Shown: positions 1 through 63,762, counted from the first letter of the whole stretch. The stretch: DNA of 63,762 nucleotides, filler included, from Hyphochytrium catenoides (GCA_900088475.1; 6 parts of 6 records of this genome joined end to end with filler, not necessarily neighbours in it); one strand, 5' to 3'. Program-made: numbers and translations. Notes: generated by a model from the sequence alone, not told the origin.

Positions 1-82
1 TCCTCTCGCTGTTCAGTTCTCTGTCTCTCCCTCTCATTCTTGTTATCCTTTATTGCTTTACTTTCGAGGCAGTTTCCCTCTT

Positions 83-119
<37 letters not shown>

Positions 120-207
120 TTCTTCTTTTTCTCTCTCTCTGGTTTAGGCTCTCTTGCTTCTCCCTCGCATGCCTCGTACTAATATCCTTTATTGCCTTAC
201 TTTCCAG

Positions 208-1900
208 GCTATGGCGATGCGCTGCAAGCCGGGAATCTCTCTGATTATCTAGCAGTCACGACTCAAGGAGAGATTGGGGACTATGCCCACTGCAGAGCAG
301 ATGTAAGAAGCTGGGAGAGAAGAGCGTGAGAGAGAGAGAGAGAAAGAAGACAATCACTAAAAGGCTAAAGAGAGAATGAAGGAGACAGAGGGAAGAGAGA
401 AAGAGGCACTGCTTTATATTCTTGGAACCGAAAGATAGTTTAGGACATGAGAAGAAAGACTCCAACCACTCACTTATTCTCTCTTTTTTCTCTCTCTTCT
501 CTCTCTTTCTTTTCTGTCTTTTGCTGTCTTGCCTCTTCCTATCTCTTCTCCCTGTGTCCTCTCCTTCCCTCGTCTATTTTCCTCTCTCGAAATTTCTCTT
601 TGATTGTTCTTCTTCCTCTCCCTGCATACTCTCTTTTTCTCTCTCTGCGATTCTTGTCTCTCTCTCTGCAATTCTTGACTCTCTCTTTGCGATCCATGTC
701 TTTCTCTCTGTGTTCTCTCTCTCTCTCTCTCTGTGATGTCCCTCTCTGTCTCTCCCTCTCTCCCCTTCTCTCTCTCTGTGGAATGCTTGGTATAGCCGTC
801 TGACTACCAGGACTCCTTCAAGAGCTTCCCCTCTGGACATAGCAGCACGGCCTTCAACGGCCTGCTCTACTTCTGTCTCTTTCTCTGGTTCGGGGTGCGG
901 ACAAGGAATAAGGCAAGCAGCCTTCTCTTCCCACTACTTGTTGCACTTCGGCTTCTCTCCTTGTTTCCCCTCTCTCTCTCTCTCTCTCTCTGTCTCTCTG
1001 CTTCTTCGCTCTCTCTCTCTCCCTCTCTCTCTCTCTTTCTTTCTTTCTTTTTCTCTCTTTTTCTCTCTTTTTCTTCCTCTTTCTCTTCNNNNNNNNNNNN
1101 NNNNNNNNNNNNNNNNNNNNNNNNNNNNNNNNNNNNNNNNNNNNNNNNNNNNNNNNNNNNNNNNNNNNNNNNNNNNNNNNNNNNNNNNNNNNNNNNNNNN
1201 NNNNNNNNNTGTCTCTCTGCTTCTTCTCTCTCTCTCTCCCTCTCTCTCTCTCTTTCTTTCTTTTTCTCTCTTTTTTTTTCCTCTTTCTCTTTCTCTCTCT
1301 CTCTCTCTCTTTCTCATACACACTTTGAATTGCTCTCTCATTCTTTCTTTCTCTCCTTTGCCTTTATTTGTTTCTCTTCCTCAGGTGTCTACATCCCGCC
1401 TCAGCAGCTAACCTTCTTACCTCTCGCAGATCACTGTCTTATCTCTCACTCTACCAGCACTCGTGTTGGCCGGCTACATCGCCGTCAGCCGCGTGAAAGA
1501 CTTCCATCACTCGTCAGCTGATATCGTGGCCGGCAGCGCGCTGGGATCTATGTAAGCCTCTCTCTCTTCTGCTCTATAGGATCTCTTCTCCTGGATATGG
1601 TCTCTTTTCTCTCCCGCCGCCCCTGTCTCTTACCGCTTTTTTTCTCTCCTCTTTCTCTGTCCTTTATGCCTGCTTTTCGTCCTACTCTCTCTCTCTCTCT
1701 CTCTCTCTAGTTACAACGCTCTCTTTTGCTTCCGCTGTCTTGCTCTTTCTCTCTCTTACTCCTCTCTCGCTAATTTTCTCCCTCAATCCTCGAAACCTAG
1801 TGTCGCGCTGATCGTCTTCAGCGTCACCTTCCTGCCCTGGAGCTTGAGAGAGCGCCAGCGTGGCAAGCGTGAGATGGAGCTCGAGCGTGGAGAACTTTGA
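208..1900 (+). CDS. PAP2 / lipid phosphate phosphatase (PLPP/DPP1-like), 3' part, spliced
   Basis: Exon 811-912 reads DSFKSFPSGHSSTAFNGLLYFCLFLW (C2 motif PSGH). Exon 1430-1551 reads LAGYIAVSRVKDFHHSSADIVAGSALG (C3 motif SRxxxxxHxxxD). Last exon 1801-1900 ends in TGA. A probable upstream exon lies at about 208-302. The 5' end is outside the window. Confidence 0.9.
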
Positions 1901-2718
1901 AGGCGGCAATATCTTGGCCAAGGAGCTTCCTCGAGCTCAGTGCTTGCAATTAATATTTTGTGCAGCCGCGACGAGATAGCGAGAGAGGAAGAGGAAAGAG
2001 AGAGAGAGAGAGAGAGAGAAGCGGGGCCCGGGTTCAAAGGCAGTTCTCTCGTGTTAGTGTTCCCAATTTTGATAAATATATGGATCGGGAGACTCCAGAT
2101 CTCAGAAGATTCTTACTGCTCATGTTGGTCCACTAGCTCTAAAGCACTCGTGGAGAGTGCGTGGCAAAACTTTCTGTTTCTCTCTTTTCTCTCTCTCGTT
2201 CTCTTATTTTTCCTCTTTCTTTCCTTTCTCTCGCTCGCTCTCTCGTCTTCTCTCCTCCGTGTGTCTCTTGTCTGTCCCTCTCGTGTCTTCACTGGTGCCT
2301 CCTCTTTCCAACCTTCTTTTTCTCTCCGTTCTTTGTCTTAACCACTCCTAGCTTTGAGCTCCAGGCTGGGGGCTGATTCTCTTTCTCCTCGCTGCCTTGG
2401 AGGAGCTGAAGTGGAATTCTGAGGTCACGAAGTTTTAGAGTCTTGCAAAAGAGAAGAGAGCACTCTCTGTCTCCCCTCTAAGAAAGAGAGGCAATCTCTT
2501 CTAATTTCTTCCATCGTCGCGGGCACTAGGAATTCCCTCCTCTGTCCTTCCTTCTTCTTAACAATCGTCTTCATTTTCTCTGAATCTGAGCAAAAAAGAG
2601 AGAGAAGAGAGCACTCTCTGTCTAGGGGAAGAAAGACGCTCTCTCCTCCTCTCTCTCATCGTCGCAGGCACAAAGCATCTTCTCCCCTGCACTGCTACTT
2701 CTTCCCTCTCTCTCTCTC

Positions 2719-4536
2719 TCAGTATAAATCGTATCCCTCCGTTGACTCTGCATCCTCTCCTTGCGAGCTACCTTCAGCGTCTAGATCCTCCACGGCCTCG
2801 TAGGTTCTCCGACTGAGAACAAGCTGGCGCTGTAAGTCCTGCCATTGAGAGACAGTAAGGTCCGCATAGAAGCTCTTTTCCGCGTTAAGAAGATCGTGCT
2901 CAAGAGACAAGCGTCGCCTATGCTCAAGAGCTTGAGAGAGACTAAGCCCCTCTCCCGGAAGAAAGCTTAAGATCTTCAGCAGCAGCTCCACAGGCCACCG
3001 ATTGGAGGTTCTCATGGTTATCTTCTCGAGCAGAGCCAGCATCTGAAATGTCCGCACTTCCTTTTGTTGAAAGGGCAGTTCCTTGGTGGAGAGAAGAGGA
3101 TGGTCAGGACAGACCAGAAGGAAGGTAAGAAGCCTCACTCCCTTCTTCTCCAGCTGTTCTAGCCGTTCTGCCTGCACGTGGTCTGAAGGCTGAACCTTGT
3201 ACTGAAGATTATTGGCGAAGGCTAGAAGCCGGCCTTCTTTGATCGTCAACGGAGGAGAGGGACGAGAACTTCCGATCACTCTTCCCTGGTTATCCCTACA
3301 ATAGGGAAAGATTCTATCTGCAAACTCCGCATTGTTGGCAGCGGAGCGACAATCTGGGACGAGAGTGTAGCTCTCAAAGTCTTCTATTTGCCGCAGATGG
3401 ACCAGCCCTGACCCCAAAGACGGATCTACGGTGTAGAAGCACAGCCCCACTGCCACGATATCCTCAAGAGGAGAGCCCTCTGATTGCCACTGCTCTTCCT
3501 CAGAGGCCAGCCAGCCTCTTGTTCCTGACTTATAAACGTAATCTCTGCATCGAACGATGACCTGCAGCTCTCGCTCTCTTAAAGAGCGCTCACAGCAGCG
3601 CTCAAAAAGCGGCACAAAGAGAGCAAAGAGATCCGAGACTGCAGGGTAAAGCTCAGGAAAGAGTTCGCGTGGTGCACTGCTGATATCTGACCGGATCTCC
3701 GTCTCTCCCTCTGCTGACACCCAGAAAACGGAGGGAAGCGTTTGATATCGACAGTCCTTCCTCTGCACCCTTCTTGATCTGCCCGCTGACCAGCGCTGGT
3801 GCTCCATCTCTCGGTCCTCCGCAGTGCTAATACCGCGGACATACGGGTAGAGGGAGGGGTCCACGATGTCCATCACACCGTTTTCTCGCTGCCTCGCATT
3901 GGGATCGCCTTTATTGAGAACTAGCTGCCTCAGAGCGGGGCTGTAGCTCTCTCGGACTTGATCTACTCCGGCTCTAAAGCCGCTAAGCAGCGCCTGTGGC
4001 ACCGCCTCATCCACAAAGAAGATCTTCGACTGGTTAGGCACTTCATATCTCTCCTTAATTGATCGCACAGGAAGTGTCTCCAGTGGCAGATGCCCAGCAA
4101 AAGAGGAGGGAGAGTAAGTATAATCATGGCCATATGAGGGGAACAGAAGGACCTCAAAAGCCTTTTCTTCGATATCTTCACAGCCACCCAAGGCTATGTG
4201 TTCCTCGCTCTCTGTCTTCTTCTCGTTTACTTTCCATTGCTGCTCTTCTCTTCGTCCCTTTGCAAGGTTCTTCTCACTGCGGCGGCTTAATTCTGCCTTT
4301 TCTAGATCCATAAGCTCCTCTTCCCACGGAGGCTTGATGGTGTTGAGCCTGTAAGGTGACTGGATGAGCACATCAACTGGTCCCTCGATGCTGACTCCGG
4401 CATGGATATAACGGTGCGCGTCTGAGGGTATTGCGTAGAAGTTGGAAGGAGGAGAAGACATAGGCGGAGGTTCCGCTGACTCAGTCCTGCTCTTCTTCGA
4501 CTCCTTCTGGCCTCGTTCTACCAAAGGCGAGACCAT
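2719..4536 (-). CDS. DUF4246-family (2OG-Fe(II) oxygenase-like fold) protein, intronless, degenerate metal site
   Basis: Family-like motifs occur in order: DIVDPSLYPYV, YQTLPSVF, LQVIVR, WQSEG..EDIVAVGLCFY, EGRLLAFANNLQYKVQP, LLTFLLVCPDHPLLST, WPVELLLKILSFLP. Family call is from remembered motifs. Confidence 0.75.
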   Translation of the reverse strand: MVSPLVERGQKESKKSRTESAEPPPMSSPPSNFYAIPSDAHRYIHAGVSIEGPVDVLIQSPYRLNTIKPPWEEELMDLEKAELSRRSEKNLAKGRREEQQWKVNEKKTESEEHIALGGCEDIEEKAFEVLLFPSYGHDYTYSPSSFAGHLPLETLPVRSIKERYEVPNQSKIFFVDEAVPQALLSGFRAGVDQVRESYSPALRQLVLNKGDPNARQRENGVMDIVDPSLYPYVRGISTAEDREMEHQRWSAGRSRRVQRKDCRYQTLPSVFWVSAEGETEIRSDISSAPRELFPELYPAVSDLFALFVPLFERCCERSLRERELQVIVRCRDYVYKSGTRGWLASEEEQWQSEGSPLEDIVAVGLCFYTVDPSLGSGLVHLRQIEDFESYTLVPDCRSAANNAEFADRIFPYCRDNQGRVIGSSRPSPPLTIKEGRLLAFANNLQYKVQPSDHVQAERLEQLEKKGVRLLTFLLVCPDHPLLSTKELPFQQKEVRTFQMLALLEKITMRTSNRWPVELLLKILSFLPGEGLSLSQALEHRRRLSLEHDLLNAEKSFYADLTVSQWQDLQRQLVLSRRTYEAVEDLDAEGSSQGEDAESTEGYDLY

Positions 4537-4925
4537 CGCACATTAGACAAAAACGTGGTGAAAGACCCGAGCACGAGGAGACAGAGAGAGAGACATAGAG
4601 AAAGACAAAGAGAGAGGAGAGAAAAGAGAGGCAAGGGAGAGAGAGACAAGGAAGAGAGAAAAACAAGGGAAAGAGACAAGGGAGAGAGAGACGGAAGAGA
4701 GAGAAAGGAGAAGAGAGAAAGAGCAAGCCAATAGCGATGTGAGAGGTGAGCTTGCAATGTAACTTGTAAACAAGTTGTTTGGGATTCTCCCTCCTTTTAA
4801 CTCTCTGATTTCTCTTCTCATGCGGCTCTCTTCTCGGTCTCGCTCTAGCTCCCTCTCTTCTTCTGGCTCTCGTTCTCTCCTTGTCTCTGTTTGTCTCAAC
4901 TCCCTCTGTCTGTCTGTCTCTCTTT

Positions 4926-7900
4926 CTACTTGGTACCCTGACGTGTCCATTGTCTCGTCTTACCATGAGTCTGACGCTTCTGGTCTCTTTTTTGGGCAAC
5001 TGTACGCGAAGGAATGAAGATCAGCCGCCCATTCTTCGTGAGGAAGAAGGTTTTCAGCGCCGTATTGAAGCCGACACCAACAGTGTCTCCTTCTGAAAAG
5101 GCGGCCGTGGGAGGGAGAGCGGGAGGAGCCTCCGCAGAGCCCTCAGGAGCCGTAGAGATCTGTATCTTGCCGCTACTGCTCCTCCATTAGAGCCGTGAGA
5201 ATGAGAAGGCCGATGAGAGCACCGTCGTCATAGATGATGATACACCGATGCAAAAGAAATGTGCACATTGAGAGGAAAAATCGCTTTGATGAGTTGATAT
5301 ATTCAAGAGGCCGACAAATGAAGATGGGAGAAGAGACATAGAGCGTTGAGGAAGAGAAGGATCAACTCTGAGATAGGTGGGGTCGCTTGCAAGGAGAGCA
5401 GAGCCATCCCAGAGCCGATAATGGACTTTAGCTGGAGCAGTGAGACAAAGACTGACAGACCTTAGATAGAGAGAGAAAGAGAGAGAGAAGGTGGGAGGAC
5501 ATGAACCCTATGAAGACGGCGCATAAGTGGTAGTTTGAGGTTTATGCGTGAGGTGCTTCTCTTTAGAGCGAGAGAGAAAGATGCATTTGCATGTTGACAA
5601 AGGAAGAGATGGTGTGTGAAAGGTAAAGCCAGTATGAGTGAAGTTGACGGCAAGAAAGAGAAAGAAGAAAGACGAGGGAGCAAAGGAAGGAGAGCAACTG
5701 ACCTAAGATAGCCGACGCTGGTTCTCTCTTCTTCATATCTCTCTCCCCATAGTAAGCTCTTGTCTCGTGTTGCCGATGAAGCGTCTCCCACATGTTTGTC
5801 CTCTGGATGGTCGGGCTCTACGAGGCCCACAGAGACAAGCCAAGGAGTATCATCTTTGGGGACAGAGAGTATGGAGACCTCGAAGTAGCAAGTCCTGACA
5901 TAGCTCAAAGGATTTTTGCCGTTGCCGTCGTCCTGCCAGAAATAATCCTCTGCTATGTAGCCATACCAGCACCTGTTCGCCATTGTGCCCCTAGACAAGA
6001 AAGAGAGAACGTGCTGGGGATTTGGAACATTACTCCGGGTTGCAAGCAGCCACAGCTCTTTCTCTATTCTCTGAAAAGGCTGGGCAATTTGGGATACCGC
6101 CATGCTTCTCTCATTTGTAGACGTCCTCTGTCTTTTAAGACGCTTCTGGTCTCTGTCTGTCTCTTTGGGGATCAGCAGCTTGAGGTTCGTCGGCGCTCTG
6201 TGATACAGTGCAAACCTGATCCAATCGGAACGGTCATAGAGGAGAATCGGATCTTCTCTTGAAGGAGGAAGCCGCATCTCTTTCTCTATCCGCTGCTGCG
6301 CTAGCCGTATCATCTTTCTCTCCCATCGCTTTCCTGCGGAAGGAGGGCGCGCACCCAGAGGCGAGAGAAAAGGCCAGGCGTAAGAAAGGTGAATGTTTGA
6401 GAGGGGTTGTGGTAGGAAAGAAGAGCCAATTCAAGAGCAAGATGTGTGGGCAATGATGAAGAGAGGACATGCTAGCGGTCAGTTGATATATTTGCCTTAC
6501 CTGTCACACTTTCTCCGCCTGGGCACGGTAGCGGCTTCTGAGCAGTCCAGGCCAAATCTTTCCACTCCTGAGACTCCATCCCAGAAAGAGACGCCCAGGC
6601 AAGCTCTGGGTCCACTTCCCGCATCCCCACTGCCTCTACATAGGCCATCGCAGCAGCTGCCGGATTGGGCTTTGCTCTTTCGTTGACTTCTTGGAGCCAT
6701 GTTTTGAAGGCGAGGTTGCCTGCCGCGATAGCATCCTCTTCTCTTCCCCGCTTCCCATCACCTCTCTTCCACTTCGAAACGAGCTCGAGTCGAGGGGACT
6801 GGGAAGTTTCCATCGTCTCCTGATAGTTAATCCTCTTGTTACAGCGCGATAAGGCCTCTTCCACTGCCCAATCAAGCAGCTCTGCCTTCATACCATTAGG
6901 AGAGAGGTCCCAAGCCACAAGTGGCCTTCGACTCTCCTTCAGTAGGCATCTCAATGATATGAGATCGACCCTGGGTCCAAACGCGGCAGCATCAGATTCA
7001 AGCCAATGAATCCACGCCTCGCAGCCTTCTTTAGAAGCCAACAGGTTGCGGAAGGGCCGTCCTTCAACTAACCTCCTGGGCAACACGTCCCCCAGAGACG
7101 AAAGATGCAGCATAATGCAGCCGATCAAGGTGAAAGCGCTCTTATCCCAACCGTCTGGGCTTTCAATGTCTACCTCTGCCAAGCTATCTAACATCTGGTC
7201 GAAGAGAGCAATGGCTGTCGGCATCAGCTGACCCTCCTCTGCCTTCTCAAGGTCAAAAGCTGGATGTCGTATAATAGTCAATAGATTCCTTAGATGCTCC
7301 TCAGGAACTTCCGGTACCCCACCATCCAGAATCGTGAAGATATAGGCCTGGATCTCTCTATAAAGCGTTGGAAGCAGAGGAGGCCTGAGCTGCAGGAGAC
7401 ATGTGATGGCGTCGATCTTTCCACTCTTGACCAGACAGTCAACTGTCTGCAGAAGTGGCCATTGCACAGCTTGAGAATCCCCTGTCTCTCTTCCTCTTCT
7501 GTGTTCTCTCTCTCTCTCTCTCTCTCGTTGAGTAGAGGCAGCACGGAGAAGAATCTCAGTGATGGGATCATCCTCAATAGGGTGGTAAGGGAAGACGGAC
7601 TGGAAGTGGATGTGCGAGATGATCTCTCGTAAGTCGTCATGCCATTTCACATATGGTTGCGCCTCCAGCTCTCGCAACGCTTGAAGACAGACAGTCGACA
7701 AGATAGGCTTAAGCTCTTCAGAGATCAGAGGAGGAGGCAGTCCATCTTCCTCTACATCCGGCGAGCTCGGACTTTCTTCATCTCTGTCCGCTTCTTCATC
7801 AGCACTTTGATCTCTGTCGACCAGCCCTCTCTTCACGTCTTTCTCCTTCAGGTCTCTCTCTCTCGCTCTCTCTGCTTGATGGTCATTCACAACCTGAAGG

Positions 7901-10038
7901 AGCCCTCGAAGAGCTTCTTCCTGCTCAAGAACGCCTTCCAACACCTTCCACATGCCATAGCGGCAACCCGTAAGATAAGAATGATAGGGATTTTTCCTCT
8001 TTTTCTGGTCTTGCCAGCACATATCTAAGGCCATCAGGGTACAAAGACCTAAATGGTTCCCTATACGGAGCATCTTGAGGAGCCTTTGGCGCAAAGGAAA
8101 ACCTGATGAGCCTCGGTCCTGTGTATCACTGCCCAGGTTATAGGCAGTGAGAACCATGGGATTGGGATTGCAGCGAGTGGAAGACTCCCTGTCATCAAAT
8201 GCTGCAGGCTCCACACAGGGAGAGACGCGCTGACCATGGTCAGGATGAGAAGGAATCTTAAGGACCATTGTCATTAAATCGCTCCTATGGTCGAAGAGAA
8301 CAGAGGCCATTGTCTCGATGGAGTAGGCTACCTCTTGGTCGAACTCTGGTTTTTCTTGTTCTCCCCACCAACAGCGATAGAGGTCAAATACTTCTTGGAC
8401 GGAGGCCGGAAAGGCTTTCTCTCTCCCACTATGGACTCCATCTCCGCAAATGAGCCTGATCGTCTTTCCTACCAGCCGTTCATAAGTCATCAGCTTTTCC
8501 TCTCCTTGTCGTATACATCCCACGACAAAGTTGGTAGCGAAAGGCCTGAGCCTCTCAGAGAGGATTTTTCTGGCCTTGTTGAGCGTCGTAAACACGATGT
8601 CCACACAAGGACTCTGCGCTGCCATTTCTTCGTAGACAAGAGAGGATTGACTGGCGCGGAAGAGGTCATAGTGAAAGCTAGAAATCACTCTTGTTATCTC
8701 TGGATGTGGGCTTTGCTGCAGGTAGAGTTTCCTCCAGAACGAGCAGAAGACCATCGCCACCAACTCCGTCCAAGCTCTCCTTTTTCTCTTTCTCTCATCC
8801 ATAAAGTGCTTGCAGAAGAAAGAGCTAAACATAGGTGACAAGCTGAAGAGAAACTCCGTGGTTGACTCGCTATCGGTCACACCCTCAGTGCTGACTGTCA
8901 GTGCCTGCAATTCTTTCGGAGAAAGGCGCAAAAGCCTCATCCACACCGCGAGCAGCCCCTCATCTTCCTCTCCTCGCGCTGTTTCTTCTCGCAGACGGAG
9001 TAGACTGTCTGGGAGTCTTTTCTTATATTTCTCTGAGCTTAGGTCCTGCCAGCGTTCGACTGTTTGAAAAAGCAGCATCCGCGTGCAGAGCAGCGTCAGT
9101 CCAAGTTCCGAGAGAAGAAGACGACAGCCATCCTCGGCCACGCTGTGTGTCTCTCTCTTTGCTTCCTCCACCTGCTGCAAGGCAGATGCAACAGCGTATC
9201 CTGCCTGCCGGACTGTACAGAGAGAGATTCTGGGCAGAGGGATCTGCACTGTCCTTTCTGAACCTGATCTTGAGACGTGTCTTTGCCCTGAGACTCGAAG
9301 TAGATGGTTCAGACGCTGGAGGATCTCAGAGTCATAGAGAAAGTCTCTGAACCACTGCAGGCGCCATTCTTCTTTCTCTCTCTCTTCCTTGGATCCTGTC
9401 TCTTCTCTCTCCTCTTTGTTCTCTCGCTTAGTGTGCTCTCCGCCGTGGTTGAAGAGAAATGAGAAGACTGAATTGACAGGGAAGCTGTCTTTCTCACTCT
9501 CTCTCTCTTCTTCATCCCTCTCTCTCTCGCTGGTCTCACTCTCTCTGTCGCTCTTTCTCTCTCTGCCTTCGTTCAGGACTTTGAGCTCCTCCGGCGGGAC
9601 ATACGGCCGCACGTCTAAGATCAGGCTGGAGACGTTCCAGATCATTTGCTCGATTAACTGGAAGTCTGCGTCTACCTCTGAAGAGTCCTCCATCTCGTCA
9701 GGGTCCCAGCGGAGCTTCTGAAGCTGAAGAGTGAAGCGCAAGAGCGCGCTAAATGCTTCTGAGCGGCTGAGAGGCGTGAAGTCCTCTCCTTCGGCGGCTT
9801 CTTCTCTTCTCTCTCTCTTCTCTCTCGACTGGGGCTCCACTCTCTCGCCCTTGGGCTTCGACGCAGAGAAGGATGCCCACCAGTTGTTCTCTCTCTCGTC
9901 TTGCGGGAAATAGCGTTCATCCCAGGGACAATCTTCCAGCTTCAGCATGGGCAGACGGGGGAGAGTGTAATAGTAGCCGCCCTGCCCTGGAGGCAGAGGC
10001 GGTGCCTCTCTTTCTCTCTCCTCCCGCCGCGCCGCCAT
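4926..10038 (-). CDS. Large (~1560 aa) helical protein with C-terminal SPRY domain; three exons
   Basis: The 1188-aa ORF has a GTAAGG donor at about 6500 that splices in phase to CCGCAG|GA-AAG at about 6334, giving ...GKRWERKMIRLAQQ...CYFEVSIL...VSVGLV...SVGYL. A second intron (about 5702-5176) joins SSGKIQ...FSEGDTVGVGFN...FFLTKNG, the classic SPRY strands. Stop TAG at 4926. Confidence 0.75.
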
Positions 10039-10401
10039 CTCTTTTAAGCTTCACACACTCTCTCTCTCTCTCTCTCTTTCCCCCAGTCTCTACAGAGCTT
10101 CGGCCCTCAATGCGTTCATCGTGGTGGCGCAGAGTCCGCTGGCCTGAGAAAAGAAGGGCTTTGAGTGTGAGAAAGTAGAGAGGAAACAGAGGGAGAAGAA
10201 GATTTTACGAGGAGACACGATGTGTGTGAGACAACAAAGCAGACGAAAAGCAGAAAGAGAAGTGAGGGCCAATAAGAGAGAGGAAGAGAAGAAAGAGGGG
10301 CAAGAGAGAGAGAAAGAGAAGAGGGGGAGGGAGAGAGAGAAAGAGGGAGAGAGAGAGAAGAGCAGAGAGAGAGAGAGAAAGAGAGAGGCGGAGAGAGAAA
10401 G

Positions 10402-10439
<38 letters not shown>

Positions 10440-10556
10440 TGAGAGAGCGAGAGATTGAGAGAGGCATGGTTCTTTATGGCTAACACTCGGCGTTAACGGA
10501 TTGTTTTGGCGGGCACTTCATCAGTTAGGAGCGCTGGTAGAAGTCTTCAATAAACA

Positions 10557-10625
<69 letters not shown>

Positions 10626-10961
10626 GCTTTGCGCCTTCTCTCCTTGCTTCATTCTCTCCTGATACAAACCTTTCTTCCCTATCGTCTTTTCCTCGCTTCT
10701 TCACGATGATAGATAGATAGATATGGGGAGAGAGAGAGAGAGAGAGAAGGGAGAGAGTGGAGCGCAACAGCGTCTTCCGAGGCACTTTGAAAACGCTAAC
10801 TTTTCTCTCTCTCTGCCTTCGTCTTTCCCAGCCTTTCCACGCAATACTCAGATCCTCAGGCAGGCTTCTAATGGACAGCTAACAGAGTCCAAACGGCACA
10901 CCCTATCTCTCTCTCTCTCTCTCTCTATTTGCTTCTCTCCCTTTAGTAGCTCAGACACTCC

Positions 10962-11716
10962 CTAAGGCCCATGCTGCCCCCAATGTCCTCCTCCACCCTG
11001 AGGCGGCCGAGGCATTCCGTATGGGCTTTGATAGGGCTGCGCCATCGCAGGAGGAGGCGGCGGCGGCGCATGTGCGGTGGAGGCATAAGGAGCGGCAGGG
11101 ATGTAGGAGGGCGCAGGGGCGTAGGGAGAGGCAGACGCCGGAGCGCCAAAGAGAGGCTGATAAGGAGCTTGTCCGTAAGGTCCACCGCCTGTCCCATAAG
11201 TTGGAGGCGCTCCGTAGGGCGCAGGTGAGGCATAGGCGGTAGCAGGAGAAGGAGAAGAATGAGAAGAGAGGCCCATCCCTGCTGCCATTCGCCGAGCTAA
11301 CTCTTCATCTGCGCTTTGCTGTGTGGAACGAAGAAGCTCCATTTCTCTCTCGCTTCTCTCTAGAGTTCTCGCCGAGCAATGGTCCGTCACCGTCTGACGC
11401 AAGGTTGAGATCCTGCTGAGTAAGTCAGAGTAAAAGTTCTTTCCTTCAAGAACGTGAGTGTCTAACTCTTCGTAGAGCGCAGAGAGAGACGAGTAGCGCG
11501 ATATCAAGCTCTCTCTCTCTCTGGAAATAGGATCGTTTGCTCTCTGCGCCTACAGGGACATGAGACAAGAGCTTGCTTAGTGCTTCATCGTACTTGGCCA
11601 TGTATATGATGAGAGAGAGCAAAGAAAAAGGATAAGAGAAGCGCAAGCACAAAAAAGACACACAGACAGAGCGAGTGAGACATAGAGACACAAAGAGAGA
11701 GACAAAGAGAGAGACA

Positions 11717-11769
<53 letters not shown>

Positions 11770-14700
11770 AGAGGCAGCGAGAAACAAATGATGTGATAAC
11801 CATTCGCCCTATATACTAGGACATCAGAAAGACGGGAGCATGTGAAGCGGGGTCAAGAGAGGAAGAGAGAGAAATGAAAAGAAGAGAGAGACACAGAGAG
11901 AGAGAGAGACAGAGAGAAATAGAGAGAAAAAGCCACAGCGGCAACCCTTGCCTTAAATCTAGCGTCGGCTTCCTCTATGCCATTAAGCAGCATTTCCTGC
12001 TCAGCCACGGTCTTTTGAATAGAGGCAACAACAGGAGTCACCTCTTTCTCGACGAACAGAGAGAAGCTCCTCTCATAGGGAAGAGTTCCATCTCCAGCAA
12101 TGACGCTAGAGACAGACTCAACTGTCTTCCACGCCTCAAGCTTCTGCTGAAATTCTTCGCGGCGCTTCACAAGCTGAAGAAGACAGCGAGAGAGCGGAAG
12201 AAGCCGTGTCAGAGATTGACCAGCAATTGGACGCCGGTCCATCTCTCTCCAATAACTCTTTTCCATCTCGACGTTCTCCCTCCGTCACTCTCTATGGCTC
12301 TCTCCCTCTCCGCTCCCGTCTCTCCAGGTACTCTATCTTCTCATCTCTTTCCATTTGTCCAGTCCTTCGAGAGACTCTTGAGCACTTGACATCCAGTTGT
12401 CTTGGCTCCTCTACGCCGCCCTACTGCCCATTAAGTCCAGGCGAATAGTGATGTCCTCTCTCTAAACATGGACCTGAGCCATCGCTCTTTCTTCTCCTTC
12501 CTCTTGCTCTGCCTCTTGTCCAGCTCTCTCTCTTTCTGGCTGTCTTCCCTACCTGCCCGAGCTGAACTAGCAGCTCTGAAAGTCTGCCTGTGTCTACCAC
12601 TGGCTTCGAAGCGTCCCGACGGGGGATCGAGGCGTCCAATTGTTCTTTTGATTTGCAGATCTCCTCCAATTCCCTTCTTTTGCCTTCAAGCTGCTCTCTC
12701 AAGGCACTGTCCGAGCGTGTGGCCTAGTATGCATCCAACGTGGGACAAAACGAGGAGGCGAAGGATGTAGGAGAGGGCAGGAGAAGAAGTAGATATGGAA
12801 GCAAGACCTAAGTCAGAGCACTCTTCTTCCATGACGCCTTTCTCTCCTTCGCAGCAGCTCTCCCTTCCTTAACAAGCCTCACGCCGCGTATACTCGTTCT
12901 CCAGCTCTTTCTGTCCAGTGTATACACTCTCTAAGCTGGTGACCACCACCTTGGTCTTTAATCCTTCCCTATTGTCACTACCTGGACGAGGAGCTTTCTA
13001 TAACCCTCTGCTTCGTCCCGCATCGGCTTTGAGAGAGAAGAGGAGGGAGCAGCAGTCCATTTTTCTTTGTGCCTTTCTCTGCAGGCCTCGTCTTCTGCCT
13101 GTTCTGCGTCCAACATGGACTCCACCTCCCGTAAGAGTAGGCTGGCTTCCGAGTTCTATGGAACAGGTAAGCATAAACAATAAGCCTCAACAGGGACAAG
13201 ACGGTGCTTTTGCAAAGAGAGAGAGAGAGATAAGTTCTCCAGTCAAGGACCACATTAGGGCTGAAATGTGCCAAACAACAAGGAAGGACCCGCAGACAGA
13301 GATAAGCGCATTGAGCCAAAAGAAGTAAGCAGAGACAGCGATCAGGGTCAGAGGTTAACGATGATGTGCTGACGGAAGAGGAACAGAACCTGAAGAGTCC
13401 ATAAGGGTGTGAGAAGGGACCACAAAGCAAGAAACGAGAAAGAGAAGAGAGAGCGCTATTTCTACCTTCTCCTTATTGTCTCGAAGCCGTCCTTCCAGTC
13501 CAAACAGCGAGTTACGATCCTATAGTGCAAGGGTAAGCCTGGCGCTTCAGGGAGAGTAAGGTAAGAGGTAGTAGAACAGCAAAAATGCCCAAGGATCAGG
13601 CCAGAGACCAGCGCCGACAAGGAAAGCATTGAGGTTGAGTTAGAAGACAGGAGCAGCAAAAGCGAATTCAGCCAGACTAAAGGGCACAGGAAGGGATTCT
13701 CTCTTTCGTGGGACAAGCGGGACAAAAGCATATTAATGTATTCTAGAGCTTCCTGTCACGAGGCTAGAGAGCATCCAGAAGGTCTTTCTCCATGAACCTG
13801 GATGGTCTCGATTTTCTTCCAGAGCCCTTCCGGCAGACCTTCTCCTTGCTCCTGAGCTTCAATGGAAGCAGGAAGGCCCAACCGCGATAGAGTAGTTCGA
13901 GCCAAGTCATTAGCGTTGTGGACCTGAAGGAGACGCACAGTCCACATTAGAAGCTGTAAAGATAAGAGGGGAAGCAGACGGCTGTAGATATCAAGGCAGA
14001 AATAGATGTGAAGGCAGAATAGGGAAGCTATTGATGCTACAGGCTCTCTCCATACACTTGAAAATAATGGGCAGCTGCTGAGGCCTGGAGCAGACATTAT
14101 TCTTAAGTCCGAGGACGGAGAGCGGAACTACTCCTGGTTCTCAGGTACAAGAGGATAACAGCCAGAGTGAAGAGAGATGGGGCAAACCATTGTTGCTGAG
14201 CTGTCCACTGTGGCACTAAGTCTCTTCATGTACTCCTCTGCCTCTTTCTTCAGGTGTGCTGGTATCAACCCTTCAAAAAGATTCTTCCCAACCGCAGCGA
14301 AAACTTGCTCTTTGGTCAACAGGGCAGGTTTGCTATACAATTGGAGAAAGAGGGTCAAGAGCAACCGTTTGCAAAGCGATGTTAGGTCAGCCAAAGAAGG
14401 AGTTGCCCTTACCAGTGGAAGGGGGCAAAACAATGACTAAGACACAATAAGCTGCGAGTTCTGGGGGAGAGCTCCCGATCGCAACGAGGCGAAGGCAAAA
14501 GAAATAGAAGAGGCAACGCAGAAGCGAGTAACGGCGAAGACTGAGAATGTCAGGAGGAAGTTCTGGTCTTACACCATGGACGCCTTCGCTATGGGAACCA
14601 ACGAGCCCTCTTCAGGAACGGTCTCCATATATATGATAGAGTTGTCCTTCCTTGCCCGCTGGAGGTTATCCCGTATGACCCTGGTTCACCGTCACATTTG

Positions 14701-16851
14701 NNNNNNNNNNNNNNNNNNNNNNNNNNNNNNNNNNNNNNNNNNNNNNNNNNNNNNNNNGGTTCGTCCTCTTCTCTTACTTTAGGAGCCCTTGTGTGGAGGT
14801 GGACATCACAGGCGGCAGGCGACCCTTTGTAGCTGTGTCTAGCGCTGCCAGGCAAGCCTACAAAGGCCATAAGACAGAAGCGTCAGTCTCCAGTAAAGGA
14901 CAATGGACTGGTGTGCAGACGATAACAGTTGCTCTTGACATCCATACTTAGAGAGGAGATATGGAAAAGAGAGCTTGGTCAAAGCGGAGAGAACATGGTA
15001 GAGTAGAGTACTACGATGTCAATCATATAGGATCGTGTCGACCAAGAAAGTGTCAATGACGGGAGAAGGCTCGAATGACTGGGAAAGAAACAACGGGGCT
15101 TTATGGAGGAAACCTGTTCAGCAAGTGTAAGTCTGGTTATTTCTTCGCCGTATCCGGATCCTTTCTGCACTGCCAGTTGATTGGACAGCTGTGACTGCCA
15201 GAACTGAGCGGCAGCTGCAAAGCAGTGTGTTTGGAACTATGAAAGATGAAGCAGGTCCAAAGCAAGGAGGAGGGATGTACGCCCGTTAGAGAGTAAGGGG
15301 TAGAGGAGGTTAGTCGATAGATCAGTGTTGGCAGTAAAAGCGTCACACGAGGGCCACGCTAAACGCGGTGCTTGGAGATGGTAGGCGAAGGGGAAAAAGG
15401 CAAAGGGGACGAATCGGTTCAAGCAAAGTGAGAACGAGCCCAGCAACGGGTAGAGAGCAGCATCAACACCAACCACATGGGCTACGCACCTGCAGGTGGG
15501 TTAGCCAGGATGGGTCTAGCTTGACTTTTATTGAAGGTCCAACAGCGTGGTCAAAGGCCATTCTTCATCGTGCCACGACAAATTGAAGCGAGAGAAGGAG
15601 GTGAGCAAGCAGCCAGTGTGTTTGGCCTGCTAGGTCCCGACTGGCAGATGTATCAGGACGAACAAGGAGTTGCAGGCTTGTAATGTCTGTTCAATCTCTT
15701 CGTTTTTCTTTTAAAATCACTCATCCTATCTCTCTTTCATCCCCATCTGGGTCATCATGGTCCATTGGTCACACCCCTAAGTTACTTCTCTTACTTGTAA
15801 TAGGCAGCTGCCTGGGCTGCAAGCTTTGGGGCAATAGCCTTCTTTGTCTTATCAGGAATTGACTTGTCCTTAACGGCTTTCTCAAAAAAGCAAGCCTTCC
15901 GATAGTGACACCGTGGAGCGATGAGGCGATCGAGAAGGGGGAAGGCGAAGAACGGGAGCTTCAAGTCAGAGTTTGATTATAGTAAGGGCAAAGGCAACTC
16001 TTTGTAAACAAGGTAAAAAGGAGATAAAGGTGGAAACAGAAAGAGTGAGGAGAGAAAGGACCTGGGACCGCGTGAAGCAGGACAGCTAAAAGGTCTTACT
16101 TGTGCTTGGGCCAGCATCAGGTTCTCCAACATGCTAAGGCCTTCAATGGACATATCCAACGGCCGAGGCCCAATCATCTGTGCACAAACCTCCTCTCGCA
16201 ACTGGTTGAAAGCCCCAGCAGCCTGTGTGACCCGATAGGCAGATGATGCAAGCAGCAGATGACGGAAGGAAATGAAGGAGAGAGGGCTTAGAACGCATCT
16301 CGATCTCCACTCAAATGGGCCAACTATCCGAGAAGGGTCTCCTCTTCACCCTGCGATGCGTTGCCAAACACTCTATTTCCCTTCGATGGCCATCCTTTTC
16401 GTTTCTTGACCTTCACGTACAGCCATCAGTTCTCCCTTTCGATCCTCTTAACTTTCCCTCCCATTAGCTCAAGCTCAAGTCCCGTACCTCCATGAAAAGC
16501 TTGCAGGCAATCTTGAGCCCTTCTTCGTCCTGACGGTTCTGCATGCCAGGAGGGTCAATAAGGTGTTAGGACGCTCATCACGAGGTAAAATGTGAGACAG
16601 ACTCTAGACAAGTTAGAGGTAACTTCACCGTGGCGACGTTAAGGGAATAATGGTGCCAAGTCGACAGAGAGAGTGACAAACGGAGGGAGGAATGACACGA
16701 CCAGGAGACCTGCCAGCGAGGAATTAACCTCTGACAACTGCAAGAGAAAGAGAGAGCGCACCTGGGCCACTGCCTCATGGCTCTTGAGTGCTCCATAGTT
16801 GAAGAGGACGCAAGCGCGCTCATATTTTACCGAGTAAGCTGTCACTCGGCA
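10962..16851 (-). CDS. ALIX/BRO1-domain protein (PDCD6IP/PalA-RIM20-like): BRO1 + V domain + Pro-rich tail; 5' end lost at contig edge
   Basis: Exons read YERACVLFNYGAL, EGLKIACKLFME-AAGAF, LENLMLAQAQ-ACFFEKA, KLAAQAAAYY, YGEEITRL, ARKDNSIIY, LSRLGLPASIEA and EGKNFYSDL, followed by a P/Y/G-rich C-terminus. Confidence 0.92.
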
Positions 16852-17127
16852 CTGCGAATGGGAAGATGCAAAGATAAAGAGAGCATATGACAAGTCAGGA
16901 CGAGTCTCTCTCATCAAAGAGGCCCGACAAAGTGAAGAGAGGAGCGACGGTATGGAGGTACAGGGACAGAAGGACGAGACAAGGGCTAAAAGAATAACAC
17001 CGTGACACAGTGGAACTTTCTGGATGAGCCACGGATAGAGAAAGATTCTGAGAGACACGAACGCTGAGAGAGAGAGAGAGAGANNNNNNNNNNNNNNNNN
17101 NNNNNNNNNNNNNNNNNNNNNNNNNNN

Positions 17128-17139
17128 TTAATTAATTAA
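17128..17139. other. Artificial contig linker (N-TTAATTAATTAA-N)
   Basis: Six-frame-stop palindrome flanked by N runs; the same linker occurs five times in the window. Confidence 0.97.
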
Positions 17140-17508
17140 NNNNNNNNNNNNNNNNNNNNNNNNNNNNNNNNNNNNNNNNNNNNTCTCTCTCTCTCTTTCT
17201 CGCTCTCTTTCTCTCCTCTCTCTCTGCGCTCTCGTCTCATTCATCATGGAGAACATGAGTGCGCCATCGCCTACATCGACCATCCTGCGGCTCTTGGTCG
17301 TTGTTGCTGCAAGCTGCACGTTTTTTGAGAGCCATGGAGGGCAGATAGAGAGCTAACGGACACACGGAAGGGCAGCACCCAGAGCAGAAACGAAAGACGG
17401 CCACCCAGTAGCGTCTACAACGCTGTGGTAGGCCTAGGTCGTCGCAGATTCGTGGGAGCGCTTCCAAAAACCGCTGTGGCCTTGGCATCCATTCAGAAGT
17501 GAAGGACA

Positions 17509-20500
17509 ATGAAGAGGACACGGCTGATCGTGCAGCTGGCGACTGCTGGGTCGTCCAGCGGCCCGTTAGGCAGTAGAACACGCTCCACCTTTTCTGCAAT
17601 AAGAAATTTCTCTTCATCCTCTTCTTCTCTCATCTCCCCACCAATGACTTCCGCGCCATCTTCTCCCTATGGATCCAGCGGTGAAGAGCCTCTTGTGCGT
17701 GAGTTCATTTATCAGGCGCTTTATAAGGAGCGGAGTGGATACTTCAACTCCAGAGAAGTCATCAATAGACTGAGCTTGCCGATAGATTTCAACAGTCTGC
17801 GAGGGAGAGAGGCCTATTATCGGATGCATCAAAAGCTCTACCTCGTAAGCCACGCGAACAGTGTGCATACTGACTGTCTACTGGCCTTCTAGCTCTCTAT
17901 TCCTGCCTGAACAAAGAGATGTTTTTGCGATAACTATCCCTTTTGGGCTTCGTCTTCTTTTTGCCTACATCGCTCTAGTCCACCTTGCCTCCTCTCCCCA
18001 CCAGCCTCTTCCTCTCTCGCATCATATTCTTTCTGACAAACTCGTCTGCATAGGAGAAGGGCGAGGCATGGGTGACTCCTGTGGAGTTGTTCGCTCCCTG
18101 GTACTCATACGCCCTAGCAAAGTATATCACAGCCGTGGCTCGCACGCGTGGCTACAAAAAGCTGAGAATAATAGAGATCGGTGGCGGCACAGGAACTAAC
18201 TCCATCAATCTTCTTCAGTATATCAAGGTGAACAGATTCCCAGGACCCTCGTTTGCTGCTCCTGCGGTCACTTTGCTGCAACGCTCTGCTTTGACTTGCC
18301 CTATAACTCTGTCCCCCGTGTTCTCACCCCTTTGAACCTGGCCGGATGGTCATGCGATATATTTGCTTCTCTTTGACGTTTTGTGTCTTTTCAGCCTCTC
18401 ATCGTCTTTGTCTTCACCCTTATGGCCCTAGTACCTTAAGAATGGCGTTCATTTGTCTGAAACTTTGCTATGCTGTCAGGATCATCATCCAGATCTGTAT
18501 GAGAAGACCCAGTACCAAGTGGTAGAGATTAGGTCCGTTCTCTCCTGCTTGGTTTCTTTCTCTCTCTCTCTCTCGCGCGCGCGCTCTCACTTTCTCTGGC
18601 TCTCTCTCTCTCTCTCTCTCTTCTCTCTCGCTCGCTCGCTCTTTCTCTCTCTCGCTCTCCCTCTCTCCCCCTCCCCTCCCCTCCATCGCGGCCTCTCTGA
18701 GCCTTTCCCGCTTCCTTTCGTTTTAGTGCAACTGTCCCTTCCTCTTTCCTATCTTATCCCTTATGTTTGGCTCTGGTCTCCCTTTTCATTTCCACTCTCA
18801 TTGGACTACAATTGGTCTCCTCTATCAAGTTTCTGATCAGATTCACTTTCATCCCCTTTGCTTATTTGCCACCTTTTCGTGCTGCTTGTCCCTGGCACTC
18901 TGCAATAGCCACCACTTGGCTGAGAGACAACGACTGCGCCTAGTGGAGGAAGGACAAGGGAAAGAGAACAAAGTGGAAATTTTAAACCTTGACTTCTTGG
19001 ACTGGCCCAGCCAGTTTGAGCCCACGAATGAGCCGTGCTTCATTATAGCAATGGAAGTGCTTGATAACCTACCCCATGACAAGGTGCTGTGCCCACCGCT
19101 GGAAATATGCCCTGCAATACCTCTTTTAGGCTTACAGTCCTCTATCTTCTTATTGTGCAATACTGAGACTTGCTCTGTCATCTTGCTGGCAGGTGCTGTT
19201 CGATGGGGAGAAATGGCTTCAGACTCACGTAAAGGGCAACGGAACTCCTGACTGTCCCTACGAGGAAGTCTACAGGTGCTCTAGATAGACTGATGAATTT
19301 ACATCCTTTTTCTCTGGCACTTACCAAGGATGTCTCCTGTTTCTCCAGTCTCTGTCTTCTTTTCGTGACAAATAAAGTCTTGGATGCGCGGTGGCTCTTC
19401 CCGCGTCTAGCTTTGCCTCCGCACCTCCTTTTCGGCTTACTTCTTTTAGTATAACCTCTCGAAACTTGCAGCAAGTGCCAACCAACCTTCCATGTAGGCC
19501 CGTCACAGACGACCTTATCCTCAAAGCCATGCGCCTTCATCGCCCAAAGAAGCCGCAGCCGACTCCTATGTCCGGGTGAGCCACGCTTTTAGGAACTCCG
19601 AAATGCCAACATTGAAGATCCCTCAATATCGTCCATCACATCAATATCCGATGCACCTAATGCCATGCTCTACAACTGCTGTCATCTTAGAATTGCTGGA
19701 ATGGTTAGGAAGGCCCTCAAAATGCATCCGCTCAAGGCAACGTTCATCCCTACCGGTGAGTTCCAGTGTCACTCTTTGGTTCGCAGTCTCCTCTTGCGAA
19801 GCCTACTTGATCTTCCGGCTAATTAAGGATCAACTATTTTCTATTTCTGCCGTAGTCTCGTGCCGCCTACTCGAGGTTATGCATTACTCTTTTCCTCGCC
19901 ATCACCTGGTCCTTTCGGACTTCGATGCGCTCCCAACACCAAACTTGCCTGGCCTGTTCGCCACCCACGTCGAAGACAAAACGGCATGTACCACGGGGCC
20001 TTTGGCGGCCTTCAATGCGCCGATAGTGGCAAGCAAACGCGAAGGTATATCCAATGGATAATTAACTCACTTCTGTGGCGGTGGTCTACACCCTTCAATC
20101 TAGGTCTCTAGGTCTTGTTGACTGACAGTGACTACCGAACTCCCTGAAGGGGTATAGTAACCTTTGTTACATGTCTTCAGGGCAAACCACAGACCATTCT
20201 ACATACTTCGTGAACGGCGAGGCAGATATCCTTTTTGCAACTGACTTCCTCGCATTGCGTCGAGCTTATTGCGATATAGGGCGGGTGCAGCCGCACAAGG
20301 TGAGTGGCCATTTGTCGGCCTTCTTTATCATCCGCGGTCTCCTTTCACTGCTCACTCCTCTTTGAGGTGCGCTCTCTTTCACACCTTTCCGAGATCTTTA
20401 AATTCACCGAAGGTGACGCCCCTTGGCCACTCCCCCTCTCATTTCCCTCTTCTCGACGCCCCAAGAATTGCTATCAAAGAAACGCTCTAATGGCTGTGTC

Positions 20501-20787
20501 AGGTGAAAGTAGTGAAGTCTGCTAAATTTCTGGAGCAGTACGCAGATATCAAGAAAACAACCACCAAATCTGGGTACGGTCTGCCGTCCGTTTACTTACA
20601 ACAATCACACATGGAGTAGACTAACCCTTGCTGTCCTGTGCGTCCCTCTCATCTCACTGTGACTATGTGTCTTCTCTCCCCAAACCATTGTCTCTTCCCT
20701 GCCCGGCATATGTTCCCGTTGTTATCCCTACCTAGCTTCAATCCATTGCTTGAGGACTTCATCAACACATCATTCTTCCTAGCGTAG
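17509..20787 (+). CDS. NDUFAF7/MidA-family SAM-dependent methyltransferase (mitochondrial-type), multi-exon
   Basis: Motifs LVREFIYQALY..SGYF, WVTPVELFAPWYSYALA, IIEIGGGTGTN (SAM motif I), FIIAMEVLDNLPHDK, LVLSDFDALP, ADILFATDF and SGFNPLLEDFINTSFFLA*. The N-terminus is R/S-rich and presequence-like. Confidence 0.9.
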
Positions 20788-20912
20788 CTCAAGCTGCAGG
20801 CTAAAGCCAGAACGAACATCCCTGCTTCCGTTACATGCGGTGATCTGGCCAATCACAATTATTGTCCCGCAATCTTTTGCCTCTTCCAGCCCACAATTGG
20901 TAGTCAACTCGT

Positions 20913-23900
20913 CTAGGGTTCCTTTTTCTGGGGAGTTGTCCGCCTCGGAGGTCTGTGCTCAGATAGGCCGGAGTTTTGCGTATAGGTAGTGACGCAGGGT
21001 AAGTCTAGGCGTCATGCAAGGGACGCGGAAGACTGAAGAGTCTCACCTGGTGCTGCCTGGACCTGAGTTTTTGTTGGAACCAGAAGCCGTGGATGGTTGA
21101 GACGTGGTGGTAGTCGTGCTCCCCGATGGTCGAGGTGATCGTGCTGTGCTAGCCGTTGGATGGGAAGGCGAACGGGGAGCATGCTTTAATTGCCTAGCAG
21201 GCGCTCCCTCCTTGGTGTGACCATGAGGGCGCATGGAAAGTCGCAGCTGAGGAGCGGAGAGGTTAGATGAAAATTAGAGGCTCGCCAATGGCTGAAGATA
21301 GTGTTTGAGAAAATTTAAGCAGAAAGTCATGAATGAGAGCATCTCCATTCTTACCCCTTTGCCATCTTGGCCTTCCTCAATACAGATCACGTCTATGTTA
21401 TCGCCCTCTTTCACGATTTGAGTGACTCGGGTGTTTGGCGCCACATCCAACATCTCCGAGATGTGAAGAAGTCCTTCAGTGCCTGGTAAGATCTGAGAAA
21501 AAACAAAGAAGCATCTCAATAAATGGATCCTCTCGGGGTTAGTTCTCCCTCATCTTGAGCTCAATCCCTTTGATGTTTACTCTTCCGAGCCCGTGTCGAT
21601 TTATGCGACTTACCTCCAGAACAGCCCCGTAGTCTAACACTTTAGTTACCACGCCTTTGTACTTGGCCCCGACTTCAGGAACTCGAATAATCTCCTTCAC
21701 CTTAGCCTAAGCCGCACCAAGAGCGTCAAAGATAAAGCGGCAACTTGCACGAGAACAGATGACCTTTAGAGTCAGAAGAAGGGAGCCCCTTTGCACCACC
21801 AAAACTAAGAGAATATGTTACAGAGCGGTCCATATTGGGAAGGCGGAACAAGTCAGGTAGTGGTCTACATAGAAGAAGAGCGGCACCTCAATCTTCTTCA
21901 TTGTCTCCGCATCGGGGGCGTAGATGACAACAGTGTCATCTTCCACAGTTAGGTTTGCCCCAAACAGGGCTTCAAGTGACTGGGAACAAAGAGTTGTTCA
22001 GGAAGTGGTTGAGCATGCGATGGAACATCGGAAGTTGGTGCAAGACGAAGTACCTGCACAGTGGCTCCTTTAGGACCAATGAGTCTGGATGCCTGTCCAG
22101 GCTTCTTGAGTTCAATCTTCTGATAGCAGGGCACAGTCGGCTTGAATTCACTCCGCGGAGCCTGGTTGAAGAGGATTCAGGAGTCAAATTTCAGCGGTGC
22201 AGGAGCGAAGAAGGGACATAGGATAGGAGATCCTTCAAAATCTACAACGGTGAACGGGCTGGGCTTCACGAAATAGTACCAGAGGAGAGAGTTAACACTT
22301 ACGCGGATCTCTTCAGACATCCGGTCCAGAATTTTCATCCGTGCTTCAGTGGCACGGGTGATGCCTTCCAGAAGAATCTCTAGAGGCACGCCCGCTAACT
22401 TGACATCTAACTGGATGGCAGTGATTCCCTCACGAGTTCCTGCCACCTAAAAACAGGATCTCATATTAGATCATCACATTCCCCTCCCCTTTGGGTGTCA
22501 AAAGCCATAGTATATAGGTCTATTTCCTCCTCTACATCTTGGTTGCCCAATCCCATGTTCTTTTGGACTAAACCAACACTCTCCATCGCCTCTCCGTCCT
22601 TCCCCTCTCTGTCCAAGTAGGACTCTGTCTGTGTCCACCTTGAAGTCCATGTCTCCGAAGTGATCCTCACTGCCCAAGATGTCGGTGAGCAGCTTGTACC
22701 GCTTCACATCACCAGTTCCTAGACGCGGTACGTTTATGTTATTACCGAGAACCCCTTCGTAGGTTGAGGTAAGGAAGAACCACCGAGGCAGTTGAAAGGA
22801 GACAAGAAAGAATCTCTAGCACGAAGCTTACTCCTACCATCCACCTCCGTCACAAGCCCAACTGAGATGCCAGCAACAGGTGCAGTGATAGGCACTCCAG
22901 CGTCCATTAAGGCTAAGGATGCACCACAACACGACGCCATCGATGAAGAACCGTCGCTCCCAGTGATCTCGCTAGTAATTCTTACAGTGTAAGGGAACTC
23001 TTCGAATGTCGGTAAGACTGGAATAACAGCCTAGAGTCGAGACGTCAACCTTTCACGTTGTACCACAGAGAGGAGTGCTAGGGAAGGGCCAAGTTTGACT
23101 GCAGAGATAACAGAATTGAGGTAGCGCACACAGGGCCATTAAGTTCTATGTACGTAGAGCAACCCTAGAGACTTCCATCCCTATTACCTTCTCNNNNNNN
23201 NNNNNNNNNNNNNNNNNNNNNNNNNNNNNNNNNNNNNNNNNNNNNNNNNNNACACAGTAAGGGGGGAACTCATAGTGCAACATAGCGTACTTCAGGCGCT
23301 TTAGAGAGGTGACAGATCTAAGCACCTGGGCCTGGTCGGGCGGTCCCATCGTGACGGTGCAGAGAGCCTATTTGGAGTTATCACCACAAGAAGCGGATAG
23401 TTAGACGGATGCGAGAGGGGGAACTAAGGGGTCCCGACCACTTCTTCCTCTTCTTTTGGGAAAGGACGGACGGTTGATACGTTGAAGTTGGGAGACGTAT
23501 CAAGGAATTCAGAGGTATAGCCTAAGTGTAGCGGAGCACATATGGAAACCGGAAGTTTTTCTTGGACCCCGTAGCCCAGACTCATAAGAGGCTTCAAGAA
23601 GAGAGAAAGCGCCAATTAGCCCTCTTTTACCTGCGTATCTCCTCGAGAGAATAGACTTGAGCCATGGACATTCTGCGGGAGGACAGAGACCTCGGCTGAA
23701 AGAGACCGAATATCGTACTCTGAGCGGCCATCTCCCCTCACACACCCTTCCTTCAGAACAGAGGGACAGATTAGCAGCCAAGCAGTATGGAGTCCACTAT
23801 AAGGAAGTACCGGTGCCATAACAGACCTCAAGAGGCATGGCAGATTGACTAAGATACATTATCCAAGACTCGACGCACCTCAAGGAGAAGGTCCCTAGTA

Positions 23901-25766
23901 GCCTCGGACAGGAGCTTTTCCCCAGCAATTTGGTACTGAATAGTCGGTTTTCCGGGAAATTCACTCTTTAATTGACTTTTCACTGCCTCCATCACTGCAG
24001 CATCCGCGGCTGCCCTCTCTTTCTTCGTTTCTGCCCCATTGAAGCGATTCTTGGCCCTCTCATACCCAAAGGCTAATGCCCTATCCATCATTTCCTTTGA
24101 GGGCATTGTATCAGGGACTTGACGCTTAGCGCTTCCAGCATGCCGAGCAAGTTCAAGCTGGCTCTCAATTAACGGACGAACCTGCGAGTCGATCACAGAG
24201 GGTGAGGATAGCGTGACCCGGAAGGAGCGATGGGAGCGAACATTGCTAAGAGGGAAGAAGGCTTCAGACGTTGGTAACAACTAAGGGGCCAAACAGGGAC
24301 GTCCAAAAGATAGATTGGCTCCTAGAGAGCAATTATACGCTCAGATGGAATGGACAACGAACATCGACAAAAATGAGTCTTAGCCAAATCCCTGGAGAAA
24401 AGTAAGGGATAAGAACGGTTGAGAGACTACAGCGAGGCCATTACGTTATCGTGAGCAAAAAGCAGAGCTTCCTCCAGCTCCTCTTTGCTGACAACCTCTG
24501 CTGCGGCTTCAATCATCAGAGTTCGCTTCTCGTTGGCAGCATAAACAATGTCTATACTGTCAGAGATGCGCCTTGTTAGACAAACGATTCGGAGGAGGGA
24601 TACTGTTCGTGCATAAGAGACTGAAATGACAGAGACGCTTACGGAACGATGAAAGCGTTATCTGAAACGAGCTAAGGGCTAAACTGACAGACAATAAGGC
24701 CACGGGCTACATGCAAAAAGATAAGAACACAAGTTGATACTCACGTGCTCTCCTCCAGCTCAGCAGGAGTCGGGTTAAGGATCAACTTGTTGTCAATCTT
24801 GCCCACGCGGACGCAACCGATGGGCCCGTCCCAAGGGATATCAGAGACCATGAGGGCCGCGGAGGCCGCGTTGACTAATAGAGCAACGAAGCGGGTTGCC
24901 AGCCACGAAGGGGCTCAGTCTAATATTGCCGAAGACCAAGGCAGAAGACGAGAGATAGAAAGACACAAGAAGAAGCACCGTTACCTGCGGCAACAACCGG
25001 ATCATTTTTGCCGTCATACGCTTGGACCGTGGCGAGCACTTGCGTCTCGCTGAAATAACCTTCTGGGAAGAGAGGACGGATGGAGCGATCGATGATCCGA
25101 CTCTTCAATATCTCGTCATCTGACTGGTTCACCTCTCGCCGGCCCCATGTGCCAGGAATTTTCCCTTTGAAAGAATGAGACGAGGGAAGACACGCAATTT
25201 TGAGGATATAAAAAGAGCATTCAGGGTTATACTTCGATAGAACAGCGGCGCAAGTTAGGCCAGGCCATAGTAAGACGAAGCCCTAAATATTGAGAATGGA
25301 GTCACTCAGTCGATAGCAGAGACAGAGCTAAAGCAGCAACGAGCGGAGGGAGCCTCTGGGATTGCCCACCTGCTGCGTAGAACTTTTCTCGGTAGTCCAC
25401 ACTAAGTGGCATGAAGTCCTTTCCCTCGACGACGCTTCTCGAGCTCACCACAGTGATCAGGACCACCGAGTCACCCGCCCGGGCCACCACAGCTCCGTCC
25501 GCAAGCTTCGCCACTTTTCCCACTTGAAACTCCGTCTGCCGGTCTGCTACAGAGGCCGTGACAGAGAAGGGAGATGAAGAGGCACTGCGTGCCAGAAGGG
25601 CCTATATCGAAGGGGTACACGGGGAAGCACACAGAGTTAGCCCGAAATAGAGGTGACGCAGAACGCTATAAGCGATAATACGGGGCTAAACCCTCACCGC
25701 TGCTGGCCTCTGGATGAAAGCTCTTGGCGCACGGCTCAGATGGTTGACGGCTCTAACTCCCCACAT
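20913..25766 (-). CDS. PNPT1: Polyribonucleotide nucleotidyltransferase (PNPase), organellar, multi-exon
   Basis: Motifs [102 protein letters not shown] and S1 EGLLHISE. Presequence-like start [17 protein letters not shown]. Confidence 0.96.
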
Positions 25767-26043
25767 TGTTCTTCTCCTACCGTCAACCCCTTATGGTCCA
25801 ATCCTCCTACAAGTTAAGGGCTAGCAACCCTCCTTCCTTCTCTTATTCCTTCTCAACTCTGATTGCCCTCTGACAAGAGATCAAGGACTGAGCTTCCTGT
25901 CTGCGGGCCGCGGGCTGACGCTTCGCTTTCCGAACAGACGATGGCGCTGTCCAATCAGTGGCAGCCGCCATGGCGATCGCCGTCTGCGCGCTTCCTCTCT
26001 CTCCTCTGTCTCTTCTACACTTCTCTCCTCTCTCCAACGGATC

Positions 26044-26152
26044 TTGCTCAGTGCTCCTCCAGGAACCTTAGCTACTTCCTCAGTGCTCCTCCAGGAACCT
26101 TGGCTAACTTGCTCAGTGCTCCCCCAGGAAGCATGTGTACTTCCCCAGGAGC
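26044..26152. repeat. Short imperfect tandem repeat (~33-bp unit, 3+ copies; core CTCAGTGCTCC(T/C)CCAGGAA)
   Basis: Directly visible copies at about 26047, 26079 and 26112, plus a partial copy, in the divergent PNPase/coiled-coil intergenic region. Confidence 0.85.
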
Positions 26153-26353
26153 TGCGTATCTGTGAGGTCTGGGCATGGAAGCTGAGGTTGGGCTTTCTGA
26201 AGCTTTTCTCAAGGATAATGGAGCTCTTGCTTGAGCCTGATGAGATAGCTCCCCGTTCAGGTCATCCGTCGGGAGAGCCGCCACTGTGAGACTCAGGTGG
26301 TAGAGAGAGCAACGGTGTGGAGACGGAGTACATCTGCGGGATAGATCTAGAGG

Positions 26354-27092
26354 ATGGAGTCGGCAGTCACCGCAGCTGAGAAGAGATTGGAGGTAGGGCC
26401 CGCCCATCTAGCTTAAATATGCTTTTGCCACCCTAAAGTCTTCTCTGTTCAGGAGCTCCTTTCTCGAGTAACCCTACTGGAGAAGTCTGGTGGTGCGGCG
26501 TCGGGCAGCAATGGAGAGGATGAAGTTAAGAAGTTCCAAGCGAAAACACTGACAAACCTTAGGGAGCTTCGAGGTATGCCCTCATCCATGTGATTTCCGG
26601 TTTCTTTGAAGCTTCGCCCTTGCCCATTCTTTTCCAGTAAGTCTATGAAAGCTTTAAGTCCCTCTATTCGTCGTGCCGCGACTATCTGCTGTAGCTACAC
26701 CTTTGATCGACTCAATGGCTCTAACCGCTCCTATGGGTGGCTTCTGACCTCTGGAACGCTCACACGCTCTGCCTACGTGTATCAGGCCTGATGAAGGCGG
26801 AAGGTAGCAGTATTGAAGACGTAAAGGCCCAGCTAGCGCAGGTGAGTCCTGTTAGCTTTGCGGTGTAAACTCTTCCGCCATCCTCTTCAGTGTTTTATTG
26901 CCTCGAAGCTAAACTGCCTCGTAGACTGCTATCCTCAATCTACCTCTGTCCTCTGATCCCTCTCACAACATCTCACCTCATGAACAGACCACGGCAGAGC
27001 GCGACGAGCTAAGAAAACAGGTGGATCGTTTGAACTATCGCATTCTTCATCTGTTGCGGGCTCTGGAGGGCGCAGAGGATCAAAATAAATAA
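26354..27092 (+). CDS. Small (~106 aa) coiled-coil protein, 4 exons
   Basis: Phase-consistent GT-AG splicing gives MESAVTAAEKRLE|ELLSRVTLLEK...LRELR|GLMKAEG...AQLAQ|TTAERDELRKQVDRLNYRILHLLRALEGAEDQNK*. Missed by the ORF track. Confidence 0.8.
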
Positions 27093-27104
27093 AGTCTTAC
27101 TCTC

Positions 27105-29700
27105 TTACAACGATCTTCTCCTTCTCTCATCATGGTCTTGTATGGAATGGGGCCCAGCCACGATAGTCCAGTGTGGAGCATTATAGAGATCAAATGATAT
27201 CGAGCGTCCTAAAGCTATCAGAGCCGCCAACACGTGGCTCCAGAAGCAGGACAACTTGTAAAGCGGTATCGAGGAGCGCTCAGCAGCGTTGTACGGGGAA
27301 GAACATGCCTCCAACCGTCACCTAAAAATGGAAAGCGATGAGCTGTATCTATCTAACTCGGAACAAAATGAAGGTTAGACTACCTTCGGAGAGACTAACA
27401 AGAGGTCCGCTGTGAAACAGTCCAAGAACACTTGTCCGAGGATTGGGCAACAATAGCCAATTGGCAAAGATTGACAAGTTTCGAAGGCTCTATCAAAGCC
27501 TGGCTGAAGCATCTTCACAAGTGTCTGGTGGACCTCTCCCCTTTTTTAATGGCTCCCTTAGCATACTTCTTATTTCGTGACGCTCGCGATAGAATGATTT
27601 GAGGGCCCGCGAGTCGGGTACAGAGGACTGTTCAGGTAGACAAGTTATTTCCGCACAAAACCTGATCGACCGCGGTTTAAACCTGTTGAGCGCTGTGCTA
27701 CGGTGTATAGCGGCGAGGACGTCAATGCCTACAAGAAACGATGGTATGCTCGCTTAGAATGGGAACAATCCATCCTTGCTACACTGCAGCTTAACCGAGC
27801 TCACCAACCCCTCTTATACGCATCGGCGTCTTCGCCGTCTTACAACGTAAGCGCGGCCTTGGGCAGGTTCAAACAGCAGTCATGGTGCTCGAGAATCAGA
27901 GAGCCAGTGTCTGATTACACTTACTCTGATATGGCCAATTGAGTTCGCTCCCTCCTATACTCGCTGTACCCTGTTAGGAAACAGCGAGCACTTACTTCTT
28001 CCAATGTAACGCTTTTTTATGGCCTGTGGGAGCTCAGTGGACTTCTTGGCCCCTTCTCATGAGCTTTGCTTCAGAAGAAATTGTAGGTTGTGCTTTGGGG
28101 GTGGACACAGGGTCGGTTTGTTCTTCTTCTTATCTCCAAACTCAAATCAAACTGAAGCCTGCCGTTGACTGCTCAATGAACACGTTGTAAGTTGATCTTT
28201 TCTTCGGTTTGATATAGCCACTGCGGTATAGCCTTTTGGGAATGGCATTCGACACTGTGCGATGAGCTTCTTATATAGTAAGTGGTGACTTCGGCAGGGA
28301 GGTTTAGCCGAGAAGAGCGAACAGGGAATGGCCGTGAAGTTAGACAATCATGGCATTGTTGGAAAGAGCAGTTGGCATCAGGACTAGCGTTGCATGGCAA
28401 GATCCCAACCTTTGCTAGCGTCAAGGTGAGTAAAGCAAGGCAGAGTATTCCAGCTTTAGGGAGCCTGTCCTGTGTCGCCTTGGCTCTCAGCGCCTGCATG
28501 CCTGACTGCGAAAGGGTTGCCCTTACCAATACTGAATCCGTTGAGGTCACTTGAACTAGGGTACTTGCGGCGAGATGCACCTTATACGGGTTCTAGCTGT
28601 GCTATTGACAGCCTCTCCCAAGCTCCCGTAATCCGAGAAGGCAGACATTCCAGAGAGCAGTGCAGTGGTCAGTATGTCCAGAGCAGCACTCTGGAGAAGG
28701 GATGGTACAAGCCTGATAGAGCTCTGGACAAATAGTTGGCCATATTGTAGAGAGCTCTATCAGGGTTTGTTTCTATTCTATGGCTATAAGTTGCAATGGC
28801 CTCATCGACGGAAACTCCGCAGCCTTCGGGCCGCATATTACCTTCGCTATCTCAACCAGGAGACTTCGGTATAGATTGATCACTGTGCTCTTTGTCTTTC
28901 GTTCTTGCTGGCGCGTGGCGAGGTTAATATTTGCCTCTTCATCGGCTCCAGCGGGCGAGCTCACAGCTTGGCCATTCCCACAGGTTCCATTATCATCAGG
29001 CAGGTCGTTCTCTTCTTGGTCGTATCCTCCACACCTCTTTCTGGAAGCAGCAGCACTGCTCCAGAACAAGGGATCGGATCTAAGCCGAGAAGGACCAATG
29101 TTCTTTCGGACGGAATCAATGGACTTATCTGATAACCCCATGTACCTCATTACCTCGCTGTAGCTTAGACCTGACTTCGAGAAGTTCCGAGCTCATAGCT
29201 CTAGTCCATTGAGGTCAGGATGCTGCCGCTGCTGTTTCCCATCATCTGTCGTAGCTATGATAACAGATTGGTCCTCGCTGTAAGCTCCCATCGGGCGAGG
29301 TTGGCTTCAATCTGGCTCCTCCTCCTCCTCCTTTGGGTCCTTTCCTCCCTAAATAGAGCCTCAGCTTTATCTTTGTTGCTTTGGCCAGAAGGTCTTCCGC
29401 GTCTACGCTGAGTCTTCTGCTCAATTGAGCAACCCCTCATGGTCACATCCACATCTGCTGCACTGAAAGCAAGTTGAGCACCGATGCGGCCTGCAGTTGC
29501 AATCAAGCACTGCAAGCGATTCCCCAGCCTTCATCGTCCATCATATAGATAGGTTCCTCCAAGCACCAGCAATAGAGTTCTGGACTCTGGACGTATTGGA
29601 CTGCAGAAGCGTGGCAAAAGGTGCGGTCATCGGCCCTGAACCGGGGTTTGGCGGCACTCAAATCTCTTTATAAAATCTTCACCATCAGGAACTGTCGAGT
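27105..29700 (-). pseudogene. Decayed coding element (possible transposon relic or pseudogene)
   Basis: Microsatellite-free, with successive minus-strand ORF fragments broken by stops and frameshifts. Contains Cys clusters (CNCRPHRCSTCFQCSRCGCDH; PCNASPDANCSFQQCHDC) and residual GTAAG...CTAACAG intron signals. Confidence 0.4.
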
Positions 29701-30372
29701 GGGACAAAGGGATTCGATCCTGAATAAGGAATATATTATCCTAGATTAATAACGTCCAGCTTGCGGTAATTCCGCATTTCTTCACTCGGGATCTGGGGCA
29801 AGGCTTTCTTTATTGGGTGATCCTTCTCCACAAGTTACCGCTAACGGCTAGTAACCAAGCGACACACTGCCTCCCCTCTAAAACGTACTCTCTCTCTTTC
29901 CTCTCTCTCTCCCTCTCTCTTCCTCTCTCTCTCTCTCTCCTTGCTATATCTCTCTCTGTCTCTCTGTCTCTCTGTCTCTCTGTCTCTCTTTCCCTCTCTC
30001 TCTTTTTCTCTCCATCCCTCTCTGGTTGTTACTCTTCCCTCTCTGTCTCTCCTCTCCCTTGTTTCACCCGATGTCTCCGGCCTATTCCTTTCTCTATCTA
30101 TAGCCCTTCCTTGTGCTCTCTGCCTCTTTCTCACTGAGTGCTGGAGCGCATGATGGGAGCCCACAGCCCCTTTATTATGACTCCTTCTCTCTTCCCTGAG
30201 ACGCAGCGAACGAGGACGAGACAGAAAGCGTTTGTCGCCTGCCATTGACCTCAGAAAGAGAGAAAGAAGAGACCGGAGCTTGGAGCCAGTAGTCAGTGCG
30301 AAGACAGCGCAGAAAGCAGCTTCACGGCAGAAGCAGAGTGGAGAGAAAAGACTGTGAGGACGGAGCAGGAGA

Positions 30373-30698
30373 ATGGCCATAGAGAATGCCACCGGCACCA
30401 AGTCGGCAATGGACCCTCTCTTCTTGGCGATGAGTAGAGCTCGACGCCGTCGCTACCAAGATTGTGTTGACATTTGCACGAAGCTCCTCGATGCTAATCA
30501 ACTTGATCAGGTCAAGAACGATTCGGCTTGAAAATAACAGAATAGCTTCATCATACTCTCTCTCTCTCTCTGTCTCTCTCTCTCTCTGTCTCTCTCTCTC
30601 TTATATAGTATCTCCTCTCCTCTCAGCATCTCTCTCTCTGTCTGATTGTCACCTCTCTCTGTCGCTATTTCTGTCTTCTGTCTGCCTCTCTCTCTCTT

Positions 30699-30745
<47 letters not shown>

Positions 30746-31801
30746 TCCCTCTCTCTCTCCTCCCTCCCCTGCGCCTGTGTGCGTGTGTGTGTGTCTCTCC
30801 CTCTCTCTGTCTCTCCCTCTCGCTCGCTCTTCGTGTATGCACGTGTGTGCCTCTCTCTCTCCCTCTCGCTTTCTTGTTCATCCTACCGTCCTAGTGCTCT
30901 ATCCCCCCTCTCCTTATCTTCCTCCCCACTCTGTGTGTGCCTTAACCGGCTGTTAATGTGGACTCTGGGTTTAGGCGGTGTGGATGCTGAAGTGTCGCGC
31001 CCTAACAAAGATGCAGTACGTGGATGACACAGAGCTGGAGGAGGAAGGCATAGGAGAGATATTGCTCGACGAGAATGCGACAGCATCAATGCCACGGTAC
31101 TCTCCCTTCCTAGCGTCCCAGTCCGTCATAGTCCATAAAGCACCCCTTCAATTCTATTTTTGCGGGCTCTCTCTCTCTCTCTCTCTGCGTGTCTGTCTCT
31201 TTCACCGTCCCTTTCCTCTCTCTCTCACTCTCTGTCTTTCTCTCTCGCGCGGGTGTTTTCTTTGTGTCTCCGTCATCATTCTCTTCGTCTATCATGTACG
31301 TTGTGCTGTCTCTTCCTTGAAAGCCGTGCCTTTATCACTGTCTTGACTTCTCCACCTACCTCCATCTTGCAACGTAGACCAGGGACCTCACTGAGCCGGC
31401 CAAAGACTCAGGCAAATACGGGCGGTGACCCTAGCATCCGGCCTCTGACCTCAGGAGGTCGGCCTCTCACGGGCTTCACAAGGCCAGGAACGCAATCTAA
31501 GGGCGGAAATAGTAAGCTATATCGTCTTCTTCCGCCATCACCTCCTCGTCTCGGTAAACTCACTGACCCGCGTTCAGCCTTCGTCCTTTCCATGTTTACC
31601 TTGTTGTCCTTGGCTGCTCGTAACTTTCTTATCAAGATCTAATCGTAAGCGTTCTTCATCAGAGGGAATCTCTGTAGATCAGGCTTTCAAAGGCAACCGT
31701 CCAGGTACATCTCGTCCATCGACGGCTCTAGGAAGGTAAGCGCTAAAGGAATATTAGAAGCCTGGTGCTTCTCAGAGCTTGCGGTCGGCCCTAGCTTCCG
31801 G

Positions 31802-31840
<39 letters not shown>

Positions 31841-34674
31841 CATGTGGTCCTAACATCCTCAGTCTCGCCTTAACAGGCAAGTACGGCTAGGCACAGCCTC
31901 CCTGATGGCGTCTTCCAACGGCGTCTTCATAGACCCAGACAAGATTGACGTTAAGAAGTACGCAGCTAGGCCTGCGCTCGCAAAGGTAGCCTGCGAACAG
32001 GGCGGTCTTTTTCCCTTGAGGGGTCACAGGGTGCTGCTGGTGTATAGTGATAAAGGGGCTCTAATGTCAGTGAGGGAGCTTAGATCTTCAGAGCTCTTTT
32101 CACTTCGTCGGCGTGTTAACTCCATTCTGTCGCTGATCCGACGTCTTCCTTTATTCATATCAGGCTTTGGTGGACTACCTCCTGTACCACCAGCACAACC
32201 CCCGAAAAGCTTTGGAATTAGCTGCGGAGGGAACTGTGGCGGTAGGGCGGCGTCACGGCCATCTCCCACCTTCACCTTTCCTCTCCCACCTTGCTTCTCG
32301 CTTTTAGTTTCCTTGGGTCTCGTCCCGTTGTAGTTCCTCCAACATACGTATCCCCACTTTAGCCTAGCAACCCATACTGGTGGCACTTGTCTCTTGCTGA
32401 GCACCTAAACAGTCTAACAGAAGTGAGGTGCAGGCTGAATACAAGGATTGGTGGTGGAAAGCTCGACTTGGGAAGTGCTATTATCAGCTAGGTAAGGGAA
32501 CCTTAGGTTGTATGCCAAAGAGAGAGGGAGAGGGTGATGGAGACAGAGAGACGAAGGACTGGGGGAAAAGATGAAGAGAGAAGAGCATCAGAGAAAAAGA
32601 AGAGAGGGAGCGAGAGCGAGGAGAGGAAGTAGAAGCGAACTAAGAGGGAGGAGGAACGAGATCTAGAAGGTAGCTCCCTCGTGAGTAACCGTTATACCAG
32701 GCCTACTTCGAGATGCCGAGAAGCAGTTTCTTTCGTCTCTGAAGGAGCAGTACACCGTCATCGCCACCCTAGAGCTTTGCAAAGTCTACCTTCGCTTGGA
32801 TCAACCCAACACCGCCTTAGAGCTCTATGAGAAGGCGTGGTAAGGCATTTCTCTTCTTCGCAATGGTTTGGCGCTCTCTCTTTAAGTCCCAGCTTTGGTA
32901 TGCTAACTATCTATGCTCATAACCTGCTTGAACGGCAGTGAGAAATTTCCTGGAGACGTCAACCTTCTCCTAGGTCTGGCCCGTGTATACGACATGCTCA
33001 GCGAGATGGACAAAAGCGTGGAGATCTATAAGAAGGTCTCCATGCTCTCCCTCTATCTTCATTTGAGAGTGTACTGGAGTATATCTTTCGACCATTCTTT
33101 GTCTACTCCCGTTCAGCCAATTGCTTTCCTCAGGCAGATCTCTTGTCTTTGCTGACGATGGGACTGATATGCCGTTGATGATGCTGCTTGTTTCACTTCC
33201 TCAGGTTCTAGTGGTGGATGCTTCCAACATTGAGGCGATTGCCTGCCTCGCCAGTCACTACTTCTACACAGACCAGGTAGGAAACCAACCTCGTCCTCTA
33301 TTCGTCATACCGTCCAAGCTAAGGGCTTCGTCTGCTCTGTCCCGCGTCCGGCAATGCCTCTAATACGCATTTCTAAACCCCATGTTAGCCTGAGATTGCT
33401 CTGCGATATTATCGAAGGCTGCTTCAAATGGGTGTCGATAACACCGAGATCTGGAACAATCTAGGACTCTGCTGCTTCTACGCGTCACAAGTACGTTAGG
33501 GCTGCCGTAGATCTATGATCCGTCACTTATCCTGGCTTCAAGTTCAAGCTTTAAAAGCTTCTCCACTTGGGGAAGGAGTATGGAGTACATCTTCTACTCC
33601 TTTCTACTCCCTTGTTGGCAGTCTGCTGTAACCTACGAGGCTGGTCTCCCCCTCCTTGTCTTTGACCCTGGCCTGCTTGAACCTTGCTATTCTCTGTATC
33701 CAAACTCAACCATAAGTCTGGCGCTGCTGCCAGTGGGCTATACGTTGTCCATTCACTCACCGGAACTCTCTTCTGCAGTACGACCTCTCCCTGCATTGCT
33801 TCGACAAAGCGCTCCGAAGTGCTGACGATGACAACATGGCGGATGTTTGGTTCGTACATTTACTATTACAAGGCTTGATCTAGCCTCCTCAGTGATCCTC
33901 TCGCATAGCTTTCGCTATCGGCACACATTTGTCGAGAATGCTTGGGCAAAACCATTACCTTGAAGACTTCCGTGTCAGACCTGTCTATCCCAAACTCCGA
34001 TACATCTAGGTCTTCTTCCCTTGCTGGCCTTCTCTGTATCCGTTGTACTCCCCTTTCTTTTTACCTAGTTCTTCAGGCAAGCTTTGTTGCTAAACTGTCA
34101 ATGCCAGGTATAACATTGGCCAGGTTGCCATCGGGATTGGCGACATTGGGTTAGCCTACCAGGCCTTCAAAGTGGCAATTTCTGTGGATAGTAATCATGC
34201 CGAGTCGTACTGCAATCTGGGGGTGAGTATAAGGTCATTCATGGTCCTTCCGGTCTATCCTGCATAAACTCCGGCACCATCTCTACCTCCATTCTCCCCG
34301 CCTCTTCATTCTTACTCTCGTTTCCTCTCTATTGCTCCAACATTCCGCTAAGCTTATCTTCATATCTCCCTGCCATGTCAGGTGCTAGAGCTGCGGAAGG
34401 GGAACGTAGATCTGGCAAGGACAAGCTTCAAGACGGCCAATAACTTGGCTGATTATCTCTTCGAGCCAAGATACAATGCCGGTAGGACGTCTCATGATTG
34501 ATCCCACTTTCTGCAACTCATCTGCACATTTTCCTTCCAGCACTGCTAGCCTTCAAGCTCGGTGAGTTTCAAGAAGCATTCGAAATGGCGGAAAAGGCTC
34601 TGGAGGTTAATCCGAAGCACAGCGACTCTCAAGAGCTCCTCAGGCAGCTGAAGAGACACTTTACTCTCGCGTAA
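30373..34674 (+). CDS. TTC8: BBSome subunit BBS8/TTC8 (TPR protein), multi-exon
   Basis: Motifs MDPLFLAMSRARRRRY..C..IC, YVDDTELEEEGIGEILLDENA...PRPGTSL, RPLTGFTRPGT, VRLGTASL, DWWWKARLGKCYYQLGLLRDAEKQF, EAIACLA..YFYTDQPEIALRYYRRLLQMG and DSQELLRQLKRHF*. Confidence 0.97.
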
Positions 34675-35025
34675 GACATACAGAGAGAGAGATCGTACAT
34701 TCTTCTCTTTCGAGAGCTGGAGATAGACAGTGTAGCTGATTGAATGTCAATGAGTTAGTAGATTAATTAAGCGAGTCCTAGTTATACTATCAGTTTCGTC
34801 CATACGCCCTTCCTCTCTGCGTCGAGTCCATGGTACCCGCCCCCATTCGACACCGGGCCCTACCAAAGTAATGTCTCTCCTAGCTAGCACATTCTGCTCT
34901 TGCCAACATAATAGCCAAGATGTCAGTGCAGCATAGAAAGAAAGAGTTGAGATAAAGAGAGGATGTGAGATAACCACTATCCTTCCATCATTCGCAAAAC
35001 TGTTCTCCGTTCTCCTTCGCACCCC

Positions 35026-36397
35026 TCACAGGAAGTAGTCTGGTACTCTCTTCTTAACGTTGACTGTGTTATCTCTTGGGGCAGGGTCGAATTGGATGAA
35101 CTTGCAAGTGTCATACACCTTGTCGCCCTTCATGTCGTTCATCACCTCGTCAATCTCCATGATTCCTGCCTGGTTGCCACAACGGTAGCAATAGTTTGGC
35201 GCTGAGAAAATGGTGCACACGCCTCTGTTGTGGGCCCATTGATAGCCTTCCATGACCAGCTGATGAGCGCGGGCAATAAAAGTGAGGCCATTAGTGTGCT
35301 TGAACTGCTCCGTGATATCTTGGCCAAAGGTGTAACCAGCACCGCGCGGCGATATGCCCCACCCACAGCGCTCATCAGGATCAGACCACACAAGGTCGCA
35401 CATGGGGCCTACAGAGTGACAATGAAAGCTTGAGATGGCTATAGCAACAAGCAGTTTGCGTGCCAAAACATAGGATAACATAGCGCGTGATGTACTGTCC
35501 AGGGGCCCCTTGCACTCTGGGAGGCAAAGTGAGAGAAATGGGAAAGGTACGCCGTCCTTAAAAAAGAGGCCAATAGTAAAGGAGACTTCCTATTTTTCCC
35601 TGACCTTCATGAGGCACTTCCTGCACACGGTCTAGCGCTCTGGCATGGTCTAGCGTGTCGATAGAAGGAGAAAGTCCTCCGTGCATGCAAAAGACCTTAT
35701 CCTCAATCAGCGCCGTCATGGGCAGGTAGTCAAAGAGGTCGGTGAAATATTTCCAGACATTGGCATTCCCATACTTCCTCAGGCACTCATCGTAGAAGCC
35801 ATAGACCTGAGTAATCTGTCGACTCTCGTGGTTGCCGCGCAGAATGGTGATACGGTCCTTGTGCCTAACCTTGAGAGCTACCAGCAGAGTGACGGACTCA
35901 AGGGAGTAGTAGCCACGGTCAACGTAATCTCCCATAAAGAGGTAGTTCGTGTCTGGCAGCTTGCCTCCAATGCGGAAGAGCTCAAGAAGATCATAGAACT
36001 GTCCGTGAATGTCACCGCAGACTGTTCACGGAGCAGCCAAGGAAAAGTAAGAACAAGAATTGGTGAGCCGGTGTGACCACCGCAGCCTCTAGAGAAACAA
36101 GACCCACGAGGAAGATAGTTGAAGATCCTTCACTACTTGGGACGGAAACAGAAGCGAAGCCAAGGATAGGAGAGAATATTTATGGGTAGGCATGCGACAC
36201 ATCGGACAGAGTTCAAAGGGAAAAGAGAGTTTCTCACCTGTGACCGGACATCGCACAGGTTGCACATTGCTCTCCTGTGATAAGATCTCCTTCGCCTTCT
36301 CGCAGAGGGACTTCACCTCCTGCTCTGTTAGCTGCTCAGCGCGCATAAGGCGCTCTATCTGGTTGTCGACCTCCATAATCTCTCCTCGAGGGTCCAT
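35026..36397 (-). CDS. Ser/Thr protein phosphatase 2A catalytic subunit, 3 exons
   Basis: PPP motifs GDIHGQ, GDYVDRG, RGNHE, HGGLSP, DLVWSDP, RAHQL and [11 protein letters not shown]; C-terminal PDYFL. Confidence 0.97.
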
Positions 36398-36910
36398 GCT
36401 GAGAAAGGATGAGTTAAGTTCTTACGGTTAGGTAATCGACGTTCTGTGACCCATGTCCGAGGTATAGAACGTACATCGTCTCTCGCAAACTACCCAGCTA
36501 TCGGGTCTCTGTAAACCTTGAGCTTCCGTACTTCTTCGCAGGGTTTGTACCCCTTCTCGCCCCTCCTCGGCCGAAAGATTGCTCTCAAATCTCGGTCTCT
36601 AAAAGGCCGATCAAAGTCTCACTAGCCCAACCGCGGAACGCGTGGTCACACTGACACACAGGGGCACAAGTTAGAGAATCCAATAGCAGAAGCTCCCGAT
36701 GACCCTAGTTGAAGACTGCTGCTCTCTTTCTCTCTCTCTCTCTCGCTATCTCTACCGCGAACAGAGAGGGAGAGCGCTAGTCTTCTTTGCTTTCTACCTC
36801 CAGACAAAAGAAGAGAAGCGTCCAGCCAAGCGGCTAAACAAAGCTGTGCAGCTCGCGCCCGTCCCTTTGTCTACACAAGGCACTGTACCAAGTTCTCTGT
36901 TGTCCTTTGT

Positions 36911-36947
<37 letters not shown>

Positions 36948-38003
36948 CTCTGTCTCACGCTCCTGTTGTCTCTTTCTGCCGCTTCTACCTTGATCTGTCT
37001 CTCTTGATCCCATCTCTCCTCTCTCTCTTTGTTGTCTCTCTCTTCTCTTTCCACTGTTTCATTGCTCTTTTTTGGCTCTTTCCTGTTTTGTCTGTACTTT
37101 TCTTTCACTTCTCGTCTTTCCTCAGCTCTCTGTCTCTCGCCAGTTCTCTCCAGGACCATAGCTTTTCAATATAAATCCTAACACTTGTCGTTCTCTCTCT
37201 AGTCGTCTGTCTTGCACACTATCATGGGTGATTGTCTCTCTCACTCTTGTGACCACAACAGCGTCACCCAATCCTATTCCGATGACGAGGGCCATAAAGG
37301 GCCTAGCCAATTCTCGTATCCCATTACTAGGCCGGAACGTGATTTAACGTTGAATTTGACAGATTGTAGCACATTCTACGTTATTGAATCGAAGCTAAGG
37401 TCAGTAGCTCTGTGATTCTAGCACGTTCAACGTTCAGGTACAGTGTACATATCCAATCGGGTCAAAAAAGATGTCAATTATGACTGCAATTCCTGCAGAG
37501 TATGGCTGTTGTGCGCAAAGCGACTTGTCAAATAAGCTCTTCACATTACTGCAAAACCCATGTTCCACTTCACATTATAATGCCGGATCCTGGATGTGTC
37601 TGACATGAATACTGGATAATATCTCCTGTGGTGGTCGATGGAGGAGGAGTGTCAGACATTCCGATGAGAAGCTTCAGCAGCAGGCGAAGCTTTAGCTTCA
37701 TCGGCAAATCTGACGGACTTTTCATGACCAGCCTCAAGCCTCCAGACAGGTGCATGCCTGGAGCTTCAACATCTTGGGAAGGTGATCACGTTTGGACTGC
37801 TCGCAGTCTTAAGGTTACGGTAGTCTGGGGCATATGTCACCGAGAAGGCTGGAGCGATAATTTGACTTGGTCTGCGCGCTGCCTGCCTCGATCTGATCCG
37901 TTATCAGAACCTTCAGCCGTTAGGCCACGCTACTCCGTGCATCCCCGTCTAGGTCTTAAAAGAACGAGCCCAGTGCCAGAGTCATTGACAGCCCAGATCT
38001 CAA

Positions 38004-40978
38004 ATGCTGCTAAGCAAAGCTAGGGCACCCGCCCAACAGGCTAGGCAACACCTTTCAAGGCGCCTTCCGTCTAGTGTGACACTAAGGGAATCATGTCGAA
38101 GGTCTACGCTAATTAATTCAGTAACGTACCAGGCTGTCCTTCCACACCATGGGCAGGTTAGAACACTAGGCTTCTGGTCAGAGTTCAAGGAGCGCTTCAA
38201 GCAGGAGGTTGACCAGAATCAAGACCTCAAAGAGCAGTTACAGCAGCTTCGGAAGTCAACGGCAACACCATTTAGTGCGGCATCAGAAGAGAAGGAACCT
38301 AAGGCAGATACTCGACAAGCCTCAGATAGTGAACAACCAGCGTCAGAGCCAAAAAAAGCATCTGAAGCTGAACCTGCTGCCGGAGAGGACGGAAAGGCGA
38401 AAGAGGGGAAGGAGGATGCAGCGGCTGGAGTGAACCTCAATGTTGAGGACGCCGCCAACACGGTTAGTTCGCGCTTTCCATACAATCGATGGCTACTGTC
38501 CCCTACATGTCTATCTCACAAGTTATCTGCATCCTTCGGACTACTTGTCTTTATTTTTATGCACACGCATAGGCAAAGAAGGCCTTTGAAGCGCTGGGAG
38601 TTAAGGCCAAGGAGACTGCGGGGAAAGTTTCTGAGACTTTAGGATCCACGGCGTCTCCGTACACGGACAAAGCGAAGGATATGTATGAGGATGTAACAAG
38701 CAAAGTAGAGGAGGAGGCAAAGGTTGGTCTCAAGTCTTTTGCATCTTTCGCAGGCTAATCGTCCTTTGTGGGCCTCTTTCCTCACTTGAGTACGCTTTGA
38801 TTCATTCGTCTCTGCTTTACATGGCAGCTTTCGATGGGGCTTGACAGACTTTTGAACAGGCCAACCCTTCACGCCATGACCTTATCCGGCGCAGTCTGTG
38901 TTGCAACCTAACTCTCTCTTTGCGCTCTGCATGATTTAGAAAGCGGAGGAAGAGAGCGCCACCTTTAGGGAGGCTTCAAAGCTCTACCGGAAGACAAGGG
39001 CGACAATAGAGAGTACAAAGGTTACGGAAACAGTCCGTAGCTGGTTCAGTGAGGCATGGAAAGAACTTATACATGGTACGGAGAAGGAGAGAAGGACAAA
39101 GGTCAGAGTCGGGAAGGCTGCCCCATCCACCTCACCTTCCGAGGATAAGACAGAGGAGGAAGAAGAAACAGAGAAGACCGAGGTACCAGAAGCAGAGCAC
39201 GGTGGAGCCCTTGTGGTGGTTAAGGGTGACGAGAGTGCCTGGGAAAGGGTGGCAAAGAGGTTGAAAGACACGCCAATCATTCAGGGAATCTTGGGGGCTG
39301 CCAAGCAGGTAAGCAGATCGACGTGACAGTCGTCTCCACTTGGCTGCTGACGAAGCTGCTCTTGCCTTTATCCACCTATCTATCTCCCACACACCTTCAG
39401 GCAGCATCTACCAAGGCAGGGCAGCAGATTGGGAAAGGCGCAAAGGCAACCAAGAACAAGATTGGCGACGTAGTAGAAGATGTGCGAGAGTATTGGGAGA
39501 CAAGTCAGAACCCGTAAGAAAGCCCTCCTCGTTGTATTTCGACTCTCCTTGTCTCTCTGCTCTTCATCCCTGGTGCTTCTTCTCTGCGCCTTGGTCCTCT
39601 TTCTAGACTTCACAGTGTCCCTTGCGCGTGCTGATTGTCCCTTCGCCTCTGGAATGCATCTATTCTAAGTTATTTTGTCTTTGTCTCTCCCTCCATGGCT
39701 GCAGGTGGGTTTATCGCGTATCTTCCATCTATGATGGTCTTTTTGGAGAGACAGAGATGGGATTAGCCATCAGGTAGGGACAATACTGCCATCTATACTC
39801 CGTACATACAGTTATAATGCGACTGGCATCATGTGGTGCTCGGTACATCTCTGCCCTAACCGTGAGCTCCTTTTGTCTGAGTTCCTCCCTCACTCCTGCT
39901 CCGCTTGCATTCTGACCTCTTTCATCCTGCTATAGAGAGATTCGGCGTGCGGACCCAGCGTTCGTTCTTGAAGAATGGAAGGAGGTATTGATATCGTTTG
40001 CATTATCTTGTTTTGTCTCTCTCTCACGCTGTGATTCCCGACACCGCCGTAGTTCAGTCAAACTCTCATCTCTGCTACTGCTTTGCTGTAGCTCTGTTTG
40101 CCTACTTTTTCCTTCACTAAGGGTGAATACTTCCTGCAACTCCCTTCCAACAATCGGCCTGTCTTAACAACTCTGTCTCTTCCATTTTCAGGACATCGCA
40201 GAGACCGTAATCCCGGATATTCTGTCAGCCTTTCTCTATGGGGAGACCTCCAAATTAAAGAAGTGGTGCGGGGAAGCTGCATACAATCAGATTGCGGCCG
40301 CTATTCGAGAGAGAAAGCAAGAAGGTACGCGAAATGGAAAGACAAGAACAGCAAAACGATAATGTATGAGGGCCGTCCCTGGAAGGGAGAATGAAGTTTT
40401 GACTTCTAAGGGAAGACATTTGAGAGGGAGACGGTAGATTACGATAGACGTCATGGCCAAACTTGGTGGCGTCATCCATCGGTCGCGGACTAAACTCGTC
40501 TTCATCCTGCACCAGGTCTTGTCGTTGACCCCCATATTCTAGCAATTAGGAACGTTGAGGTGCTGGCGGCAAAGGTGAGTTATGGGCTTGATGTTGATGG
40601 TACTACGCCCTGCTGTTTATCTAAGGGTCACTAAAGTGACAGCCTTTAGGTTAAACGCTGCTGTGCTCTTAGCTGTCTCAGACTGTGTCTTTTGTATCAC
40701 ATTGAACATTACATTGACGTCGGGACCGTTGCGCTTCCCTTCCCCGTCGTCTTTACTAGGCGGAGGAGAAGCAGTCCCCTATCATCGTGGTCCAGTTTAT
40801 GGCCCAGCAAATTCACTGCATCAAGAACCGAGACGGAGAAATTGTGGAGGGCGCCGAGGATGATATTCGTGCCTGCTACTATGCGTTAGCTTTCCAAAGA
40901 GACTATGATGAGGATCACGGGGTACTCGAGTGGAGAGTGGTAGAGTTTGCGATGATCGGGGCCGTGCCTTGGGTGTGA
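38004..40978 (+). CDS. TIM44: Mitochondrial import inner-membrane translocase subunit Tim44, multi-exon
   Basis: R/S-rich presequence; motifs FKQEVDQNQDLKEQL, EDVREYWETSQNP, LFGETEMG.AI.EIRRADPAF, LKKWCGEAAY, VQFMAQQIHCIKNRDGEIVEG and WRVVEF. Confidence 0.95.
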
Positions 40979-41390
40979 GAACACCCGTGCTTATTTAAAA
41001 ACCTAAAGAGGCAAGACGCAGGGAACAGCAACGGCGATTTGCCTAGAGAGTTAATCCATGTGGTTCTCCTTTCTCTTATTATGACGGTATCATCATTGCC
41101 ACCTTGCGTTCCCTACTCATTCGTTTTGGCTCCTGCTGCGGCTGTTGGAACCGGTTGCCTGGAAAGCAAACCCTCACCCAATCGTAGCCAGCAGCTCTTT
41201 CCTCGACGAGGAGCTACTTGTTATGTGGTGGGCCAAAGGACAAGGTCTGTTCAACCTCCATACCTCTATCTAGTGTAAGATGTAACCCCGCAGTCAAAGG
41301 CAGGACTCATAGATTATCTTCGACCGTGACGGGGTTTAATGGAAAGTTATGCTTATAATAAGGGCCGCAGGAACCCAACACTGACAAGTG

Positions 41391-42596
41391 TCAGCTCTCG
41401 AGTGTATTATCCTGCACATCTTCTTCGTCTAAGGCCAACCACTGAGAGGCCTGCGAAGACCGAGCAAAGAGCTCGTCCACCGAATGCTGTCGACTCTCTC
41501 TGTCCTTATCCTCCTCGCTCTGCTGTCTGAAGGGCTGATGGAAGGCTTCATAGATCCTTTTGACTTTCTTTTCCCCTAGCCCTGGACAGAGGGCAAGTTG
41601 CTCCACAGAAGCCCTCATAATGCTTTGGAGAGACCCAAAAGTATTGGCCAGAGTCATCACATCGGTCTTATTGACCGACCTGATTGTCGTGAGCACATTA
41701 GAGAGAAGAGGGATGAACTCTGTCTCTTCTTTCTCTTTGATAGATGTAGCACACTTGGTCTCGTACGCCTTATATGTCTCTAGGTATCTCGCTGCTTCCT
41801 GCTTAGACCAGGAGAGAATGAGAGTGCAGCGATGGACTAGAGCGAGCTTATTGATCTCTTTTAACGGCCTCTCATTGTCCTGAGTGTCCACGAGACAGAG
41901 TATCACCCTCAGCGTATAGTCATGCTTGAGCTCCGAGACCCGTCTGAGGAGGTAGCCAGAGTTCTGGATGTGGTACTTCAGGCTAATATACAAAGCACAG
42001 CCTGTGCGACTGAATACATAGTCGGGCACTATGGAGTTGTCAAACTCCCAGGGAACGTTCTTCACGTATCGAAGTACGTCATTACCGCGTTGTCTAGTGC
42101 TGACGCGGATCGCGTTTGTGGGAAAGTTCTGGGCAGCGGCGTTGCCCGCCGAAGGGGAAGAAGATGAGGAAGGAGTCTTGGGTACTTCTGTGGCGAGGAC
42201 GGAGAGATAATCAGAGCTCTCACCGTTCTGGTCTCTCCTGTCCCGAAGCTGGGCCTCGGACGCAGACCGCTTCCTGGTGTCAATACGCTGCGAGACCCCT
42301 GTGATGCTGCCCGACAGTGCCCTGCGAGGTGGAGGCACAGTTGGAGGTGTTTGCTGCTGCACGCTCCCGTTGCCTCCTGCTCCTTCTCGGCCGCAAGGCT
42401 CAGGTCTAGGCGGAAGGGGTCTCGGTATGGGCTGAGACAAAGATCTCTGTGGTTTCGCAGGTTGCTTTTCTTTTCTGACCTCGGTGCATGGCCGTACCAG
42501 CACGCTCTTACTGGGAGAGAATGGAAAGAGCTGACCATTTTGACTCGGCGTACCGGCCCCCACATCAGCGTGAGGCTGCTGAGAGGGGTCTTGCAT
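41391..42596 (-). CDS. ERCC1: DNA excision repair protein ERCC1/Rad10 with long disordered N-terminus
   Basis: Motifs VSTRQRGNDVL..VKNVPWEF, PDYV..CALYISLKYH, LILSWS..EAARYLETYK, LTTIRSVNKTDV.TL..FGSL and HhH CPGLGEKK. First in-frame ATG at 42596. Confidence 0.96.
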   Translation of the reverse strand: MQDPSQQPHADVGAGTPSQNGQLFPFSPSKSVLVRPCTEVRKEKQPAKPQRSLSQPIPRPLPPRPEPCGREGAGGNGSVQQQTPPTVPPPRRALSGSITGVSQRIDTRKRSASEAQLRDRRDQNGESSDYLSVLATEVPKTPSSSSSPSAGNAAAQNFPTNAIRVSTRQRGNDVLRYVKNVPWEFDNSIVPDYVFSRTGCALYISLKYHIQNSGYLLRRVSELKHDYTLRVILCLVDTQDNERPLKEINKLALVHRCTLILSWSKQEAARYLETYKAYETKCATSIKEKEETEFIPLLSNVLTTIRSVNKTDVMTLANTFGSLQSIMRASVEQLALCPGLGEKKVKRIYEAFHQPFRQQSEEDKDRESRQHSVDELFARSSQASQWLALDEEDVQDNTLES

Positions 42597-43143
42597 CTTT
42601 TGGACAATAGACGGATGGGCACGAAGCACCCTTACCTCTAAGGAGCGTCGTATTCCCTAGCTATGGCTTGATCAATGGTGGTCGATGTGGATGTTTACAG
42701 ATTAGTTAGCGGGTAGTAAAGCATGACGAGGATTGCAATTCGCGCCAATGGGCAGGCTAGCGGCTCAGTGGGTTCTCGAAGACTGGCGTCTGATGCTTGA
42801 AGCCAATCGGACTCTCGAGATGTAGGGCAAAGCGTTAGATCTCGATCGAGCTTCAGAGCACTAGCAGCTCCCCCAACTTGTGCTTCGAAGGAGACAGCCA
42901 CACTCGAGCTATATCCTGCCGATATCAGCAGCGTTCCGTCATCTGCTCTGACTACGTAGCTAGGCTCCTGACAGAGCTGTGACGTAGAGAAGCGTGTGCA
43001 GCATCTTACAGGAGAAAGGGACTCATTCATACAAGCTCAGCCAGCATCAAGAACTGATAGGCGCGCGCTCTGTCTGTCTCTGTTGAAGCGCGCCAACTAN
43101 NNNNNNNNNNNNNNNNNNNNNNNNNNNNNNNNNNNNNNNNNNN

Positions 43144-43155
43144 TTAATTAATTAA
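43144..43155. other. Artificial contig linker
   Basis: TTAATTAATTAA between N runs. Confidence 0.97.
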
Positions 43156-43585
43156 NNNNNNNNNNNNNNNNNNNNNNNNNNNNNNNNNNNNNNNNNNNNG
43201 GAATACAAGCCGTCAATGTATGGGCCAAGGGACCTCTCTCTTTCCCTCTCTCTTTCTTCGGACACACTCTCTCTTCTGTGTATTCTTTCCTCGTAAGCTC
43301 TTTATTTTTTCTCTCCAGCTTTGCCTCTTGCGTCTATACCTTGCTCTGTGTTCTCTCTCTCTCTCTCTCTGCCCCTCTCTCCGTTCCTGTCTCTCTCTCT
43401 CTCTCTCTCCTCCTCTCTCTCTCTTCCTCTTCCTCTATCTCTTTGCGTCTGTCTGGGTCTTGCTCTCTCTGACGCTCCTCACCATCTCCCTCTCTCTCTT
43501 CCTTTCTCTCTTTCTCTTGGATGGGCTAATTTAACCTTGAAAGCACCACGCGCAGCGTCTCCTTTCCATCGTGGAGCTCTCTGCA

Positions 43586-43827
43586 GTAAATAGCTGCTTT
43601 CCCTGCTTCCAAGGTAAGCGACCAAAACTAAAGAGAAGCAGGAGAGAGACAAGAAAAGAGAGAGACAAGAAAGGAGAGGGCGAGAGACACAAAAGAGAGA
43701 GAAAGAGAGAGAGAGAAATTAGAGGCTGACGTTCTTTCAAAAGAAAGAGAAATCAGAGTCAGCTGAAAATTAGGTATTTGAAAAAGGAATATTAAAGCTA
43801 TTCCAAAGTTATCAGGAGGAGGAAGAG

Positions 43828-43871
<44 letters not shown>

Positions 43872-44600
43872 AAGAAAGAGAGAGTGAGAACGATAAAAAC
43901 GGACTTTCTGGGATCCGCCCTTCAGTTATTCAATGAGTTATAGACCAGAATCTCGTTTTTTTCTAACACTCCATTCGTCCTCTCTCTCTCTCTCTCTCTC
44001 TCTTAATTCTCTCTATCAATTGATTTAACCCTTCTCCGTTTGCTCTACCAACCGCAATTTCTCTCTCTCTCTCTCTCTCCCTTTTTAAAGGTCGTAAGCC
44101 TCAGAAGGTGCTGGATGATCTCCGCCGCCGCTTGTTTGTAGGCTCCAGCCCTGAGGCTCTGAGAGCACAGGCTCTCTCTCTTGTCACGCAGAGCTACAAC
44201 TCCTTTGGAACGCGGCAGTAAGTTAACTCTGTCTCTCTTTCTCTCTCTCTTTCTCTCTAATTTTTCTCTATCTATAGTCTTCTATTCTCTCTCTTTCAGA
44301 CTCTTTCTCTTTCTACTCTCTCTCTCTAGGTTTTGACTCTTTAGTCTCTGATGCTTCTCCTGCTAACTCTCTTTGTCTATTTATCTGCGTCCCTGGTCCT
44401 ATTGTCTTCACTCCTGCCCTCTTTCTCTCACTCTCTCTCTCTTTTCCTCTCCCTCGCTTTCGTTTACCTCTCTCTCTTGTTTTCTCTCTCTCTCTCTCCC
44501 TCTATCTCTCTTTCACTGACGCTTTGTCTCTTCTCTCACGCTTTGACTGTGGCATAGGTACGATCGTTTTCAAAAGGCGACAAATGGAATATTGCCTTAG
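43586..44600 (+). CDS. 3' exons of an unidentified gene
   Basis: High-complexity islands bounded by AG/GTAAG within CT tracts: about 44091-44217 (RKPQKVLDDLRRRLFVGSSPEALRAQALSLVTQSYNSFGTRQ) and about 44558-44600 (YDRFQKATNGILP*). No family recognised. Confidence 0.4.
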
Positions 44601-44632
44601 AAGGCATTGAAGCTCTTTTCTCTTTTCTCTTT

Positions 44633-44664
<32 letters not shown>

Positions 44665-44934
44665 TCACTTTTAATAAATAACTTCTCTTTACTCTTTCAA
44701 CGTTTTTATTTTTTGGTAAGAAACTATTCCCCTCTCTCCCTTTCTCTTCCTCTCAACTTCCTGATAACCCATAGAGGGTGCTAGACAGAGAGAGAGAGAG
44801 AAAGAGGACAAGAGGAGAAACTAAGAGATCGATAAAAACCAACAAACTTAGTCCTGGGCAAAGAGCAAACATTTGATCACTACTCTCTCCTCTCTACCAC
44901 TCTCATCTCTTTCGCTCTCTCTCCTCTCACTCTA

Positions 44935-44979
<45 letters not shown>

Positions 44980-45339
44980 CTTCTCTCTCTCTCGCGCGCG
45001 CGTATCTCCTCTTCTGTGCATTAAATTATTCCTGTTCCTTTTTCTCTCTCTCTCTCTCTCCTGTTCATGTACAAGCGAATGGCCTACCCTTAATGAGGGA
45101 GGAGAAAGAGAAAGAGATAAAGAGACACGAATAGTGAACGAGAGAGAGAGAGAGAAAAGGAGGCTCTACTGTTCAAGGACAAGCAGGAACATAAAAGAGA
45201 GAGAAGCAGAAAAAAAGAGAGAGAGAGGGTCAACGGAAAGGAAATAGAGAGCCTCGGGAATACCCGCTGCTGCCCTTCTATCATTATGTTATGATCCGGG
45301 CCCTGATAATAAAGAGCGGCTTGACCTTCGTCTTCTTCT

Positions 45340-45385
<46 letters not shown>

Positions 45386-45473
45386 CCCGCTCTCTGTCTG
45401 TCTTTTAATTTTGGAGCCCTTGTATTCTTTCTTATCTCAAGGGCTAAAGAGAGGCAAAGGAGAGAGAGGGGAG

Positions 45474-45546
45474 ATGCCCTTGTAGTAGGGGAAAGAGAGA
45501 GATAATGCCCTTGTAGGGGAGGGAGAGAGAGAATATGCCCTTGTAG

Positions 45547-45550
<4 letters not shown>
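45474..45550. repeat. Three copies of ATGCCCTTGTAG separated by GA-rich spacers (~30-bp period)
   Basis: Directly visible. Confidence 0.8.
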
Positions 45551-45592
<42 letters not shown>

Positions 45593-45725
45593 ACTTTCTC
45601 CTGAAGGCACCACAAGAGAGGACCAACGAACAAGCAAGAAGAGATAAGTGATAGAGAGACAGAGAAACAGAGAGGGCATTAGAGGAGAAGAAGGAAGAAT
45701 CAGAACAGGAAAGAGAGAGAGAGAG

Positions 45726-45799
<74 letters not shown>

Positions 45800-45975
45800 C
45801 GACAGAGAGACAGGGAAAGCGCAGACGAAATCGAAAGGGCACAAGAGGAAAAGTGTTTGCAGGAGAAGGTGTCTCCTGGAGTAGATCTGGGACCGGCCTG
45901 TAAACTCTTTCTGTTCTCTCTCTTTCTCTCTCTCTTTTTCTCTCTCTCTCTCTCTCTCCTTTTTTCTCTCTTCTC

Positions 45976-46019
<44 letters not shown>

Positions 46020-46192
46020 CTCTTCTCTTTCTGGTGCTCCGCCTTGGCACCTCAAGTCTCTTCTTCAGTCTCTCCTGCTATTCCCGTTCCCTCTTCTCCT
46101 TGAGGCAGGAGAATCCCACGGGAGGAGGGAGAGAGAGAGGGAGAGAGAGAGAGAGAGGAGGAGGAGGAGGAGGAGGGAAAGAGAGAGAGAGG

Positions 46193-46238
<46 letters not shown>

Positions 46239-46250
46239 GANNNNNNNNNN

Positions 46251-46302
<52 letters not shown>

Positions 46303-46316
46303 AAGAGAGTCCAACG

Positions 46317-46406
46317 TTGAGAGGGAGGGAGGACGAGGACGATAGAGTGGAAAAAGGAGAGAGAGTGAGTGTGACACACAGGGAAAGAGAGAGAGAAAAA
46401 GAAAGT

Positions 46407-46438
<32 letters not shown>

Positions 46439-47884
46439 TATGATAGACAATAAAGAGGGAGATCTCCGTCAAGACACTGTCCGGAGTGTGGGACATGAAG
46501 CGATAAAGAAAGTGACGACCTCAGCCTTAGAACAAGCGAAATGCCGTCTCTCTCTCTCTCTTTTCTCTCTCTCTTCCCCTCCTCCTTCTCTCCCTGTACC
46601 CACTGAAGGAAAGGATGAAGAAGAGAAAGGAAGAGAGAGAGAGGAAGAGCCATCTGAGGTCTCTCTCTCCTCCAGCACTGAAGCTCCTCCAGCAGAAGAG
46701 AAGAAGAGAGAGAGAGAAGAGAAACTTTCTGCTGTCTCTCTTTCTCTCCCAGACCAGCAAGCTGGGTCTTTCCCTAGTGCAAGCGGAAAGAAAGAGAGAG
46801 AAGAGAGAGGGAAAAGAGAGAAGGGAAGCGAAGATGAGAGAGAGAATGAGAGAGAGAAAGACATCGTCTCTTCTCTTCCGGTGCCAGCGCTTCTTCCACC
46901 AGCAGATGGAGAGAGAAGAGACACAGAGGATGAAGGAAATAGAGAACGGAGAGAAGAGAGAGAGAGAGAGAGAGAAACAAGGGAAGAGAGAGAGAGAAAG
47001 AGAGACAGAGAAGAGAGAGAAACCCTCGAAAGAACTGTTCGCACTGTGGGGCATGAAGTGATAGCAAAAGCTACTGCCGCAGCCATGGAACAGGCGAATC
47101 GCTGCCTCTCTCTCTCTCCCTCGTCCTCAGTCTCTCTCGCTTCTTGTCCTCCCTCTCTTTCTAATCCTGAAGCAAAGAATGAAAAAGAGAGAGAAAGAGA
47201 GAGAGAGAAAGATCCATCTAGCGTCTTTCTTTCTCCCAAGACTGTGATTCCTCAGGCGGAAGAGAGAGCTCAAGAGAGAGAGAAGGAACCTTCTGCCGTC
47301 TCTCTCTCTCCCCCAGAACCTCCAACGGTGTCTCTCTCTCCTGCAAATGGAGAGAAAAACAGAGAGGAGAAAGAAGACGAGAGAGAGACACAAGACAGGA
47401 GGGATGGCGGAACTTTAAACGAGAGAGAGAGAGAGAGAGGAGCGCAAGATCCATCGGAGTCTCTTCTCTCTCCTGCTGTCGCGCTGGACTCGTCGGCAAG
47501 AGAGAGAGAGACAACTCCTGCTGCTGTCTCTCTCTCTCCCTCCCTCTCTCCTCTCTTTCCCTCCAAAGGAGAGAGAGGAGAAATAGACAAAGAGGAAAAG
47601 AGAATTGAAGAGAAAGAGAGAGATACATCGTCTCTCTCCGTATTAAATCAGAGAAATTTTAAAGAGGAAGAGGGACAAAGAGAGAGAGGAGAGACAGACT
47701 CTCTCATCTTCTCCCCTGCCCCGGAGGCATTAAGGCAGGGAGAGAGAGAAAAGGAAGAGAGGAGGAAGGGTGAAAGAAAGGAACAGGGCCTCTCTCTCTT
47801 CTCTTCCGTTCAATCTCCTCTCTCTCCCTCTGATCAAGAGAAGAGAGATGGTATGAGGCCAGAGAAAGAGAAAGAACAGGGTAG

Positions 47885-47917
<33 letters not shown>

Positions 47918-49246
47918 ACAAGAGAGAAACCTTCAGGGCAGAGTGAGCCTAGAGGACCAAAAGGACAAAAGAAAAGGTTCAGAGCTCTCCGGGAGAGAAG
48001 AAGAGAGAGATGTCTCTCTCTCTCTCTCTTCTGCTTCTCCGCCTTCTCTCTCTAACTCTCTATCTTCTCCAATTACCAAGGAAAAGAGAGAGACCCAAAG
48101 AGAGAGACTCACGGGAGGCGATAGCCCCTCTTCTCTCTCTCCTTCTCATCTGAAAAGAGAAAGAGAAGAAAAGAGGGAGAGGATGAGACAGCAAGGGGTA
48201 GAACTGAAGGAGAGAAAGAAGAGAGAGAAAAGAGAGAGAGAGAAGGAACAAAGAGAAGAGAGAAAGAGAAGAGAGATTCGCCGCCGTCTTCTTCGACATG
48301 TCAAAGAACCAGACGGAAGCTTTAAACTCCTGGAGTTGGAAGAGGAAGAAAACCAAAAAGAGAATATGTGTCTCTCTCTCTCTTCTTGTCTCTCTCTTGG
48401 TCTCTCTCTCTCTCCTCACGTCCTGGAGGAACACGAGAGAAGGAAAAGGGAGAGAGAGATGTCCGTCCAAAAGGAGAGAGACATGGCAAAGAGAGTGGAA
48501 GAGATAAGGAAGAGAAAATTCCTGGACGAAGAGCGGACAATGGTGAGGAGACGAGGAAGAGAGAGAGAAAGAAAAACAAAGACAAAGGTACACACTTCTC
48601 TCTCTCTCTCTCTCTCTCTTGCTCTCTCTTTCTGTCTGTCTACATCGGGTTCTTCTTTACTGTCCAACCCTCAGTCCTCTATCTCTTCGCTGTCTGANNN
48701 NNNNNNNNNNNNNNNNNNNNNNNNNNNNNNNNNNNNNNNNNNNNNNNNNNNNNNNNNNNNNNNNNNNNNNNNNNNNNNNNNNNNNNNNNNNNNNNNNNNN
48801 NNNNNNNNNNNNNNNNNNCGCATTCCGAGCCCCCAGCGTCAGATTTTAGGACCAGCCTCATATATTACAGGAGAGAGAAAGAGAGAAGACAAGAGAGAGA
48901 GACAGGAGAGAGAGACAATAAAACTAGAAGAGACTGACAGGAGAGAGCAGAGAGAGCCAACCAGAACGAAAGAGAGAGAGGGAGAGAGGCGCCAGAAAGA
49001 GGAAGAAGGAAAAGAGGAGAGAGAGGGAAAGAGGAAGAAGGAAAGGAAGAAAGCGCGAGAGGGAAATAGGCGTCAGAAAGACGAAGAAGAAGCGAAGGGA
49101 GAGAGAGAGGAAAAGAGAGAGAAGGAAGGGAAGAAAGAAGAGAAAGGCGATCCCGTGGTAAGTGAGACTGTCATTCTCTCTCTCCGTGTGCGCGCTGATA
49201 CTTGGTTTTGTCCTCTTCTCTCCCTAACTGTCATTCTCTTTCTCTC

Positions 49247-49277
<31 letters not shown>

Positions 49278-50143
49278 TTGTGTTTGTGTATGTCTCTCTT
49301 ATTCTATCGTGTCTTCTCTCTTTCTGCCTCAGCCTGCCTCTCTCCTCCGTGTCTCTCTCTCTCTTTGGCACACACTGGTGTACCGTCCCTGTAATATCTC
49401 AGACTTATGTAGCCGTCCCACTCGACTTTTCTTTCTTTCTCTCTCTCTCTCTCTCACTCTCTCTCTTTTTCCCTCTTTCTCTCCCTGCTCTCTCTCCCTT
49501 CTCTCTCTCTCTCTCTCTTCCCCGTGTCTCTCTTTTAAAGATTGTCTTTGACGTCGGCGGGCTGCTCCATCGCTGCCTCCGCTCTCGGATATTGCAATAT
49601 CCGGGTCGCCCTCTCGCTAATATTATCCATGGGAAAAAGTCCACCTGCAGGTTACTCTCTCTCTCTCTCTCTCTCGCTCTTTTCTCTCTCTTCCTCTCTC
49701 CCCAGCTGCGCGGCTCATATCACCATTCTCTTCCCCTTCTTCTGCTGCGCTCTCTCTCTGTCTCTTTCTCCTCTTGCATCTCTGGCTTGCTCGCTTATCG
49801 CACTTCTCTCTGTTGTTGAGCCTCTCTCTCTCATGCTCTCTTCCATTGTTGCCCAGACTCTTTCCTCTCTTATTCTCTTTATCGCTCTCTCCCTCTCTTT
49901 CTCATATATATGTATATACTTCGTTAACATCGTCTCTCCCTCTTTTTCTTTTTCTTTCTCTCTCTCTCTTTCTCTCTCTCCAATGGTATCCCCGTCTTCA
50001 TTCTCTCCTCTCTCTCTCTCATCTAGGTTTGCCGTGCGTCTTTGTCTCTCTTTCTTTTGGTGAAATCTCTTCTCTTCTTCTCCGTCTCTTGCTCCTACCT
50101 CCTCTCTCTCTCTCCACCCTCTCGTGTTCTCCTATTCCTCTCT

Positions 50144-50175
<32 letters not shown>

Positions 50176-50509
50176 TATAGTTCTTCTCTCTCTCTCTCTC
50201 TCTCTTTTTTTTTCTCTCTCCCGTCATGTGTCTCTCTCTCTTTCTTCTAGGTATTTTGCTCTGGATTCGGCGCTAACTTCGGATTCTGAAGCCTTTGAGA
50301 TTATTCTCGGCTGGTATCGGACCGGAAGCGTGGATCTCAAGAGAGAGAGAGAGGGAGAGAGAGAAACACAGAAAGAGAGAGACAGACTCACGGAGAGAGA
50401 GAGAGAGGGAGAAGAGAGAGAAATGAAGAATGGAGAGAGAGAGTTAATGAAGAGAGTGCATGGCCTCGCGAAGAAGCTTCAGGTATATGAGGTCATGTTT
50501 CCCTTATAA
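46317..50509 (+). CDS. Low-complexity E/R/K/S/L-rich protein with C-terminal KCTD-type BTB/POZ (T1) domain
   Basis: Donor GTG|GTAAGT at about 49158 leads to exon 49541-49650 (IVFDVGGLLHRCLRSRILQYPGRPLA), then exon 50251-50509 (YFALD...DSEAFEIILGWYRTGSV...LAKKLQV). This matches the T1-BTB pattern VGG..T/S.L..YP...F.IL.yRtG. The start is uncertain and the model spans an N gap. Confidence 0.7.
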
Positions 50510-50691
50510 GGGGAAAGGACGAGGGAGACAGAGGGGGAGAGAGAGAGAGAGGGAGAGAGAGAGAGAGAGAGAGAGAGTAAAAGCCCTGATAATCTATATA
50601 TAAAACTAAAGTAAGAGCCTATTTATAAAAGTGAAGAGTAAGAGCGGGACCTCTTGAGATAAGTGGGGGATAAGAGAGGGAGGGAGAGAAT

Positions 50692-50725
<34 letters not shown>

Positions 50726-50995
50726 AAGACGCAACAGTATATGATATAGGGCTTGAGAAGGAAGAGAGTCCCTTTCTTTGCCCACTAAGAAAGTATTTGC
50801 AAGAGAGACGAGAGAAAGACCAGTAAGAGAGAGGCAAAAGGTTGGTAAGACCCAAATAGAGAGACCAAGAGAAAGAGAGAGAAAGAGGAACAAAGCGGGA
50901 AGGCAGAGAGAGTGTGACGAGAAAATTGCATTGAAGACTGGAGATCTTGAGTTTGCACTAAAAGTTATTCTAAGAATAAGGAGAAAGATAGCGAC

Positions 50996-51051
<56 letters not shown>

Positions 51052-51417
51052 GTCGCCGTGCTAATCTCTTTCATTTAAAACCATAGGCGCCTAATTAGAA
51101 GAGAGAGGTAAAGAGAAAGAAAGAGAGAAAGAGGACAAAGGGAGAGAAATCATTTGGACACTAAGGGGAAGATGAGGGAGAGAGAGAGAGAGAGAGAAAT
51201 CCCGGCAGGGTCCTTCCTGCCAAGGCTCGCCTTGCAAACTTCTGCTGTGTAAATGTTAGGATTTCTGCTCCGTCTTTCTCTCCCTCCAGCGCTCCAAAAT
51301 GAGCAAACCAGCGAAGAGTCTCTTCTCCATAGAGATAAAGCCGCGGGAGTTGTTTTCCTTCGAAAGAGAAAAGGGAAGAGGAAAAACGGAGGGGCAGACA
51401 GAGAGGAACGGGGGAAG

Positions 51418-51462
<45 letters not shown>

Positions 51463-51874
51463 AGAGGTTGCAATATGCAGCCATTAAATTTCCTTTACAA
51501 GCATAGCACAGGAGAAGAAAGAGAGAGTAGAATGAAGGAATGTTGGGAGCTAAGAAAGAGAAAGAGAGAGACAGAGAGAGAGAGAGCGCGAGAGAGCGAG
51601 AGAGAGGAACAGAGAGAGAGAGAAAGAGAGAGACAGAAAGAGACAGAGCCTATCCCCAAAAGCAGTAAACAAGAATAAGACTATGCGAGACAGTTACATA
51701 GGTCGAAGGCAAAAGAGTATAACAAAAGGGATAAAACAGAGAGAGAGAGAGAAAGAGAGAAAGACTCACTTTCTCCTTGGGCTGCCTCTTTCTCTCTTGC
51801 CAGCAGAGGCTCAAGAAGAGCCTTTGTCCCNNNNNNNNNNNNNNNNNNNNNNNNNNNNNNNNNNNNNNNNNNNN

Positions 51875-51886
51875 TTAATTAATTAA
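51875..51886. other. Artificial contig linker
   Basis: TTAATTAATTAA between N runs. Confidence 0.97.
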
Positions 51887-52047
51887 NNNNNNNNNNNNNN
51901 NNNNNNNNNNNNNNNNNNNNNNNNNNNNNNTTTCTTCGTCTCCCGTGTTTTTGTCTCTTCCACTGTCCCGTACATGTCTCTCTCTTCTTTCAGTGCTCTT
52001 GTCTCTCCCTATCAGTCCTCCCTTCCCCATGTCTCCCCGATTTTACC

Positions 52048-52399
52048 TAGGAAAGGTTGGATGACAAGATTCCTCTCGAACCTCTTGTGATGTCCGCCAT
52101 AGTCACACTTGAAGCCGTCCAGCAGGTACATCACGTTATCAAAGATCTAGTGAAAGGAAACGTGAGATTATGAGAGGGATACTTAGAGAGAGAAAGAGGA
52201 GAAGATGGGAGGGACTCTCCGATAGAAAGGTGGCTAGAGAGAGAGAGAGAGAGACAAAGAGATGGGCAGAGAAAGATAGGATTAACAAGCAAGAAGAGAT
52301 GCGGAGAGTCCAGGACAGAGATGACCACTGGAGAGAGTTTCTCAGTAAGAGAGAAAGAGGGCGGGGAGAGAGTGGAAAGAGAGAGAGAGACACAGGGGC

Positions 52400-52432
<33 letters not shown>

Positions 52433-52821
52433 AGAGACCGTCATGTTAGCGAGCGAGAAAAGAGAGAGGCAGCCGTAGTATCATACATTTATGTAGGAGC
52501 TTCCATCATCACAGTCAACGCCTTGGTCCGCGTGGTAGCCGCCCAGGAGCAGATTGAAGCGGATCTCAGAGGCCGTCGGGACTATAGTCGGGGGCCCTCT
52601 TCCCTTCTCGAGAGTCAGCAGAGGAAGGCGATGCCAGCTGCACGGCGTAGGCCAAGAGAGGGGGAGGCCATGAGGCATGATGACAGCAGAGAGTTGGAGA
52701 GAGAAGGAGAGAGAAAGAAAGAGAATGCGATAAAGCGTTAAAAAGTCAAGGTGCAAGGTCAACAGAGTCAGGTTTGACTGGGCCAAATAGAGGTACAACT
52801 GAGACACGTAGAGAGAGAGAC

Positions 52822-52861
<40 letters not shown>

Positions 52862-54403
52862 GGAGAAAGAAGAGAGCAAGCGAGCGAGAGAGAGAGAGGA
52901 AAAAGAGACTGAGAGAGAAAGAGAAAGCCAGTTCTGACGTATTGATGGGCCCGTGGTCTCCCGATTCCCTGCAGGTGTTGAAGATAAGGTTTTTCTCTAT
53001 CAGGTGACCGCCGCCAAAGTGATCGTTCAGATTGATCCCCGCGCGAGGGCCATTGAAAAAGATATTCGAGGAGATCGTCGTAAATGCGCTCTTGGCCTAC
53101 ACGTGAGAGAAAGAGAGAGAGAGAGAGAGAAAGACAGGAAAGAGAAGCAGAGAGGAGAGGATAAGAAAAAGAAAGGCAAAAGAGAGAAAGAGAGAGGACC
53201 GAGAAGAGACACAGAGACATCGTTTAGGAGAAAGTCAGAGAAGAAGACACAAGAATAGGAATAGAGAGGCACATGCAAGTCAGAGAGAGAGACGAAAGGT
53301 AGACTTTTGAGGGGAATAGAGAGACAGACAGAGCTGGAAAGAGAGAAGAGAGAGACAGAGAGAGAAAGAGGGAGGCATTATTGTGGATGAAAGCCGTCAA
53401 TAAGAGAAAGACCAAGCCCATGAGCTGGTGCGGAAGTAACGACATTGTGATGGAAGAGAGTGCAGGGTAGGGATGACGGGAGAAAGCGTCAGACAGCGAT
53501 GAGAAAGAGAGAAAGAGACTGAGAGAGCGAGATAGATAGACCGAGATCGAGAAAGAAAGAGAGAGAAGGATTTACCATAAAAACCATGGAGGACTGTTTC
53601 TCCCAGATGCCGACCTCTCGAGCGATGTTCCCTGTGAGTTCTGTGAACCAAGGCTGCTGCCCGTCAGTGCCGTCAATGCCTTTAGTGCGGCCCCACAGGG
53701 CGATGGCACTATAGTCAGGTGGGAAGGGAACAGAAAGAGTGAGAGAGAGAGAGAGAGAGAGCGAGTGTTCGACGAAAAGAAGAAAATTAATTAAGATTGC
53801 CTTCAATCTAAAAGATAAAATATGTGAGAGAGCACGGCAAGCCATCAGTAGCCACGGGCCAGAGATAGATAGAGAGAAAGAGAGCGACAGGGAACAAGAA
53901 AGAGGGCACACGACAGACAGAGAGGCAACATTGAGAAAGAGAGAGAGAAGAATAGAGAGAGAGACATTTATCTTAATGCCCCTGGCAGCCCGACACGGAG
54001 ATATATATATTATAGACCAATTCACGATAGATAGATAAAGACAAGGAAACGGGTTGATCAATAGAGAAAGAGAGAGAGAGAAAGAGAGACAGACAGAGAG
54101 AGAGAGAGAGAGAGAGAAAGAGCGAGAGAGCGAGAGAGAAAGAGCGAGAGAGAGAGAGACGTCGGACCTATCGCCAATCCAGGCGAAATGGTTGTTTCTG
54201 ATGGAAGAGTGCCAGTTCCTCCCTGAGAGCATCAGCGCATTGCCATCCAAACGCAGGAAGTCGCATCCTAACACAGACAAGCCCCACGTCCCTTCCACGA
54301 ACAGAGCGGCAGAGCGCTGTAGCGCCCTAACAAGAAAGAGACAGCGGGAAGAATAAGAGACACAAAGCATTAGTGGTACACAGAGTGACAGAGAGAGAGA
54401 GAC

Positions 54404-54434
<31 letters not shown>

Positions 54435-54734
54435 AAAAGAGAGAAAAGAGAGAGAAAGAGAGAGACGACGGGTGCCGAGAGACAGGCAAGAGGTGAGAGA
54501 GATTGTGTGCAGAGTGACAGGGAGATGAGGAGAGGGTTGGATGTCCCTTCAGAGGACCAACAAAAGTTGAGAGGAGCCTTCTGATGCCAATAAGAGATCA
54601 GAGAGAAGAGAGGAAGAAGAGAAAGATTAAGAGAGAGTGAGGAATCAGCTCACCAGTCGCCTCCTGAAGGGACTCCATGGGGATCCTAGGCACATCGACA
54701 GAGGAGAAAAAGGATGAGTTATCATTACTCAATG

Positions 54735-54783
<49 letters not shown>

Positions 54784-55659
54784 CTCTGGTTTTATTGCCC
54801 TCTACTTGTCTTCTGTCTCTGCTATTTCGTTCTCTCTCCCTTTTGCCTCTCTCTCGCTCCCCCTCTCTCTCAGTTTCTCTCTCCCTCAGTCTCGCTCTCT
54901 CCGGTCCGCCCTTTCTCTCTCTCTCTGTGTCTCTCTCTCGCTCCATCTCTTCTGTCTCTCTGTCTCTCCCTTCCTCGGCTCTAGTCCCTTCTCTTCTTTC
55001 CTTTACTTCCGACCTTACCATAAAAGTGCTGGCCGCGTCTCGGAAGCCGAGGCCATAGAGCGTGACGTTCTTCACCAGTCCTGTCGTCCTTCCTTCTCTC
55101 TTTTCCCTCGTCTCTCCCTCTTCTTCTCTCCCGCTTATCTCTAAAATAACCTTCAGGGAAGAGTCCGTGGCTACGAGTTCTTCGGGGGGCGACGCTGAGG
55201 CGTTGGGCCATAGAAATAAACGACGAGAAGAGAGAGAGAAGAACCACTCTCCTGGACTGTCCAGCTCCTCAAAGATGTTCTCTATGTACCAGGCATTACC
55301 TACGAGATGGCCCTCTTCCTCTCCCGTTACCGCTTTCTTTGAATCGAAAGAGACAGGGAAAGGAGAAAGAGAATAGAAAGAGAGAGAGAGAGAGAAGAAT
55401 TGAGAAAGAATACATATGCACAAGGGAAGATTGGAAGAAAGAAGGCTGCAAGACAAGAGAGAAAGCAGAGAGAGAAAATGAAGATGAGGGCAAGAGAACA
55501 CCGGAAGGATGGGGAAGGAGACACTCCTCCCGCCTACCTTTGACTCATAGTGCCACCCACGGCCACCTAAGGGAAGCCATACCGTGGTTTAGAGAAAGAA
55601 AAGCTGACGAAGAAAAGCTGACGACGAAGAATTGTCCCCTTCTCAGTCTTACGGCCGCT

Positions 55660-55692
<33 letters not shown>

Positions 55693-57171
55693 ACGCACAC
55701 ATGCCGTGGAAACGGGTAGAAGAGTTGCCTCGTATGTCCCTTCTTTCAGGGGAGGTTCTCCACCATGTCCTGAGCTCTCTGTTTGCTTGTTTTTCTACTC
55801 TTTCTCGCTGTACTATTCCGAACTGTCTCTCCAGTAAGTAACTCTCCTTGTCTTTCTTTTTCTCTCTCTCCCTCTTTCTTGGCCTCCCACCTCTATCCCT
55901 CTTTGTGACATAAATCTTCTCTCTGCTCTCACACCTCATCCACCTCCTTCTCTCTCTTTTTCTCCTCTCTCTGTCTTTCTCTCTTTCTCTCTCTCGCTCT
56001 CTCTTTTCTCTGTCTCTCTCTCTTACCTTGGAATCCTCCGTAGGTCCATTCTAGTTCTCCCGTCTTATTATTAGCGCTTTCCACTCTGAACATATTCGTG
56101 AACCAGCGCCAGTGGCGCCAGCAGTGCAGCACCGCGCCGCTCGCATTGGCGCCCCAGGAGCGAATGCGAGAGAGAATCGATGGATCTCGCGGCCTTAGAC
56201 CCTGTTAGTGGGGAGAAAGAGAGGGAGAGAAAGAGAGGAAGAGAAAGAGAGGGAGAGAAAGAGAGGAAGAGAAAGAGAGGAAGAGAAAGAGAGGAAGAGA
56301 AAGAGAGGGAGAGAAAGAGAGGGAGAGAAAGAGAGGGAGAGAAAGCACGACGGTGGTAGGAAAGAAAGAAGGAAAACGGAGAGCGAAAAAGAGAGTTAAG
56401 GGGAGAGGGGTTGAGTAAAGAAGAGAAAGAGAGAGAGAGATAAGGGGAGAGAGTAAGAGAGAGAGAGAGAGAGAGTAAGAAACAGAGAGAGAGGGAAAGA
56501 GGGGGAGAGAGAGAGAGGAGAGAGATAGCGAAGGAGAAATATGAACAAAGCGAGGGGAAACCGAGGCAGACCGTGAAAGCTGCAGTGCTCAGCAGTGACA
56601 TAGACGAAAAGAGAGAGAAAGAAGGAGAGTGAGAGAGCTCACCCGGAGCGAGTGAAGAGAGAGAAATGTCAGCAAGTACGCCCTGCTGTGAGCGATAAAT
56701 AGGAGAAGAGAGACAGCCTTGAAAGCGAAGGCGGGAGGCCATGTAAAGAGTGAGAGGAAATCTTGAGAGACATCGCCGCTGCTGCTACGTGTTTGAAGCG
56801 AGACAGAGTCTAGAGAAGCTGAAGAAGACGGCGGAAGAAAGGGAGAGAGAGAAAGAGAGAAAGAGAAGAGAGAGAGAGAGAGAGAGAGAAGGCAAGAGGT
56901 ACAGAAGACTCACAGTGGGCAGCAAAGGCCCCAACCGATCCATCTCCGCCCAGCCTCCGTCACAATATTCAGAGCACCAGTAGGACTCGGGAGGCGACCA
57001 CGGGGAACAAGCACCTCTCTCTCCTTCTCTCTCTTCTTCTCTCTTCTCTCCCTCTCCCACTCCAGTGGTAAAGCGATTGTAGTTGGTGAAAGTAGAGAGA
57101 GAAGGCGCTGGGTCCGAGACAAGGATTGTCTGTGACTTTCTATGNNNNNNNNNNNNNNNNNNNNNNNNNNN

Positions 57172-57204
<33 letters not shown>

Positions 57205-57866
57205 GGGAAGAGAAAGAAAAAGAGAGACAGCGAGGGTGAGGCTGAGCGCCCGACGTTCAAAGGTAGGGGAGTGAAAGGTTTTATGCCCTCCGGCATAGGG
57301 AGAGAGAGGCCGTAGAGCGAGCAAATAAGAGAAAGAGAGGGACAGAAAAAGACAGAGAGAGAGACACGGATATAATTTTTGCTGCTTTCGCACCGGGGCT
57401 TCCTCTTCATCATCCACTCTCCCGCTTGCGATTGGATCCAACCATCCCTTTGAACTTCAGGGTCAGCGTTGGGCCAACGGGCGCGGATAAACCTCTTGGA
57501 GAAAGAGGGAGAGAGAGAGAGAGAATTCGAGGAGGAGAGAGAAGGAGAGAGAAACTGATTGAGACCTAGAATTTCTTCACCTGGCAGTTCTTCTCTAGAG
57601 ATATCAGCAAACCAAATGTTTCTTTCTCTTGACCCTCTCTCCTCCCCATCTTCTCTCTCTCTCTCTGTCTTTCTCTTCTTTCTCTCCATGCGTCGCCATT
57701 TTGGGCGGAGAAGACGCCCTCCGCTGATCCAAACTCTTCCTCTCTCTTTTTCTGATGCAACAGAGAAAAGGAAGCAACTGTCTTCCGGATAGAGTCTGAG
57801 AGTTTCCGAGATGAAGTGTACTCCGGAGAGAAGGAACACTGCGCATCGCTCTTCTTCACGGCAATC

Positions 57867-57900
<34 letters not shown>

Positions 57901-58786
57901 CACCGCGGAAGAGAGAGAGAGGTCCGGAGAGGAGAGAGAAAGGAGAGAGGATGAGAAATGAGGGAGAGTGAGGAGAGCAGACTGCACAGAGCAGATGACT
58001 GGCGGAGTCGTTGAAGCAACAAAACACTGGGGAGAAGAAAGAGAAAAAGGGAAAACAAGTGAGAGAGAATTCGCGATAGAAGTAAGACGTAGGAGGACAC
58101 GAAGGAGAAAAAGTGAAGAGAAGACGTCGTTACAGACATAGTAAAGAGGATGTTATCGCGGAGGGCCGCAGACAAAGAAAGAGCCGGAGAGAGATAGAGA
58201 GAGCGCAAGAAGAGAGACACACCGAGGCACGCAAAAGAGAGGCGCGGAGAGAAAAAGAGCGAGGGAGAGCGAGAGACAGACAAAGCCTACAATATGTCAA
58301 TATATACTGCCAATATACTAGCATACCTATTTTTCCTTTTCTCTTCCTTCTTTCTCTTCTGGTGCGGTAGATGGCTTCCTCTATAGTCCTGAGCGGAAGA
58401 GAGAGAGAGCCTAGATTGCCATCGTCTCCTTTTGGAGACACATAGAAAGCACAAGACGGAGAGAAAGAGAAAGGAAGAGATTGATTCTGCCTATTCGCTT
58501 TCTCTCTCTCCACTTTCATCTCTCTGTCTTCTCCATCATGTCTGCAACCGCGAGAGCGAAGCTCCAGAGCATCTGAGACGGTCTGCAGCTCCTCTGGAGC
58601 TCGGAAGGAGCTTTGAAGACGAAGAGCAAAGCGCCACGCTGCCTCTCTGACGCCACAGTCTAACTCTTTGGGAAGATCAACTCTCTCCCAACGATCATCT
58701 CTCTCTTGTGTCTCTTCCTCTCTTTCCCTTCTTCCCTGGGCCTGCGCTAAAGAAAGAAGAAAGAGAACAAGGAACTGGCGCTTCAT
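52048..58786 (-). CDS. Secreted right-handed parallel beta-helix protein (pectin-lyase fold, GH141-like); 3' end truncated
   Basis: Signal peptide MKRQFLVLFLLSLAQA; motifs FYVSPKGDDGN.GS...PLRTI, RARWPNADPE, GGFQGGRG, WYIENIFEELDSPGEWFF, LDGNALMLSG, FAWIGDSAIALWG, GIWEKQSS, FNGPRAGINLND.FGGG, CRESGDHGPIN and DCDDGSSY. Confidence 0.85.
56211..56344. repeat. 14-bp higher-order purine repeat GAGAAAGAGAGG(G/A)A, ~9 copies, intronic
   Basis: Directly visible periodic array. Confidence 0.8.
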
Positions 58787-59201
58787 TCTTCTTCTGATGA
58801 CAGGGGGAAAAGGAAAGAGATGAGAGGAGAGAGAGAGAGACAGAGAGAGAGAGAGAGATTGAAAAGAGATCAACCTGATGAAGCCTGCCTTTTGGTGAAC
58901 TTATAGAGCCAGGAAAATAGAGTTCGTCTCAGCACCGCGCACCTTGGGAAATGAAAGGAAGAAAGATCGATGACTCTCATAACCTTGGGAGAGAGAAAGA
59001 GACTAATAGCCGAGCGACGGGCGGAGCTCCAGCAGAGGTAATGGGCGAAGCAATAGAGACGAGAGGAGGAGAAGAGAGCGAGAGAGAGAGAGATCGGAAA
59101 CGAAGGGAGAGAGAGGGAGAGAGTGGGAAGGAGGCAAGAAAGAGAGAGAGAGAGAGANNNNNNNNNNNNNNNNNNNNNNNNNNNNNNNNNNNNNNNNNNN
59201 N

Positions 59202-59213
59202 TTAATTAATTAA
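59202..59213. other. Artificial contig linker
   Basis: TTAATTAATTAA between N runs. Confidence 0.97.
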
Positions 59214-59731
59214 NNNNNNNNNNNNNNNNNNNNNNNNNNNNNNNNNNNNNNNNNNNNTCTCTATACCTCACTCACACAGACCTGTCAAACACACTCTCTC
59301 CTCCTGTGGATCTTGTCAGTATCTCTTTGCCTTCTCATCATACCTTTTCAAATATCAGGGTGATTACTAAGAAATGATTCACTAGTATGCAGTGTATCGG
59401 ATAACTAGATGTACCGGTATAGAGCCTCTAGATTAATCAAGAAAAAATGATAACCAGGAATAGATGAGAATCAAAGAGAAGGAGAAGAAGAGTCAGATAA
59501 CCAGTCCATCAACTCAGACCCAGATCCCGGAATATGTTGAGATTAAACTGGCCTTGTACAGTCAGTCAGAGAGTATTCCGGAATAAGGGGTTGATTAGTG
59601 ACCTTCTGCACTTCTTGTGAAGGAAAGAGCCAGAAAGGGTGTTGACGAAGGATATCTTTCTGTCTCTCTCTCTCTTCTCTCTCTCTCTCTCTCTCTNNNN
59701 NNNNNNNNNNNNNNNNNNNNNNNNNNNNCTT

Positions 59732-59766
<35 letters not shown>

Positions 59767-60239
59767 TCCTCTCTCCTCTCTTTTGAACTACCACCTCGTT
59801 CGTAGCTCGGAAGTTGGACGGTAGGATTCTCATCGCATTCTCCATAGTGGTAGATGTTCAATCATACTTTCTGATTCTGTGATGACCTTCAAAAGGCAGC
59901 CGTCGACGTAATGTCAGCACAGTCGGCCGCTCCGTACCGATCTTTGGCCAAGGATGATGATGGACTAACCTTCTGAGACAGTCAGGCCGAGAGTGACGAG
60001 GAAAGAGAGCTACTCAAGATGCAGCTTCTAACTGTCTTTCACACCGTCTGCGGCTGGGCCAACCGTGCAAACAGATAGATTCTGTGCCAAAGCAATCATC
60101 TCTTCCACCCGCCGCCTGACAGTTGTCGGTCACTCGCTTTTCCTCCTAGCGCAAGCAACATCAACAGCTTTTCATCCCAGCCGCCTCTTCCCTATGCTAA
60201 GCCGCGCACGTCCAAGGTCTAGTTAGCTCTATCTTAAAC

Positions 60240-60764
60240 ATGGCTCCTGCATTTGACAGCGCAAAGTCTGGCATCACGAACGGCGTGAAAGGCTGCGCGA
60301 AGGTTTTGAAAGGCTTCAGAGACTTTGTCCTTCGAGGAAACGTGATAGATTTGGCAGTTGCTTTGGTGGTCGGTAATGCCTTCACAGCGCTTGTCACCTC
60401 CTTTGTCACAGCCTTCGTCACCCCGTTGATCGCTCTCATTGGAGGGGAGAGAGATTATACGCAGCTGGCCTTCACAATCAATGGCACGCTCTTCGGATAC
60501 GGGCTCTTCCTCACAGCTTTGATCACCTTCATGATCATCGCCTTCGTCTGCTATTTCTTTCTTGTCCTGCCTACCAACACGCTGCTAGACAGAGTGAAAC
60601 AAGTGACAACTAAGGAGTGCCCTTACTGCTGCTCCAAGGTGCCCATGAAAGCTACGAGGTGCCCGCAATGCACCTCTCACCTGGACGCAGCAGAGCAGAG
60701 ACAGACCGTGGTGATCGATAAGATAAATGAAGCTGGCAAGGACTATGTCGCCTACACAGACTAA
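60240..60764 (+). CDS. mscL: Large-conductance mechanosensitive channel MscL with C-terminal double CxxC zinc ribbon, intronless
   Basis: S1 helix and TM1 LKGFRDFVLRGNVIDLAVALVVGNAFTALVTSFV...TPLI; TM2 YGLFLTALITFMIIAFVCYFFLV; tail KECPYCCSKVPMKATRCPQCTS. Confidence 0.96.
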   Translation: MAPAFDSAKSGITNGVKGCAKVLKGFRDFVLRGNVIDLAVALVVGNAFTALVTSFVTAFVTPLIALIGGERDYTQLAFTINGTLFGYGLFLTALITFMIIAFVCYFFLVLPTNTLLDRVKQVTTKECPYCCSKVPMKATRCPQCTSHLDAAEQRQTVVIDKINEAGKDYVAYTD

Positions 60765-62341
60765 AGTCCTAGATGTGAGATAAAACAGCGAGAAACCAAG
60801 AAGGAAGAAGTCGCTCCAATGCCCTCTCATTGTTGCTCTTCAGGACCTTACCATGCTAGGAGCAATTGCTCTCTTCTCTCTCTCTCTCTCTCTCTTTGTC
60901 GGGCAGCCAACGCTACTGCTCAGTCTCTGGTCTAACGAGCTATAGGGATGTACTCCTAGCTCCGGGCGTAGCTCCCTAACTGCGCCTTCTATTTATGATA
61001 GAACAAGTATAGTGACGTCCAAAGCCATGCTTTAAAGCTTTTGCTAAGTCCTTGCTTTAATACCATTCTGCTGTGCCCACGCTGCATTGAGTTCATCGTC
61101 AAAAGAGCCATAAAGAGACACGAAGTTTACTAAGTGCAATAAAGGCAGCCCTTCTCTCTGGCAGGCAGTGTGTCCCTCTTTGTCCGCATGCTTCTCTTAC
61201 AATCGACTCTTGTCTCCGTCATTGGAGGCTTCTTTTCCAAGCTCTTCCGGCTTACGTCCTCTGCTCTTCTTTGCAGTCTTCCCTCCTCTCAGGACTGATG
61301 GCTCCCTCTTATTCTTTGTTCTCTGCCCTGCTCCCTCACTTCTTCTAAGCCTGTTCCTGGACTTTCATCCATCTTTCTCTCTTCCTCGTAGCCGCAAGAG
61401 CGGCAGCCGTGGTTCGGGGTAGCTATTTTACGAAGGTAGTATCTTAATGTTGGAAGACCTCTCTACGGCTTTGGGCACAAACCTCTGGCCAGAAGGGAGA
61501 GAGAGCCAGAGAGGGAATGGATAGGAGAGAGAGAGGAGAGAATGGGGGAGAGAGAAAGAGAAGGAGGGAGAAAGTGCTAACAAATTAATAAGAGGAAACA
61601 TCTCGCTGGCACTCATCAACAGGTGGCGATGGATGTATGTAGTGTGTGAACACCCTTGAAACTCTCCATCGTTGGAGAAAAAGTTGAAGCTTTACGACCG
61701 TACGAGAGAAAGATAGAGACGAAGAGCCAGAGAGAGAGAGACACAGGCAGCAAGAATATACAAGGAAAGAGAGAGAGCGAGGACCTACGAAGAAAGACGG
61801 TCCTTGGGAACGTTTGAGCTGATGGATGAAGTGCTTGATTATCGAACTATGGTAGGACGGAAGGATAAGGAAAACTGGAAAGAAGATGTCCAAGACTGTC
61901 GTCCGCCTGTCTTCGTGCCCTGAGGATGGCTGGTCGAAGAAAAGGGCACCGCAGTGAGAGAGAGCTACCAGCAGTAGTTCTACGCTACACTTTCTGTCCC
62001 ATCTCTCTTGGTCACCTCTCCTTTCATCATGTCTCTCTTCCAATGTTAATCTCTCTCATCTCTGCGCTCTCCTCCTTATGGTCTCCTCTTCTCCTCCTTC
62101 CTCCTCTTGTTCGTGCTCTCTCTCTCCATTCTGTCTCTTTCTTTCTTGCTCTCCATCTTTTAATTCTTCTCTCGCTCGCTTCTCATCCCGCCCTCGCGCT
62201 CCTTCGCTTGGCTCTCTTTCGATTCTTTCTTCTTCTCTCTGGGTGTGGATTCCTTCCCCATCATTGGTCAGCGAGGAGGGATCAAGGACATCAGGAGAGN
62301 NNNNNNNNNNNNNNNNNNNNNNNNNNNNNNNNNNNNNNNNA

Positions 62342-62383
<42 letters not shown>

Positions 62384-62669
62384 AAAGAGAGAGCGAAGAG
62401 AGAAGAGAGAGGCAGTGGAGTCAGAACAGCTCATCACCAAGGGACACGTGTCGGCGCATCAATCTTCTGACTCTCAATCGTGACCACTCAGCCAATGACC
62501 TGCATCTCTCGATGAGCTTACCTGGTACATAGTACCTTACTCTGTGTTGTGCTCACCCACCGAATGGGATAAGAAGTTTTGTTCGCATGACGGATTGGTG
62601 CGTTGTAGTTGTTAGGTTAGTCATCNNNNNNNNNNNNNNNNNNNNNNNNNNNNNNNNNNNNNNNNNNNN

Positions 62670-62681
62670 TTAATTAATTAA
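62670..62681. other. Artificial contig linker
   Basis: TTAATTAATTAA between N runs. Confidence 0.97.
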
Positions 62682-63571
62682 NNNNNNNNNNNNNNNNNNN
62701 NNNNNNNNNNNNNNNNNNNNNNNNNAGGAAGAGAGAGAGAGAGAGAGAGAGAGAGACACAGAGAGAGACAGAGAGAGAGAGGAGAGAGACACAGAGACAG
62801 AGACGGAGAGAGAGAGAGAGAGAGAGAGGGAGGGAGAGAGACACAGAGACAGAGATAGAGAAAAGAAGGCTAATGGTCAGTCAAATATCTGATTGTTCAT
62901 CGTCTTCCAGCGCGTCCACACTATCGTTTCTCGGGAGTCACTGCTGCACTATCCTCCTGCTGTTCAACCCTGTCTTCCCTTCCCTTGCGTGTAAAGCCAT
63001 CATCATCTTGTACCACCTCCACTATGGCTGCTTCTCGTCTCGGCAACCACTGCACTATCTTCTTGCTTTTCAACTCTGTCTTCCCTTGAGTGTAAGCCAT
63101 TGCCTTGATGTAAGCTATCATCAGCACCACAAGACGAGTCCAATGTAGATCTAGAAGATGAGGAGGCAGCAGTGATGATGGAAGAGGTGCTGGGAGGGGG
63201 AGGAGGAGCTCGCAGATCCCAGACTCTGTCTCTTCAAGCAGTTTAATACTGCAGACGTCGTTTGGATAAAGTGGTCGTCCGCACAGTGGGCGATCCTCTA
63301 AGTGGGAGAGGATCCCTGTGGCATAAGGGGCTGCAGAGAAAATCAGTAGGAAGCTCGTCGTGGATAATCAATTCCCTTGGCAGTAATTCCGGTACTTATC
63401 CAAGTAACCCCAATCCCTAAACACTAAAGCTCATTAAAGCAATTCCAGTTCCTCCCACGTGGTACTTTTACTTATACCCAGTTTCCAACACATGAGTCAC
63501 TGATTGATCTCTTCATGGCCGCATCAGACATTAGAGCTGACCCAAGAGATTGTCTTCCTCTGTCACGGTTA

Positions 63572-63713
63572 CCAAGCAGGCAGGCACGCAGGGCTGCGGC
63601 ACGAAGACAGCACTCAGGCAGGCAGGCACGCAGGCAGACAAGCACACAGGCTAACTAAGGGCACGAAGACAGCACTCAGGCAGGCAAGCAGGCAGGCACA
63701 GCGGCAGGCACGC
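63572..63713. repeat. Compound minisatellite: (CAGG)n runs with two copies of GGCACGAAGACAGCACTCAGGCAGGCA
   Basis: Directly visible copies at about 63598 and 63660. Confidence 0.8.
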
Positions 63714-63762
63714 ATTTTGATCAGCGCATGATCAGTAGTTCTACCTCATCAGGCTGCTCTTC

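Follow-up and report, generated by a model that had tools for sequence, protein, structure and literature searches.

A predicted zinc-ribbon MscL gene of probable Actinomycetes-type descent in a eukaryote-like genome

Introduction

MscL is the textbook force-from-lipid channel, and what is known of it comes almost entirely from bacteria. In M. tuberculosis and E. coli the channel is a pentamer with a pore that is lined by TM1 and closed by a hydrophobic constriction, and truncation studies have led to the cytoplasmic C-terminal helical bundle being regarded as non-essential for gating. A truncated M. tuberculosis MscL channel is available as 6ctd.

In the literature that we searched, a fungal MscL-like channel mentioned in passing was all that we found on eukaryotic MscL (fungi, oomycetes, Chlorella), and no paper there treats MscL and a zinc ribbon together. 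Several of the eukaryotic homologs considered below are already annotated as MscL in public records. Here we analyze an MscL gene at positions 60240–60764 of a 63,762-nt stretch of DNA (the window), for which an initial annotation had proposed horizontal acquisition of an actinobacterial-type channel followed by extension of both of its ends.

Results

The plus-strand ORF at 60240–60764 runs uninterrupted from its ATG through 174 aa, with zero internal stops (Table 1), and an in-frame stop lies 13 codons before the ATG. Its product matches the Pfam MscL profile PF01741 over residues 23–123 (105.5 bits against a cutoff of 27.4, E = 3e-30), an alignment that ends at profile position 104 of 123, as well as TIGR00220 (86.7 bits; cutoff 71); the narrower NCBIfam PRK equivalogs score under their own cutoffs. 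M. tuberculosis MscL (2oar) aligns to residues 22–117 with E = 2.4e-22. The initial annotation had read this ORF as an intact, intronless MscL, quoted a motif string as closely following M. tuberculosis MscL, and remarked on the absence of bacterial neighbors; the first of these is borne out by the ORF and by both profile matches above cutoff, the string is recovered in the 2oar alignment, and no second ORF of the surrounding 3.4-kb piece (59258–62625) matches Pfam. The remaining ORFs of that piece are translated CT/GA-rich low-complexity DNA, and its sole Rfam match (MIR408, 20.9 bits against 64) falls within a TC repeat and was dismissed as chance. MscL is the single convincing gene in the piece. 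Upstream of the ATG at 60240 there is no Shine-Dalgarno-like purine run.

Table 1. Coordinates of the MscL gene, the parts of its product and the flanking features, counted from the first letter of the window.
Feature	Position	Strand	Basis
Complete intronless MscL CDS, including stop codon	60240–60764	+	Profile matches; purifying selection against the ortholog on L001
Start context AAACATGG, A at -3 and G at +4	60236–60243	+	Read from the sequence; Kozak-like
N-terminal leader, residues 1–22, missing in nearest bacteria	60240–60305	+	Leader comparison, AF2, hydrophobic moment, pN/pS 0.26
MscL core, residues 23–123: S1 helix, TM1, external loop, TM2	60306–60608	+	Pfam, 2oar alignment, AF2, Foldseek
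Predicted C4 zinc ribbon, residues 124–147, replacing the cytoplasmic helical bundle	60609–60680	+	Conservation, pLDDT, finger superposition
C-terminal tail, residues 148–174, ending DYVAYTD	60681–60761	+	AF2, ortholog comparison, pN/pS 0.22
Upstream (TC)n microsatellite (TRF rows 59655–59696 and 59732–59781; N gap 59697–59728)	59655–59781		TRF; X1 and X3 Logan contigs end there
Downstream (CT)n microsatellite, without a gap in the window assembly	60869–60895		TRF; X1 Logan contig ends in the repeat
Part of the flank with two haplotypes, each at about half depth, in X1 and X2	61144–61393		Logan contigs X1, X2

An AlphaFold2 (AF2) model built from a 60-sequence alignment (mean pLDDT 78) has an amphipathic helix at residues 17–31, TM1 at 34–68, a beta-hairpin loop at 77–86 and TM2 at 88–119; its top Foldseek match is 2oar_A, and the hydropathy maxima of the protein lie at about 38–60 and 86–110. 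This predicted topology, S1 plus two transmembrane segments and an external loop, fits MscL, for which a cytoplasmic orientation of both termini would be expected from the family. In the pore motif of TM1, residues R32, G33, N34, D37, L38, A39, G45 and F48 are conserved across the alignments, and L38 and L42 align to L17 and V21 of the M. tuberculosis channel, the second position having changed from V to L. The cytoplasmic C-terminal helical bundle of the family is absent, as it is from the zinc-ribbon subtype as a whole, with a zinc ribbon following TM2 instead. Because gating is considered not to need the bundle, we treat its loss as a subtype difference and not as a ground for exclusion from the MscL family.

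The Cys pattern of the ribbon is CPYCC, 10 residues, CPQC (residues 127–144), with Cys127, Cys130, Cys141 and Cys144 as predicted ligands and Cys131 in addition. All 60 aligned sequences have C130, C141 and C144, and C127 is kept in at least 90% of them. The ribbon is modeled at a pLDDT of about 90, the Cys module superposes on zinc fingers of RanBP2/NZF type with an rmsd of ~1 Å in Foldseek, and the Cys tail gives a weak match to Pfam DZR; the tail is a predicted zinc ribbon fold directly after TM2. Strict C4 coordination at this predicted zinc site may not be essential, because the ortholog P0001, described below, has Trp at the position of the first ligand. That such a Cys tail occurs in a subset of bacterial MscLs had been noted before, and we found it in 406 of the 430 bacterial-type top matches gathered. 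A scan of one genome per prokaryotic species showed the subtype to be widespread, with members in Actinomycetota, Acidobacteriota, Chloroflexota, Dormibacterota and bacteria of the candidate phyla radiation. A CxxCC first knuckle, which the window protein has, is present in 3 of ~390 bacterial-type sequences versus ~10 of 30 eukaryotic-type ones.

Extensions of ~21 aa and ~26 aa at the N and C termini had been proposed, and relative to the nearest bacteria both exist: the leader comprises 22 aa, compared with the 3–4 residues that precede the FRDF/FKKF motif in those bacteria, and 28 residues follow the ribbon match (27 by the boundary used in Table 1), compared with 7–9. Residues 17–22 of the leader extend the predicted amphipathic S1 helix by ~6 residues, and the hydrophobic moment reaches 0.6–0.7 over residues 14–23. 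Within this segment lies Cys19 (codon 60294–60296), which is kept in the ortholog; the leader pattern common to the two proteins is MAP..SAKSG..GV.GC, and the ortholog tail ends in DYIAYTD. The tail is modeled with low confidence except for a short helix at 157–165. Leaders and tails of 14–286 residues are found in the eukaryotic-type proteins. Most green-type, gregarine-type and Porphyridium-type leaders contain Cys, whereas chytrid leaders do not. In the window protein the Cys of Gly18-Cys19 stands 7 residues before Phe26 of FRDF, and the Gly-Cys of the eukaryotic clade is typically at -9/-8, one residue farther away. Bacterial tblastn matches also showed apparent leaders; most of these proved to be read-through into non-coding DNA that precedes the true start, and they were set aside.

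A search of 5.8 billion protein clusters (1.84 billion representatives searched exhaustively) returned P0001 as the sole close relative, a 174-aa protein with 83% identity over its full length, encoded on a 625-nt metagenome contig (L001) that gives no gene context. A scan of metagenome contigs for closer orthologs yielded only bacterial-type relatives with at most 46% identity, and no longer contig of the P0001 lineage. Between the window CDS and L001, pN is 0.106 and pS 0.675, a ratio of 0.16, which by part is 0.14 in the core, 0.11 in the ribbon, 0.26 in the leader and 0.22 in the tail; upstream of the ATG, identity falls to 31% over 88 nt. Since every part is constrained and similarity is lost upstream of the ATG, leader and tail are both coding and under selection. 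The near-saturated synonymous sites indicate that the hosts of the window gene and of P0001 separated long ago.

Zinc-ribbon MscLs are not confined to bacteria. Cluster look-ups placed them in three Micractinium species, Chlorella ohadii and Nannochloris 'desiccata', and others were found in a Gregarina sp. transcriptome (EukProt EP01054), in Porphyridium purpureum and in the chytrids Polychytrium, Polyrhizophydium and Geranomyces. The Polyrhizophydium protein is a tandem fusion of two channel units. On metagenomic contigs, picoalgal ones among them, MscL genes have clearly eukaryotic neighbors, namely genes for ING/PHD, Tsr1/Bms1, SNF2, WD40, EGY3 protease, MGDG synthase, Aph-1 and GH47 mannosidase. 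A feature search of the ESM Atlas returned bacterial MscL clusters only. The initial annotation, in which eukaryotic MscL was sporadic and known from some fungi and oomycetes, was thus too narrow, given the presence of the channel in Chlorellaceae, Nannochloris, picoalgae, Gregarina, Porphyridium and three chytrids, and the window gene is one more eukaryotic member of an under-described group rather than a one-off.

The top named matches of the window protein are from Thermomonospora umbrina, Actinomadura and Spirillospora (57–58% identity), with metagenomic proteins reaching 61%. In our best-curated tree (71 rows, 166 columns, trimmed, LG+C20 PMSF), the window protein and P0001 form a pair supported at 100/99. 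A 17-row eukaryotic clade (100/98) comprises Chlorella ohadii, the three Micractinium species, Nannochloris, the Gregarina sp. transcriptome and the picoalgal contigs, and this clade, the pair and Actinomycetes together make up a starred 30-row clade (96/88). Within it, Thermomonospora, Actinomadura and Spirillospora form the sister group of the pair (86/80, which is below the starred level); a quick tree likewise placed the pair with Thermomonosporaceae, at 82. An initial quick tree that included untrimmed long proteins was poorly resolved and was superseded by the trimmed, more careful run. In a free tree of 79 rows the pair instead joined the green-type eukaryotic clade, at 66/35. Forcing the pair together with Thermomonosporaceae in the 79-row set gave lnL +6.5 (p-AU 0.63), and forcing it together with the 17-row eukaryotic clade in the 71-row set gave an lnL 1.95 above that of the unconstrained tree (p-AU 0.59); neither constraint was rejected, nor was one that united all 13 eukaryotic rows, those of the chytrids among them (p-AU 0.31). 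These placements support descent of the gene from a bacterial gene of Actinomycetes type, the pair being nested in the Actinomycetes clade with support, so that the label "actinobacterial-type" stands, with Thermomonosporaceae nearest.

The gene lies between (CT)n tracts, as had been described, and TRF recovers them on both sides (Table 1); GA-rich arrays occur farther downstream of 60895. GC content is 0.52 for the CDS (GC3 0.65), close to the 0.48 of the flanks. Actinomycete genomes are high in GC, and the composition of the CDS is far from that. A scan of the piece found sigma-70-like promoter sites at shuffle level only, without clear excess, and 4 terminator-like sites versus 1.4 ± 1.1 expected, again no clear excess. 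The earlier impression of an MscL gene in DNA that does not look bacterial therefore holds for composition, microsatellites and the Kozak-like start.

Depth was taken from Logan contigs of three runs of one study (X1, X2 and X3), placed on 59729–62299. A 1143-nt contig spans 59782–60864 and has CT repeats at both of its ends. The gene contig has a depth of 30.5 in X1 and 381.9 in X2, and most flanking single-copy contigs have depths of 27–33 and 326–386, respectively. The read-depth check that had been suggested thus finds the gene at the depth of its flanks in X1 and X2, with the repeats themselves unbridged: none of the runs' Logan contigs crosses either CT repeat, the X2 contig stops at 60850, just short of the downstream (CT)n, and it is the original scaffold, with its N gap upstream, that links the gene to the outer flanks. 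The two haplotypes at 61144–61393 differ by linked SNPs and small indels and have depths of 14.4–16.7 of 33.6 in X1 and 186–203 of 396–424 in X2, which fits a diploid or two-strain population and not a bacterial contaminant. Within the gene, the reads carry four variants relative to the window, three synonymous and one Q143L. X1 and X2 differ at single sites from each other and from the window, and therefore at least three genotypes carry the MscL gene. Among the matching sequencing runs, no RNA run contains the stretch.

Discussion

We conclude, with a probability of roughly 0.8, that the ORF is a working gene for a predicted zinc-ribbon MscL, that it belongs to a eukaryote-like genome, and that its descent is of Actinomycetes type. 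Saturation of the synonymous sites, together with a fully ameliorated composition, makes the transfer an old event whatever the route by which it took place, and it is on this route that the evidence divides.

One could envision a single transfer from an actinomycete to a eukaryote, followed by vertical descent and/or spread between eukaryotes, with leader and tail inherited, a history that we rate close to an even bet though somewhat short of one. Spread could have occurred with algal endosymbionts, for example, and the window gene would probably be an early and slowly evolving branch. Such a history would account for a well-supported eukaryotic clade (100/98), including picoalgal contigs with eukaryotic neighbors, that shares the starred Actinomycetes clade with the window pair; for the fit of the joint constraint (lnL +1.95, p-AU 0.59) and the single clade of the 79-row tree (66/35); for the traits that the window protein and the eukaryotic-type proteins have in common and that are not bacterial, namely a Gly-Cys leader 7–8 residues before FRDF and long tails; and for the distribution of the CxxCC knuckle (3/~390 bacterial-type against ~10/30 eukaryotic-type sequences), the bacterial "leader" matches being tblastn read-through. 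These shared traits must be set against the free 71-row tree, which pairs the gene with Thermomonosporaceae, against the gain of 6.5 in lnL under the 79-row constraint, and against identities of 57–61% to bacteria versus 38–47% to eukaryotic-type proteins. Moreover, the window protein does not carry signatures of the clade such as its RCKxCC second knuckle, and a short Cys-containing leader beside a helix at the membrane surface could be convergent.

Alternatively, a Thermomonosporaceae-like actinomycete may have donated the gene directly, in a separate transfer to the ancestor of the organisms that carry the window gene and P0001, with leader and tail gained later; we regard this as only slightly less likely than the shared history. 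The sister relationship to Thermomonospora umbrina, Actinomadura and Spirillospora (86/80, and 82 in the quick tree), the constraint test in its favor in the 79-row set (lnL +6.5, p-AU 0.63), a best named identity of 58% to T. umbrina with a near-identical TM1 end and loop start, and a second knuckle (RCxxCTS) of bacterial type all point this way, and a lone ortholog among 5.8 billion clusters suggests a narrow host range. However, direct donation demands that a Gly-Cys leader equally far from S1, a CxxCC knuckle and a long tail arose independently; the grouping on which it depends is below the starred level, the alternative placement being equally likely; and the event would in any case have to be old, with synonymous sites saturated between the orthologs and the composition fully ameliorated.

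Of the proposed horizontal acquisition with subsequent extension, actinomycete ancestry thus stands (96/88), while neither a direct route nor a private addition at the N terminus is secured, in view of the p-AU of 0.59 and the common leader. The second of these is in fact unlikely, as a Cys leader is common to most of the eukaryotic clade. Nesting within a eukaryotic clade had been named as what would speak against acquisition, and on this the analyses are split: placement of the pair with that clade fits the data, and the free 71-row tree gives Thermomonosporaceae. Most or all eukaryotic zinc-ribbon MscLs, those of green and red algae, apicomplexans, chytrids and the window organism, might even derive from one actinomycete gene that early on gained a Cys leader, S-acylated and anchoring S1, with the window gene as the least-diverged survivor; we consider this broader scheme doubtful.

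By analogy with the bacterial channels, five subunits would assemble around a pore lined by TM1, with L38 and L42 forming the constriction. Rising membrane tension, acting through S1 as an amphipathic helix along the cytoplasmic leaflet, would tilt the helices and open a wide, non-selective pore, through which solutes would be released under hypo-osmotic shock. The small C4 zinc ribbon directly after TM2 would stand in for the helical bundle. The leader would lengthen S1 and put the conserved Cys19 at the membrane interface, where it is a candidate site of S-acylation and hence of an extra lipid anchor, and a signal for sorting or for partner binding may reside in the conserved tail. The plasma membrane, a contractile vacuole or an organelle are candidates for the membrane that is served.

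An organellar location could be taken further by reading the 22-aa leader as a cleavable plastid or mitochondrial presequence, the channel then protecting an organelle that derives from bacteria. Ala, Ser, Gly and Lys are abundant in the leader, 6 of the first 33 residues of the protein are basic and 2 acidic, and many relatives are from photosynthetic eukaryotes, in which plastid MscS-like channels are known (PMC11085791). However, the leader is very short, the last third of it lies within the predicted S1 helix, its Cys and the spacing to S1 are conserved as for a segment that is retained and not removed, and the chytrids and the gregarine have leaders as well. On account of this overlap with the predicted S1 helix and of the conserved spacing of the leader Cys, we consider a cleavable organellar presequence less likely than a retained leader, and improbable overall.

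Composition, flanks, start context, depth, haplotypes and a constrained ortholog together argue against a bacterial contaminant, and an artifact of any kind, be it a 1.1-kb gene segment scaffolded between host repeats or a whole 3.4-kb piece from a co-sequenced eukaryote, is very improbable: although independent contigs end at both CT repeats with none bridging them, the N gap falls inside the upstream repeat, the protein is absent from a collection of 15 billion proteins and no RNA run was found, the gene matches its flanks in depth in two runs that differ twelve-fold in absolute depth, its contig includes 458 nt of non-coding DNA before the gene and enters CT repeats on either side, its composition is not that of an actinomycete, leader and tail are of eukaryotic type, and samples from 2011 and 2017 both contain the gene, with differences at the level of strains.

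Current understanding of MscL is not overturned by these findings, whose main value is in the idea of a leader Cys and in a wider eukaryotic distribution. The zinc-ribbon subtype is common in soil bacteria, and a constrained eukaryotic copy adds to the evidence for repeated or ancient adoption of MscL by eukaryotes under osmotic shock. If true, acylation of a leader Cys at S1 would amount to a eukaryote-specific tuning of the gating threshold of a bacterial channel.

Compared with M. tuberculosis MscL (2oar, 6ctd), the window protein has the same order of S1, TM1, loop and TM2 and the same pore motif (RGN-x-x-DLAVA-x-x-x-G-x-AF), and the same gating would be expected; it differs in having no helical bundle, in its predicted C4 zinc ribbon, 22-aa leader and 27-aa tail, and in Leu42 at the position of V21. 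The MscLs of Thermomonosporaceae (T. umbrina P0002, Actinomadura P0007, Spirillospora P0012) have the same ribbon and a near-identical TM1 end and loop start, but they are 134 aa long, with 3 residues preceding the S1 motif and 7 following the ribbon. Green-algal and gregarine MscLs (Micractinium conductrix PSC74947.1 and others) resemble the window protein in their ribbon, Gly-Cys leader before S1, long tails and frequent CxxCC, and depart from it in carrying RCKxCC, with a mutual identity of just 38–47%. The Porphyridium purpureum (KAA8491616.1) and chytrid MscLs are likewise of the zinc-ribbon type and leader-bearing, but in the trees they occupy other positions, on long branches, and the chytrids join a group of Chloroflexia type (97/90). 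The chytrid leader resembles that of the window protein in its order of K-x-G, then G-V, then V-x-K before the S1 Phe; unlike the window protein, however, the chytrid channels (Polychytrium aggregatum, Polyrhizophydium stewartii and Geranomyces variabilis) carry a large insertion within the external loop, and their leaders are devoid of Cys.

Sequence features of the MscL gene and its ortholog

The short repeat inside the MscL coding sequence encodes a repetitive FVT-x-FVT peptide at the end of TM1, and because bacterial relatives share this peptide, the repeat is not a recent expansion. The external loop retains an N-x-T sequon, whose counterpart is NKT in P0001, the sole close ortholog, and NGS in many bacteria. 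Should the channel pass through the secretory pathway, this site could be glycosylated, although it lies near TM2.

The zinc ribbon varies at two positions. In P0001, the first zinc-ligand Cys is replaced by Trp (WPFCC versus CPYCC in the window), and the extra Cys of the adjoining CC pair may substitute for the lost ligand. Within the CPQC knuckle, Gln143 of the window is Leu in sequencing runs X1 and X2.

Coordinates of features in the window and of the ortholog.
Feature	Position	Description
Repeat in coding sequence	60391-60422	12-nt unit, 2.7 copies (TRF)
External-loop sequon	60480-60488	NGT, residues 81-83
Two haplotypes	61144-61393	linked SNPs and small indels
Deletion between haplotypes	61144	8 nt
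GA-rich stretch	61546-61716	169 nt missing from one contig per run (X1, X2), with 11 other letters instead
P0001	L001:89-613	MscL ortholog

Variation downstream of the gene

Downstream of the gene, the two haplotypes are each present at about half depth in X1 and X2 alike, and their depths added together equal that of the gene contig, which suggests a diploid or two-strain source. Around the GA-rich stretch, depth is raised several-fold, up to 399 in X1 and 6346 in X2; this is either a structural variant associated with the repeat or a GA-rich repeat that is dispersed in the genome.

MscL genes of other eukaryotes

In the chytrid Polyrhizophydium stewartii, a single predicted protein of 399 aa (P0276) is a head-to-tail fusion of two complete MscL units, each with its own leader, channel and zinc ribbon, and the two halves pair as mutual closest relatives in trees (100/87 and 100/98). 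A gene-model problem is suggested for P0193, from the green alga Nannochloris 'desiccata': its 90% cluster holds MscL-length proteins alongside entries named ribosomal protein L24 and 360-aa models, a mixed membership suggesting that MscL and a neighbouring L24 gene have been fused or mis-split in annotation.

Gene order is conserved in the surroundings of algal MscLs (contigs L002 and L003 and those encoding P0161 and P0180). In two algal lineages (P0157, P0180) MscL is followed downstream by an ING/PHD gene; in two further lineages (P0271, P0161) the gene found 2-5 kb downstream encodes an EGY3-type M50 protease. This conservation points to vertical inheritance of MscL within those algae.
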